Assembly: GCA_964016885.1 (NCBI GenBank)
Contig: OZ024749.1
Coordinates: 29,698,001-29,762,000 of the forward strand
Length of the DNA stretch: 64,000 nucleotides
Direction of reading: 5' to 3'
From: Eledone cirrhosa
Taxonomy: Eukaryota
Below, one piece after another: positions 1 through 64,000 of this stretch. The first letter of the stretch is position 1. Every line of letters starts with the position of its first letter. The notes under the pieces are model-generated. The model did no database searches and was not told the origin of the DNA. It saw only the letters and a list, made by a program, of their open reading frames with translations. The translations under genes were made by a program, and so were the position numbers.

Positions 1-839
1 CTGCTGTTGTTGTTGTTACTGTCGTTGTTGTTGTTGTTGCTGTTACCGTTACTGTTGTTGTTGTTGTTGTTGTTGTTCTTGTTGGTGTTGCTGTTGTTGG
101 TGCTGTTGTTATTACTGTAATTGTTGTTGCTGTTATTGTTGCTGAAGTTGCTAGTGCTGTTGTTATTTGTGTTGTTGTTATTACTGTTGTTGTTGTTGCT
201 ATTGTTATTACCGTTGTTTCTGCTGTTGTTGCTGTTATAATTACTGTTGTTGTTGTTGTTGTTGTTATTACTGTTGTTGTTGTTGTTGTAATTACTGTTG
301 TTGTTGTTATTACTGTTGTTGTTGTTGTTGTTATTACTGTTGTTGTTGTTGTTGTAATTACTGTTGTTGTTGTTATTACTGTTGTTGTTACTGTTGTAAT
401 TACTGCTGTTGTTGTTGTAGTTGTTGTTGTTATTACTGTTGTTGATACTGTTGTAATTACTGCTGTTGTTGTTGTAATTACTGCTGTTGCTGTTGTAGTT
501 GTTGTTGTTGCTGTTGTAATTACTGCTGTTGTTGTTATAGTTGTTGTTGTTATTACTGTTGTTGTTACTGTTGTAATTACTGCTGTTGTTGTTGTAATTA
601 CTGCTGTTGTTGATGTAGTTGTTGTTGTTGATGTTGTAATTACTGTTGCTGCTGTTGAAGTCGCTGTTGTTGTTGTTGTTGTTGTTGCTATTATTACTGT
701 TGTTGTTACTGTTGTAATTACTGCTGTTGCTGTTGTTGTTGTCATTACTGCTGCATCCCTTTCACATCTGCTCAACCAATGCAGTTGTGTGTCACTGATG
801 CTGCTCATGCTATTGTTGCTGCTAATGTGACTGCTGCTG

Positions 840-883
<44 letters not shown>

Positions 884-960
884 ATTACTACTACTGTTAA
901 TACTACTACTACTGCTGCTGCTGCTGCTATTACAGCTACTGCTGCTGTTGTTGTTATTAC
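1..960. repeat. Degenerate (GTT)n/(GCT)n/(ATT)n trinucleotide repeat tract
   Basis: Continuous gtt/gct/att triplets; the poly-C/poly-A ORFs here are translation artefacts. Confidence 0.95.
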
Positions 961-1166
961 AGTACATACAACGAACAAACAGGACCAGATGCGAATACTC
1001 TCCAACTGAAGTAAGTTGACAACCCACCGCGTGTAAACTTACAAAGTAAATATACATACACACACACACACAGACACACACACATACACACACAGACACA
1101 CACATTATATATATATACACGGACACAAACTGACACACACATAGCCACACACATATAAATATATAT

Positions 1167-1252
<86 letters not shown>

Positions 1253-1284
1253 GTATATATATACTTATTAAATATATATATACT

Positions 1285-1388
<104 letters not shown>

Positions 1389-1542
1389 ATACAAGTTTTT
1401 TGTGTATAAATGAGACTTCTGAAGATCAAATTGTAACGGATGGTCGCTCTTCGTTGGGACTATACCTTATAACTCTATATATACCCCGACTATATATATA
1501 CCCCGGTGTGAAAAACTCATCTAGATACATCCATCAATACAT

Positions 1543-1597
<55 letters not shown>

Positions 1598-1697
1598 AGA
1601 GAAAAAGCATTGAAAAAAAATTCTTAAATATTAAAAAAAATTAATTAAAAGTTTAATGGTTGACATTTAGAACTTTATTATCATTACAATAATAATA

Positions 1698-1729
<32 letters not shown>

Positions 1730-1874
1730 CATTATTATATTTTAAAAACTGAAATATCAATGATTGGACCCAAGTAAGTAATGAATTGTTTTGAACAAGT
1801 TTTAATTAATCAATTAGAATTTGTAACCTGGTTTATTACAAAGAGTGTTGAAGAAAAAACAAAAATCGAAACTA

Positions 1875-2045
1875 TCGTATTTCCCGGCGCCGAAGACGCT
1901 ACTTTCCCCCCAAAAATAAGTCTAAAAAAATCAACCATGCGTCCTGAAGGCCGAAAGTAGTTTTCTATTTTTTTTTTTAATTTTTGGTTGACAAAATTAG
2001 GGTGCGTCCTCGATGACGAAGCGTCTTCAGCGCCGGGAAATACGG
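1875..2045. mobile_element. MITE with CCGTATTT-type terminal inverted repeats (Tc1/mariner-pogo/Tc2-like), TA-flanked
   Basis: Left TA|TCGTATTTCCCGGCGCCGAAGACGCT, right AGCGTCTTCAGCGCCGGGAAATACGG|TA: ~26-bp TIR, TA on both sides, no ORF. Confidence 0.75.
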
Positions 2046-2282
2046 TATATATCTGACTTCAAACTTTGTGGAAATATTTTTTCTTGGTTCAAACGTGGGC
2101 CACTTTTTCGTTAATTTCGTTATTTTTGCATATAATTTGTCAAAAGTTATGATTGTATATTATTTATGTATATATATATATACATATTTGATAAAGTTAT
2201 ATCTGTGTGTATATATATATGCACATATATACATATGTATATATGTTAATATATATATATTTATATTCATATATATATATAA

Positions 2283-2317
<35 letters not shown>

Positions 2318-2677
2318 CGTCTACGATTTCACAGAACTTATGTTCATCGATTTCAGGGACTTGAGTCCTTCTTCCTCCCGTTTGACCTGTGCGAAATTCT
2401 TTCCTTGCTCACATTTCGACCAGGTTTGATGGTCTTTATTATCTCTCGTCCACGATTTCACAGAACTTATGTTCATCGATTTCAGGGACTTGACTCCTTC
2501 TTCCTCACTTTTCGTTGCATTACCATCTTTGTTTGTTTACTGTCTCGCTCGTTCCCCCTATTTACGTGTCCCAACGACTTCCTTTAGCCGTTGCTCGTAC
2601 CAACCAGAGGTATATGGTCTTTAAAGCGATGAAATACCAATGAAGGTTGGAAGATCACTGATGAAGGACTAAATTTA

Positions 2678-2720
<43 letters not shown>

Positions 2721-2792
2721 ATATACAGGTAAAACTTTAACACACACACATACACACACATATATATACACACACACACACACATATATATA

Positions 2793-2938
2793 TTAAAATA
2801 ACAGATTAAAGTTTAAGCAAAGAATCGCTGCTTTCACCCTTAGAGGGATCTTATGAAACTCTAGGGTTCTTATATATTTGATATATATTTATCCTTATCG
2901 AGCCCTCTTCGGCTTTTAGTCTTCAAATTTATTATTAT

Positions 2939-2942
<4 letters not shown>
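2793..2942. mobile_element. Microsatellite-embedded short interspersed repeat, family D
   Basis: ATAACAGATTAAAGTTTAAGCAAAGAATCGCTGCTTTCACCCTT and TTATCGAGCCCTCTT..GG blocks recur at 4930-5001, 8473-8517, 8734-8778 and 10661-10891, always next to (TA)n. Confidence 0.7.
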
Positions 2943-2992
<50 letters not shown>

Positions 2993-3160
2993 AAAAAGAG
3001 ATGAAATCGAAAATGCAACTGGAGTCTTATTTAAAAAAAATATATATATATATTTATTTGGTTCCTTTACCGGTTGCATTTTCGATTTCATCTCTTTTTC
3101 TTTATACTTTCACTCGTGTAGGACACCTCGGTTATTTTTCATTTGTAAAAAAACCCTCAC

Positions 3161-3200
<40 letters not shown>

Positions 3201-3204
<4 letters not shown>

Positions 3205-3540
3205 CAATTGATATTAAATAAACAGAAACTATATTCATAAAACCATATTTATTCTGTTATATATATTTCAAGGGTAGGGTACCAACATTTTTGGTACGTT
3301 ATCATCAGATAAAATACAAAATGTTTTATAAATATTTGACATGACCAAGGGTGATATCACTTTCCAGGGATAACTTGTACCGTTAAGGTATATCATCCTT
3401 GGTCATGTCAAATATTTATAAAACATTTTGTATTTTATCTGATGATAACCTACCAAAATTTTGGTACCCTTGAAATATATATAATAGAATAAATGTGATT
3501 ATATAAATATAGTTTCCATTTATTTAATATCAATTGAATA
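3201..3540. mobile_element. Family A fold-back element (inverted duplication of a hammerhead-bearing unit), Penelope-terminus-like
   Basis: ~150-bp arms 3201-3355 and 3390-3540 are reverse complements; flanked by (TA)n; homologous to 3790-3990, 5899-6230 and 17513-17936. Confidence 0.75.
3431..3491 (+). ncRNA. Minimal type I hammerhead ribozyme motif (family A, base of stem II degraded)
   Basis: TATTTTAT-CTGATGA-[stem II TACCA/TGGTA]-GAAA-TATATA-TA-ATAGAATA; stem I 8 bp with one G.U. Confidence 0.6.
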
Positions 3541-3622
3541 CTTACTCCAGAAATCTGTCGAGTGCTTTGAATCAGTTGTAAACATCTATATATGTTGGTT
3601 TTCCAACAAATTAAATATCTCT

Positions 3623-3679
<57 letters not shown>

Positions 3680-3680
3680 G

Positions 3681-3794
<114 letters not shown>

Positions 3795-3885
3795 GAGGTT
3801 ATATTTAATTTGTTGGGATTCAACTAAACCTGAGCCGAGAAGGTCTGGTTTCTTGGGTATGTCACCATTTATAAAACAAATTTTG

Positions 3886-3946
3886 TATTTTATCTGATGA
3901 CAGCGTACCAAAATTTTGGCACCCTTGAAATATATATAATAAAATA
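3886..3946 (+). ncRNA. Minimal type I hammerhead ribozyme motif (family A)
   Basis: TATTTTAT-CTGATGA-CAGCGTACCAAAATTTTGGCACCCTT-GAAA-TATATA-TA-ATAAAATA; perfect 8-bp stem I, imperfect stem II. Confidence 0.65.
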
Positions 3947-4011
3947 AATATCGTTTTATAAATATAGTTTCCATTTATTAATATATTGTATATATTTATA
4001 CACACACATAT

Positions 4012-4060
<49 letters not shown>

Positions 4061-5069
4061 CTTCTTATTTAAATATTGGAGTACCTTTGAAGTTTAAGAC
4101 TTATCTTTTTATTTTTTTCATTTTCGTAACTAAAATGTTTGAGATTATTTGTAGAAAAGTTTTATTGTTCGTAAACATTACAGGAACAGCAGTTTGAATC
4201 ACTTATGCCTATTTCTTTGGAGTTCAACCACTATGAAAGTTTATATGGATGTATTGTATGTATGTATGTATGTATGAGATGACCCCTTAGCCTTTGTCAA
4301 GGCAGAATTGTCAGGAAGAGATGACCCCTTAGCCTTTGTCAAGGCAGAATTCTAGGAGAAGGAAAACTCTGATATAACACCTGCAACCCTGATGGTATCC
4401 AATGATGTTGACTTGTTCTTCTTTTTGGTAAATATCATCTTGGTTAAGAGAGTGGGACTGGCTTTGTGCAGTGCCTTTGCTCACTATAAAAACTTCACGG
4501 CACAGGCATTGCTTTATATCTGGAGATCTCTCTGCACTTGTCGTCACATGGTACCGTGGGACCAGCAATATGTCTCAATAATTGTCACAAGTGTAGTGTT
4601 TGTACCAGAGTTTTCAAGTCGCTGGCTGGACTAAAAAGTCACACTCGTTCAGCCCATCGGTAGGGGTTCTCCTACATGGATATAAAGTAGTGGCCGTACT
4701 CGAAAACGAGTTGGCAGCCACCATGTATGTATGTATGTATGTATGTATGTATGAATGTATGCATGTATGCATGTATGTATGCATGTAATCATGTATGTGT
4801 GTGCGCGTATTTATGTATGTATATATGCATATATGTAATATATATATATATATACAATTTTTTTTATATTTTAAATATCTCTCTCTCATCTTATATATAT
4901 TTATATATATACACTTTTTTTATATTCTCTCTCTCACCTTAAGATCCGGTTAAGGGTGAAAGCAACTATTCTTTGCTTAAACTTTAATCTGTTATTTTAA
5001 TATATATATATATATATATAAATGAAAAGTATAGAAATTATTGTAGCAAGAAGCCAACAGTATTCCATA

Positions 5070-5126
<57 letters not shown>

Positions 5127-5453
5127 GGGAGAGAGAGGGAGAGTTAAATATAAAAAGACGTAACTTTAAAATATACCTCATGACTTCCAATTTGTATGGT
5201 AATTTACATAAATTTTTACACACGCACAGACGTGCACACACACAGACACACACACATATATATACACACATATATATACATATATGTAGATATTTAAAAA
5301 GTTATAGCTTTCTTTTCCTCTGTTAAACTTTATTTATCAAGCTCTTTAAGAAATACTACAAAAGAACTTGTATCATATTCTTTTTTCCTTTCTTTCGTTC
5401 TTTCTTTCTTCTTTCTTACATTCTTTTCTTCTTTCTGTTAGTCCCTCTTTGTC

Positions 5454-5509
<56 letters not shown>

Positions 5510-5678
5510 TCATTCATTCCTTCCCTTTCTTCTGTACCTACACCTTAAGTATTCTCCTTCCGCTACATGAAATATGAACACATGGAATATTTCAATTCTA
5601 ATATTCATTTCTTACACACACACACACACACACGCACACGCACACGCACACACACACGCGCACACGCACACGCACACG

Positions 5679-5763
<85 letters not shown>

Positions 5764-5818
5764 GCGCGAACACACACGCACGCGCACACGCACACACGCA
5801 CGCACACACACACACACA

Positions 5819-5849
<31 letters not shown>

Positions 5850-5939
5850 CATTAAATATCTCTCTTTCACCTTATATATATATATATATATATATATACG
5901 ATATTAAATAAATGGAAACTATATTTATAAAACCATATT

Positions 5940-6005
5940 TATTTCATTATATATATTTCAGGGATATCATATTAAAAATATGGTATGCCTTCATCAGACA
6001 AAATA
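5940..6005 (-). ncRNA. Minimal type I hammerhead ribozyme motif (family A, inverted arm)
   Basis: Reverse complement of 6036-6101; core TCATCAG...TTTC intact on the + strand. Confidence 0.7.
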
Positions 6006-6033
6006 CAATATAAACAGTCTTATAAATAGATAT

Positions 6034-6103
6034 TGTATTTTGTCTGATGAAGGCATACCATATTTTTAATATGATATCCCTGAAATATATATAATGAAAT
6101 ACA
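6034..6103 (+). ncRNA. Minimal type I hammerhead ribozyme motif (family A)
   Basis: TGTATTTTGT-CTGATGA-AGGCATACCATATT..AATATGATATCCCT-GAAA-TATATA-TA-ATGAAATACA; 10-bp stem I kept through G.U pairs. Confidence 0.75.
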
Positions 6104-6227
6104 TATGGTTTTATAAATATAGTTTCCATTTATTTAATATCGTAAATATACTCCAAATACTTGTTGAGTGCTTTTATATCAGTTATAAATATTTACTCGT
6201 TGTAACACAACAATTTAAATAAAACTT

Positions 6228-6268
<41 letters not shown>

Positions 6269-6271
<3 letters not shown>

Positions 6272-6445
6272 TAATCCCGGGTTCAATCGGGGGTAACCAC
6301 AGTAAGTAAGGTACTCAATACAAAGCAGAGTATATATATTCAATATAGAAAAGCTTCTACAGGACTTGAACTGTTTCATTCGTGAGCTTCCTGATGATTT
6401 CTCACGAATGAAACAGTTCTAGTCCTGTAGAAGCTTTTCTGTATT

Positions 6446-6447
<2 letters not shown>
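6269..6447. mobile_element. Family C fold-back element with a hammerhead-core-like centre
   Basis: Arms AGAAAAGCTTCTACAGGACT.GAACTGTTTCATTCGTGAG / CTCACGAATGAAACAGTTCTAGTCCTGTAGAAGCTTTTCT around CTGATGA (6391-6397); homologues at 58139-58287 and 58690-58826. Confidence 0.7.
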
Positions 6448-6517
<70 letters not shown>

Positions 6518-6647
6518 TGTTATATTTGGGGAGGGTCATATTGTTCTAATATAGAAAAGCACACTCACTATTTGGTTTGTAAAACAAATACATATATGTA
6601 TATGAAATACACACACACACATATATAGATATACATGCATACATATA

Positions 6648-6736
<89 letters not shown>

Positions 6737-6740
<4 letters not shown>

Positions 6741-7079
6741 AAAATATTTGACCCCGACAGCAGAGCTCAAGCCGTTTCAACGGCTATTTCTGGCTGGCCA
6801 GTCCAGAAATATCAGTCGAAACGGCTTGAGCTCTGCCGTCGGGGTCAGATATTTTACTATTACCCACTCTACTAGCCTAAGTATTGAGTACTCTGGTGCG
6901 TTATGGTCCATCAGGTTCCTTACCACACCTCCTTCGTTATTTATATATGTATATATATATATATATATAGGACAATGTTTAAACCCGACGGCAGAGCTCA
7001 AGCCGTTTCGAGGGCTATTTTTAGTATTGAGTACTCTGGTGCGTTATGGTGCATCTGGTTCCTTACCACACCTCCTTCG

Positions 7080-7082
<3 letters not shown>
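6737..7082. mobile_element. Family B fold-back elements (two adjacent copies)
   Basis: GACCCCGACGGCAGAGCTCAAGCCGTTTCGACGGCTATTTC palindrome plus GTATTGAGTACTCTGGTGCGTTATGGTCCATCTGGTTCCTTACCACAC tail; six copies in window, all within (TA)n. Confidence 0.8.
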
Positions 7083-7136
<54 letters not shown>

Positions 7137-7582
7137 CAATACAAATACATACACACACACACAGACACATGTATAAAAATACATTCTTATGCTTTTTCAT
7201 ATCATATCATTGATATCAACATATTTTTCTAGAAATTATCGTTTTAATTCGGATTACTTCTCGTCTATTGTTCCTTTCGGTTAATTCGTTTCACATAGCA
7301 AAGTGTTCTTAATAGAATTACGGAATATTTGTATCGATTCTCGTAAATATTGATTACGGGGTATTTGGCCTGTCAAAGTTCGTTTTTTTTATTTCATATT
7401 TCGATTAGCCAAATTCTATTGTCGATATTTCGTCTGTTTTTTTTCTTTCTTTCTATTATATCATTAGTTTTCATGGTAGATTACTTGAATGAGTTTAAAG
7501 TACATCACCTAACTTATGGGTCACTTTGCAGTTCTGCTGATGAATGCTTTAATCGTCTTAGATTTCCGTGAGGTTAATTACT

Positions 7583-7740
7583 AGAAAGGTGGTGAATTGG
7601 TAGTGCAGACGGATAAAAAAAACAACTTAACGTTATTTGTTCAGGCTCAGTGTGATCTGAGTTCAAATCCCGCCCAGGTTAACTTCGTTTTGCATCATTT
7701 TGAGGTCGATAAATAAAGTGGCAGTCCAGTACTGGGGCTG
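7583..7740 (+). mobile_element. tRNA-derived SINE, family 1 (Nin-like core, octopus OR-type), diverged
   Basis: B-box GAGTTCAAATCC followed by degenerate GCCTTTCATCC..GGTCGATAAA..AAGTACCAG core. Confidence 0.7.
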
Positions 7741-7971
7741 GATTTCCCTCTTTAACACTTTCTCTCTTTATCTCTTCTCCATTATCGCTGCTGCCCCTTC
7801 TCTCTTTCTTTATCTGGAGAAAGTCGGGTGTGTTGCGACCCAGATAGAGGATAGGCTGCGTTAAGTTTAGCCCTCATTCATCGTATCTAAGGACGGCACC
7901 CATACGACTCCATTAGTAGTTAAAGGCATTTTTAACACACACCCACAACCCCCTACAATACATATATCGAC

Positions 7972-8187
7972 AGTCGATCGACTTTCGTCAAATCGGACCG
8001 AGGAAACAATGTTTCCATTGGTCTTTCCAAATGCTAGTGCTATCTATCGGTCGCAACTCCAGGTAGAAGGAGCAGCGTGAAATAAAGTGTCTTGCCCAAG
8101 GACGTAACGCATCGCCCGGTCCAGGAATCGAATTCACAACCTCATGATTGCGAATCCAACTCTCTAACCACTTAGCCACACACCTTC
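7972..8187 (-). mobile_element. tRNA-derived SINE, family 2 (GTCCTTGGGCAAGACACTT core)
   Basis: Minus strand GTGGCTAAGTGGTTAGAG (A box)...GAATTCGATTCC (B box)...GTCCTTGGGCAAGACACTTTATTTCAC; close copy at 23622-23835. Confidence 0.8.
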
Positions 8188-8389
8188 ATACACACACTCA
8201 CACACTCACTCACACGCACACACGCACAGACACACACCCATCCACACATACATATATATATATATATTACATAGGACTGTTCTACATAGTCTGGGTAAGG
8301 TATATAAACATTTTACTTCGTTTCCGCGAAAAAAGGATATTCTTATATTCTTATAGATGTCGTTGACTATCAAGACTACATAATCCTGA

Positions 8390-8466
<77 letters not shown>

Positions 8467-8472
8467 CATATA

Positions 8473-8778
8473 TAATAATCCAAAGACCAAAATCCAAAGA
8501 GGAGTCGATAAGGGTTATATATATATATATAGAAAAAAGTATGACCCCGACGACAGAGCTCAAGCCGTTTCGACGGCTATTTCAGAAATAGCCATCGAAA
8601 CGGCTTGAGCTCTGCCGTTGGGGTCAGACTTTTTCCTATTTCCCACTCTACTACCCTAAGTATTGAGTACTCACTCTGGTGCGTTATGGTCCATCTGGTT
8701 CCTTACAATTCCTTTGTTATATATATATATATATAACCCTTATCGAGTCCTCTTTGGATTTTGGTCTTTGGATTATTA
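8473..8778. mobile_element. Composite: family B fold-back (8531-8720) bracketed by an inverted pair of family D fragments
   Basis: ATAATCCAAAGACCAAAATCCAAAGAGGAGTCGATAAGGGTTAT (8474-8517) is the reverse complement of 8734-8777. Confidence 0.7.
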
Positions 8779-8869
8779 TATATATATATATATATATTTA
8801 TATAAGATCATCATTATATAGCAATTGCTGCTTTCACACTAAGCGGGATGGATCATCAATGCTAACAAT

Positions 8870-9280
8870 TTTTGGCGAGGGGAGGGATAAGTCAATAAAA
8901 CCGACACCAGCGTATTACTGGTAGTTTATTTTTCAACCTTGTAAGTATGAAAGGCAAATCTAACCTCAGTGGCATTTGAACGTAAAGTGATGTAACTATA
9001 TGCTTCAAAGCATGTTGTCCGGCGCTCTACCGACTTTGTCAATCAACCACTTTTTAATGAAAATAATTGTTTCTACTTTTGGCACAAGGCCAGCAATTAC
9101 CCAGTTCATTACAGGTACTTTATTTTATCGACTGGTAAGGATGAAAGGCAAAGTTAACCAATGGTTTCTGATTTAGGAATAATGCCAACAATATTAAGGC
9201 AGGGGAAAATCGATTAAATGTAACTATATGCTGCAAAGCATACTGTCTGACGCTCTACCGATTATTGACAGTCCACCAAA
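8870..9280 (-). mobile_element. Cluster of family 1 SINE fragments
   Basis: Repeated GATGAAAGGCAAAGTTAACC, GACGCTCTACCGA and TTTCTACTTTTGGCACAAGGCC blocks. Confidence 0.7.
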
Positions 9281-9443
9281 TGAATGATTTGTTATAGCCA
9301 TTTCGATGTGTATAAGAAAGATATCTGTTTGGGCTAACAATATAAATGAAATAGTTAATATATCAATACTCTGACTTAGATAATCTTTGTCTCTTGTAGG
9401 AAATATTCTATAAACCTCTTATACATGGAATATTCCAGCGTTA

Positions 9444-9485
<42 letters not shown>

Positions 9486-9499
9486 TATATATGTATATG

Positions 9500-9551
<52 letters not shown>

Positions 9552-10391
9552 AAAAGTAAATAATAACAAGCAGTACAGTTACGAAATGTGAGAAGGTGAA
9601 AATGAATTTAAAATCCTTTTATTTATTTACATGTCTCTAACCGGTTTCACAATTTTGTGATAATCTTATACGTTAGAAAGCAAATGATGTTAAATTGTAG
9701 AAAAGTAGGATAGAAAGTTATTTTGCATATCAAATAGCAGCTAACCACCTTACTAATGCATTTGACAAATATATGATCTTAATTAGAAGATTTTGACACG
9801 AGATTGTTTGCTATGCGTTCTCTGCTAAATTTACTAACGTGTTCAATATATATTATACAAAAATTGCACCGGTAATTCTTTAATCTTCTTCCAGTGAAGG
9901 AAGCATTCTATGACGCCCTCCTATCTAAACAATTGTTATAATCTATTTAGACCTGGTTAGCATTTTGTAATATATACGTTCATTTTCTTTACTCCTATAT
10001 ATAGCATTGGCAGCAAAGGAAAACATTTTTATTAAGATATATTTTATTTTTTACTGGAAAACAGATAGAATGTTTTATGGTATTCATTCCAGCTGTCTTC
10101 TCTCTGCTCTCCGAGTTCAAGTCCTGCTCAAGTTAACTTTGCCTTTCATCCTTTCGAGGTCGATAAAACAGTACCAATCTACTTCTGGGGTCGATTCTTC
10201 TCCTATGTTTCTTTATCACTTCCCCTCACCCACTTTCTATCCTTCTCTGGAAGAAATTTGATGTAATCAGGTCTTGAGAGAAGATGGGTTTCGCCAGGTT
10301 TAAAATGTCCAAGAAACGTCATATGTCACTATATGGCACCCCCCACGACGCCATCAGTAGTTACGCGACCATACCATACCGTTTGTTACTG

Positions 10392-10422
<31 letters not shown>

Positions 10423-10461
10423 TTATATATATATATATATATGTCTATATATATATAGTAA

Positions 10462-10652
10462 TAATAGTAATTGTTTCTACTTTTGGCACAAGGCCAGCAA
10501 TTACCCAGTACATTACTGGTACTTTATTTTATCGACCCCGTAAGGATGAAAGGCAAAGTTAACCTTGGCGGGATTTGAACTCAATTCGTAAAGGGACGTA
10601 ACTGTGCTGCAAAGCATGGCGTCTGACCCTCTACCGATACTGCCAATCCGCC
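10462..10652 (-). mobile_element. Family 1 tRNA-SINE, near full length
   Basis: Minus strand GGATTGGCAGTATCGGTAGAG..GAGTTCAAATCCCGCC..GCCTTTCATCCTTACGGGGTCGATAAAATAAAGTACCAG. Confidence 0.85.
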
Positions 10653-10660
10653 AGTAATAA

Positions 10661-10889
10661 TAGTAATAATAATAAATGTGAAGACTAAAATCCAAAGAGG
10701 GCTCGATAAGGATAAATATATATCAAATATATAAGAACCGTAGAGCAAATATTTATTAAAGTAACAGATTAAAGTTTAAAGAAAGATTTGCTGTTTTCAC
10801 CCTTAACGGGATCTTCTGAAACTGAGTTTCAGAAGATCCCGTTAAGGGTGAAAGCAGCGATTCTTTGCTTAAACTTTAATCTGTTATTT

Positions 10890-10891
<2 letters not shown>
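10661..10891. mobile_element. Family D rearranged fold-back element
   Basis: 10762-10822 and 10825-10886 are inverted copies centred on GAAACTGAGTTTC. Confidence 0.7.
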
Positions 10892-10941
<50 letters not shown>

Positions 10942-11015
10942 GGGGTAACAAATTATTGTTATAGGTAGTCCAACCTTTTTTGTATAGCAAACCGTGTCAC
11001 TCTTCTTTCCTGATT

Positions 11016-11149
<134 letters not shown>

Positions 11150-11150
11150 C

Positions 11151-11181
<31 letters not shown>

Positions 11182-11194
11182 CATATATATATAC

Positions 11195-11231
<37 letters not shown>

Positions 11232-11234
11232 CAC

Positions 11235-11307
<73 letters not shown>

Positions 11308-11324
11308 TATATATATATATATAT

Positions 11325-11428
<104 letters not shown>

Positions 11429-11551
11429 GCCTCTTATTTTCTGAAGGTATAGTCAAGTTTGGAGTTTGAAACCTTGGGTATATGGGTTGAAATGCAAAAA
11501 GGGTTCTGCACAGTTTCCTTTTACTAAATTCCACTCACATTATTCATCAAT

Positions 11552-11780
11552 GATTGGTAGTATCAGTAGAGCGTCGAACAGCATGCTTTGTGACATAGAG
11601 TTACGGCCCTTTACGTTCTGAGTTCAAATTTCGCTTGGTTAGCTTTTCTTGTCTGCCTTACGGAGTCGATAAAATGAAGTACCAGTAACGCACTGGGGTC
11701 CATTTAAACCACTTTGTCGACAGACCCCCCCCGCCCTCATAAAATTGTTGGGCTTGTGTAGTTAAATCAAAAACCCTTAT
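11552..11780 (+). mobile_element. Family 1 tRNA-SINE (diverged)
   Basis: GATTGGTAGTATCAGTAGAGCGTCG..GAGTTCAAATT..GGAGTCGATAAAATGAAGTACCAG. Confidence 0.75.
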
Positions 11781-11909
11781 TCATCAGACCGAGACTAATA
11801 ATAGAATATTCCTGCCCAATTTTCCAGGTGTGACCAAACCTGGAAACGGGTGGTTTCATTAATAAGCCTTCTTAGCATAATTAACTCGCACTCAGTCGGT
11901 TATGATGAC

Positions 11910-12216
11910 GAGTGTGTCAATGGTTCCAATCAGCGGAACAGCCTGCTCATGACATTAACGTGCAAGTGGCTGAACATTCCACAAACGCGCGTACTCTTAA
12001 CGTAGTTCTCAGGGAGATTCAGTGTGACACAGAACATGACGTTGCTGGTCTGGTCCTTCGAATTACAGGTAGAACTCATTTTTGCCAGCTGAGTGGAACT
12101 CATTTTTGCCAGCAACGTGAAATAAAGTGTCTTGCTCAAGGACACAACGGGAATCGAATTCACGACCTTACGAGCATGAGCCGAATTCCCAAACCACGAA
12201 GCCACGTGCCTTCACG
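11910..12216 (-). mobile_element. Family 2 tRNA-SINE
   Basis: AAATAAAGTGTCTTGCTCAAGGACAC core plus tRNA head; 3' part shared with 55785-56095. Confidence 0.75.
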
Positions 12217-12242
12217 TTTCATTAATAAGCCTTCTTCACCTA

Positions 12243-12460
12243 GGGCGGGGGATTGGCAGTATCTGTAGGGTCGGACGCCATGCTTTGCAAAATAGAGTTA
12301 CGGCCTTTTATGGTCTGAGTTCAAATCCCGCCAAGGTTAACTTTGCCTTTCATCCTTTCGGGGTCGATAAAATAAAGGACCAGTAACGTACTAGAATCGA
12401 TTTAATCGATTTTCCCTTCCCCCAAAATTACGGGCTTTGTGCATATACAAGAAACCATTA
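12243..12460 (+). mobile_element. Family 1 tRNA-SINE, full length
   Basis: GGCGGGGGATTGGCAGTATC..GAGTTCAAATCCCGCC..GCCTTTCATCCTTTCGGGGTCGATAAAATAAAG. Confidence 0.85.
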
Positions 12461-12689
12461 ATAAGCCTTCTTAACACACAACCATGCCTACACACGTATT
12501 TAGCTGCCTGTTGCTTCCCAGAAGTACGTCGTTCAGTACATTTATCTTTTGTTATCTCAATTTATATATATATTCAAATGACAGAGCTTCGTGTCTTTGT
12601 TAGTAACCAGTCTCTTCTGTGTGTGAGGAATTCAAAGAATTTGAAAGAATGGGAACATACACACACACACACACACACACAGATATATA

Positions 12690-12880
12690 TATGCAGTGCT
12701 ACATGCAAACATACACACAGAAGTACATACACATATACACATACACACACACATGTATATATATATATATATATACATAGACAGATACATACACACACAC
12801 ACACATATATATATATATATGCAGTGCTACATGCAAACATACACACAGAAGTACATACACATATACACATACACACACAC

Positions 12881-12917
<37 letters not shown>

Positions 12918-13042
12918 GACAGATACATACACACACACACATATATATATATGCAGTGCTACATGCAAACATACACACAGAAGTACATACACATATACAC
13001 ACACATGTATATATATATATATATATATATATACATAGACAG

Positions 13043-13075
<33 letters not shown>
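12690..13075. repeat. Three tandem copies of a ~130-bp microsatellite-containing unit
   Basis: GCAGTGCTACATGCAAACATACACACAGAAGTAC at ~12693, 12821 and 12953. Confidence 0.85.
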
Positions 13076-13087
<12 letters not shown>

Positions 13088-13089
<2 letters not shown>

Positions 13090-13262
13090 ACGAAGGAATT
13101 GTGGTAAGGAACCAGATGCACCATAACGCACCAAAGTACTCAATACTTAGGTAGTAGAGTATATATATATATATAGGAACAAATATGACCCCGACGGCAG
13201 AGCTCAAGCCGTTTCGACGGCTATTTCTGGCTTAAGCTCTGCCGTCGTGGTCATACGTGTTC

Positions 13263-13266
<4 letters not shown>
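13088..13266. mobile_element. Family B fold-back element (reverse orientation)
   Basis: Reverse complement of the family B tail plus the GACCCCGACGGCAGAGCTC palindrome. Confidence 0.8.
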
Positions 13267-13293
<27 letters not shown>

Positions 13294-13623
13294 CTATATA
13301 TATATATATATATATAAGTTAAAACAATGAAATAAAAAATCAAGTCATTAGAGATATACTTCACTGCTTTACGATCGTTTCTAGGTGATGATAATACATT
13401 GTAGCAATACATAGGCAGAATAGACCCCCCAACTTACTGTGGATACCTCTGTATATATATATATATATATATACATAGACATATACACATATATATATAT
13501 ACATATACATATACAGATATATGTACATCCATGCATATATAAATACATGCATGCATACGTACATACGTATATACATACACGCACACATATAAATACATAC
13601 ATACGTAAATACGTAGACAAACA

Positions 13624-13665
<42 letters not shown>

Positions 13666-13739
13666 TACATACATGCATTCATATATACATACATTTGTAT
13701 ATAAGGAATCACTCACACACACAAGTATATATTCATATG

Positions 13740-13831
<92 letters not shown>

Positions 13832-13990
13832 TGTGTGCTTGTATATATATGTATATAAAAGCAAAGGTTTTGATATATATACACAGGCATTTATAGTAAA
13901 TATACAATTGTATATGTTTGACTGTCTGTAGATATTATATTATATATTGTATAATAGATAAGAATTCCTTTTATATCGTATCATATGGCT

Positions 13991-14032
<42 letters not shown>

Positions 14033-14879
14033 GTCGTCGTCGTCGTCGTCGTCGTTGTCTTCTTCTTCTTCTTCTTCTTCTTCTTCTTCTTCTTCTTCTT
14101 CTTCTTCTTCTTCTTCTTCTTCTTCTTTGCACGGTGACGTTTCAAACTATCCATCCATCATAATTCTATATAAGAACCTTTGTTAACTTATGTTCCAAAC
14201 AACAATATAATAAACGAGACATTTATATAAGTTATATTTCTAAATACTTCCAAATTCTTGTTATTTTTAAAAGCCTTTGAAAATCATGGACAATGATTTT
14301 CCTTAGCAATATGGTATGGGATGGGTTAAGTCATGATGGTTGATATAATTAACTCATAGCATCACCTATAGCCTTTCTTTATCATATTTATAATGAAATA
14401 TACTGACTATGATTTTCAATTATTCAATTAAATAATCATATACGAAAATGTAGAGGTGTTTATTTATAAAACTAATATTTCCATTATTAAGTTGGTGTTT
14501 GGAACAAAACTTGACACTTATTCTTACGTAAATTTATAATGGTTATAATGGTTATAATGACAAGGTTTTTAAATTGATATATACACTTTAAAGGTAAATA
14601 TATTTCTAATGAAAGACATTATCTATAATTATATAATCCATTTTGAAAATAAAATGGAAGGATTGAGTAACAAAACATACCACAAAAGAAAGGACCCCTT
14701 ATATCATAAAGAAATGATAAAAAGAGTTAAATAAAATGGGAAGTTTAAATTAGAATACGAACATTTTTAAACGAAATATTTTTTCACCAAGGAAGGAGAA
14801 ATGGTTTTAGGCAGATTGATATCAAAAGAGTGAATATTGCTGGTTTTATGCCAATGTCACAAGTCAATAACACCGGAAC

Positions 14880-16065
14880 ACAACTGTAACAATAACGACA
14901 ACATCAACAATAACAACAATTATAACAACAATCACCACCACCACCACCACCACCCCAACAACAACCGCCACTACCACCATCACAACAATAACTATAACAA
15001 GCACCAAAATCACCACCACCACCACCACCAACAGCAACAACAACGACAACAAAAACCACTATCACAACCACTTCCACCCCATCACCACCAACACCACCAC
15101 CACAACAACAACAACAACTATAACAACAACCACTACACCCTCCACTTCCACCCCCATCACCGCAACCACCAGCACCAGCACCAGCAAGCCCACCCCACCA
15201 TCGTCACAACAACAACAACAAAAACTATAACCACCACCACCACCACAACAACCAGCAACAACAACTATAACCCCCCCCCACCATCACAGCGACAACAACA
15301 ACAACTATAGCCGCCACCACCACCACCACCACCACTACCACCCCAACAACAACAACAACTATAACCACCACCACCACCACCACCACCACCACGACAACAA
15401 CAACAACTATAGCCGCCACCACCACCACCACCACCGCCACCACCACCACCATCATCACCACCACTACCACCACCACAACAACAACAACTATAACCACCAC
15501 TACCACCACGACAACAACAACAACTATAGCCGCCACCACCACCACCACCACTACCACCACCACAACAACAACAACAACAACTATAACCACCAATACAACC
15601 ACCACCAACAACAACAACAGCAACTATAACCACCACCACTACCACCACAACAACAACAACTATAACCACCACCACCACCACCACCACCACCATCACGACA
15701 ACAACAACAACTATAGCCGCCACCACCACTACCACCACCACCGCCACCACTACCACCACACCAATAACAACAACAACAACTATAACCACCAACACCACCA
15801 CCACCACCACCACTACCACCACAACAACAACAACAACAACTATAACCACCAACACCACCACCACCACTACCACCACAACAACAACAATTATAACCACCAC
15901 CACCACCACCACCACCACCACCACCACCACCACCACCACAACAACTATAACCACCAACACCACCACCAACAACAACAACAGTAACAACAACTATAGCCGC
16001 CACCACCACCACCACCACCACTACCATCACGACAACAACAACAGTAACAACAACAATACAACAAT
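14880..16065. repeat. (CAA)n/(CAC)n compound repeat with a higher-order ACTATAACC/ACTATAGCC unit
   Basis: Directly visible. Confidence 0.9.
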
Positions 16066-16242
16066 GCAATAATATAATAAATATATGAATTTGTGTTGTA
16101 TTCCCAACGTTTGTCAACATGCCAACTGTATTGTGAATTCCTTTCAACAGGTTTCATTTCTTTTACCACTACGTACACACATGTAACACACACATACATA
16201 CATATATATGTATACATACATAAACACACATACATACATACG

Positions 16243-16324
<82 letters not shown>

Positions 16325-16755
16325 TATGTATATGTATATATAAATATATGTTTATATATATATACACACATACATAAACACACACCACAAAAATACGCAC
16401 ACACACACACACACACACATATTGCTATACATATATATAGATATACATATACATATATATAAATATATGTTTATATATATATATACACACGTACATAAAC
16501 ACACACCACACAAACATACATACACACACAAACACACATATATATATATAAATATATGTATGTGTGGAGGGTGTAATGACGTTAGATGTCAACAAAGAAA
16601 GAACAACAATATACACAATATTTATAGCATGATTGTGTTGATTAGTTCATTAACCATTTTATTACATCGTAGCTCAGTTGTAAGAGAAATAAATCGCAAA
16701 CCCCTTCAGCAAACAGTCTGTAACTAGCAAAGATCAGCCGCCGCGTCTCGACCCT

Positions 16756-16792
<37 letters not shown>

Positions 16793-17004
16793 CGTTTCTG
16801 AATTTTTTAGCAAGATTCTTTATCTGAAATCGTGTGTTGAAACCGATATTGCTATACTTTGGGAGGGTCATGTTGCCAATAAGAAACACACGCACCAGTT
16901 GCTTTCACTTCAATTTATTATATATTTATAAATTTATAAGTTTATAAAAGTTATAAATTTCTGGTTGGTTGGTTGGTTCCACAACCAGATAGTTGTTTAT
17001 ATAT

Positions 17005-17049
17005 AGTCATAGTTCTTTCGTCACACGCTCTGTGACCTCTTCAGTGACT
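17005..17049 (-). ncRNA. Minimal type I hammerhead ribozyme motif (family F)
   Basis: Minus strand AGTCA-CTGAAGA-G-GTCACA-GAGCG-TGTGAC-GAAA-GAAC-TA-TGACT; perfect stems I and II, CUA triplet. Confidence 0.75.
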
Positions 17050-17286
17050 GGAGATTCCTTTCTTTGTTTCTGTGCCTCTCCTTTGTTCTGTCCTACGCCA
17101 TTTTGTTTCTGTGTGTGTGTTGCGTGCTTATATATATATAAGATAAAAAAATAGTTAAAAGAGTTCCATGTATTTTATTATGCGCATTTCAATTATTTAT
17201 ACTCCAGTCCTACAAACTGTAGAGTGCTACTTATTCGATATCTGCATTGCTTTATTGTACTACAATAACCCCCCCCCCCACACACG

Positions 17287-17352
<66 letters not shown>

Positions 17353-17478
17353 TATAAATATTAAATTAATATGAATATTTTAATATTAATAACTCCGGAA
17401 AAATATTTTTACCGTAGAGTGCTTCCAATCTACTGTAAAACTCATTCTTTGACATACCCATTGAATATTGTTTAACTC

Positions 17479-17512
<34 letters not shown>

Positions 17513-17515
<3 letters not shown>

Positions 17516-17932
17516 GAGGTTATATTTAATTTGTTGGAATTCAACAAGCTTAACATTTTTTATAACTGATATAAAGCACTCAACAAGTTAGTGGAGTAAA
17601 TACACTATATTAATAAATGGAAACTATATTTATAAAACCATATTTATTTTATTATATATATTACATATATTACAAGGGCGACCAAGGTAACTTATGGTGC
17701 GCTTTCATCAAATAAAATAGAGATTTGTTTTATAAATAAATATTGACATACCCGGAAAAAAGACAACCTCAACGGTTCAAATTTGCTGGTTGTCTTTTTT
17801 TCGGGTATGTCAATATAAAACAAATCTGTATTTTATCTGATGAAAGCGCACCATAATTTATCTTGGTCGCCCTTGAAATATATATAATAAAATAAATATG
17901 GTTTTATAAATATAGTTTCCATTTATTAATAT

Positions 17933-17936
<4 letters not shown>
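17513..17936. mobile_element. Family A fold-back element
   Basis: 17607-17766 and 17789-17934 are inverted copies; the left-arm core is mutated. Confidence 0.75.
17829..17894 (+). ncRNA. Minimal type I hammerhead ribozyme motif (family A)
   Basis: TATTTTAT-CTGATGA-AAGCGCACCA..TGGTCGCCCTT-GAAA-TATATA-TA-ATAAAATA. Confidence 0.75.
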
Positions 17937-18005
<69 letters not shown>

Positions 18006-18106
18006 TGAAATTTCCGTTGGAAACAGAAAAGGTCATAGAAATGAAGAGTGCTCTATGTAAGTATCAGAGCAAAATTTTATGTATAAAAATCAATACAATA
18101 TAATTA

Positions 18107-18176
18107 CCTCATTACCAGAGGTTTCCCGAATGAGGCGAATACGAAATAAACGACTTCATTCGTTCGTCAGACGAGG
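18107..18176 (-). ncRNA. Type I hammerhead ribozyme motif (family E)
   Basis: Minus strand CCTCGT-CTGACGA-ACGAATGA..TCATTCGG-GAAA-CC-TCT-GG-TA-ATGAGG; GUA triplet. Confidence 0.75.
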
Positions 18177-18355
18177 CAATAAAAAACATGGGTAAATACT
18201 TAGAAAAACTCATCAAGAAAATCAAAAAAAAGATATAGACAAATGAAATAGAAATTGAAATATATAAAAATCTATCAAGAAATATAGTTAGGTGTGTGTA
18301 TATGTATGTATATACGCTCACAGATGTGCATATATGTATATGCACACATGTATAC

Positions 18356-18404
<49 letters not shown>

Positions 18405-18532
18405 TATACGTATATATATATATATATATATTAATTTTCTCTCTCACTCACTTATTGAATCGTTTAACTTGTGAAATAGACTGGTTTACACACGCTATTC
18501 TATATCGCAAGATCAAGGACCGTGAACACAAC

Positions 18533-18690
18533 ATGGCCAAATGGTGAAGTAGTTCGCTTCGGAATCAGTAGATGTCGGGTTTGATTCCACAGCCTGGAAT
18601 CTTGGGCAAGTGTCATTTACTGTAACCTCATGCTGATCCATGATTTACGAGTAAAATTGTGTTGACAGAAACTGTTTGGAAGCCCGCCGT
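18533..18690 (+). mobile_element. Family 2-like tRNA-SINE, diverged
   Basis: TGGCCAAATGG (A box), GGTTTGATTCC (B box), CTTGGGCAAG core. Confidence 0.5.
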
Positions 18691-19188
18691 ATGGACTATA
18701 TTTGTAATTCAATGGGCTAAGCCAACCATTTCAGAATAATTTCATGACCTGGCAATTTCACTGCTCGAGCTAGTGGGATACTCATCGTCGCAACGAACGG
18801 AAGTCTATTCCAATCGAAGACAGCACCGTCTTGTATTAGTTTTTCTATGCGTGATAAATAAGATCACCTACTCCAATATCTCTTTTATAAAGTTGTTGGA
18901 AACGATTTGAGGGAGATTTGGCTGCAGTTGCTAGCATATTCTGTGTCCCTGTAAGGCAACAATTTTCAAATAATTTTGATCCACGATATACTGAATAATG
19001 CGATAAAATATTATCGAATATAAGTAATAAAATTGATTTACAGATGGGTGAAGAGGCTGCAATTTTAAAGGAAAGAATACATTAGCAGAAGAGTGGGGCA
19101 CATCAAAGAACTTTTGTAAAATATCCTATAATTCTTAATACTTTGAAGATCGTGTTTCAACAATGCTACAGTCCTATGACTGAAACCG

Positions 19189-20506
<1,318 letters not shown>

Positions 20507-20507
<1 letters not shown>

Positions 20508-20712
20508 CGAAGGAAATGTGGTAAGGATCCAGGTGGACAATAACGCACCAAAGTACTCAATACTTAGAGTAGTAGAGTAAGTAATAGGAACGAGTAGGAC
20601 CCCGACGGCTGAGCTCAAGCCGTTTCGACGGCTAATTCTGAACTAAAAGCTTTTTTAGTCCAGAATTAGCCGTCGAAACGGCTTGAGCTCAGCCGTCGGG
20701 GTCCTACTCGTT

Positions 20713-20716
<4 letters not shown>
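20507..20716. mobile_element. Family B fold-back element (reverse orientation)
   Basis: 20584-20716 is a near-perfect ~65-bp-arm palindrome. Confidence 0.85.
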
Positions 20717-20775
<59 letters not shown>

Positions 20776-20930
20776 ATGTATATATATACAAAGTATTCAA
20801 CTCCGTTCTCGCACCAACCTCGGCATACCACATCTACTATGGATGTTACGAATGGCGTTGAGTGCTTTCGCTTACTGCATCACAACTCGCTAATCGGAAT
20901 CACTTGATTTACTCATTAGATAAAACCAAC

Positions 20931-21031
<101 letters not shown>

Positions 21032-21091
21032 CAAATATATATAAATATAATATCAATGAGTATAGGACTGTATATGAAAGCATATGCAATA

Positions 21092-21151
<60 letters not shown>

Positions 21152-21613
21152 AAATAAATATATATATATAAATATATATATATATAAATATATATACAAT
21201 AAACATATTTAGTAGTCTCTCCATCAAGGGAAATATTTTGTCATAAGGAAACAGTTTTTTTCTTTATTTTTCTGTGAACACGTCATAGACTGTCAGTAAG
21301 GTCGAGACTGTGACGTAATGATTCGTATCTTGAGCGACAAGACGTGAATCAGAATATGTATGAATATATGTAGGTATGTATGAATGTATGTAAGTATGTA
21401 TGCATGTATGTATGTACGTATGTATGTATATATATATATATTTATATATATATATATATATACTATATATATATAAATACTATATATATGTAAATAGATA
21501 TAAATAGTTATATATATATAAGTATTTATATTTATTCATATACATATATATGTGTATTCATGCATACATTCACACACTCACACACACACACACACACATG
21601 CACACGCACACCC

Positions 21614-21644
<31 letters not shown>

Positions 21645-21733
21645 GAGTATAGGTGATTCAGTAAAACCTTTCAAATTATGTATCATAATACCATGCCAGA
21701 CATGCTCTAGTGCTTTTATATAAATAAATATAT

Positions 21734-21793
<60 letters not shown>

Positions 21794-22189
21794 GAAACAA
21801 ACTTAGTCTGTTGAGAGATTAAATTATGGCTCATAGTTATCTATATACACTAATAAGACAGAGAGCAGTAACGAAGGAAAGAACTAAGCAACGAGAGAAT
21901 AGAAGGAGAGAGAGATAGATCGAGAGATAGATCGAGAGATAGAAGAAAAAGAAGAAAGATAAGCTGGAAATATCATCTAGATTTTTACATCAATGACACA
22001 GCTATGTAAAACTAATCTCCTAAACTCAACCAGATGGGCATTATACACGACGTGTTGTGTAGAAAGAAACAAAGCCTGCACAACTTCACTCTGCTGTTTT
22101 TTTTCCTCAAGAGGCCATTGTCGTCTGTTTCATCCATTTTTGTTCTTTTATTGTTTCTGTTGCTGTTACTGTTGCTGATCATTTTCTTG

Positions 22190-22676
22190 TTGTTGATAGG
22201 AATGTTGTTGTTGTTGTTCTAGTTGTTGTTGTTGTTGTTGTTGTTCTCACTGTTGCTATTGCTGTTCATATTGTTGTTGTTGTTGTTGTTATTGTTGATT
22301 TGGATGTTGTTGCTGCTACTGTTGTTGTTGGTGCTGTTATTATGTTTGTTGTTGTTGAAGTTGTTGTTGCTGTTGTTGTTGTTGTTGTCGTTCTTCTTCT
22401 TCTTCTTCTTCTTCTTCTTCTTCTTCTTCTTCTTCTTCTTCTTCTTCTTCTTCTTCTTCATCTTCTTCTTCTTCTTTTTCTTCTTCTTCTTCTTCTTCTT
22501 CTGTTTCCCACCTCCCCCGCCTCCACTTCTTCCTCAATCACCTCCTCCTTCTCCCCACACTCTTCCTCTATTTCCTCCTTCTTCCCCTTCTCTTCTTTTT
22601 CGTCTTTATTGCATTCTGATGTTTCACACAGATGTGCTTGGCCAAGTCATTGATAAGTGGGGAATAAAAATATGAT

Positions 22677-22713
<37 letters not shown>

Positions 22714-22802
22714 AGAGGGAAAGAGTGGTGATAGACACTCAGGCGAGAGAGAGAGAGAGAGAGGAGAGAGGGATAGAGATAGTGATAGATAGATAGATAA
22801 AT

Positions 22803-22839
<37 letters not shown>

Positions 22840-22868
22840 GTGGGGGGGAGAAAGGAGAGATGGAGAAG

Positions 22869-22912
<44 letters not shown>

Positions 22913-22959
22913 GGAGAAGGAGAGTGGGAGAGGGAAAGAGTGGTGATAGACACTCAGGC

Positions 22960-22991
<32 letters not shown>

Positions 22992-23023
22992 GGATAGAGA
23001 TAGTGATAGATAGATAGATAAAT

Positions 23024-23070
<47 letters not shown>

Positions 23071-23135
23071 GGATAGAGATAGTGATAGATAGATAGATAA
23101 ATAGGCAGAGAGAGAGACAAAGTGTTGATAGACAC
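22190..23135. repeat. (GTT)n/(CTT)n tract followed by duplicated (GA)n/(GATA)n-containing units
   Basis: GGGATAGAGATAGTGATAGATAGATAGATAAATAGGC occurs three times. Confidence 0.85.
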
Positions 23136-23215
23136 CCAGAGGTATACTAGAATACTCTTGCTTAAGGTGTAACATAGTTACCAACCAAGCACCTGCGCCT
23201 ATATATGTATATATA

Positions 23216-23408
23216 TAGGAACATTTTTAACCCCGACGGCAGAGCTCAAGCCGTTTCGACAGCTATTTCTGGACTCAGAAATAGCCGTCGAAACGGCTTG
23301 AGCTCTGCCGTCGGGGTTAAACATTTTCCTATTACCCACTCTACTAACCTAGTATTGAGTACTCTGGTGCGTTATGGTCCATCTGGTTCCTTACCACACT
23401 TCCTTCGT

Positions 23409-23410
<2 letters not shown>
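23216..23410. mobile_element. Family B fold-back element
   Basis: Palindrome 23216-23331 plus conserved tail. Confidence 0.85.
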
Positions 23411-23439
<29 letters not shown>

Positions 23440-23459
23440 ACATACATACACACACACAC

Positions 23460-23495
<36 letters not shown>

Positions 23496-23621
23496 GCATA
23501 CACATATATACATACACATATATACATACACATATATACATACACATATATACATACACATATATATATACATACACACATACACACACACACACATATA
23601 TACATATATATTTTTAAGGAA

Positions 23622-23835
23622 CGATCGACTTTCGTCAAATCGGACCGAGGGAACAATGTTTCCGTTGGTCTTTCCAATTGCTAATACTATCTATCGGTCG
23701 CAACTCCAGGTAGAAGGAGCAACGTGAAATAAAATGTCTTGCTCAAGGACATAACGCATCGCCTGGTCCAGGAATCGAACTCACAACCTTACGATTGCGA
23801 AACCAATTCTCTAACCACTCAGCCACACGCCTTCA
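23622..23835 (-). mobile_element. Family 2 tRNA-SINE
   Basis: Homologous to 7972-8187. Confidence 0.8.
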
Positions 23836-23840
23836 CACAC

Positions 23841-23877
<37 letters not shown>

Positions 23878-23992
23878 AAGGGAGATACACATACTTACAT
23901 ATACACTTCGAAGTCACTGGCACTTTTCTACTTAGAAAATTAAACATCAACAAAAAAACAACTACTACACTCTACTGATTAAGTTGAGAGAA

Positions 23993-24067
<75 letters not shown>

Positions 24068-24264
24068 AGAGAGCCGATCACTAACAACAATACAGCATTT
24101 ATCAATGTTTAGTGCAATCTTAAAGAATGTCTGTTCATACGCGTAGTCAGATTTTGGCACTTAAATATATTGATTTTATCGGTCTCATCTTATTGGATAT
24201 AAAGTGACTTCTTTCATAATGTTTGATCAAGTCTAATTTGCAACCACATTTATTTATTTATTCA

Positions 24265-24317
<53 letters not shown>

Positions 24318-24320
24318 CAC

Positions 24321-24372
<52 letters not shown>

Positions 24373-24373
24373 C

Positions 24374-24492
<119 letters not shown>

Positions 24493-24507
24493 CATACATA
24501 TATATAT

Positions 24508-24654
<147 letters not shown>

Positions 24655-24667
24655 CATATATATATAT

Positions 24668-24718
<51 letters not shown>

Positions 24719-24735
24719 CATACATATATATATAT

Positions 24736-24766
<31 letters not shown>

Positions 24767-24779
24767 CATACATACATAC

Positions 24780-26003
<1,224 letters not shown>

Positions 26004-26004
26004 G

Positions 26005-26057
<53 letters not shown>

Positions 26058-26089
26058 TATATATGTATATATATATATATGTGTATATA

Positions 26090-26159
<70 letters not shown>

Positions 26160-26181
26160 CAGATATATATATATATCTATC

Positions 26182-26529
26182 TAAGGCGGGTAAAATTCCC
26201 GAGATCCATGGACGAGTTCTCTCCAGCGGTCTCTGTCCCTCATTATCGCTGCCATGTCTCCAACAGACCAGTGTCTGTCCTTAGGGCATCAACATACGTT
26301 AACCTTGGTCTTCCTCTTCTAGTGTGTCCATGTAGGGGCTCCCACAGGAGCACTGAGTGCAATGTCAACTCTGGATGTCGGTGAGCATGTCCAGCTAACC
26401 TCAGTCTCCTCTGTGTCACTTTTGAGCTGACTTTTGGGATGCTCCCATACAGCTCTGAGTTTTTCATCCTCAGTGTATACTGATTAATGTTCAGAGCCAT
26501 CCTCAGCATTCTCGTCTAGCACCCATCCA

Positions 26530-26535
<6 letters not shown>
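26182..26535 (-). mobile_element. 3' fragment of an RTE/RTE-X LINE
   Basis: [44 protein letters not shown], typical RTE-clade ORF C-terminus. Confidence 0.8.
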
Positions 26536-26598
<63 letters not shown>

Positions 26599-27039
26599 TC
26601 ATATATATACATATATATATGAGTGTATATTTATTTATAAATATATTTATTTATTTGCTTATTATTTTGTTTCTTACATTTTTCTTTGCAAGAAATGATA
26701 AAAATATCAACAATAACAATAATAACAATAATAGATAAATATAAAAAATAATCCATTTGCTTCGTTAATAAATATTTACAGCATGAATTGAATTAATCAT
26801 TGCTTAATGGTGAAAATAGTTGGAACTACTTAACCTCGTAATATTGGACAAAAATCGGTCATTAGGAATCGATAATATTTCTTCGTGTGTTTCGTTTCGT
26901 TAGTGATTCTTCATCCACCAAAAACAATACAAAAAAAGAAAAAAAATTAAAATTGGAAAATATAAGGATTCATAGCCATATATATTTCAAATATATCAAT
27001 TATTTTTTTGAGAATGTAGTTGTCCCAATGCCGGTAACT

Positions 27040-28400
27040 ATAATAAAGTTTTCTGTTTATGATTTAGACAGTAGTTCAATAATTTTGGGGAGGGCAAAGT
27101 CGATTAAATCGAGCCCAGTGCGTTACTGGTACTTTATTTTATCGACCCCGTAAGACAAAGCTAACCTCGACGGGATTTGAACGCAGATCATAACTCCATC
27201 GAACCCGAAAGGATGAAAGGCAAAGTTAACCTTAATGAGGAATTGGAACTCAGAATGTAAAATGTCGTTGTCAAAATAATTGTTTCTACTTTTGGCACAA
27301 GGCCAGCAATTATTCCAGTGCATTACTAGTACTTTATTTTATCGACCCCGTAAGGATGAAAGGCAAAGTTAACCTCGACGGGATTTGAAATCAGACTGGA
27401 AAGGGCCGAAACTCTATGCCGCATAGCATGGTGTCCGACTCTACCGATACTGCCAATCCACCGCCCTCCCTTCGATAACTATAATAATTGTTTCAACTTT
27501 TGGCACAAAGCCAGCAATTATCCAGTGTATTACTGGTACTTTATTTTATCGACCCCGCAAAGTTAACCTCAGCGGGATTTGAACTCAGATAATAAATATA
27601 ATAATGGTTTCTGGTTTATGATTTAGACACAAGGTCAATAATTTGGAGGAGGGGAAAGTTGATTAAATCGGGCCCAGTGCCTTAATGGTACTCTTATTTT
27701 ATTTGAACCCGAAAGGATGAAAAGCAAAGTTAAACCTTAGTGAGATTTGAACTAGAGAATGTAAAGGGCCATTGTCATAATAATTGTTTCTACTTTTGGC
27801 ACAAGGCCAGCAATCACCCAGTACATGACTGGTACTTTATTTTATCGACCCCGTAAGGATGAAAGGCAAAGTTAACCTCGGCGGGATTTGAACTCAGAAT
27901 GGAAAGGGCCGTAACTCTATGCGTCAAAGTATGGCGTCCGACGCTCTACCGATACTGCCAATCCACATAATAATGGTTTCTGATTTAGGCACAAGGCCAA
28001 CGATTTGGGGAGAGGGGAAAGTCGATTAAATCGTGCCCGTATGTTACTGGTACTTTATTTTATCGACCCCGTAAGAATGAAAGGCAAAGCTAACTTCGGC
28101 GGGATTTGAACTCAGAATGTAAAGGGCAAAACTATATTCCGCAAAGCATGTTGTCCGACACTCTACCGATCACTGCCGATCCATTGCCCGCCACCATCTT
28201 AATAATTGTTTCTACTTTAGGCACAAGGCCAGCAATTACCCAGTGCATTACTGGTACTTTATTTTATCGACCCTGTAAGGATGAAAGGCAAAGTCAACCT
28301 CGGCGGGATTTGAACTCAGAATGTAAAGGGACGTAACTATGCTAGAAAGCATGGCGTCCCACCCTCTACCGTTACTGCCAATTCACCGCCACCATCTTAA
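27040..28400 (-). mobile_element. Head-to-tail tandem array of ~8-9 family 1 SINE copies/fragments
   Basis: GTACTTTATTTTATCGACCCC and GAAAGGCAAAG...GGGATTTGAACTCAG recur every ~150-250 bp. Confidence 0.9.
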
Positions 28401-28430
28401 TAATGAGCTAGATTCTTCCAAAGGTTAAGG

Positions 28431-28772
28431 AAGTAGTAGTAGTAGTAGTAGCAGTAGTAGTAGTAGCAGTAGTAGCAGTAGTAGTAGTAGTAGCAGCAGC
28501 AGTAGTAGCAGTAGTAGTAGTAGTAGTAGCTGTAGTAGTAGTAGCAGTAGTAGTAGTAGCAGTAGTAGTAGTAGCAATAGTAGTAGTAGTAGCAGCAGCA
28601 GTAGTATCAGTAGTAGTAGCATTAGTAGTAGTAGTAGCAGTAGTAGTAGTAGTAGCAGTAGTAGTAGTAGTAGTAGCAATAGTAGTAGTAGTAGTAGTAG
28701 TAGTAGCAGTAGTAGTAGTAGTAGTAGTAGCAGTAGCAGTAATAGTAGTAGTAGCAGTAGTAGTAGTAGTAG
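28431..28772. repeat. (AGT)n/(AGC)n microsatellite
   Basis: Directly visible. Confidence 0.95.
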
Positions 28773-28784
28773 TGTGTATGTCGT

Positions 28785-29500
28785 GTGTGTATGTGAGGGA
28801 AGTGTGTGTATGTGTGGGATGTGTGTGTATGTGAGGGATGTGTGTGTATGTGTGGGATGTGTGTGTATGTGTGGGATGTGTGTGTATGTGTGGGATGTCT
28901 GTGTATGTGTGGGATGATGTGTGTGTATGTGAGGGATGTGTGTGTATGTGTGGGATGTCTGTGTATGTGAGGGATGTCTGTATATGTGAGGATGTGTGTG
29001 TATGTGTGGGATGTGTGTGTATGTATGGGATGTGTGTGTATCTGTGGGATGTGTGTGTATGTGAGGGATGTGTGTGTATGTGAGGGATGTGTGTGTATGT
29101 GTGGGATGTGTGTGTATGTGAGGGATGTGTGTGTATGTATCGGATGTGTGTGTATGTGTGGGATGTGTGTGTATGTGTGGGATGTGTGTGTATGTGTGGG
29201 ATGTGTGTGTATGTGTGGGATGTGTGTGTATGTGTGGGATGTGTGTGTATGTGAGCGATGTGTGTGTATGTGTGGGATGTGTGTGAATGTGAGGGATGTG
29301 TGTGGGATGTGTGTGTATGTGAGGGATGTGTGTGTATGTGTGGGATGTGTGTCTATGTGAGGGATGTGTGTGTATGTGTGGGATGTGTGTGTATGTATGG
29401 GATATGTGTGTATGTGTGGGATGTGTGTGTATGTATGGGATGTGTGTGTATGTCTGGGATGTATGTGTATGTGAGGGATGTGTGTGGGATGTGTGTGGCG
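28785..29500. repeat. 19-bp minisatellite (GGGATGTGTGTGTATGTGT)n
   Basis: GGG at 28816, 28835, 28854: period 19. Confidence 0.9.
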
Positions 29501-29693
29501 TGTGTGTAATGTGTGGTGTATGTGTTTGTGAAAGAGAGATGTGTGTGTGTGTGTGTGTGGTGAGGGTGGGGCTGGCCCTCTTTGGCATGCAGGATCATAA
29601 ATATGCAAGACTCCGACAAAATGTTGAGGATTTTTAAATTCATTTGAGAACCGTAGCCAAGGTTAATTTTATTTTTGTTATTATTAGCAATAA

Positions 29694-29823
29694 TAACCCT
29701 AACCCTAAACCTAACCCTTACCCTAACCCTTCGGAATATGGTAATAAAAACGTAATAATAACCCTAACCCTAACCCTAACCCTAACCCTTCGGAATATGG
29801 TAATAAAAACGTAATAATAACCC
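29694..29823. repeat. Interstitial telomeric-type (CCCTAA)n blocks inside a duplicated ~60-bp unit
   Basis: Two blocks of 5-6 TAACCC, each followed by TTCGGAATATGGTAATAAAAACGTAATAA. Confidence 0.8.
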
Positions 29824-30142
29824 AATGAAAACTTTAGATATTTTAACATTTCGAACATAAAACGATATTTATAGCTGGGATTAATCATCATGGTGATTGG
29901 CTTATAATCTATTGTACCATCATCATCATCATCATCCTCATCAACAGCAACAGAAGCAGCAGCAGCAGCAGCAATATCATCATCAACATCAACAACATCA
30001 TCATCGTCATCATGAACATCATCATCATACCCTCATCATCATCATCATCATCGTCGTTACCATCATCATCATCATTATCATCATCATCATCATCATCATC
30101 GATATCATTACCACCACCACCACCACCACCACCACCACCACC

Positions 30143-30176
<34 letters not shown>

Positions 30177-30361
30177 TCATCATCGTCGTCTGTTAATGAT
30201 GTAATTAGATAATTCAATATTATTAATTAGTTATGTCGAGTCAGCAATGTTACCAAATTTCCGATTAAAGCACTGACCTTCTTCTGTCACTATGGTAACA
30301 TTCTCGTTGATTCCATATTTAATAATAAAACATAGAGGTAGTAAATTGAGAGAGTAATAAT

Positions 30362-33300
30362 TCCCAGAGACCCAGGTCAAATCCCTCCTCTTACACCCCC
30401 AGAGACCCAGGTCAAATCCCTCCTCTTGCACCCCCAGAGACCCAGGTCAAATCCCTCCCCTTGCACCCCCAGATACCCACGGCAAATCCCTCAACTTGCA
30501 CCCCCAGAGACCCAAGTTAAATTCCTCCCCTTGCACCCCCAGAGACCCAGGTCAAATCCCTCTCCTTGCACCCCCAGAGACCCACGCCAAACCCCTCCCC
30601 TTGCACCCCCAGAGACCCACATCAAATCCCTCCCCTTGCACCCCCAGAGACCCAGATTAAATCCCTCCCCTTGCACCCCAGAGACCCAGGTCAAATTCCT
30701 CCCCTTGCACCCCCAGAGACCCAGGTCAAATACCTCCCCTTGCACTCACAGAGACCCAGGTCAAATCCCTCTCCTTGCACTCCGAGAGACCCACGTCAAA
30801 TCCCTCCCCTTGCACCCCAGAGACCCAGGTCAAATTCCTCCCCTTGCACCCCCAGAGACCCAGGTCAAATACCTCCCCTTGCACTCCCAGAGACCCAGGT
30901 CAAATCCCTCTCCTTGCACCCCAGAGACCCAGGTCAAATCCCTCCTTGCACCCCCAGAGACCCAGGTCAAATCCCTCTCCTTGCACCCCAGAGACCCAGG
31001 TCAAATCCCTCCTTGCACACCCAGAGACCCAGGTCAAATACCTCCCCTTGCACCCCCAGAGACCCAGGTCAAATCCCTCTCCTTGCACCCCCAGAGACCC
31101 AGGTCAAATCCCTCCCCTTGCACCCCCAGAGACCCAGGTCAAATCCCTCCCCTTGCACCCCCAGAGACCCAGGTCAAATCCCTCCCCTGTCATCCCCAGA
31201 GACCCAGGTCAAATCCCTCCCCTTGCACCCCCAGAGACCCAGGTCAAATCCCTCTCCTTCCACCCCCAGAGACCCACGTCAAATCCCTCCCCTTGCATCC
31301 CCAGAGACCCAGGTCAAATCCCTCCCCTTTCATTCCGAGAGACCCACGTCAAATCCCTCCCCTTGCACTGACAGAGACCCAGGTCAAATCCCTCTCCTTG
31401 CACCCCAGAGACCCACGCCAAATCCCTTCCCTTGCACCCCCAGAGACCCACGTCAAATCCCTCCCCTTGCACCCCCAGAGACCCAGGTCAAATCCCTCCC
31501 CTTGCACCCCAGAGACCCAGGTCAAATCTCTCTCCTTGCACCCCAGAGACCCAGGTCAAATCCCTCCTTGCACCCCAGAGACCCAGGTCAAATACCTCCC
31601 CTTGCACCCCCAGAGACCCAGGTCAAATCCCTCTCCTTGCACCCCCAGAGACCCAGGTCAAATCCCTCTCCTTGCACCCCCAGAGACCCAGGTCAAATCC
31701 CTCTCCTAGCACCCCCAGAGACCCAGGTCAAATCCCTCTCCTTGCACCCCCAGAGACCCAGGTCAAATCCCTCTCCTTGCACCCCCAGAGACCCAGGTCA
31801 AATCCCTCTCCTTGCACCCCCAGAGACCCAGGTCAAATTCCTCTCCTAGCACCCCCAGAGACCCAGGTCAAATTCCTCTCCTAGCACCCCCAGAGACCCA
31901 GGTCAAATCCCTCTCCTTGCACCCCCAGAGACCCAGGTCAAATCCCTCTCCTTGCACCCCAGAGACCCAGGTCAAATACCTCCCCTTGCACCCCCAGAGA
32001 CCCAGGTCAAATCCCTCTCCTTGCACCCCCAGAGACCCAGGTCAAATCCCTCTCCTTGCACCCCCAGAGACCCAGGTCAAATCCCTCTCCTTGCACCCCC
32101 AGAGACCCAGGTCAAATCCCTCTCCTTGCACCCCCAGAGACCCAGGTCAAATCCCTCTCCTTGCACCCCCAGAGACCCAGGTCAAATACCTCCTTGCACC
32201 CCAGAGACCCAGGTCAAATACCTCCCCTTGCACCCCCAGAGACCCAGGTCAAATCCCTCTCCTTGCACCCCCAGAGACCCAGGTCAAATCCCTCCTTGCA
32301 CCCCAGAGACCCAGGTCAAATACCTCCCCTTGCACCCCCAGAGACCCAGGTCAAATCCCTCTCCTTGCACCCCCAGAGACCCAGGTCAAATCCCTCTCCT
32401 TGCACCCCCAGAGACCCAGGTCAAATTCCTCTCCTAGCACCCCCAGAGACCCAGGTCAAATCCCTCTCCTTGCACCCCGAGAGACCCAGGTCAAATCCCT
32501 CTCCTTGCACCCCCAGAGACCCAGGTCAAATCCCTCCCCTTGCACCCCAGATACCCATGTCAAATCCCTCTCCTTGCACCCCCAGAGACCCAGGTCAAAT
32601 CCCTCTCCTTGCACCCCCAGAGACCCACGTCAAATCCCTCCCCTTGCATCCCCAGAGACCCAGGTCAAATCCCTCCCCTTGCACTGACAGAGCCCCAGGT
32701 CAAATCCCTCTCCTTGCACCCCCAGAGACCCACGTCAAATCTCTCCCCTTGCACCCCCAGAGACCCACGTCAAATCCCTACCCTTGCACCCCCAGAGACC
32801 CAGGTCAAATCCCTCTCCTAGCATCGCCTGAGACCCACGTCAAATCCCTCCCCTTGCACCCCAGATACCCATGTCAAATCCCTCTCCTTGCACCCCCAGA
32901 GACCCACGTCAAATCCCTCCCCTTGCACCCCAGATACCCATGACAAATCCCTCTCCTTGCACCCCCAGAGACCCAGGTCAAATCCCTCTCCTTGCACCCT
33001 CAGAGACCCACGTCAAATCCCTCCCCTTGCATCCCCAGAGACCCAGGTCAAATCCTCCCCTTTCATCCCGAGAGACCCACGTCAAATCCCTCCCCTTGCA
33101 CTGACAGAGACCCAGGTCAAATCCCTCTCCTTGCACCCCCAGAGACCCAGGTCAAATACCTCCCCTTGCACCCCCAGAGACCCAGGTCATATCCCTCTCC
33201 TTGCACCCCCAGAGACCCAGGTCAAATCCCTCCCCTTTCATCCCCAGAGACCCAGGTCAAATCCCTCTCCTTGCACCCCCAGAGACCCAGGTCAAATCCC

Positions 33301-33630
33301 TCCCCTTTCATCCCCAGACACCCAGGTCAAATCCCTCTCCTTGCACCCCCAGAGACCCAGGTCAAATCCTTCCCCTTGCACCCCCAGAGACCCAGGTCAA
33401 ATCCCTCTCCTTCCACCCCCAGAGACCCAGGTCAAATCCCTCTCCTTGCACCCCCAGAGACCCACGTCAAATCCCTCTTCTTGCACCCCCAGAGACCCAG
33501 GTCAAATTCCTCACCTTGCATCCCCAAAGACCCAGGTCCATTCCCTAGCATCCCCAGAGACCCAGATCATATCCTTCCCCTTACATCCCAAAGACCCGGG
33601 TCATATCCATTCCCTAGCATCCCCAGCTTG
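30362..33630. repeat. 35-bp GC-rich minisatellite, ~90 copies (CCCAGAGACCCAGGTCAAATCCCTCTCCTTGCACC)
   Basis: Directly visible; 31-35 bp variants; edges more degenerate than centre. Confidence 0.95.
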
Positions 33631-33726
33631 TATCCCCACAATTTCCCAAAATTTTTATTTGCCATCAAGTTATTCTTTACTTAGACACCATATTAACATC
33701 AGCTACCTTTTAAAACCTCAACAATT

Positions 33727-34213
33727 ATAACCCCTTTGATTCCCAAACCATTCGAAACACTCCCTTGACTCTATGAAATAAAGTTGTTTATTTTAAAGTG
33801 ATTATATTTATTCCTAACCTCCCAAACCCTAATTTATCAGTAATCTATATAGAAATTAAGGGCGATGGATTGGCAGTAACGGCAGTAGAGCGTCGGACAT
33901 CATGTTTTGTGACGTATAATTAAGTCATTTTACGTTCCGAGTTCAAATACCGCTGAAGTTAGCTTTACCTTTTATCCTTACTGGGTTGATAAATAAAGTA
34001 CTAGTAATATACTGGGATCGATTTTATCGATTTCTCCTTCCCTTCAAATTTCTGGCCTTGTGCCTAAAGTAGAAAAAGTTATTCTACGTAAGCATATTTG
34101 TGATATTATGCTCCTGATATGGAATAAATGATGAGAAAGTTAGTTATATAACTAAATCTCTTCAGTTTCTAGATTACTTATTTCATTAGAAATATGGTAA
34201 TGAAAGGGTTAAA
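33727..34213. mobile_element. piggyBac-like MITE remnant interrupted by a family 1 SINE (33858-34082, +)
   Basis: Right end TTTCATTAGAAATATGGTAATGAAAGGG|TTAA matches the reverse complement of the left end at 54203; left end TAACCCCTTTG is less certain. Confidence 0.5.
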
Positions 34214-34549
34214 GTTCTATGATTCTTAGAACCCCAGAGGCCACATTAATTCCATTTGCATTATCAGGTTTTCTCAATTCTTCACAATTTTAAATTGTCA
34301 TCCAGTAATTTTATTCCCGACATCATATTAGCATGAACAATCTTTTCAAACCTTAATAATTGTATAGTCACACACTTGATTAAATTTGAAGCAGCAGTTT
34401 TCGTGAAGTGTAAATTCGTTATATATGTATTTCATTTAATATATATATACACACAATATACACTACAGTTGCGTATATTGTTGTTGTTGCTGTCGTCGTC
34501 GTCGTCTTCGTCTTCGTCTTCGTCTTCTTCTTCTTCTTCTTCTTCTTCT

Positions 34550-34820
34550 TCCACCTTATTCTTGAGACGATCGTGGACGGCAGAGTCCTTAAACAATCCT
34601 TCCAGCAGGTCCTGTCAAAAGCTAATGTCTTCAACTGATCTGGCTGGTTTCCAGAGCGAGACAAGCCGAATTCATGGAAGTTGTCCAACCATCTTGCTCC
34701 ATGAACTTGCTTCTGGTCTCAATTGAAGAGTTGCTGGTTGCTTCTGACAGGACACACCGGAAGGAATGTTTCAGAACTCTACCCCAAAGACCTTCTCAAG
34801 AATAAGTGGGCAAAGGAACG
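34550..34820 (-). mobile_element. Probable RTE-type LINE 3' fragment ending in (GAA)n
   Basis: Minus-strand WMDN...LAFDRTCW resembles the RTE C-terminal W.D...A.DR..W motif; abuts a trinucleotide tail. Confidence 0.45.
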
Positions 34821-34823
34821 AAG

Positions 34824-34883
<60 letters not shown>

Positions 34884-34919
34884 TATATCAGCACGAAGAA
34901 GAAGATGTGTATGAAGATT

Positions 34920-34965
<46 letters not shown>

Positions 34966-35099
34966 CATACACATATATATATATATATATATATGTATGT
35001 ATATATATATACACATATATATATATATATGTATATATATATGTATATATATATATATATATGTATGTATATATATATATATATGTGTATATATATATA

Positions 35100-35216
<117 letters not shown>

Positions 35217-35241
35217 CACACAAATAGATATATATATATAT

Positions 35242-35352
<111 letters not shown>

Positions 35353-35374
35353 CATCTATATATATATACATACA

Positions 35375-35426
<52 letters not shown>

Positions 35427-35623
35427 TATATATATATATACATACATATATATATACAATACATATATATATACATATATATATATATATATGCATACAT
35501 ATATATAAATATATATATATAGATACATATATGTATGTAAAAGGTAAACAGAAATAACAACACAATCAGTACAGTATATGCAAGGGATATATTAGGTTAA
35601 CACTTGATTTAGCAGGAAGAGGG

Positions 35624-35659
35624 TCTTAACGTTTTGGACGCTAGTCCTCAATCAGAAGA
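35624..35659 (-). ncRNA. Degenerate minimal hammerhead remnant
   Basis: Minus strand TCTT-CTGATTGA-GGAC-TAGC-GTCC-AAAA-CG-TT-AAGA: stems intact, two core lesions. Confidence 0.4.
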
Positions 35660-36099
35660 AAGAATGAGAAATAAGATAGATTGAGGGGACGGGCGGGTTG
35701 GAATTGGAAAAAATGTCTTTAGATAGTCTTTAGATAGTCAGTCCTTGTATTAACATTGAACTAAAACCTGTTGAGAAAGTGGCTTCCTTGTTCAATCATC
35801 TTACCAGAAGCCTGACATTATTTATGTAAGCGGACGGTACTTGATTTAGGAGCCGCAGAAACCCATATACTGGATTTTACCAACCTTCCAGGGGTCCGGG
35901 TAAATTTTCAATACCCGAATTACTTGATCGTTTTTTTTTTGGCTATGCGAATGATTGTTTAACCATCGCCTCAGTGTGTTTGGCCTTTAACGTTTGTTAT
36001 AGCTCTGGTTCATCTGAATCATTGAGCACTTGCCTCACATCTCGGAGGTTGTTTTTCGTTATTTCGTGGGCCAAAATGCGAATCTCGATAATTTATGTT

Positions 36100-36145
<46 letters not shown>

Positions 36146-36219
36146 AGGGTTGCAGATAAATGCGTCCGTAGGCAGTATGGTGGTTGAGCACTCGATGCTC
36201 GCGCAGAACAGAGCATAAT

Positions 36220-36288
<69 letters not shown>

Positions 36289-36347
36289 AATATGTATATA
36301 TATGAAATACTGTGTGCTTCTTGCTCATAATAATTTCTATACTTTTC

Positions 36348-36385
<38 letters not shown>

Positions 36386-36479
36386 GAAGTATTTCCGTAG
36401 GAAAGGTACAGGAAAAGAGAGTGCTCTATGTAGGCTACAGAGCTTATTAGTTATGTAATAAACAGCATAAGATAATTAT

Positions 36480-36541
36480 TTCATTTACCAGAGTTTTCTT
36501 AAAGTCAGATATTTATATCTGTCTTCAGTCGTCAGAATGAA
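36480..36541 (-). ncRNA. Type I hammerhead ribozyme motif (family E) within fold-back 36385-36632
   Basis: Minus strand TTCATT-CTGACGA-CTGAAGACAGATAT-AA-ATATCTGACTTTAA-GAAA-ACTCTGG-TA-AATGAA; flank GAGTGCTCTATGTA shared with 18048; opposite arm has a deleted core. Confidence 0.7.
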
Positions 36542-37179
36542 TAAACAACATCTAGATGTTATTTATTCATTCTGCCTTCAAGAAACCACTGGTAAATGAA
36601 ATAATTTTCTTATGTTATTTATTACATAACTATATATATATATATATATTCCTCATATCGAGGGAGAGAAAGAGAGAGAAGTAGAGAGGGAGAAGAGAAA
36701 AGAGAAGGACATAGAAGGAAACAGAAGGAAAGTGAGAAAGTGAAATAGGAGATAGAGATGGAGAGAGAGAATTTGTGTGTTCAAGAATGAACTAAGGGTT
36801 AAAGGCTATGATAATACGATGATAGATGAAACAGTACTGGAACATGTTAAAATCATAATTACCAGTTTTCGACCTGCATTTATTTTCAGCATGCAAAGAA
36901 CGCGTTAGAATTTATGGAAGAGGGATTGTTTTCTTTGCTCTGTCAGATTTTGATAAATAACAAACATCATTATATAGATATTTATCGGATTTACATAACA
37001 TCAGTTGTTGTAGTTAGCCTTTAGAGACTCATTTTATTGTGTAGGTTACGTTATGTATTATGCTGTGCAGGCTTTCAGCTTTATTGTGTGGTAATCTCTT
37101 GAAGACAACGTACTAAGCTCTTGGATACACTGTATAACCTCTATTATATAATATGATATTATGTAATATAATATAATAT

Positions 37180-37363
37180 AATTGTTTCTACTTTTTGGCA
37201 CAAGGCCAGCAATTATCCCAGTGCATTACTGGTACTTTATTTTATCGACCCCGTAAAGATGAAAGGCAAAGTTAACCTCGGCGGGATTTGAACTCAGACC
37301 GTAAAGGGCCGTAACTCTAAGCATGGTGTCTGACTCTCTACCGATACTGCCAATCCACCGCCC
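37180..37363 (-). mobile_element. Family 1 tRNA-SINE, full length
   Basis: Same A box, B box and Nin-like core as 10462-10652. Confidence 0.85.
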
Positions 37364-37609
37364 TTCATTGTATAATATAATATAGTATAATATAATATAA
37401 TATATAATATAATTTAATATAATATAATTTGGTAAGTTTGATGTCAAATGTCACGTTTAACATTATGTAGAGAGCGTGGAGAGGAAAAAAGAAAGAGAGA
37501 TATAGAGAGGAGAGAAAGGCAGAGACATGGAGGGAGGGCGAAAGAAGGGCAGAGAGAGAGAGAGGGAGAGAGGAGACAAAAGAGAATAAATGTGTGATGT
37601 ACAGAGTGA

Positions 37610-37661
<52 letters not shown>

Positions 37662-38164
37662 GTATATATATATATGTATAGATTGAAGGAGGAGTATATA
37701 TACTGAGCGAAGGAGCAGGCAGGGTGAAAAAAAGGCAAAGAACGCTTAACTGGCGGCGCATGCACACACTCACACGCTCACACTCTCTCCCTCCCTCTCT
37801 CTTTCTCTCTCCACTCTCTCTCTCACATACACTCACACACAAGTAATTGTCCTCTACTGAGACTACAGCAAATATTTGTAACGTTTGTTGAAAGTCAGTT
37901 ATTTTCCTACACCTTTTTTTTTTTATGAACGAATTAAATATACACGAAAATATATATTTACTTTTCTCAAATTCTTTTATTTCCGTTTTCTGGAATCGAT
38001 ACTTTTTATATAAAACTATATTTACCATCGCTTCTTTATTTTCCCTTTCACCTTTCTTTCGTTTGCTTAATAATCTTTGACCTTTCCCTCCTTTTCATCT
38101 TATTTATAGTGACTAAATATTAAAGTTTGACTAAATATTAAAGTAAGAAATTGAAAACATTGAT

Positions 38165-38465
38165 TTTTTATATATAATATTATATTTGATATGACTGATT
38201 ATATTTGATATATAATAGTATATTTATTACATAATACTATACTTGATTTCACTGTATTATATGATACTACATTTGATATCACTGTATATTTGATATCACT
38301 GTACTATATAATACTATATTTGATAACTCTGTATATTATATAATACTATATTTGATAACACTGTACTATATATAATACTATATTTGATATCACTGTATAT
38401 TATATATAATACTATATTTGATATCACTGTATTATATATAATATACTATATTTGATATCACTGTT
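38165..38465. repeat. AT-rich ~30-bp degenerate tandem repeat (TATATTTGATATCACTGTA...)
   Basis: About 9 copies visible. Confidence 0.8.
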
Positions 38466-38787
38466 AAATATCTGCTAAATATCTGAAATTTACGTATATA
38501 ATCTTACACAGATACTGAGATAATTGGGATTTGATCAGAGATTAACATAACCATAGCGAGACTATATCTATATTTAATCACTTTTCATCTTTACGGGGTT
38601 GATAAAATAAAGTACCAGCAACACAATGGGGGTCGATTTAATCGACTTTCCTATCCCCTAAAATTGTGCCTAAACCAGAAACGTTTATATATAAAGATAT
38701 TGTATTATGAGTAATCTGCATGGTTCGTTCAAAGAATCTTCTGTGACTTAACGAATTGACTTCTTTACGTACTTTTGTATATGTTTA

Positions 38788-38844
<57 letters not shown>

Positions 38845-38850
<6 letters not shown>

Positions 38851-39230
38851 ATACTTGGGGAGGGTCATATTTCTGTAATAATATTGCCAGAATTAATAAC
38901 AGAACACACTCACTGTTTGGTTGGTTTTCGCTTCTGTGTCTTTTATATCGGTTAATTTAATTTAATTTATTCGGTCCTCAATGTTGCCATTGACTGACCA
39001 ACGGTCAAAAATACAGACACAATATAGACACAAACACATATATATAGTCTATCAAAGTTCTTTCGTCAGTGCTATAAAAGACACAGAAGCGAAAACCAAC
39101 CAAACAGTGAGTGTGTTCTGTTATTAATTCTGGCAATATTATTACACAAATATGACCCTCCCCAAGTATAACAATATTTGTTTCGACACACGATTTCATA
39201 TCAAAAACCTCGCAAAACTAATTCATCGCC
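38845..39230. mobile_element. Family F fold-back element
   Basis: 38846-38946 and 39073-39175 are near-perfect inverted copies; GGGAGGGTCAT block shared with 6517-6590 and 16790-16910. Confidence 0.75.
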
Positions 39231-39231
39231 G

Positions 39232-39275
<44 letters not shown>

Positions 39276-39606
39276 AAATGTGTGAGATCCTTGGTACAGT
39301 TAGGTATATTTGAAAAAAAGGAAAAGAATGACTTCACTTGTAGTTCTAAACAATTTGATTTAATTTTATATTATAATATTATGAGTTGGTAGATCTAGTA
39401 ACTTCTTTGTTAACTTCGGTGGGAAGATTTTTTTAAAGATTCCTGGTTAACTTTCCTGGAGAACTTTCTCGCATTCGTCGGTGGCAATTGTTAAATTAGG
39501 ATCAGGTTGTGTTGTGATGTGTGACTCTCTATATAAGAGAGATTTGGATGTGTCTGGGGGTGGGGTGCAGTGTTAATGATTGTTGGAGTGAAGGAGTGTT
39601 GATGAA

Positions 39607-39656
<50 letters not shown>

Positions 39657-39821
39657 TATATACACAGAAAATGGTGAATGGCGACAGCAAGATAATAGGT
39701 AATGAGTGCTGTTGGAGTTTTTTTAAAGAGTGTTTAAGAAAGGGGCTGTAAAAGTGGTTCCATTTCAATAAATGACCTTTGATGACTATAATGGCCGGAT
39801 GTTTTTCAAATTCGTTTCTTG

Positions 39822-39890
<69 letters not shown>

Positions 39891-39894
<4 letters not shown>

Positions 39895-40922
39895 TAATAA
39901 AATAATGAATAAACAAAGAAACAGTTCCTTATATTAAAAAAAATTCATCATTTTACGATCGTTTCTAGGATATATATGTGTTAGAGTTGGTATGCATATT
40001 CTATAGATCTATGTACAATATTTATACAAACTATCAGAGGGAATATACATACCTACACATATATATGCTGTCTTATCATAAAATTTTAGTCTCCTTAGAT
40101 ATTTGCATTGGCATTACTGGTTTATAACAGCAACTGCTCATATACCTTTTACTGACCTGACCTATTTTCACCCCTAAAATAACTTTCTCATTCTTCACAC
40201 TCCATTCAAAACTGAAATCTGCCTTATTCTACCCCTAAAATAAGCTTCAATTACTACTATTTTACCATTTGGCCAATTATTAACTTTCTATTGGTTAATT
40301 CTAAACCTCTTACCAAACAGACAGAATATATTAGATCTTTGTTGGTTTTATTCAATGAACAAATATAATTATTTCTGAGGTCAGCATACGACCTATTTTC
40401 ATCCCTAAAATAATCTTTCATTCATAATATTCTTTTCCATCCAAAACTGAAATCTACCTTCCTCTACCCATAATTTAAGGTTCTTCTACTACTATATTAC
40501 TATCTTGACCCTCACTATCTCTCTATTGGTCAATTCAAAACCTGTTCCCAAACAGACCTATTGTATTGAATCTTTGTTTTTTTCAATAAACAAATATCAT
40601 TATTTCTGAAGACAGCATATATATGTGTAGGTATGTATATTCCCTCTGATAGTTTGTATAAATATTGTACATAGATCTATAGAATATGCATACCAACTCT
40701 AACACATATATATCCTAGAAACGATCGTAAAATGATGAATTTTTTTTAATATAAGGAACAGTTTCTTTGTTTATTCATTATTTTATTAATTTATCTTGAC
40801 TCTGTTTTCCGTTAATTTTCACCGAAAATAGTTTTTGAATGCATCTTCTCTTTTCATGATATCCGGATTACATTGAGTTCTTCATACGGATTGGACACTA
40901 CCGTAAATTTTTGGTAGATTTA

Positions 40923-40928
<6 letters not shown>
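39891..40928. mobile_element. Family G element: 180-bp inverted arm, ~240-bp direct repeat and hammerhead terminus (Penelope pseudo-LTR-like)
   Basis: 39891-40073 is the reverse complement of 40610-40792; 40160-40388 is repeated at 40390-40619; (TA)n on both sides; homologue at 61663-62075. Confidence 0.8.
40597..40738 (+). ncRNA. Type I hammerhead ribozyme with ~105-nt extended stem II (family G)
   Basis: TCATTATTT-CTGAAGA-[long stem II]-GAAA-CGATCG-TA-AAATGATGA; 9-bp stem I, palindromic stem III, GUA site after 40729. Confidence 0.8.
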
Positions 40929-41008
<80 letters not shown>

Positions 41009-41581
41009 TATATAAAAATAAAGATTCAGCGAGAATCGTATTTCGGTGGGCAGGAAAGGCGAAACGAAACGCAAAAATCAGAAACGACACTGGCAAAGTG
41101 ATCAATAGTTAAAAACCAGAGCTAAACAATGTGTCAAGAAGCCATACAAAACTGAAAAGGTGGTGAAGAAGGCATTAACCACCCAAGCCAAAAAACCAAA
41201 TCAAGCTAAACAGGTCAAAACAAAATAAATGATAAAAAATGAATGATAACCAGACCTGGACTCCTGGAATTGCTGTTAAAATCCGATGTAGAGTTTCTGT
41301 GACACCTAAATCAAAATACAGTCTGCTTAAAAATATAAGCTTTGGGTATAATGATCGAACAAGGAATATCATGTTATCAACAGGTATTTCGCTCTGTACC
41401 AAATAAGTGAATGACACGGTGGTAAGTTAAACCACGTGTGGAAATCACAAGGGCAGATTTTGGCAAAGTAATTCAGTAAGTGTATATCATGCAAAAAATA
41501 GCATAAATAGCACAAATCGAATAAGTTCTCAACCGGGTGGTTTTAAAATAAACTTATACAATTAACCTGTCTATAGAAATT

Positions 41582-41769
<188 letters not shown>

Positions 41770-41781
41770 CATATCTATCTA

Positions 41782-41870
<89 letters not shown>

Positions 41871-42366
41871 GTGTGTGTATGTGTGTATGTATACACACAT
41901 ACATATATATATATAAATATACATATCTTTATTATGAATCACGCTGTATTAGTGCTATTCGTAATTACTATTTAATCTATCAATATGGATATTACATAGT
42001 AATATGTATCCGTAACGACCCAGTGTGATGGGAGGGGGGGGGGGAGGGGGCTGTATGGAAGTATTACCGTCATCTACATGTATGTGGTACCCACAGTGAA
42101 TGGCGGTAGGTTGGGTCGACGCAGGAAAGTATGGACAAGTATAGGATTGTTTCCTGGTAATCTACGTGTAAATGATCTGTACGTGAGTAATTGATCTACT
42201 CAGTGAAGGAAAAAGGGGGTGGGCAGAGAGAAGATTCGATTAGAACATGACTATTGTAACATCCTAATGCTTTCTTTATCACGAATTGAATACAATTTTC
42301 CAATGTCTGGATTAACATTTCACAATTTCACAGTTAGAATCAGGCAGGTAGAATGAGAGCAATATT

Positions 42367-42439
<73 letters not shown>

Positions 42440-42496
42440 GAATATTTATATATATATATATTGTTGAGGTGTATATACATTTTTCGGGCCACCTTG

Positions 42497-42552
<56 letters not shown>

Positions 42553-42560
42553 CACACATA

Positions 42561-42609
<49 letters not shown>

Positions 42610-42695
42610 GTTATTGTTATTCCTTGAATCTCAGTCATTGATGTTGGTTAACTGGAAAGTCCGTTGGATTGAATATCAAGCCACTACCTGCAGCC

Positions 42696-45600
42696 TCAGA
42701 TATTCAGGACGTATCGGAGGGTTCTTGCCGTTCCAAGCAAGCATGCCTTTTGAAGCGTTCCAAAAAGCGTGAAGGGGCCGATTTTCTTTAACCATCCCTG
42801 GAAACCTTTGGAGATAGTCCCCAGTGCGCCTATGACAATCGGGATCACTTTGACTTCATGGCAGTTCCAAATCCTTTTCACCTCCCACTTTAGGTCCTGG
42901 TATCGGTTAATTTTCTCCCTCTCCTTCTCTTGCACTCTCGTGTCGAACGGGCAGGCCACATCCACAATCAGGCACGATCTTTTTTCTTTGTCCACAACCA
43001 CCAGGTCAGGTCTATTGTGTTCCAGTTTTTTGTCCGTCTGTATCCTAAAATCCCACAGCACCTTCACCTGACTGTTCTCCATCACCGCCTCTGGCCTATG
43101 CTCATACCATTTCTCAGAATGTGGTAGATTGTTTACTTTGCACAGGTGCCAGTGGATCACCCTGCCCATCACATCGTGTCTCCAGCCCTTATAGTGGGTC
43201 TGGGCTAGGTGTTTACACTCGGACACAATGTGAGCCACAGTCTCCTCTCTCTCTCCACAGATCCTGCACAGTGGGCTAGCCTCCTCCTTGTAGATATGGT
43301 GCTTCAACCACTTCGTTTTGAGGGCCTGCTCCTGCGCAGCCATTAGCATTCCTTCTGTAGCCTTTTTGAGGTCTCCTCTTCTCAACCAGTTCCATGTCTG
43401 TGGATCTCTAAATTCAGTTTTCTCAAAGAAGGTACTATGAAGGGATTTTCCCTTAAGGCTGCTCTTCCTCCTTGATGTTATTTCCTCCTTGGGTATCCCC
43501 TGGCCTACTGTCCCCTCCTTCAGTACAGCTCTGAGCATTGGATCCTTACTATAGGTCACGTATTTGTATAGGTTGTTTTTCTCCATCTGAACACAGTCCT
43601 CTATGCTGATAAGACCTCTTCCACCCTCAGATCTCCTTAGGTAGAGTCTATCGACATCACTCCTCTTGTGGAACATGTTGTAGATAGTCAATAGCTTCCT
43701 AGTCTTCCTATCCATTTCTTTTTGTTCAGCAACATTCCATCTCAGAATTCCCGCACTGTACCTAATAATAGACACAGCTCGGGAATTTACTGCGCTTATG
43801 GCATTTCTGCTGTTCAGATGTGACTTCAATACGCTCCTTACTCTCCGAATGTATTCAGTTCTTAACAATTCCTTCATTTTTTTGTTCTTTATGCCATCAG
43901 CCTCCAGAACGCCCAAATACTTGTATCCTTCCTCAGAGTCAATTTCCTTTATCATCTCACCTGTTGGTATCTGGATCCCGTTACTTCTGCTCAACCTACC
44001 CCTCCTCATCACAATGACTCCACATTTACCAATACCAAACTGCATACATATATCACTGCTGAAAATACGGACAGTGTCAACAAGCACATCCAACTCCTTC
44101 TCACTTTTCCCGAAGAGCTTAAGATCGTCCATGAAGAGGAGGTGATTGATGGTAAGCTCTCCCCTTCCCAACTTGTATCCTGCTCTCACTTTTCGCAGCA
44201 TAATGGTCAAGGGCATCAGGGCAAGGACAAACAACAGAGGGGACAGGCTATCTCCCTGGAAGATACCTCTCTTGATCTTCACGCCTCCCAAGGATACTCC
44301 AGTTGATGTCAACTCTGTCTCCCAGGACCCCATACTCCTGCCCAGCAACTGTCTGATGTTATCTGCCACCCTGAAGATCTCCAGGCTTTTGGTGATCCAG
44401 GAATGAGGCACCATGTCAAATGCCTTTCTGTAGTCTATCCATCCCATGGCAAGATCAGTGTGTCTCCTCCTGCAATTCCCCATTACCATCTTATCAATAA
44501 GCAACTGGTCCTTTGTACCACGTGACTTCTTTCGGCATCCTTTCTGTTCGTCCGGCAACAAGTTGTTTGTGTGGAGGTGATGGTAGATTTCCTCAGACAC
44601 AATGCTCGTCAACAGTTTCCACATTACGGGCAGACATGTGATAGGTCTATAGTTGGTAACATCATTACCCTTGATTCGGTCTTTCATTATCAGAACTGTG
44701 GTACCTTTTGTCAACCACTCTGGCACCTCACCCGACACCAAGCAGTCATTGAACATGGCCGTCAGCTTCGGGTGGAGGGATGTTAAATGTTTAATCCAAT
44801 ACCCCTGCACACCATCTGGGCCTGGTGATTTCCAGTTGGTTAGTTTTTTGGCTTGCCCCTTAAGAGTTTCAACTGTGATACTCAAATCAGTCTGTTGCTG
44901 TGCCTGCTCACCGATCTCCCTCTGTACTGTCTCAATCCACCCTGCCTGGGCATTGTGTCTAACATCCTGCTCCCATATTCCTCTCCAGAATGTTTTAGCT
45001 TGTTCCGCCCCAGGGATCAAGTCGGTGCCTCTTTCTTTCCCCTCAAGCTGTCCAAACAGCATCTTCTGGCTGTTGTCGAACATGCGGTTCTGTTTATACT
45101 GACTGACTCTGTTCTCGTATCGCCTGATTTTGGCACTCTTTGCTACAATGCGTTGCTTCAATTCCTCTATGATAATATTTAGCTTTTTACTCCTAGTTTT
45201 GTATTTTATTTCCAGTCTATTTTTAGTGCCTATGTTTTTTAGTGTCCCATTCAGCAGTGACTCAAGCTTTCCTATGTCATTTCTCATTTCCCCGATTTGC
45301 CCACTCAGTCGCTTCTTCCACCACGGCTCTGCTCTTTCTTGTCTGTTGTTTCCTCTCGCTTTTATACCAAGTAGTTTCCTCACCGTATTTGCTGTTGCTT
45401 TGAGGATATTGTTGCACTGGTGAAGACTCCTCGCCTCAAGGTATGGGATGACTTTGTTTACCTTAGCTGTTGTTTCTTTTAACTTTTTCCTGTCTACAAA
45501 TCTTAGGTTCATAGGTCTCCCACTATCATTGTTCAACTCATCTACCACTAAATTTAGGATGTCAACCGAATCTTGTCCTAGCCCGTCAGCATTCATCTCC

Positions 45601-46088
45601 TCAGTGGCCGTATCTCTGTTCCAGGTATTATTTATCTCAGTATTCAGATCATTGTCTGCTTCGGGTGGTTCCTCCGCTCTCAGGACCTCCTCACCTTCAT
45701 TTCCCGCCGGCTCGCTTGTCTGGCATACTACACCCGCCATCTCCAAGCCATTCTCTCTGCTCAGTTCCTCCAGTTCCAGCTCACTTATCCACCCATTAGT
45801 TCTTATTACCCGAGCCTGCCCGGCCAATTTTTGTTCATCTAATTTAAATAAACCAATCTCGTTCCAGATGTTATGCATCCGTCTCCTGTAGCCCCTCTCC
45901 TTGGGGTTACTTTTCAGGTAGCATTGCATAACAGTTCTATTCAATTCTTTCGTCCAGTTGGTTCTGGCCCCTTTCCTTCTTCTTCTTCCTCCAACATCAG
46001 CAGTATTTCGTTGACAGTCAGGTTCCTGCTGCTGAGCCAGGGGGCACCTGTTGGGTGAGAGTCTGTCACATGACGTTCTAGTCTCCAT
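42696..46088 (-). CDS. RT-RLE polyprotein (reverse transcriptase, CCHC zinc knuckle, restriction-like endonuclease), 1130 aa, uninterrupted
   Basis: [48 protein letters not shown]; [18 protein letters not shown]; RHD; [15 protein letters not shown] endonuclease motifs. Confidence 0.95.
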
Positions 46089-46657
46089 TTCACCGTTATT
46101 CGAACTGTTTATGTTCGATATTTAAACACTCTTATCGAGGATTGGCGAATGTATGTTTACATAGCCATCTGTGGATCCGCCATCCCACTTGGCCCTTGTG
46201 TGGCATTATCACCACGCTGTATACGGACACACATAAACAAACAAACACACGGGCAGAAAGGGCCCCAAAAATGAATAAGCATAAGTTTCATTGTAATGTA
46301 GTATTCGAATGTCTGACTTAGTTTTTGTTTTTTAAGTTTTACTTTTTCCCCCCTCTTCTCTGTCCGTCCGCCTGCTTCTCTCTTCATTCTTATTTTCTTT
46401 ACGTTTTTGGGGTTTCTTTTTTTGTTTTTGTTTTTCTCTGTTTTTCTCGTTTTTTACTGTTGTTGCTGTGCTGCTTTTGTTGTTTGTTTTTTCTTTTTTC
46501 TTTTGAGTCTATCTATATATTTTGATGCCTTCCTCTTTGTTAGTAGTAGGAATTCTATAATGTGGAAGTGGTAGCCAGCAGAGACTAGCGGCGTTGGCGA
46601 TACTGAGACAGTGGTGGCGGTGATGTCGATACCGAGGCAGTGGTGGCGGTGATGCGA

Positions 46658-47308
46658 CCGTATTACTGTAGTGATGGTGCTGTAGCGGTGGCAGCAGCAG
46701 TGAAGGAGTCAGGGGGTGGTGGCGGCGGTGATGGGATAGTGGTGGTAATGATAGCCGTAGTGAGCGGTGGCGGTGAAGGTGAAAATGCTGTTGTGTTTAG
46801 TGTACACAGATGATGGGGTGGGTGGTGTATCTAGTTTCTGGTGTTGGTGAGTTTCGCTGTCCTATATAGTGTAGCCAGAGGAGAGGAGGGGGGGGGGGTT
46901 CTTCTTCTTCCATTTATAGCCATTTTATTTTTTTTTTTTGGATATACAGTGTGTACAATACAAAGTTGAATATTTGAATATTTGAGCCGTATTACTGTAG
47001 TGATGGTGCTGTAGCGGTGGCAGCAGCAGTGAAGGAGTCAAGGGGTGGTGGCGGCGGTGATGGGATAGTGGTGGTAATGATGGCCGTAGTGAGCGGTGGC
47101 GGTGAAGGTGAAAATGCTGTTGTGTTTAGTGTACACAGATGATGGGGTGGGCGGTGTATCTAGTTTCTGGTGTTGGTGAGTTTAGCTGTCCTATATAGTG
47201 TAGCCAGAGGAGAGGAGGGGGGGGGGGGTTCTTCTTCTTCCATTTATAGCCATTTTTTTTTGGATATACAGTGTACAATACAAAGTTGAATATTTGAATA
47301 TTTGAGCC
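46658..47308. repeat. ~325-bp tandem duplication within the putative retrotransposon 5' UTR
   Basis: CCGTATTACTGTAGTGATGG starts at 46658 and 46987; copies differ mainly in homopolymer length. Confidence 0.9.
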
Positions 47309-47465
47309 TTATAACAATATATTTTGGGTCCGAATTTTTTGGGGCTCAAGCCGGGTGCTTTACGTAGCATTTGTACTAAGAGTTGTTATTTCACAAATGA
47401 TTTAAATATGTTAAAAATTCAAAACTTACGGGAGCGATTTCATGACCTCCGTCACCTCGTGCGTC

Positions 47466-47544
<79 letters not shown>

Positions 47545-47546
<2 letters not shown>

Positions 47547-48845
47547 CTTGAATCTCAGTCATTGATGTTGGTTAACTGGAAAGTCCGTTGGAATGAATAT
47601 CAAGCCACTACCTGCAGCCTCAGATATTCAGGACGTATCGGAGGGTTCTTGCTGTTCCCAGCAAGCATGCCTTTTGAAGCGTTCCAAAAAGCGTGAAGGG
47701 GCCGATTTTCTTTAACCATCCCTGGAAACTTTTGGAGATAGTCCCCAGTGCGCCTATGACAATCGGGATCACTTTGACTTCATGGCATTTCCAAATCCTT
47801 TTTACCTCCCATTTTAAGTCCTGGTATCGGTTAATTTTCTCCCTCTCCTTCTCTTGCACTCTCGTGTCGAATGGGCAGGCCACATCTACAATCAGACACG
47901 ATCTTTTTTCTTTGTCCACAACCACCAGGTCAGGTCTATTGTGTTCCAGTTTCTTGTCCGTCTGTATCCTAAAATCCCACAGCACCTTCACCTGATCGTA
48001 CTCCATCACCGCCTTTGGCCTATGCTCATACGATTTCTCAGAATGTGGTAAATTGTTTACTTTGCACAGGTGCCAGTGGATCACCCTGCCCATCACATCA
48101 TGTCTCCAGCCCTTATAGTGGGTCTGGGCTAGGTGTTTACACTCGGATACAATGTGAGCCACAGTCTCCTCTCTCTCTCCACAGATCCTGCACAGTGGGC
48201 TAGCCTCCTCCTTGTAAATATGGTGTTTCAACCACTTCGTTTTGAGGGCCTGCTCCTGCGCAGCCATTAACATTCCTTCTGTAGCCTTTTTGAGGTCTCC
48301 TCTTCTCAACCAGTTCCATGACTGTGGATCTCTAAATTCAGTTTTCTCAAAGAAGGTACTATGAAGGGATTTTCCCTGAAGGCTGCTCTTTCTCCTTGAT
48401 GTTATTTCCTCCTTGGACATCCCCTGGCCTATTGTCCCCTCCTTCAGTACAGTTCTGAGCATTGGCTCCTTACTATCAGTCACGTATTTGTATAGGTTGT
48501 TTTTCTCCATCTGAACACAGTCCTCTATGCTGATGAGACCTCTTCCACCCTCAGATCTCCTTAGGTAGAGTCTATCGACATCACTCCTCTTGTGGAACAT
48601 GTTGTAGATAGTCAATAGCTTCCTAGTCTTCCTATCCATTTCTTTTTGTTCAGCAACATTCCATCTCAGAATTCCCGCACTGTACCTAATAATAGACACA
48701 GCTCGGGAATTTACTGCGCTTATGGCATTTCTGCTGTTCAGATGTGACTTCAATACGCTCCTTACTCTCCGAATGTATTCAGTTCTTAACAATTCCTTCA
48801 TTTTTTTGTTCTTTATGCCATCAGCCTCCAGAACGCCCAAATACT
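47545..48845 (-). mobile_element. 5'-truncated R4/Dong copy (same subfamily as the full-length one)
   Basis: 406-aa ORF nearly identical to the C-terminus of the 1130-aa protein; (TAA)n on both sides. Confidence 0.95.
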
Positions 48846-48863
48846 GTTATTATTATTATTATT

Positions 48864-49212
48864 ACAGTTGCATTTATCTTGCTTTATGTTCATACGAGTT
48901 ATCACCAAGTCACAACCAGTGACCTCAAGAGACAACAAGGTCCGCCATGTTCAAGAAAGAACATACATATTCACACATGCATCTTTAGTGTTTAGACTTG
49001 TGATGTACTCATATTGACAGAATCTTCCTTAGTATATGGGCAGTTCCCATTAATACTATCTTTTGTATTTCTCCTATACGCGGGTTTCCTGGGATTTGCG
49101 ATATGTAATCATTAGACCCCTTAGGTATTATTCCCAGAGCGCCTACAACCACTGGTATTGTTTTAGTTCTCAATTTCCACATTTTTCCAATTTCTATCTC
49201 CAGGTCCTTATA
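48864..49212 (-). mobile_element. 3' fragment of a second, distinct R4/Dong-like family
   Basis: YKDLEIEIGKMWKLRTKTIPVVVGALG..QKIVLMGTAHILRKILSI* with a different 3' UTR; between (TAA)n tracts. Confidence 0.8.
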
Positions 49213-49249
<37 letters not shown>

Positions 49250-49257
49250 GTTGTTAT

Positions 49258-49471
49258 TCCTTGAATCTCAGTCATTGATGTTGGTTAACTGGAAAGTCCG
49301 TTGGATTGAATATCAAGCCACTACCTGCAGCCTCAGATATTCAGGACGTATCGGAGGGTTCTTGCTGTTCCAAGCAAGCATGCCTTTTGAAGCGTTCCAA
49401 AAAGCGTGAAGGGGCCGATTTTCTTTAACCATCCCTGGAAACTTTTGGAGATAGTCCCCAGTGCGCCTATG
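49258..49471 (-). mobile_element. Very short 3'-end R4/Dong copy
   Basis: Matches 42621-42834. Confidence 0.9.
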
Positions 49472-51083
49472 TGTTCTTTGAGTCTCAGTCATTGATGTTA
49501 TTTAACTGGAAAGTTTGTTGAATTGACTATCAAGCCACTACCTGCAACCTCAGATATTCATGACGTATCGGAGGGTTCTTGCTGTTCCCAGCAAGCATGC
49601 CTTTTGAAATGTTCCAAAAAGCGGGGCGGGACAAATTTTCTTTAACCAGCCTTGGAAACTCTTTGAGATAGTACCTAGTGCACCTATGATAATCGGGACC
49701 ACTTTGACTTCATGGCAGTTCCAGATCCTTTTTACCTCCCACTTAAGTCCTGGTATCGGTTAATTTTCTCCCTCTCCTTCTCTTGCACTCTTGTGTCGAA
49801 TGGGCAGGCTACATCCACAATCAGGCACCATCGTTTTTCCTTGTCCCAAACCACCAGATCAGGTCTATTGTGTTCCAGTTTCTTGTCCGTCTGTATCCTA
49901 AAATCCCACAGCACCTTCACCTGATCGTTTTCTATCACCGGCTCTGGCTTATGCTCATACCACTTCTCAGAATGTGATAAATTGTTTACTTTGCATAGGT
50001 GCCAGTGGATCACCCTGCCCATCACATCATGTCTCCAGCCTTTAGAGTGAGTCTGGGCTAGGTTTTTACACTCGGATACAATGTGAGCCACAGTCTCCCC
50101 TCTCTCTCCACAGATCCTAAACAGTGGGCTAGCCTCCTCCTTGTAAATATGGTGTTTCAGAATTCCCGCACTGTACCTAATAATAGATACAGCTCGGGAA
50201 ATTACTGCACTTATGGCATTCTTACTGTTCAGGTGTGATTTTAATACGCCCCTTACTCTCCGAATGTATTCAGATCTTATCAATTCCTTCATTTTTTTGT
50301 TCTTGATATCATCAGCCTCCAGAACACCCAAATATTTGTATCCTTCTTCAGTGTCAATTTCCCTTATCATCTCACCTGTTGGTACCTGGATTCCGTTGCT
50401 TCTGCTCAATTTACCCCCTCTTCATCACAAGGACTCCACACTTACTAATACCAAATTGCATACATATATCATTGCTGAAAATACGGACAGTGTCAACAAG
50501 CACATCCAACTCCTTCTCACTCTTCCCGAAGAGCTTAAGATCGTCCATGAAGAGGAGGTGATTGATGGTAAGCTCTCCCTTTCCCAACCTGTATCCTGCT
50601 CTCACTTTTCGCAGTATAATGGTCAGGGGCATCAGGGCAAGGACAAACATCAGAGGTGACAGACTATCTCCCTGGAAGATACCTCTCTTGATCTTCACGC
50701 CTCCCAAGGATTATCCAGCTGATGTTAACTTTGTTTTCCAGGACTTCATACTTTTGCCCAACAACTGTCTGATGTTATCTGCCATCTTGAAGATCTCTAG
50801 GCTTTTGGCGATCCAAGAATGAGGCACCATGTCAAATGCCTTTTTGTAGTCTATCCATCCCATGGCAAGACCAGTGTGTCTCCTCTTGCAATTCCTCATT
50901 ACCATCTTATCAATAAGTAACTGGTCCTTTGTACCACGGGACTTCTTTCGGCATCCTTTCTGTTCGTTCGGTAACAAGTTGTTTATGTGGAGGTGATGGT
51001 AGATTTCCTCAGACACAATGCTTGTTAACAGTTTCCACATTACGGACAGACATGTGATAGGTCTATAGTTGGTAACATCATTA
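49472..51083 (-). pseudogene. Diverged, truncated R4/Dong copy (subfamily B) with frameshifts/stops and an internal deletion
   Basis: ORF pieces 50711-51040, 50411-50707 and 49732-50409; YSAGIL fused to KHHIYKEE. Confidence 0.9.
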
Positions 51084-51246
51084 AAAATACGAATTTCGGT
51101 TACTGGATCTGGATGGCATTGATACCAGTTTTAGATTGTTTCCTCTTGATAGAATTTACATATTTTCCAGTAGATGTACTGCTCAACTGTATCATGTCTG
51201 TTTTTGTAATTCAGACAGTACTAAGGTGGTGTAGGTACGTATTAGA

Positions 51247-52095
51247 CGATCCACTGTTTCAGTATTTCTGTCACTGAACCTTCAGACGGTGTTAAGTTGG
51301 TTCAGGTAGGCAGATTTACGGTGATCCACTGTTTCAGTATTTTTGTCACTGAACCTTCAGACGTTGTTAAGTTTGTTCAGGTAGGCAGATTTACGGTGAT
51401 CCACTATTTCAGTATTTCTGTCACTGAACCTTCAGACATTGTTAAGTTGGTTCAGGTAGGCAGATTTACGGTGATCCACTATTTCAGTATTTCTGTCACT
51501 GAACCTTCAGACGTTGTTAAGTTGGTTCAGGTAGGCAGATTTACGGTGATCCACTGTTTCAGTATTTCTGTCACTGAACCTTCAGACGGTGTTAATTTGG
51601 TTCAGGTAGGCAGATTTACGGTGATCCACTGTTTCAGTATTTCTGACACTGAACCTTCAGACGGTGTTACGTTGGTTCAGGTAGGCAGATTTACGGTGAT
51701 CCACTGTTTCAGTATTTCTGTCACTGAACCTTCAGACGTTGTTAAGTTGGTTCAGGTAGGCAGATTTACGGTGATCCACTGTTTCAGTATTTCTGTCACT
51801 GAACCTTCAGACGGTGTTAAGTTGGTTCAGGTAGGCAGATTTACGGTGATCCACTGTTTCAGTATTTCTGACACTGAACCTTCAGACGGTGTTACGTTGG
51901 TTCAGGTAGGCAGATTTACGGTGATCCACTGTTTCAGTATTTCTGTCACTGAACCTTCAGACGGTGTTAAGTTGGTTCAGGTAGGCAGATTTACGGTGAT
52001 CCACTGTTTCAGTATTTCTGTCACTGAACCTTCAGACGGTGTTAAGTTGATTCAGGTAGGCAGATTTACGGTGATCCACTGTTTCAGTATTTCTG
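51247..52095. repeat. 75-bp minisatellite, ~11 highly similar copies
   Basis: CCACTGTTTC at 51251, 51326...; the 25-aa repeat ORF follows from the unit being a multiple of 3. Confidence 0.95.
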
Positions 52096-52156
52096 CAGAA
52101 CCTGCATTTTGAATTAGTATTATTTCCTAATACGATTGCATGATAATTATTATGCA

Positions 52157-52345
52157 ATGGCAGTAATGGGTAGAGTATCAAACAGCATGCTTTGTGGCAT
52201 AGTGTTACGGCGCTTTTCGTTCTGTGTTCAAATCCCGCCGAAGTTGACTTTGTCTTTCACCCTTATGGTGAATAAAGTACCAGTAACTCACTGGGGTCGA
52301 TTTAATTGACTTTCCATTACCCCCAAATTGCTGGCCTTGTGCCTC
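52157..52345 (+). mobile_element. Family 1 tRNA-SINE, tail-to-tail with an R4/Dong 3' end
   Basis: TGGCAGTAATGG..GTTCAAATCCCGCC..AAAGTACCAG; ends in (ATC)n(ATT)n. Confidence 0.75.
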
Positions 52346-52359
52346 AATCATCATCATCA

Positions 52360-52415
<56 letters not shown>

Positions 52416-52708
52416 GTTCTTTGAGTCTCAGTCATTGATGTTATTTAACTGGAAGGTTTGTTGAAATGAATATCAAACCACTACCTGCAGCCTCAGACAT
52501 TCAGGACGTATCGGAGGGTTCTTGCTGTTCCCAGCAAGCATGCCTTTTGAGGTGTTCCAAAAAGCGGAGCTGGACTAATCTTCTTTAACCATCCTTGGAA
52601 ACTCTTTGAGATAGTACCTAGTGCGCCTATGACAATCGGGACGACCTTGATTTCATGGCAGTTCCAAATCCTTTTTAATTCCCACTTTAAATCCTGGTAT
52701 CGGTTAAT
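52416..52708 (-). mobile_element. Short 3'-end R4/Dong copy (subfamily B)
   Basis: TGTTCTTTGAGTCTCAGTCATTGATG end as at 49472; 5' side joins (TTC)n then (TTA)n. Confidence 0.9.
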
Positions 52709-52855
52709 CTTCTTCTTCTTCTTCTTCTTCTTCTTCTTCTTCTTCTTCTTCTTCTTCTTCTTCTTCTTCTTCTTCTTCTTCTTCTTCTTCTTCTTCTTCT
52801 TCTTCTTCTTCTTCTTCTTCTTCTTCTTCTTCTTCTTCTTCTTCTTCTTCTTCTT

Positions 52856-52886
<31 letters not shown>

Positions 52887-53511
52887 TTATTATTATTATT
52901 ATTATTTTCTATTTTTGATTCCAGATCTCCGGGATTAATCTGAATGGACTTCTAAACTAACAAAGAAAAATACATACCGGAAACTACAAAAAACGACAAA
53001 CAAAAGCCCCCCCCCCCCCCACCAAAAAAAAAACAAACCCAAAAGAAATTAAAAAAAAAAAAAAAAAAATCCCACACAGTTCTCAGGGTAGATACATTGG
53101 AAATATAAAGATGAATCTCGGAAAATGTTTTAGTGATCCGAACCTTACCTCATCTTGATGCGATGTCTATTAAATTATTTACGTAAGCATTAGTTATGAA
53201 GCTACTGCAGGAGTAAAGATGCGGTTATTATGTTGATGTTGGTGGTGTTCGCGACATAATTATCTCAACGAGAATTAACTGTGAGTGTTTTAGTCCTTAA
53301 TTTAGATATTTTTAGTTTTTTTGTCGTTGTTTTTTTTTTGCTATTTTTATTAGATAAGCAAATAAATACTTAAGTCAATCAATCATCTGACAATTTAATA
53401 AATAAATGAATAAATTAATTTGTAAAAAAACAAACAAGTAATATTATATCGTATTCCAAAGTCGAGAAACCGACAGAATATATATAACTCCCACACGGAT
53501 TCACACACACG

Positions 53512-53548
<37 letters not shown>

Positions 53549-53570
53549 GTGACGACGAAGACGATATCAG

Positions 53571-53627
<57 letters not shown>

Positions 53628-53732
53628 TTGTTGTTTGTCAAGATTCACTACGGGGAATTAAAGATTCATAGTAACAACTAAACACTTTCATAAAGTACAC
53701 ACACATATAAAGTACACACATACAAAACAAAC

Positions 53733-54053
53733 ATGATATACTTAAATGTGAGTACAACCACCTCGTCGGTGTTGTTAAGTTTAAGCACAGAAGCGATGGA
53801 GATTGAAGATAAAAGCAATGACAGCGAGGATTACATATACGACTACACTGATTCTGTTAACACTTTCCCTCTCAAAGAACTCATTCCTGTTACTCTTATA
53901 TACGGCATTGTCTTCATATTTGGTCTGTTTGGCAACTTTCTGGTTATATTTACCATTTTGAAGTATCGCCACATGAGGAATATTACCAATGTGTTTCTAC
54001 TCAGTTTATCGTCTGCTGACTTATTGGTAGTCTTAATTTGCGTGCCAGTTAAG
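53733..54053 (+). CDS. First coding exon of a class A (rhodopsin-like) GPCR, neuropeptide-receptor-like (N-terminus, TM1, TM2)
   Basis: N-glycosylation sequons (NVS, NDS); TM1 ...GLFGNFLV; MRNITNVFLLSLSSADLL TM2 motif; ends CVPVK at phase-0 donor AAG|GTAAGT (54054); no further exon recognised in window. Confidence 0.9.
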
Positions 54054-54202
54054 GTAAGTTCATTATAATTACCTCCCTTTTATTCTTTAACACTTTCATG
54101 ATTGTGTTTCTACTCAATTTATCGCCTGCTGATTTACTAATAATCATAATTTGCGTACCAGTTAAGGTAAATCATTAAACGTTATCACACATTTACCCTT
54201 AA

Positions 54203-54423
54203 CCCTTTCGTGACTATATTTCTAATGAAATATAGTCTATTTTTATTAATAAATGAAGACTTTTGAGGAATTTACTAAAACTATTAATTATTTCATCACT
54301 AAGATAGTAACGTAACATATATTTTTTTTATATAAAGGTAATTGTAAGATCTTAATTCAAATCAAACGGTAGTTTTGTTTCATAGAAGCTGGGGCAGTTT
54401 TGGCTGAGTTGGCACTAAAAGGG
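54203..54423. mobile_element. piggyBac-like MITE in GPCR intron 1
   Basis: TTAA|CCCTTTCGTGAC ... GGCACTAAAAGGG|TTAA: imperfect TIR with TTAA on both sides. Confidence 0.6.
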
Positions 54424-55607
54424 TTAACAATGTAGTTTAATAACCAGCAATCTCTTTTAATAATCCGCAAAACATTCTACCCGACGCCTAAAAGACTCTG
54501 CTAAATCGCCGCCATATTGGTTGGGAGAAATTTCCATTTCACTCTATAGATGTTTCATTTATCAATATATAAAAGTATGAGTTGTTTCATATTTAAGTGT
54601 CTGTATTAAAGAATGATCGGTTCAATAGACATTTGAGGTCAGCCCTCGTCGTTCACATACTGAACTCGTACTCGTGACATTGTGACCGCCATTAGCATAT
54701 TTTCTAGCTGAATGGTTTTAAATGAACTGATCTCTTTTCGACACACTTCTACGAAGACAAAGAGTTGCAGGAAAATCTCATTGATTGCAGCAATAACAAC
54801 AACAGAAGAAGTTTTACTCTTAAGTAAACAAAACTAGAAGTCAATATTTTTATATCGAAACCCATTGAACTTCTAAATCACTTTCAATAATTCCAAATAG
54901 CTGTAGTACATACAAATAGCTTCTAGTACTTACAAACAGAACGAATTAAAATATTTGAACATAAATACACCGAATATAAGTATTTCTATAAAAGGAAGAA
55001 CAGATAAAATATTTTATTAGAGAAGCTAGCATTGTACTGTGGATTGGGAGTGTAGGTAGAGCGTCGGACATCATGCTTCGCGGTGAAGAGTTACGGCTCT
55101 TTCCGTTCTTAGTTCAAACCCCGCCGAGGTTAGTTTTGCAGGAGTGACTGGGTGGGGGTGAAAATGTGAGTGTGTGGACTTGTCTAGTACGTCGCCGTTC
55201 TTTGTTTCCTTCTTCCAGTTACTTCTATGTGCCAACACACTACTCCTTGTCTCCTCCTATTTCTGTCTTTTCGATGCTTCGTCTGCCTGTCGCCCACATT
55301 GTGGATTGTCTCTCTGATGACGACTGGAAAATCTCTCGATTAATCTTACATTTGTGTGTGCGGGTGGGGTTGTATCTTTCTCCGTGGGGTTATGCCTTTC
55401 TTTTTTATTTTGCTATTCTCTCTTCAGTCGATAAGTTGCGGGCTGTTACAATTCCACTCGGGTTTTCTGTTCAGACTAGGTCTATCTTCTATAATGTGTG
55501 TGACCTCCATAATTTGTCTGAGTGTTGCGTCAGTTCTATGTGTGTATAGGATCTTTATTTCTATGTTATCTATTGCATCTCGGTGTTCTAATTTGGCTTG
55601 TTGGTAT

Positions 55608-55749
<142 letters not shown>

Positions 55750-55784
55750 ACAGTGGTGTATAATAAAATTGTATGAAGACAGTG

Positions 55785-56095
55785 TATAACAGTGTTGCAT
55801 TGGAAATCCGTCGGTTTCGACGATGTGGGTTGGATCAACGTAACAGCTTGCTTGTGAAATTAACGTACAAGTGACGCTGAATATTACTACTCTTTAACGT
55901 ACTTCTCAGGGAGATTCAGCGTTAGAGAATATGTTAAACGGCTTGCTGTCTGTTTTGAAATATAGATGCCATTCAATTCAATTTTATCAGGCAGCTAAGC
56001 GAATTGGTGTTACGTGAAATAAAGTGTCTTGCTCGAGGACGCAACGATCCGCCCGGTTCAGGAACCGAAATCATGACTCGAACACCCAAGCCATG
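55785..56095 (-). mobile_element. Family 2 tRNA-SINE (diverged)
   Basis: CGTGAAATAAAGTGTCTTGCTCGAGGAC core; TTCTCAGGGAGATTCAG shared with 12005. Confidence 0.7.
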
Positions 56096-56109
56096 TAAGT
56101 TAACGTATG

Positions 56110-56870
56110 AGAAAAGTTGGTAATTTTTAACTTTCTAGCCACCAAACTACTTGCTTTCACGTATGAAATAAATGGATGCATGCTAAACACCCTATCCACC
56201 AAGCCAGAAGATTTCCCCTATGAAAAAAGTGGATATATACTAAACACCCTATCCACCAAGCCAGAAGATTTCCCCTATGAAAAAAGTGGATATATACTAA
56301 ACACCCTATCCATGAAGCCACAAGATTTCCCGGATGAAAAAAGTGGATATATACTAAACACCCTATCCATCAAGCCACAAGATTTCCACTATGAAAAAAG
56401 TGGATATATACTAAACACCCTATCCATCAAGCCACAAGATTTCCACTATGAAAAAAGTGGATATATACTAAACACCCTATCCATCAAGCCACAAGATTTC
56501 CCCTATGAAAAAAGTGGATATATACTAAACACCCTATCCATCAAGCCACAAGATTTCCACTATGAAAAAAGTGGATATATACTAAACACCCTATCCATGA
56601 AGCCACAAGATTTCCCGGATGAAAAAAGTGGATATATACTAAACACCCTATCCATCAAGCCACAAGATTTCCACTATGAAAAAAGTGGATATATACTAAA
56701 CACCCTATCCATCAAGCCACAAGATTTCCCCTATGAAAAAGTGGATATATACTAAACACCCTATCCATCAAGCCACAAGATTTCCCGGATGAAAAAAGTG
56801 GATATATGCTAAACACCCTATCCATCAAGCCGCGTGCTTTCACGTATGAGAGAAGTGGCTACATGTTAAA
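56110..56870. repeat. 57-bp minisatellite, ~12-13 copies
   Basis: CTAAACACCCTATCCATCAAGCCACAAGATTTCCCCTATGAAAAAAGTGGATATATA; 19-aa periodic ORF. Confidence 0.95.
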
Positions 56871-57195
56871 ACCTCTTCTGTTCCTCTCTCCTTCCGGTTC
56901 GTTCGTTAGATTTTCCATCTGTCCACCTACACAAACACATTTGGCACCGGAAATACTTTCAAGCTCCATTTTCTTTCCACCACCATAATTTTTATTTTCT
57001 CAAAGCCGCATAGTTTTCTGCCAAGTCTCAATTTCCATTCTTATTTCACTTACAACGACTTCAAATAGTCTTTAAATCTCACCCTAGTCTTGTGCTGAGT
57101 TCTCTTACGGGCCATTAGTTCTTCGGTCTTTATAGAAAGCTTAAACACTGCTTAGGGAGCCAGCTACCTTTTAGCTAACTACACATAATGTGCAT

Positions 57196-57241
<46 letters not shown>

Positions 57242-57251
57242 GTATGCACAT

Positions 57252-57332
<81 letters not shown>

Positions 57333-57424
57333 GTATATATATATATTATTTAATATATATATTTATATAAATACACATACATAATATACATACATACACA
57401 TGCATAAGATATGATATAACATAA

Positions 57425-57485
<61 letters not shown>

Positions 57486-57794
57486 AGAGAGAGGGGGAGA
57501 GAGAGGGGAGAGAGAGACAGAGCTAGACAGAAAGAGTTCGAATGTGTATGTGTGTGTGTGTGTGTGTGTGTGTAAGTATGTGTATTTCTATATCGACGAG
57601 GCTGTTCGGAATGCATTAAAAGATTGATTGGCAGCACATTAATGGTCAAGAAAAATAAGAAACATTAAGAGATTCTTCGCTTATCTTCATTTTTTTTTCT
57701 TTGGTTCTCAACTTGACTAATGTTATACTTGCGGTAGATTTTGCTGGATATTGAGTAACAAAGAAATACAGAAATGTGTAATCAATGTGATTCA

Positions 57795-57832
<38 letters not shown>

Positions 57833-57838
57833 ATATGC

Positions 57839-57936
<98 letters not shown>

Positions 57937-57979
57937 TTATTATATATATATATATATATACATATATGCATATGTTTAT

Positions 57980-58079
<100 letters not shown>

Positions 58080-58099
58080 TATATATATGCATATGTATA

Positions 58100-58136
<37 letters not shown>

Positions 58137-58138
58137 GT

Positions 58139-58282
58139 AGGTCCCGGGTTGAGTCGGGGATAACCACAGTAATTAAGGTACTCAATACATGGCAGAGTAA
58201 CATTTTTTTATTTTATAGAAGGAGCTTCTACAGGACTAGTACTGTGAAACAGTACTAGTCCTGTAGAAACTCCTTCTATAAA

Positions 58283-58287
<5 letters not shown>
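58139..58287. mobile_element. Family C fold-back element
   Basis: Head matches 6275-6330; palindrome centred on GTACTGTGAAACAGTAC. Confidence 0.75.
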
Positions 58288-58369
<82 letters not shown>

Positions 58370-58399
58370 TACATACATATATTTGTATATATTTATATA

Positions 58400-58450
<51 letters not shown>

Positions 58451-58607
58451 GTATATATATATATGTGTATATAAATATATATATATATATATTTGTATAT
58501 ATATATATTTATACACACACACACCCTTATATATATGTGTGTGTGTATATATATATATATATATTTGTATATATATATATATATTTATACACACACATAT
58601 ATATATA

Positions 58608-58638
<31 letters not shown>

Positions 58639-58641
58639 TTG

Positions 58642-58678
<37 letters not shown>

Positions 58679-58689
58679 ATAGTATAGGT

Positions 58690-58826
58690 ATATTCATTTT
58701 ATTAAAGAAATGACTTCTACAGGAGAATGGGAATGTTTCATTCTTAAAAAATCCTCATTAAAGTCCGATGATTCGTTACGAATGAAACAGTACTAGTCTG
58801 TTGAAGTCGTTTCTATAATAAAATGA
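58690..58826. mobile_element. Family C fold-back element, diverged
   Basis: CCGATGATTCGTTACGAATGAAACAGTACTAGTC core with an inverted arm. Confidence 0.6.
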
Positions 58827-59263
58827 CTCTCTCTCTCTTTCTTTATATAAATACACTCACGCGCGCACATATATATATATATTCTCTCTAAATATATATA
58901 TATGTGTATATGTGTACAAATATATAGATATATGTATGTATATATGTATATATGTATGTAAATATATATATATATATATGTATACATACATATATGTATA
59001 TCTGTGTAAATATATATATATGTATACATACATATATGTATATATGTATATAAATATATATGTATGTATACATATATGTATATATGTATATAAATATATA
59101 TATATATGTATACATACATATATGTATATATGTATGTAAATATACATATATGTATACATACATATATATATATATGTATGTAAATATACATATATGTATA
59201 CATACATATATGTATATATGTATGTAAATATATATATATGTATACATATATATATATGTATAC

Positions 59264-59294
<31 letters not shown>

Positions 59295-59387
59295 TATATA
59301 TATATGTATACATACATATATGTATATGTATGCAAATATATATGTATACATATATATATGTATATATATGTATGTAAATATATGGTA

Positions 59388-59421
<34 letters not shown>

Positions 59422-60084
59422 CATATTTATTTGCGTGTGTTTCCGTGTACACAATTGATTCTGTTCGTTAAATCAAATGACCACCACAAAACGTACGAAG
59501 TATACAGCATCAGTGTTGATAAGTTACGTATAAAATATTATTTTAGCTGGAAACCAAATTAACCAGAAACATCTAGAGTTTATATCTGTAGATAGATATA
59601 GAAATGGACGTTAGACATAGACAGACATATATATCTGTAGATTTATCTGATATCCGTTATACTAATTAGGACTGCAAAGAAAAATATCAGAATTTATGGA
59701 GATATTTTTGGAGATGTATGTGTGGTAGGAGCAAACACAAAGAAAGACCTGTACATAGAACTATATATATAGCAATAGAGAGAGAAAGAGAGAGAGAGAG
59801 AGAGGGGGGGGGTGAGAGAGAGAGATACGTTATCTGTTAAAACGTAGTTATGAAAACAAGATCAAAACACACACAAAAAAATGTGAATATGAGAAAAGAA
59901 ACCAACGCAAATGCGCCTACGAGGCTACCATATCTTATATATGAATGAAAAATTAACAATATTTTCTAATTCAAGCGCAATGTCAGTCATTTTATTTTGG
60001 GTGGTAGTGGTGGTGGTGGTGTTTGTGGTGGAAAAGGTTGATTAAATGGACGCCAGTACATGACTGGTATTTTTGTACTTTATC

Positions 60085-60410
60085 GGAACGTAACATTGAG
60101 CTCAGACGGTAGAGTTGATCTCAGAATGTAAAGTTGACGTCGGAAAATAAAGTTGAACTCGGGGGTTAAATTTGAGTTCCGAAGGTAAATGTAACCCCGG
60201 AAGGCAATGTTGAGCTCGGAAGGTAAAGGTTAACTCGGAAGATAATGGTGACCTCGGAAAGCTACGTTGAGCTGGGAAGGTAAAGCTAACCTGTAAAAGT
60301 AAAGTTGTGCTCTGAAGGTAAAGTTGACCATCTGAAAGATCAGAAGGTAAACTTTGCATTCGAAAGGTAAAGTTTAGCTCGGAAAATAAATTTGATCTCG
60401 GTGCCGGCTT
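60085..60410. repeat. Degenerate ~19-20-bp tandem repeat (CGGAAGGTAAAGTTGACCT-like) within a family 1 SINE remnant
   Basis: About 15 units; preceded by SINE-like CCAGTACATGACTGGTA. Confidence 0.6.
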
Positions 60411-61473
60411 AAACATAGAACGCAGATTTGTCTGACATATTACCGCTTCTGACAATCCAAAATTCCAGAGTTTTTTTGTTGTTGTTGTTTAATATTTCTA
60501 ATTATTGCTGGAAATATATAAAGTGTGTTTGTAGTGTGCTTGTAGTGTGTTTGATATGTGTTTGCAGTGTATTTTCAGTGTGTTTGGTGTGCCTCTGCAG
60601 TGTATTGTAAGTATGTTTGATGTGTGTTTGCAGTATGTTTGTTTTCCTCCTCCTAGCTAAAACTGATGTCTGTGTGTCATGAAAGCAGTTGGGACATATT
60701 TTAGAAGTAGAGTTTAGACAAGAGAGAAAAGGTATTCAAATAACGATAGTAGGATTGTGGGTTTAACAAAACACTTCGTTTCACATTGTTCCACTACTCT
60801 CAGTGAAAACGACTTCCAGTTGAGGATTAAATTCTGAGGATCTGATGGCCCGTTTAAAGGGAAGTTAGTCTTATGTTGTCAGCCATATATACTAATGAAA
60901 TCGAGATAAACCTCGGCCTGATGAGTATCTGGATTTGAGACAGACTTTAACTTTGTTTCTCATACGAGGTCAAACAATTAAAGCCATTCAGTAAGATTTT
61001 CTAATAAACAATTCAGTCTACTTACAAAAAGGAATGAATTTTATATATAGCTGATAGTTTGGGCCTAAAACATAAGACACCCATACATACATACATACAT
61101 ACATACATACATACATACATACATACATACATACATACATACATACACAACTAGTTAGGAAATTACAAGTACAATCCATTAATAGAACAGTAAGAATATG
61201 TAAAACATTCCCAAAATTTTGCATCTAATAACTGCATATACACAAGTACAGATACAAAGCATATACATATGCACACATACAACTCAAAACATCCACATCC
61301 ACACATACAATAACATCCATATCTACACATGCAGACATACATACATAATCTACCTAGTTGATGTTGTGTAAATTCCAATGAGAGAGTCTTGTGTCTATGT
61401 TAGAAACCGAATCTCTCTCTATTGGGATACAATTTATGAAATTATAAAACCAGAAGAATATACATACATATAT

Positions 61474-61596
<123 letters not shown>

Positions 61597-61610
61597 ATAT
61601 ATTATATATA

Positions 61611-61662
<52 letters not shown>

Positions 61663-61665
<3 letters not shown>

Positions 61666-62075
61666 GATAAATCTACCAAGAGTTTACGGTAGTGTCCAAT
61701 CCGTATGAAGAACTCAATGTATTCCGGATATCATGGAAAGAAGAGATGTAATGAAAATCCAATTTCGGTGAAAGATAAACGGTATACAGAGTCAAGATAA
61801 AATATTAAACAAATAATGAACAAACAATTCCTTATATTAAACAAAAAAAGTTCACTATTTAACGATCGTTTCTAGGGCATATATGTGCTATAATTGGTAT
61901 GCATATTTAACAGATCTATGTACAAAATTATACAAAATTATACAAATTATCAAGATTAAATATACATACCTAACTCATATATACGCCGTCTTCAGAAATA
62001 ATGAAGTATATTTATTGATAATAACAACAATTCAAAATATCAGTTCAAAATTGACCAATGAAAACACAAAGGGTT
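61663..62075 (-). mobile_element. Family G element, second copy
   Basis: Reverse complement of ~40520-40925 (TACGGTAGTGTCCAATCCGTATGAAGAACTCAATG etc.). Confidence 0.8.
61852..62004 (-). ncRNA. Type I hammerhead ribozyme with extended stem II (family G)
   Basis: Minus strand TCATTATTT-CTGAAGA-CGGCGTATATATG...CATATATGCCCTA-GAAA-CGATCG-TT-AAATAGTGA; GUU triplet. Confidence 0.75.
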
Positions 62076-62774
62076 AAAAAGCAGTTTGGTGTGTGTATAT
62101 ACATGTAAAACCCTACACACATTTTACAATAATGTGTGTATAATATGTATGTGCATACTAAAAAGATGGATGCAAATAAAAAATTTCAAGGTTAATATCT
62201 CTGTAAGCTTAATGCGCTGATAAGATACGCAATGATACTTATGTAGTCAAGCATATAAATATATTTTTTTCATACTCACACATATCAGTATAATCACACA
62301 TACATGTGCGTATATATATAAATATACACATAACCACGAACACACAAACACACACACACCCCCCACTCACATTTATATATGTGGATATAAAATCATAAGC
62401 AAATAGAAATTAAGTCACTCACATAAACACACTGGTACACACATTTCAAGATCAAGATACAGAAATTAGGTGGGAGGGGGGGGGAGGGGTCAGTATTAGG
62501 TTGTCAGACCAGACAGCCTAATATAAATGTATCTATAAATTATGAAAAATAAAAAAATAAAAACAATAAAATATATTACATATAATATAATATACATACG
62601 CATACAGATATACATACACATACATACATGTACGCGCACATAGAGATATCTACACATACATACATACACACATACCTATACTGTCATACACACACATACA
62701 TTTACACGAACATACATATACACATATAAAAAGATAAAAATACGGACACACACACGCGCAACACATACACACAT

Positions 62775-62821
<47 letters not shown>

Positions 62822-62930
62822 TATACACACACACACATAGACTCATATATATATACATACACATACATATACTTATACATAAACATATATATCCCACACT
62901 CATACCACCATGAAGACACAAACAAAACAT

Positions 62931-62982
<52 letters not shown>

Positions 62983-63074
62983 ATACACACACGTACACAT
63001 ATATGCATATATACATACATATATACACACATACACATATATATATATACACACACACATAAAATACAGACATG

Positions 63075-63111
<37 letters not shown>

Positions 63112-63207
63112 TTCATTACCCTTATATATACTCACAGTATATATACATACACAACCTCACTTATACACATATACACATAAGTTATATTACAATAATAATA
63201 AAGAATA

Positions 63208-63238
<31 letters not shown>

Positions 63239-63510
63239 TATACACACATATACACATATACATACATACACATACATATACATACATACATACACATACA
63301 TACATACACCTAAATATAAACATATATAAATACACACATACGAATAAAGACATATATTCACACATAGACACCTATATACACATATACATATATATATATA
63401 TATATATATCTATATATATCTATATACAGACACATACACATACATACACATATATATATATATATACACATATATACACACGCACACACATACAGACACA
63501 CATACACACT

Positions 63511-63545
<35 letters not shown>

Positions 63546-64000
63546 GTGTATGTGAGTGTGCGCAAATACATACATATATATACACACACACACATACAAA
63601 CACACACAAACACATACATATGCATACATGCACACACACACACATATATCACATAGATACGAAGATAAACATATAAATAGAGAGACATACAAATATATAC
63701 AGAACCCATATACACATACATGCAAACACGCATATACATATATACATATATACACACATATATATTCCTATATACAAGCATACGCATACACACACATATA
63801 TACAAATACCTACACATATATATACCACACATTCACATACACGTACATATATAATACATATATATACATACATATACATACATATGTATGTACAATCATA
63901 TATACACACTCAATCTTACATTCATATTTACATGCTCATATATGTATTTTTATATCTAGAAATAAATACCAAAAAAAACTATATAGACACCCATCTACCC

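What the first reader, a model, noticed from the sequence alone, without database searches (positions are those of the whole stretch)
40597..40738. Family G hammerhead with a ~105-nt stem II supported by covariation
Seen: between CTGAAGA (40606-40612) and GAAA (40718-40721) lies a long hairpin: CAGCATATATATGTGT/ACACATATATATCCTA, GGTATGTATATTC/GAATATGCATACC, TGTATAA/TTGTACA. The second copy (61852-62004, -) has double substitutions that preserve pairing (A-U to G-C at stem II pair 5; C-G to U-A at the end of the GGUAUGUAUAUUC helix) and shifts a G.U in stem I. Stem III is the palindrome CGAUCG, suited to dimeric cleavage. Inference: RNA structure was selected in the source elements; standard searches with short stem-II limits would miss this variant. 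A third fragment is at 13361-13388.
Basis: partly seen in the sequence, partly recalled or inferred. Interest (0 to 1): 0.85.

Follow-up and report, generated by a model that had tools for sequence, protein, structure and literature searches.

The report
Retrotransposon hammerhead with giant stem II
A young jumping gene present in about 15,000 copies carries a hammerhead-ribozyme motif whose normally tiny side arm has grown into a 100-125-base hairpin kept paired by matching mutations; it likely still cuts RNA as a dimer, and the Rfam scan does not detect it.

Summary
CUGAAGA (40606) and GAAAC-GAUC-GUA (40718) flank a 105-nt rod (z -5.5). The motif sits in the pseudo-LTR of a Hydra-clade Penelope-like retrotransposon (812-aa RT plus GIY-YIG ORF). 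Its 3' half has 14,874 exact genomic matches against 2 for the control. Across seven subfamilies, 117 of 119 majority cells of stem I and proximal stem II pair, while arms swapped between lineages pair at 2-5 of 7. One lineage swaps core pair C3-G8 for U3-A8. A tip motif is 91-100% conserved although the arms are 40-69% alike between lineages. Related elements from other organisms have 10-25 nt here (53 of 77 loci), and Rfam finds nothing. Against: C.A replaces the usual G10.1-C11.1 pair; about a quarter of copies start 7 nt before the core, so were likely copied from uncut RNA; no RNA reads or cleavage data exist. Verdict: a real, selected RNA structure and a new variant of a known kind. Cleavage is likely but untested.

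The parts
40597..40605 (+). stem I, 5' strand; many genomic copies begin at the position of A40599 (7 nt before C3), inferred RNA 5' end
40606..40612 (+). core C3-A9, CUGAAGA (UUGA[A/C]AA in lineage B)
40613..40717 (+). 105-nt stem II rod: C.A, A-U, G-C, C.C at the base, then 12-bp and 13-bp helices and the tip
40648..40677 (+). conserved tip motif: 3-bp helix, 4x3 internal loop, apical helix with variable loop
40718..40721 (+). core G12-A15.1
40721..40728 (+). stem III: 8-nt palindrome; 2 bp plus tetraloop as monomer, 8 bp as dimer (predicted); predicted cut after 40729
40730..40738 (+). stem I, 3' strand
40795..40925 (+). optional tail between the two common 3' ends of copies (about +65 and +200 after the predicted cut), followed by (TA)n
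40075..40925 (+). 5'-truncated, ORF-less copy of the A1 subfamily of the Penelope-like element
40159..40388 (+). older 230-nt duplication (77% alike to 40390-40619) shared by A1 copies, ending in a decayed 5' core half
39889..40074 (-). inverted partner copy, 99.5% identical, lacks CUG, ends at the short 3' end in (TA)n
61851..62005 (-). second complete motif (subfamily A2c, 116-nt stem II, GUU cut triplet)
61665..64000 (-). 3' pseudo-LTR and microsatellite-rich 3' UTR of an intact element; its ORF (98% identical to P0001) and a second motif about 6.2 kb upstream lie just beyond the window (L239)
13312..13410 (-). lineage B fragment, 3' half of the motif only

Best explanation
This is a type I hammerhead motif in the pseudo-LTR of a young, high-copy Hydra-clade Penelope-like retrotransposon; its stem II is a 99-126-nt rod kept paired by compensatory changes, and it likely cuts slowly and only when two copies pair through the 8-nt stem III palindrome. 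Shown: host element, copy number, fold, covariation of stems and of core pair 3-8, a conserved tip, and 5' ends piling up 7 nt before the core. Inferred: transcription likely starts at that position, so the motif heads the element RNA. Reverse transcription likely starts about 65 or 200 nt past the cut site. RNA that is still uncut would give the short and head-to-head copies. In tandem elements the two motifs, 6.2-6.7 kb apart, would pair and release a unit-length RNA. The conserved tip is likely a protein-binding handle, for example for the element's own ORF protein. This last step is the weakest.
For: Host: motif flanks an 812-aa RT/GIY-YIG ORF in L031, L036 and L239; at least 150 near-identical ORF starts, most in open frames of about 830 codons. 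Structure: z -3.3 to -6.4 for 7 of 7 subfamily representatives, sense fold stronger than antisense in 6 of 7. Covariation: 117 of 119 majority cells pair; slid partners give 7-35 of 56 against 55 of 56; cross-lineage arms pair 2-5 of 7; simple null P about 0.002. Core: C3-G8 in 79 of 79 A/D copies, U3-A8 in 56 of 58 B copies; position 7 is the only core site besides 3 and 8 that varies much (A 92, C 40, other 5 of 137); position 17 is never G in the triplets listed for the 141 captured copies. Dimer is 11-15 kcal/mol below two core-free monomers in 8 of 8 representatives. Published parallels: dimer-dependent, weak PLE hammerheads (PMC4209133); protein-assisted cleavage and use of uncut RNA in the anole element (PMC11167929).
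Against: No cleavage or RNA data. The base before G12 is A opposite C, with a C.C mismatch three pairs further, so the usual G10.1-C11.1 pair is missing. A rod in which the core pairs with the GAAA side has predicted probability 0-0.84 depending on the copy and flank. No copy starts exactly at the cut site: 6 of the first 79 downstream-anchored sites start within 11 nt of it, scattered (list comparison by eye). RNAalifold on a sequence-only MAFFT alignment of 47 copies recovered stem I and the tip but not the proximal or middle helices; the covariation count needs a core-anchored register, and lineage A arms are (UA)n, so changes may not be independent. Shared within-subfamily variants keep the pair in 17 and break it in 9 cells. 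Copies were captured by core-like patterns, which inflates core conservation. The tip never varies, so its pairing is unproven.
Confidence: 0.65

Rival explanations
1. The RNA structure is selected, but catalysis has been lost or is negligible; the motif serves only as a scaffold for the element's protein at the RNA 5' end.
For: C.A and C.C at the base of stem II; copies derive from RNA spanning the cut site; in the anole element cleavage was not needed for insertion in vitro (PMC11167929).
Against: The tertiary 3-8 pair switched in concert, position 7 varies freely, position 17 avoids G and stem III stays palindromic. Mismatched 10.1-11.1 pairs are common in Hydra-clade motifs and U.U is reported in a natural hammerhead (PMC3088659).
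Confidence: 0.2
2. The core is a working hammerhead, but the long arm is neutral baggage made and kept symmetrical by fold-back and template switching during reverse transcription.
For: These elements make inverted and reiterated junctions all the time; arms are AT-rich; length varies from 90 to 126 nt; unrelated families in this genome also have long inserts of different folds (53, 72, 75, 84 nt).
Against: Template switching gives Watson-Crick symmetry on both strands, whereas representatives hold 22 sense G.U pairs and 0 A.C 1x1 loops (the sense fold favours finding G.U). The tip is 91-100% conserved between lineages whose arms are 40-69% and flanks 36-66% alike. Private mutations break pairs in 20 of 29 cases, but majority states almost never do.
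Confidence: 0.1
3. The conserved tip is a DNA element of an internal promoter just downstream of the start site, not an RNA motif; the rod only spaces it.
For: The tip lies about 50-80 nt downstream of the inferred start; the Drosophila Penelope promoter has elements downstream of its start site (PMC2377424); tip pairs show no covariation.
Against: Both strands of the tip are conserved and complementary across an apical segment whose length varies (15-26 nt including the closing helix).
Confidence: 0.05

Closest known systems
Hammerhead motifs of Hydra-clade Penelope-like elements (Craig et al. 2021, PMC8557442, section 11 and File S2)
   Same: Same host clade by protein motifs and (TA)n targets; type I, sense strand, in the pseudo-LTR; palindromic stem III; extra opposed bases at the foot of stem II.
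   Different: Published Hydra rows have at most about 26 nt between A9 and G12, and 53 metagenome relatives 10-25 nt; here 99-126 nt with a conserved tip. The unit is 6.2-6.7 kb with a 3.8-kb microsatellite-rich UTR, against under about 3 kb; the tail is about 135-140 nt, against 30-40 bp.
Minimal hammerheads of metazoan PLEs, including the U3-A8 variant of Schistosoma Cercyon (Cervera and De la Pena 2014, PMC4209133)
   Same: Core, extra base after A9, palindromic 15.2-16.2, dimer requirement, U3-A8 covariation, back-to-back copies.
   Different: Their helix II is 7-8 bp at most with conserved G10.1-C11.1; here about 32-43 predicted pairs and C.A.
sCYDV-RPV (+) hammerhead (PMC1636495, Table 1)
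   Same: Natural hammerhead with an atypical long helix II broken by internal loops; A at the cut site.
   Different: Only 13 bp in three segments, stable 6-bp helix III, viral satellite RNA.
PLE-X1 hammerheads of Selaginella and Chara (PMC8557442, File S2)
   Same: Longest PLE stem II regions seen in the tables read (about 54 nt in PLE-X1_sMoe); C.A at the stem II foot in PLE-X1_cBra.
   Different: Different clade, half the length, single examples marked as deviating, no covariation reported in that table.
PAc Poseidon element of the green anole (PMC11167929)
   Same: Two internal RT start sites bounding a tail; uncut RNA used as template; no reads at the cut site.
   Different: Short stem II overlapping the ORF start; here the ATG is 353 nt past the cut site.

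Membership tests
Hammerhead ribozyme, type I | Core CUGANGA (or U3-A8), GAAA and UH in order | tested here: met
Hammerhead ribozyme, type I | Three helices around the core, open at stem I | tested here: met
   stem I 9-10 bp with covariation at pairs 3-4; stem II rod; stem III 2 bp as monomer, 8 bp as dimer
Hammerhead ribozyme, type I | Usual (not invariant) G10.1-C11.1 pair next to G12 | tested here: not met
   C.A in the majority of all 7 subfamilies; natural exceptions exist, so this lowers expected activity rather than excluding membership
Hammerhead ribozyme, type I | Match to an Rfam hammerhead model | tested here: not met
   no hammerhead family among 10 matches at E up to 10 in 40500-40850; expected for a 105-nt insert
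Hammerhead ribozyme, type I | Site-specific self-cleavage | not testable with these tools
   no assay; no RNA run was offered
Hammerhead ribozyme, type I | Stem I-stem II tertiary contact | not tested
   the invariant C.C at pair 4 is a candidate only
Hydra clade of Penelope-like elements | Single ORF, RT then C-terminal GIY-YIG | tested here: met
   read from the translation; Pfam gave no hit
Hydra clade of Penelope-like elements | RWK-like motif, DKT, CxCX5C linker, CxxC and CxH around E and N | tested here: met
   RWR, DKT, CNCRNKTNC, CRLC and CNH in P0001 against section 11 and Fig. S7 rows
Hydra clade of Penelope-like elements | CCHH motif absent | tested here: inconclusive
   P0001 has two Cys between its GIY- and YIG-like motifs, family C has one; not aligned to CCHH-bearing endonucleases
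Hydra clade of Penelope-like elements | (TA)n targets, partial tandems, inverted 5'-truncated partner, tail | tested here: met
Hydra clade of Penelope-like elements | Placement in the Hydra clade of an RT tree | not tested
   named reference proteins were only readable in a supplement, not usable in a call
Non-LTR retrozymes | Short non-coding tandem units each with a hammerhead | tested here: not met
   tandem units are 6.2-6.7 kb and coding; short copies are single or head-to-head

The most novel reading that the evidence does not exclude
An active ribozyme has acquired a selected 100-nt appendage ending in a protein-docking loop that lets the element's own reverse transcriptase decide when the RNA is cut, and long-armed hammerheads are a hidden, repeatedly evolved class in this animal lineage that descriptor and Rfam searches cannot see; some Penelope-like elements said to lack hammerheads may carry them.
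Probability: 0.3. Interest if true: 0.78.

Novelty: new variant of a known kind. Interest (0 to 1): 0.56.

Why it matters
What hammerheads do in Penelope-like elements is an open question (PMC8557442 and PMC4209133 say so). Here a recently active element with many intact copies offers natural core swaps, a separable conserved module and a genomic record of RNA ends, so cleavage, protein binding and retrotransposition can be tested on one system.

Tried and rejected
DNA search of the own genome with the 156-nt motif found nothing because simple and common words are skipped. Pfam gave no hit for the ORF. Naiad and Nematis were considered and dropped: the endonuclease is C-terminal and the linker is CxCX5C. 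miRNA-family hits are low-complexity matches far under their thresholds. No RNA holder listed; four contig runs laid on copy 2 showed only allele-like variation and cannot show RNA ends. Cap-copy test: among the first 100 of 3,105 sites lacking the -8 C, the base was G 22, T 24, A 54 (counted by eye), so no G excess; rejected. Seven of the 25 junctions at -7, and 6 of 30, abut a SINE inserted at that spot, with element sequence on the far side in 6 of the 8 SINE cases printed; they were discounted. Four mis-anchored or chimeric rows were dropped before counts (141 to 137). A single-protein metagenome scan found no relatives; the alignment scan did. Family E (84-nt branched insert, 84 exact sites) could not be tied to an ORF. 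Inserts of families F (53 nt) and G (72 nt) do not fold better than shuffles (z -0.6 and -1.0). Earlier-findings look-ups by words, place and sequence found no record of this motif. Lunse et al. 2017 (PMC5785218) is not held.

Full report
Observation. The window is G000:C9:29698001-29762000 of a 3.0-Gb, microsatellite-rich animal assembly. The 105 nt between CUGAAGA and GAAA fold into one rod (-33.8 kcal/mol, z -5.55, 0 of 200 shuffles). The two double changes and the moved G.U in the second copy are real. The third fragment is a core-less piece of another lineage. Rfam reports no hammerhead in 40500-40850 at E up to 10.

Host element. The 15-mer covering G12 to the cut site has 14,874 exact matches against 2 for the reversed control. 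In L031 two motifs 6,680 nt apart flank an 812-aa ORF with RT and C-terminal GIY-YIG motifs and a 3.8-kb UTR full of (TA)n and (TG)n. The 150 scored ORF starts listed are 98-100% identical, most in open frames of about 830 codons, so the family is young. The protein carries the marks given for the Hydra clade in PMC8557442 section 11: RWR for RWK, DKT, a CxCX5C linker, CxxC and CxH around the conserved E and N; copies end in (TA)n. No RT tree with named references was built. The window's second copy is the 3' pseudo-LTR of an intact element whose ORF lies just past the window (L239). The first copy is a truncated, ORF-less insertion with an inverted partner, the usual PLE layout.

Covariation. 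From all fetched loci, 278 3'-half hits gave 225 with a 5' core and 141 distinct copies; 4 mis-anchored rows were dropped, leaving 69 A, 58 B and 10 D copies in seven subfamilies. A lineage-B locus has ORF pieces mostly 58-83% identical to P0001 (L209). Anchored on the core, majority bases pair in 62 of 63 stem I cells and 55 of 56 cells of stem II pairs 5-12; sliding the partner by 1-3 gives 7-35 of 56; arms swapped between lineages pair at 2-5 of 7 positions. A simple redraw null for lineages B and D gives P about 0.002; it treats positions as independent, which the (UA)n arms of lineage A may not be. Pair 5 is seen as A-U, G.U and G-C, and the end of the middle helix as C-G, U.G and U-A, so both changes have sense-strand wobble intermediates. 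Private mutations break pairs in 20 of 29 cases, as expected of decay after insertion; shared variants keep 17 and break 9. Against this, RNAalifold on a sequence-only alignment of 47 copies found stem I and the tip but not the two long helices, because the aligner shifts the arms.

Core. Lineage B (1,007 exact sites of its own 3' 17-mer) has U3-A8 in 56 of 58 copies where A and D have C3-G8 in 79 of 79; position 7 varies; position 17 is A, U or C. Capture patterns and the B label partly enforce this, but B was first collected by its 3' side. U3-A8 is a published natural variant (PMC4209133). The foot of stem II is C.A, R-Y, G-C, C.C in all subfamilies (A.C at pair 2 in D). Opposed extra bases are common in Hydra motifs, but C.A is rare, and it may lower activity. 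Stem III is an 8-nt palindrome; two copies fold into a double hammerhead 11-15 kcal/mol below two core-free monomers.

Tip. A 3-bp helix, a 4x3 internal loop and the apical helix are 91-100% identical between lineages whose arms are 40-69% and flanks 36-66% alike (the segments were located by that motif). It is conserved for a reason not shown here; a protein-binding site is my inference.

How unusual. Hydra rows of File S2 reach about 26 nt and PLE-X1_sMoe about 54. In this genome other families have 14-44, 53, 72, 75 (family C, 45-50% protein identity, U3-A8, z -2.3) and 84 nt, so long arms recur here. Paper searches showed no report of a natural PLE hammerhead with a stem II of this size; the closest natural case seen is the 13-bp segmented helix II of sCYDV-RPV (PMC1636495). 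Lunse et al. 2017 could not be read and may bear on this.

Record of RNA ends. Of 162 distinct copies with upstream sequence, 56 lose homology 0-8 nt before C3, 25 of them exactly at -7; 7 of those 25 abut a SINE, and partners of inverted pairs are not independent. Genome-wide, 3,105 of 9,634 exact sites lack the -8 C; 6 of 30 inspected were SINE insertions, so about a quarter of copies start there. Junctions are fold-back palindromes or reiterated short repeats that restart at -7. I infer a defined RNA 5' end, likely the transcription start; its context resembles an animal initiator (recalled, not tested); a cap-G test was negative. No copy starts at the cut site; 6 of 79 start within 11 nt, scattered (part of the table was cut, the rows near the cut site were shown). 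3' ends cluster near +60-70 and +190-205, like the two RT start sites of the anole element (PMC11167929) but with a longer tail. So short copies likely come from uncut RNA; long ones from uncut read-through or religated RNA. This fits slow, conditional cleavage, and it does not prove any cleavage.

Papers seen. PMC4209133: main text parts 1-2 of 4, passages, supplement PDF parts 1-2 of 3. PMC11167929: parts 1-2 of 4. PMC8557442: passages, section 11, supplement parts 1-2 of 59 and one search. 10.64898/2026.07.22.740005: part 1 of 5 and passages; supplements not seen. PMC6765202, PMC6155905, PMC2377424, PMC10085705, PMC3088659, PMC1636495: passages only.

Verdict. Real, selected RNA structure (about 0.9); a member of the PLE hammerhead kind by core, context and covariation, with one usual feature not met; cleavage likely (about 0.65-0.7) but untested.

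Noticed in passing
window 42696-46121 (-), partial copies 47620-48846, 49732-51130, 52493-52951: Open 1,141-codon frame of a non-LTR retrotransposon with RT and a C-terminal restriction-like endonuclease motif, in a stack of partial copies (class read from motifs, recalled).
   Followed up: no
window 3894 (+), 17044 (-), 17837 (+), 18170 (-): Four further hammerhead motifs of other families with 26, 18, 31 and 38 nt between the core halves; the last two face each other.
   Followed up: partly
window 53776-54053 (+): Likely first coding exon of a class A GPCR (TM1-TM2-like sequence, ends at GTAAG), with a decayed partial duplicate right after it (family recalled).
   Followed up: no
L031:4426-8170; window 62080-64000: The element's 3.8-kb 3' UTR is made largely of (TA)n and (TG)n tracts copied at 99.8% identity between tandem units, so the element spreads microsatellites.
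   Followed up: partly
L303/L304, L290-L292, L275: 5' junctions hold two to three reiterated copies of the first 11-17 nt of the inferred RNA, a repeat-addition pattern that recalls the telomerase kinship of this RT.
   Followed up: partly
L020, L046, L131, L170, L172, L220, L224: One SINE-like family repeatedly inserts at the same spot in the 5' strand of stem I, with a short target duplication.
   Followed up: partly
L055 and L397-L416: Family E: hammerhead with an 84-nt branched stem II, a different palindrome and A.A at its foot; 84 exact sites of its 18-mer; host ORF not found.
   Followed up: partly
L140, L141, L148, L150, L154, L158, L161: Family C: older Hydra-like family with U3-A8 core, 75-nt stem II and an imperfect palindrome, about 247 nt before its ATG.
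   Followed up: partly
window 6740-6790, 6970-7020, 8530-8580, 13175-13265: Another dispersed repeat, often as back-to-back pairs, with a CGAAACG-type word on its minus strand; probably another PLE-derived family.
   Followed up: no
window 24857-25644 (+): Fragment of a LINE-type RT C-terminus between (TA)n tracts.
   Followed up: no
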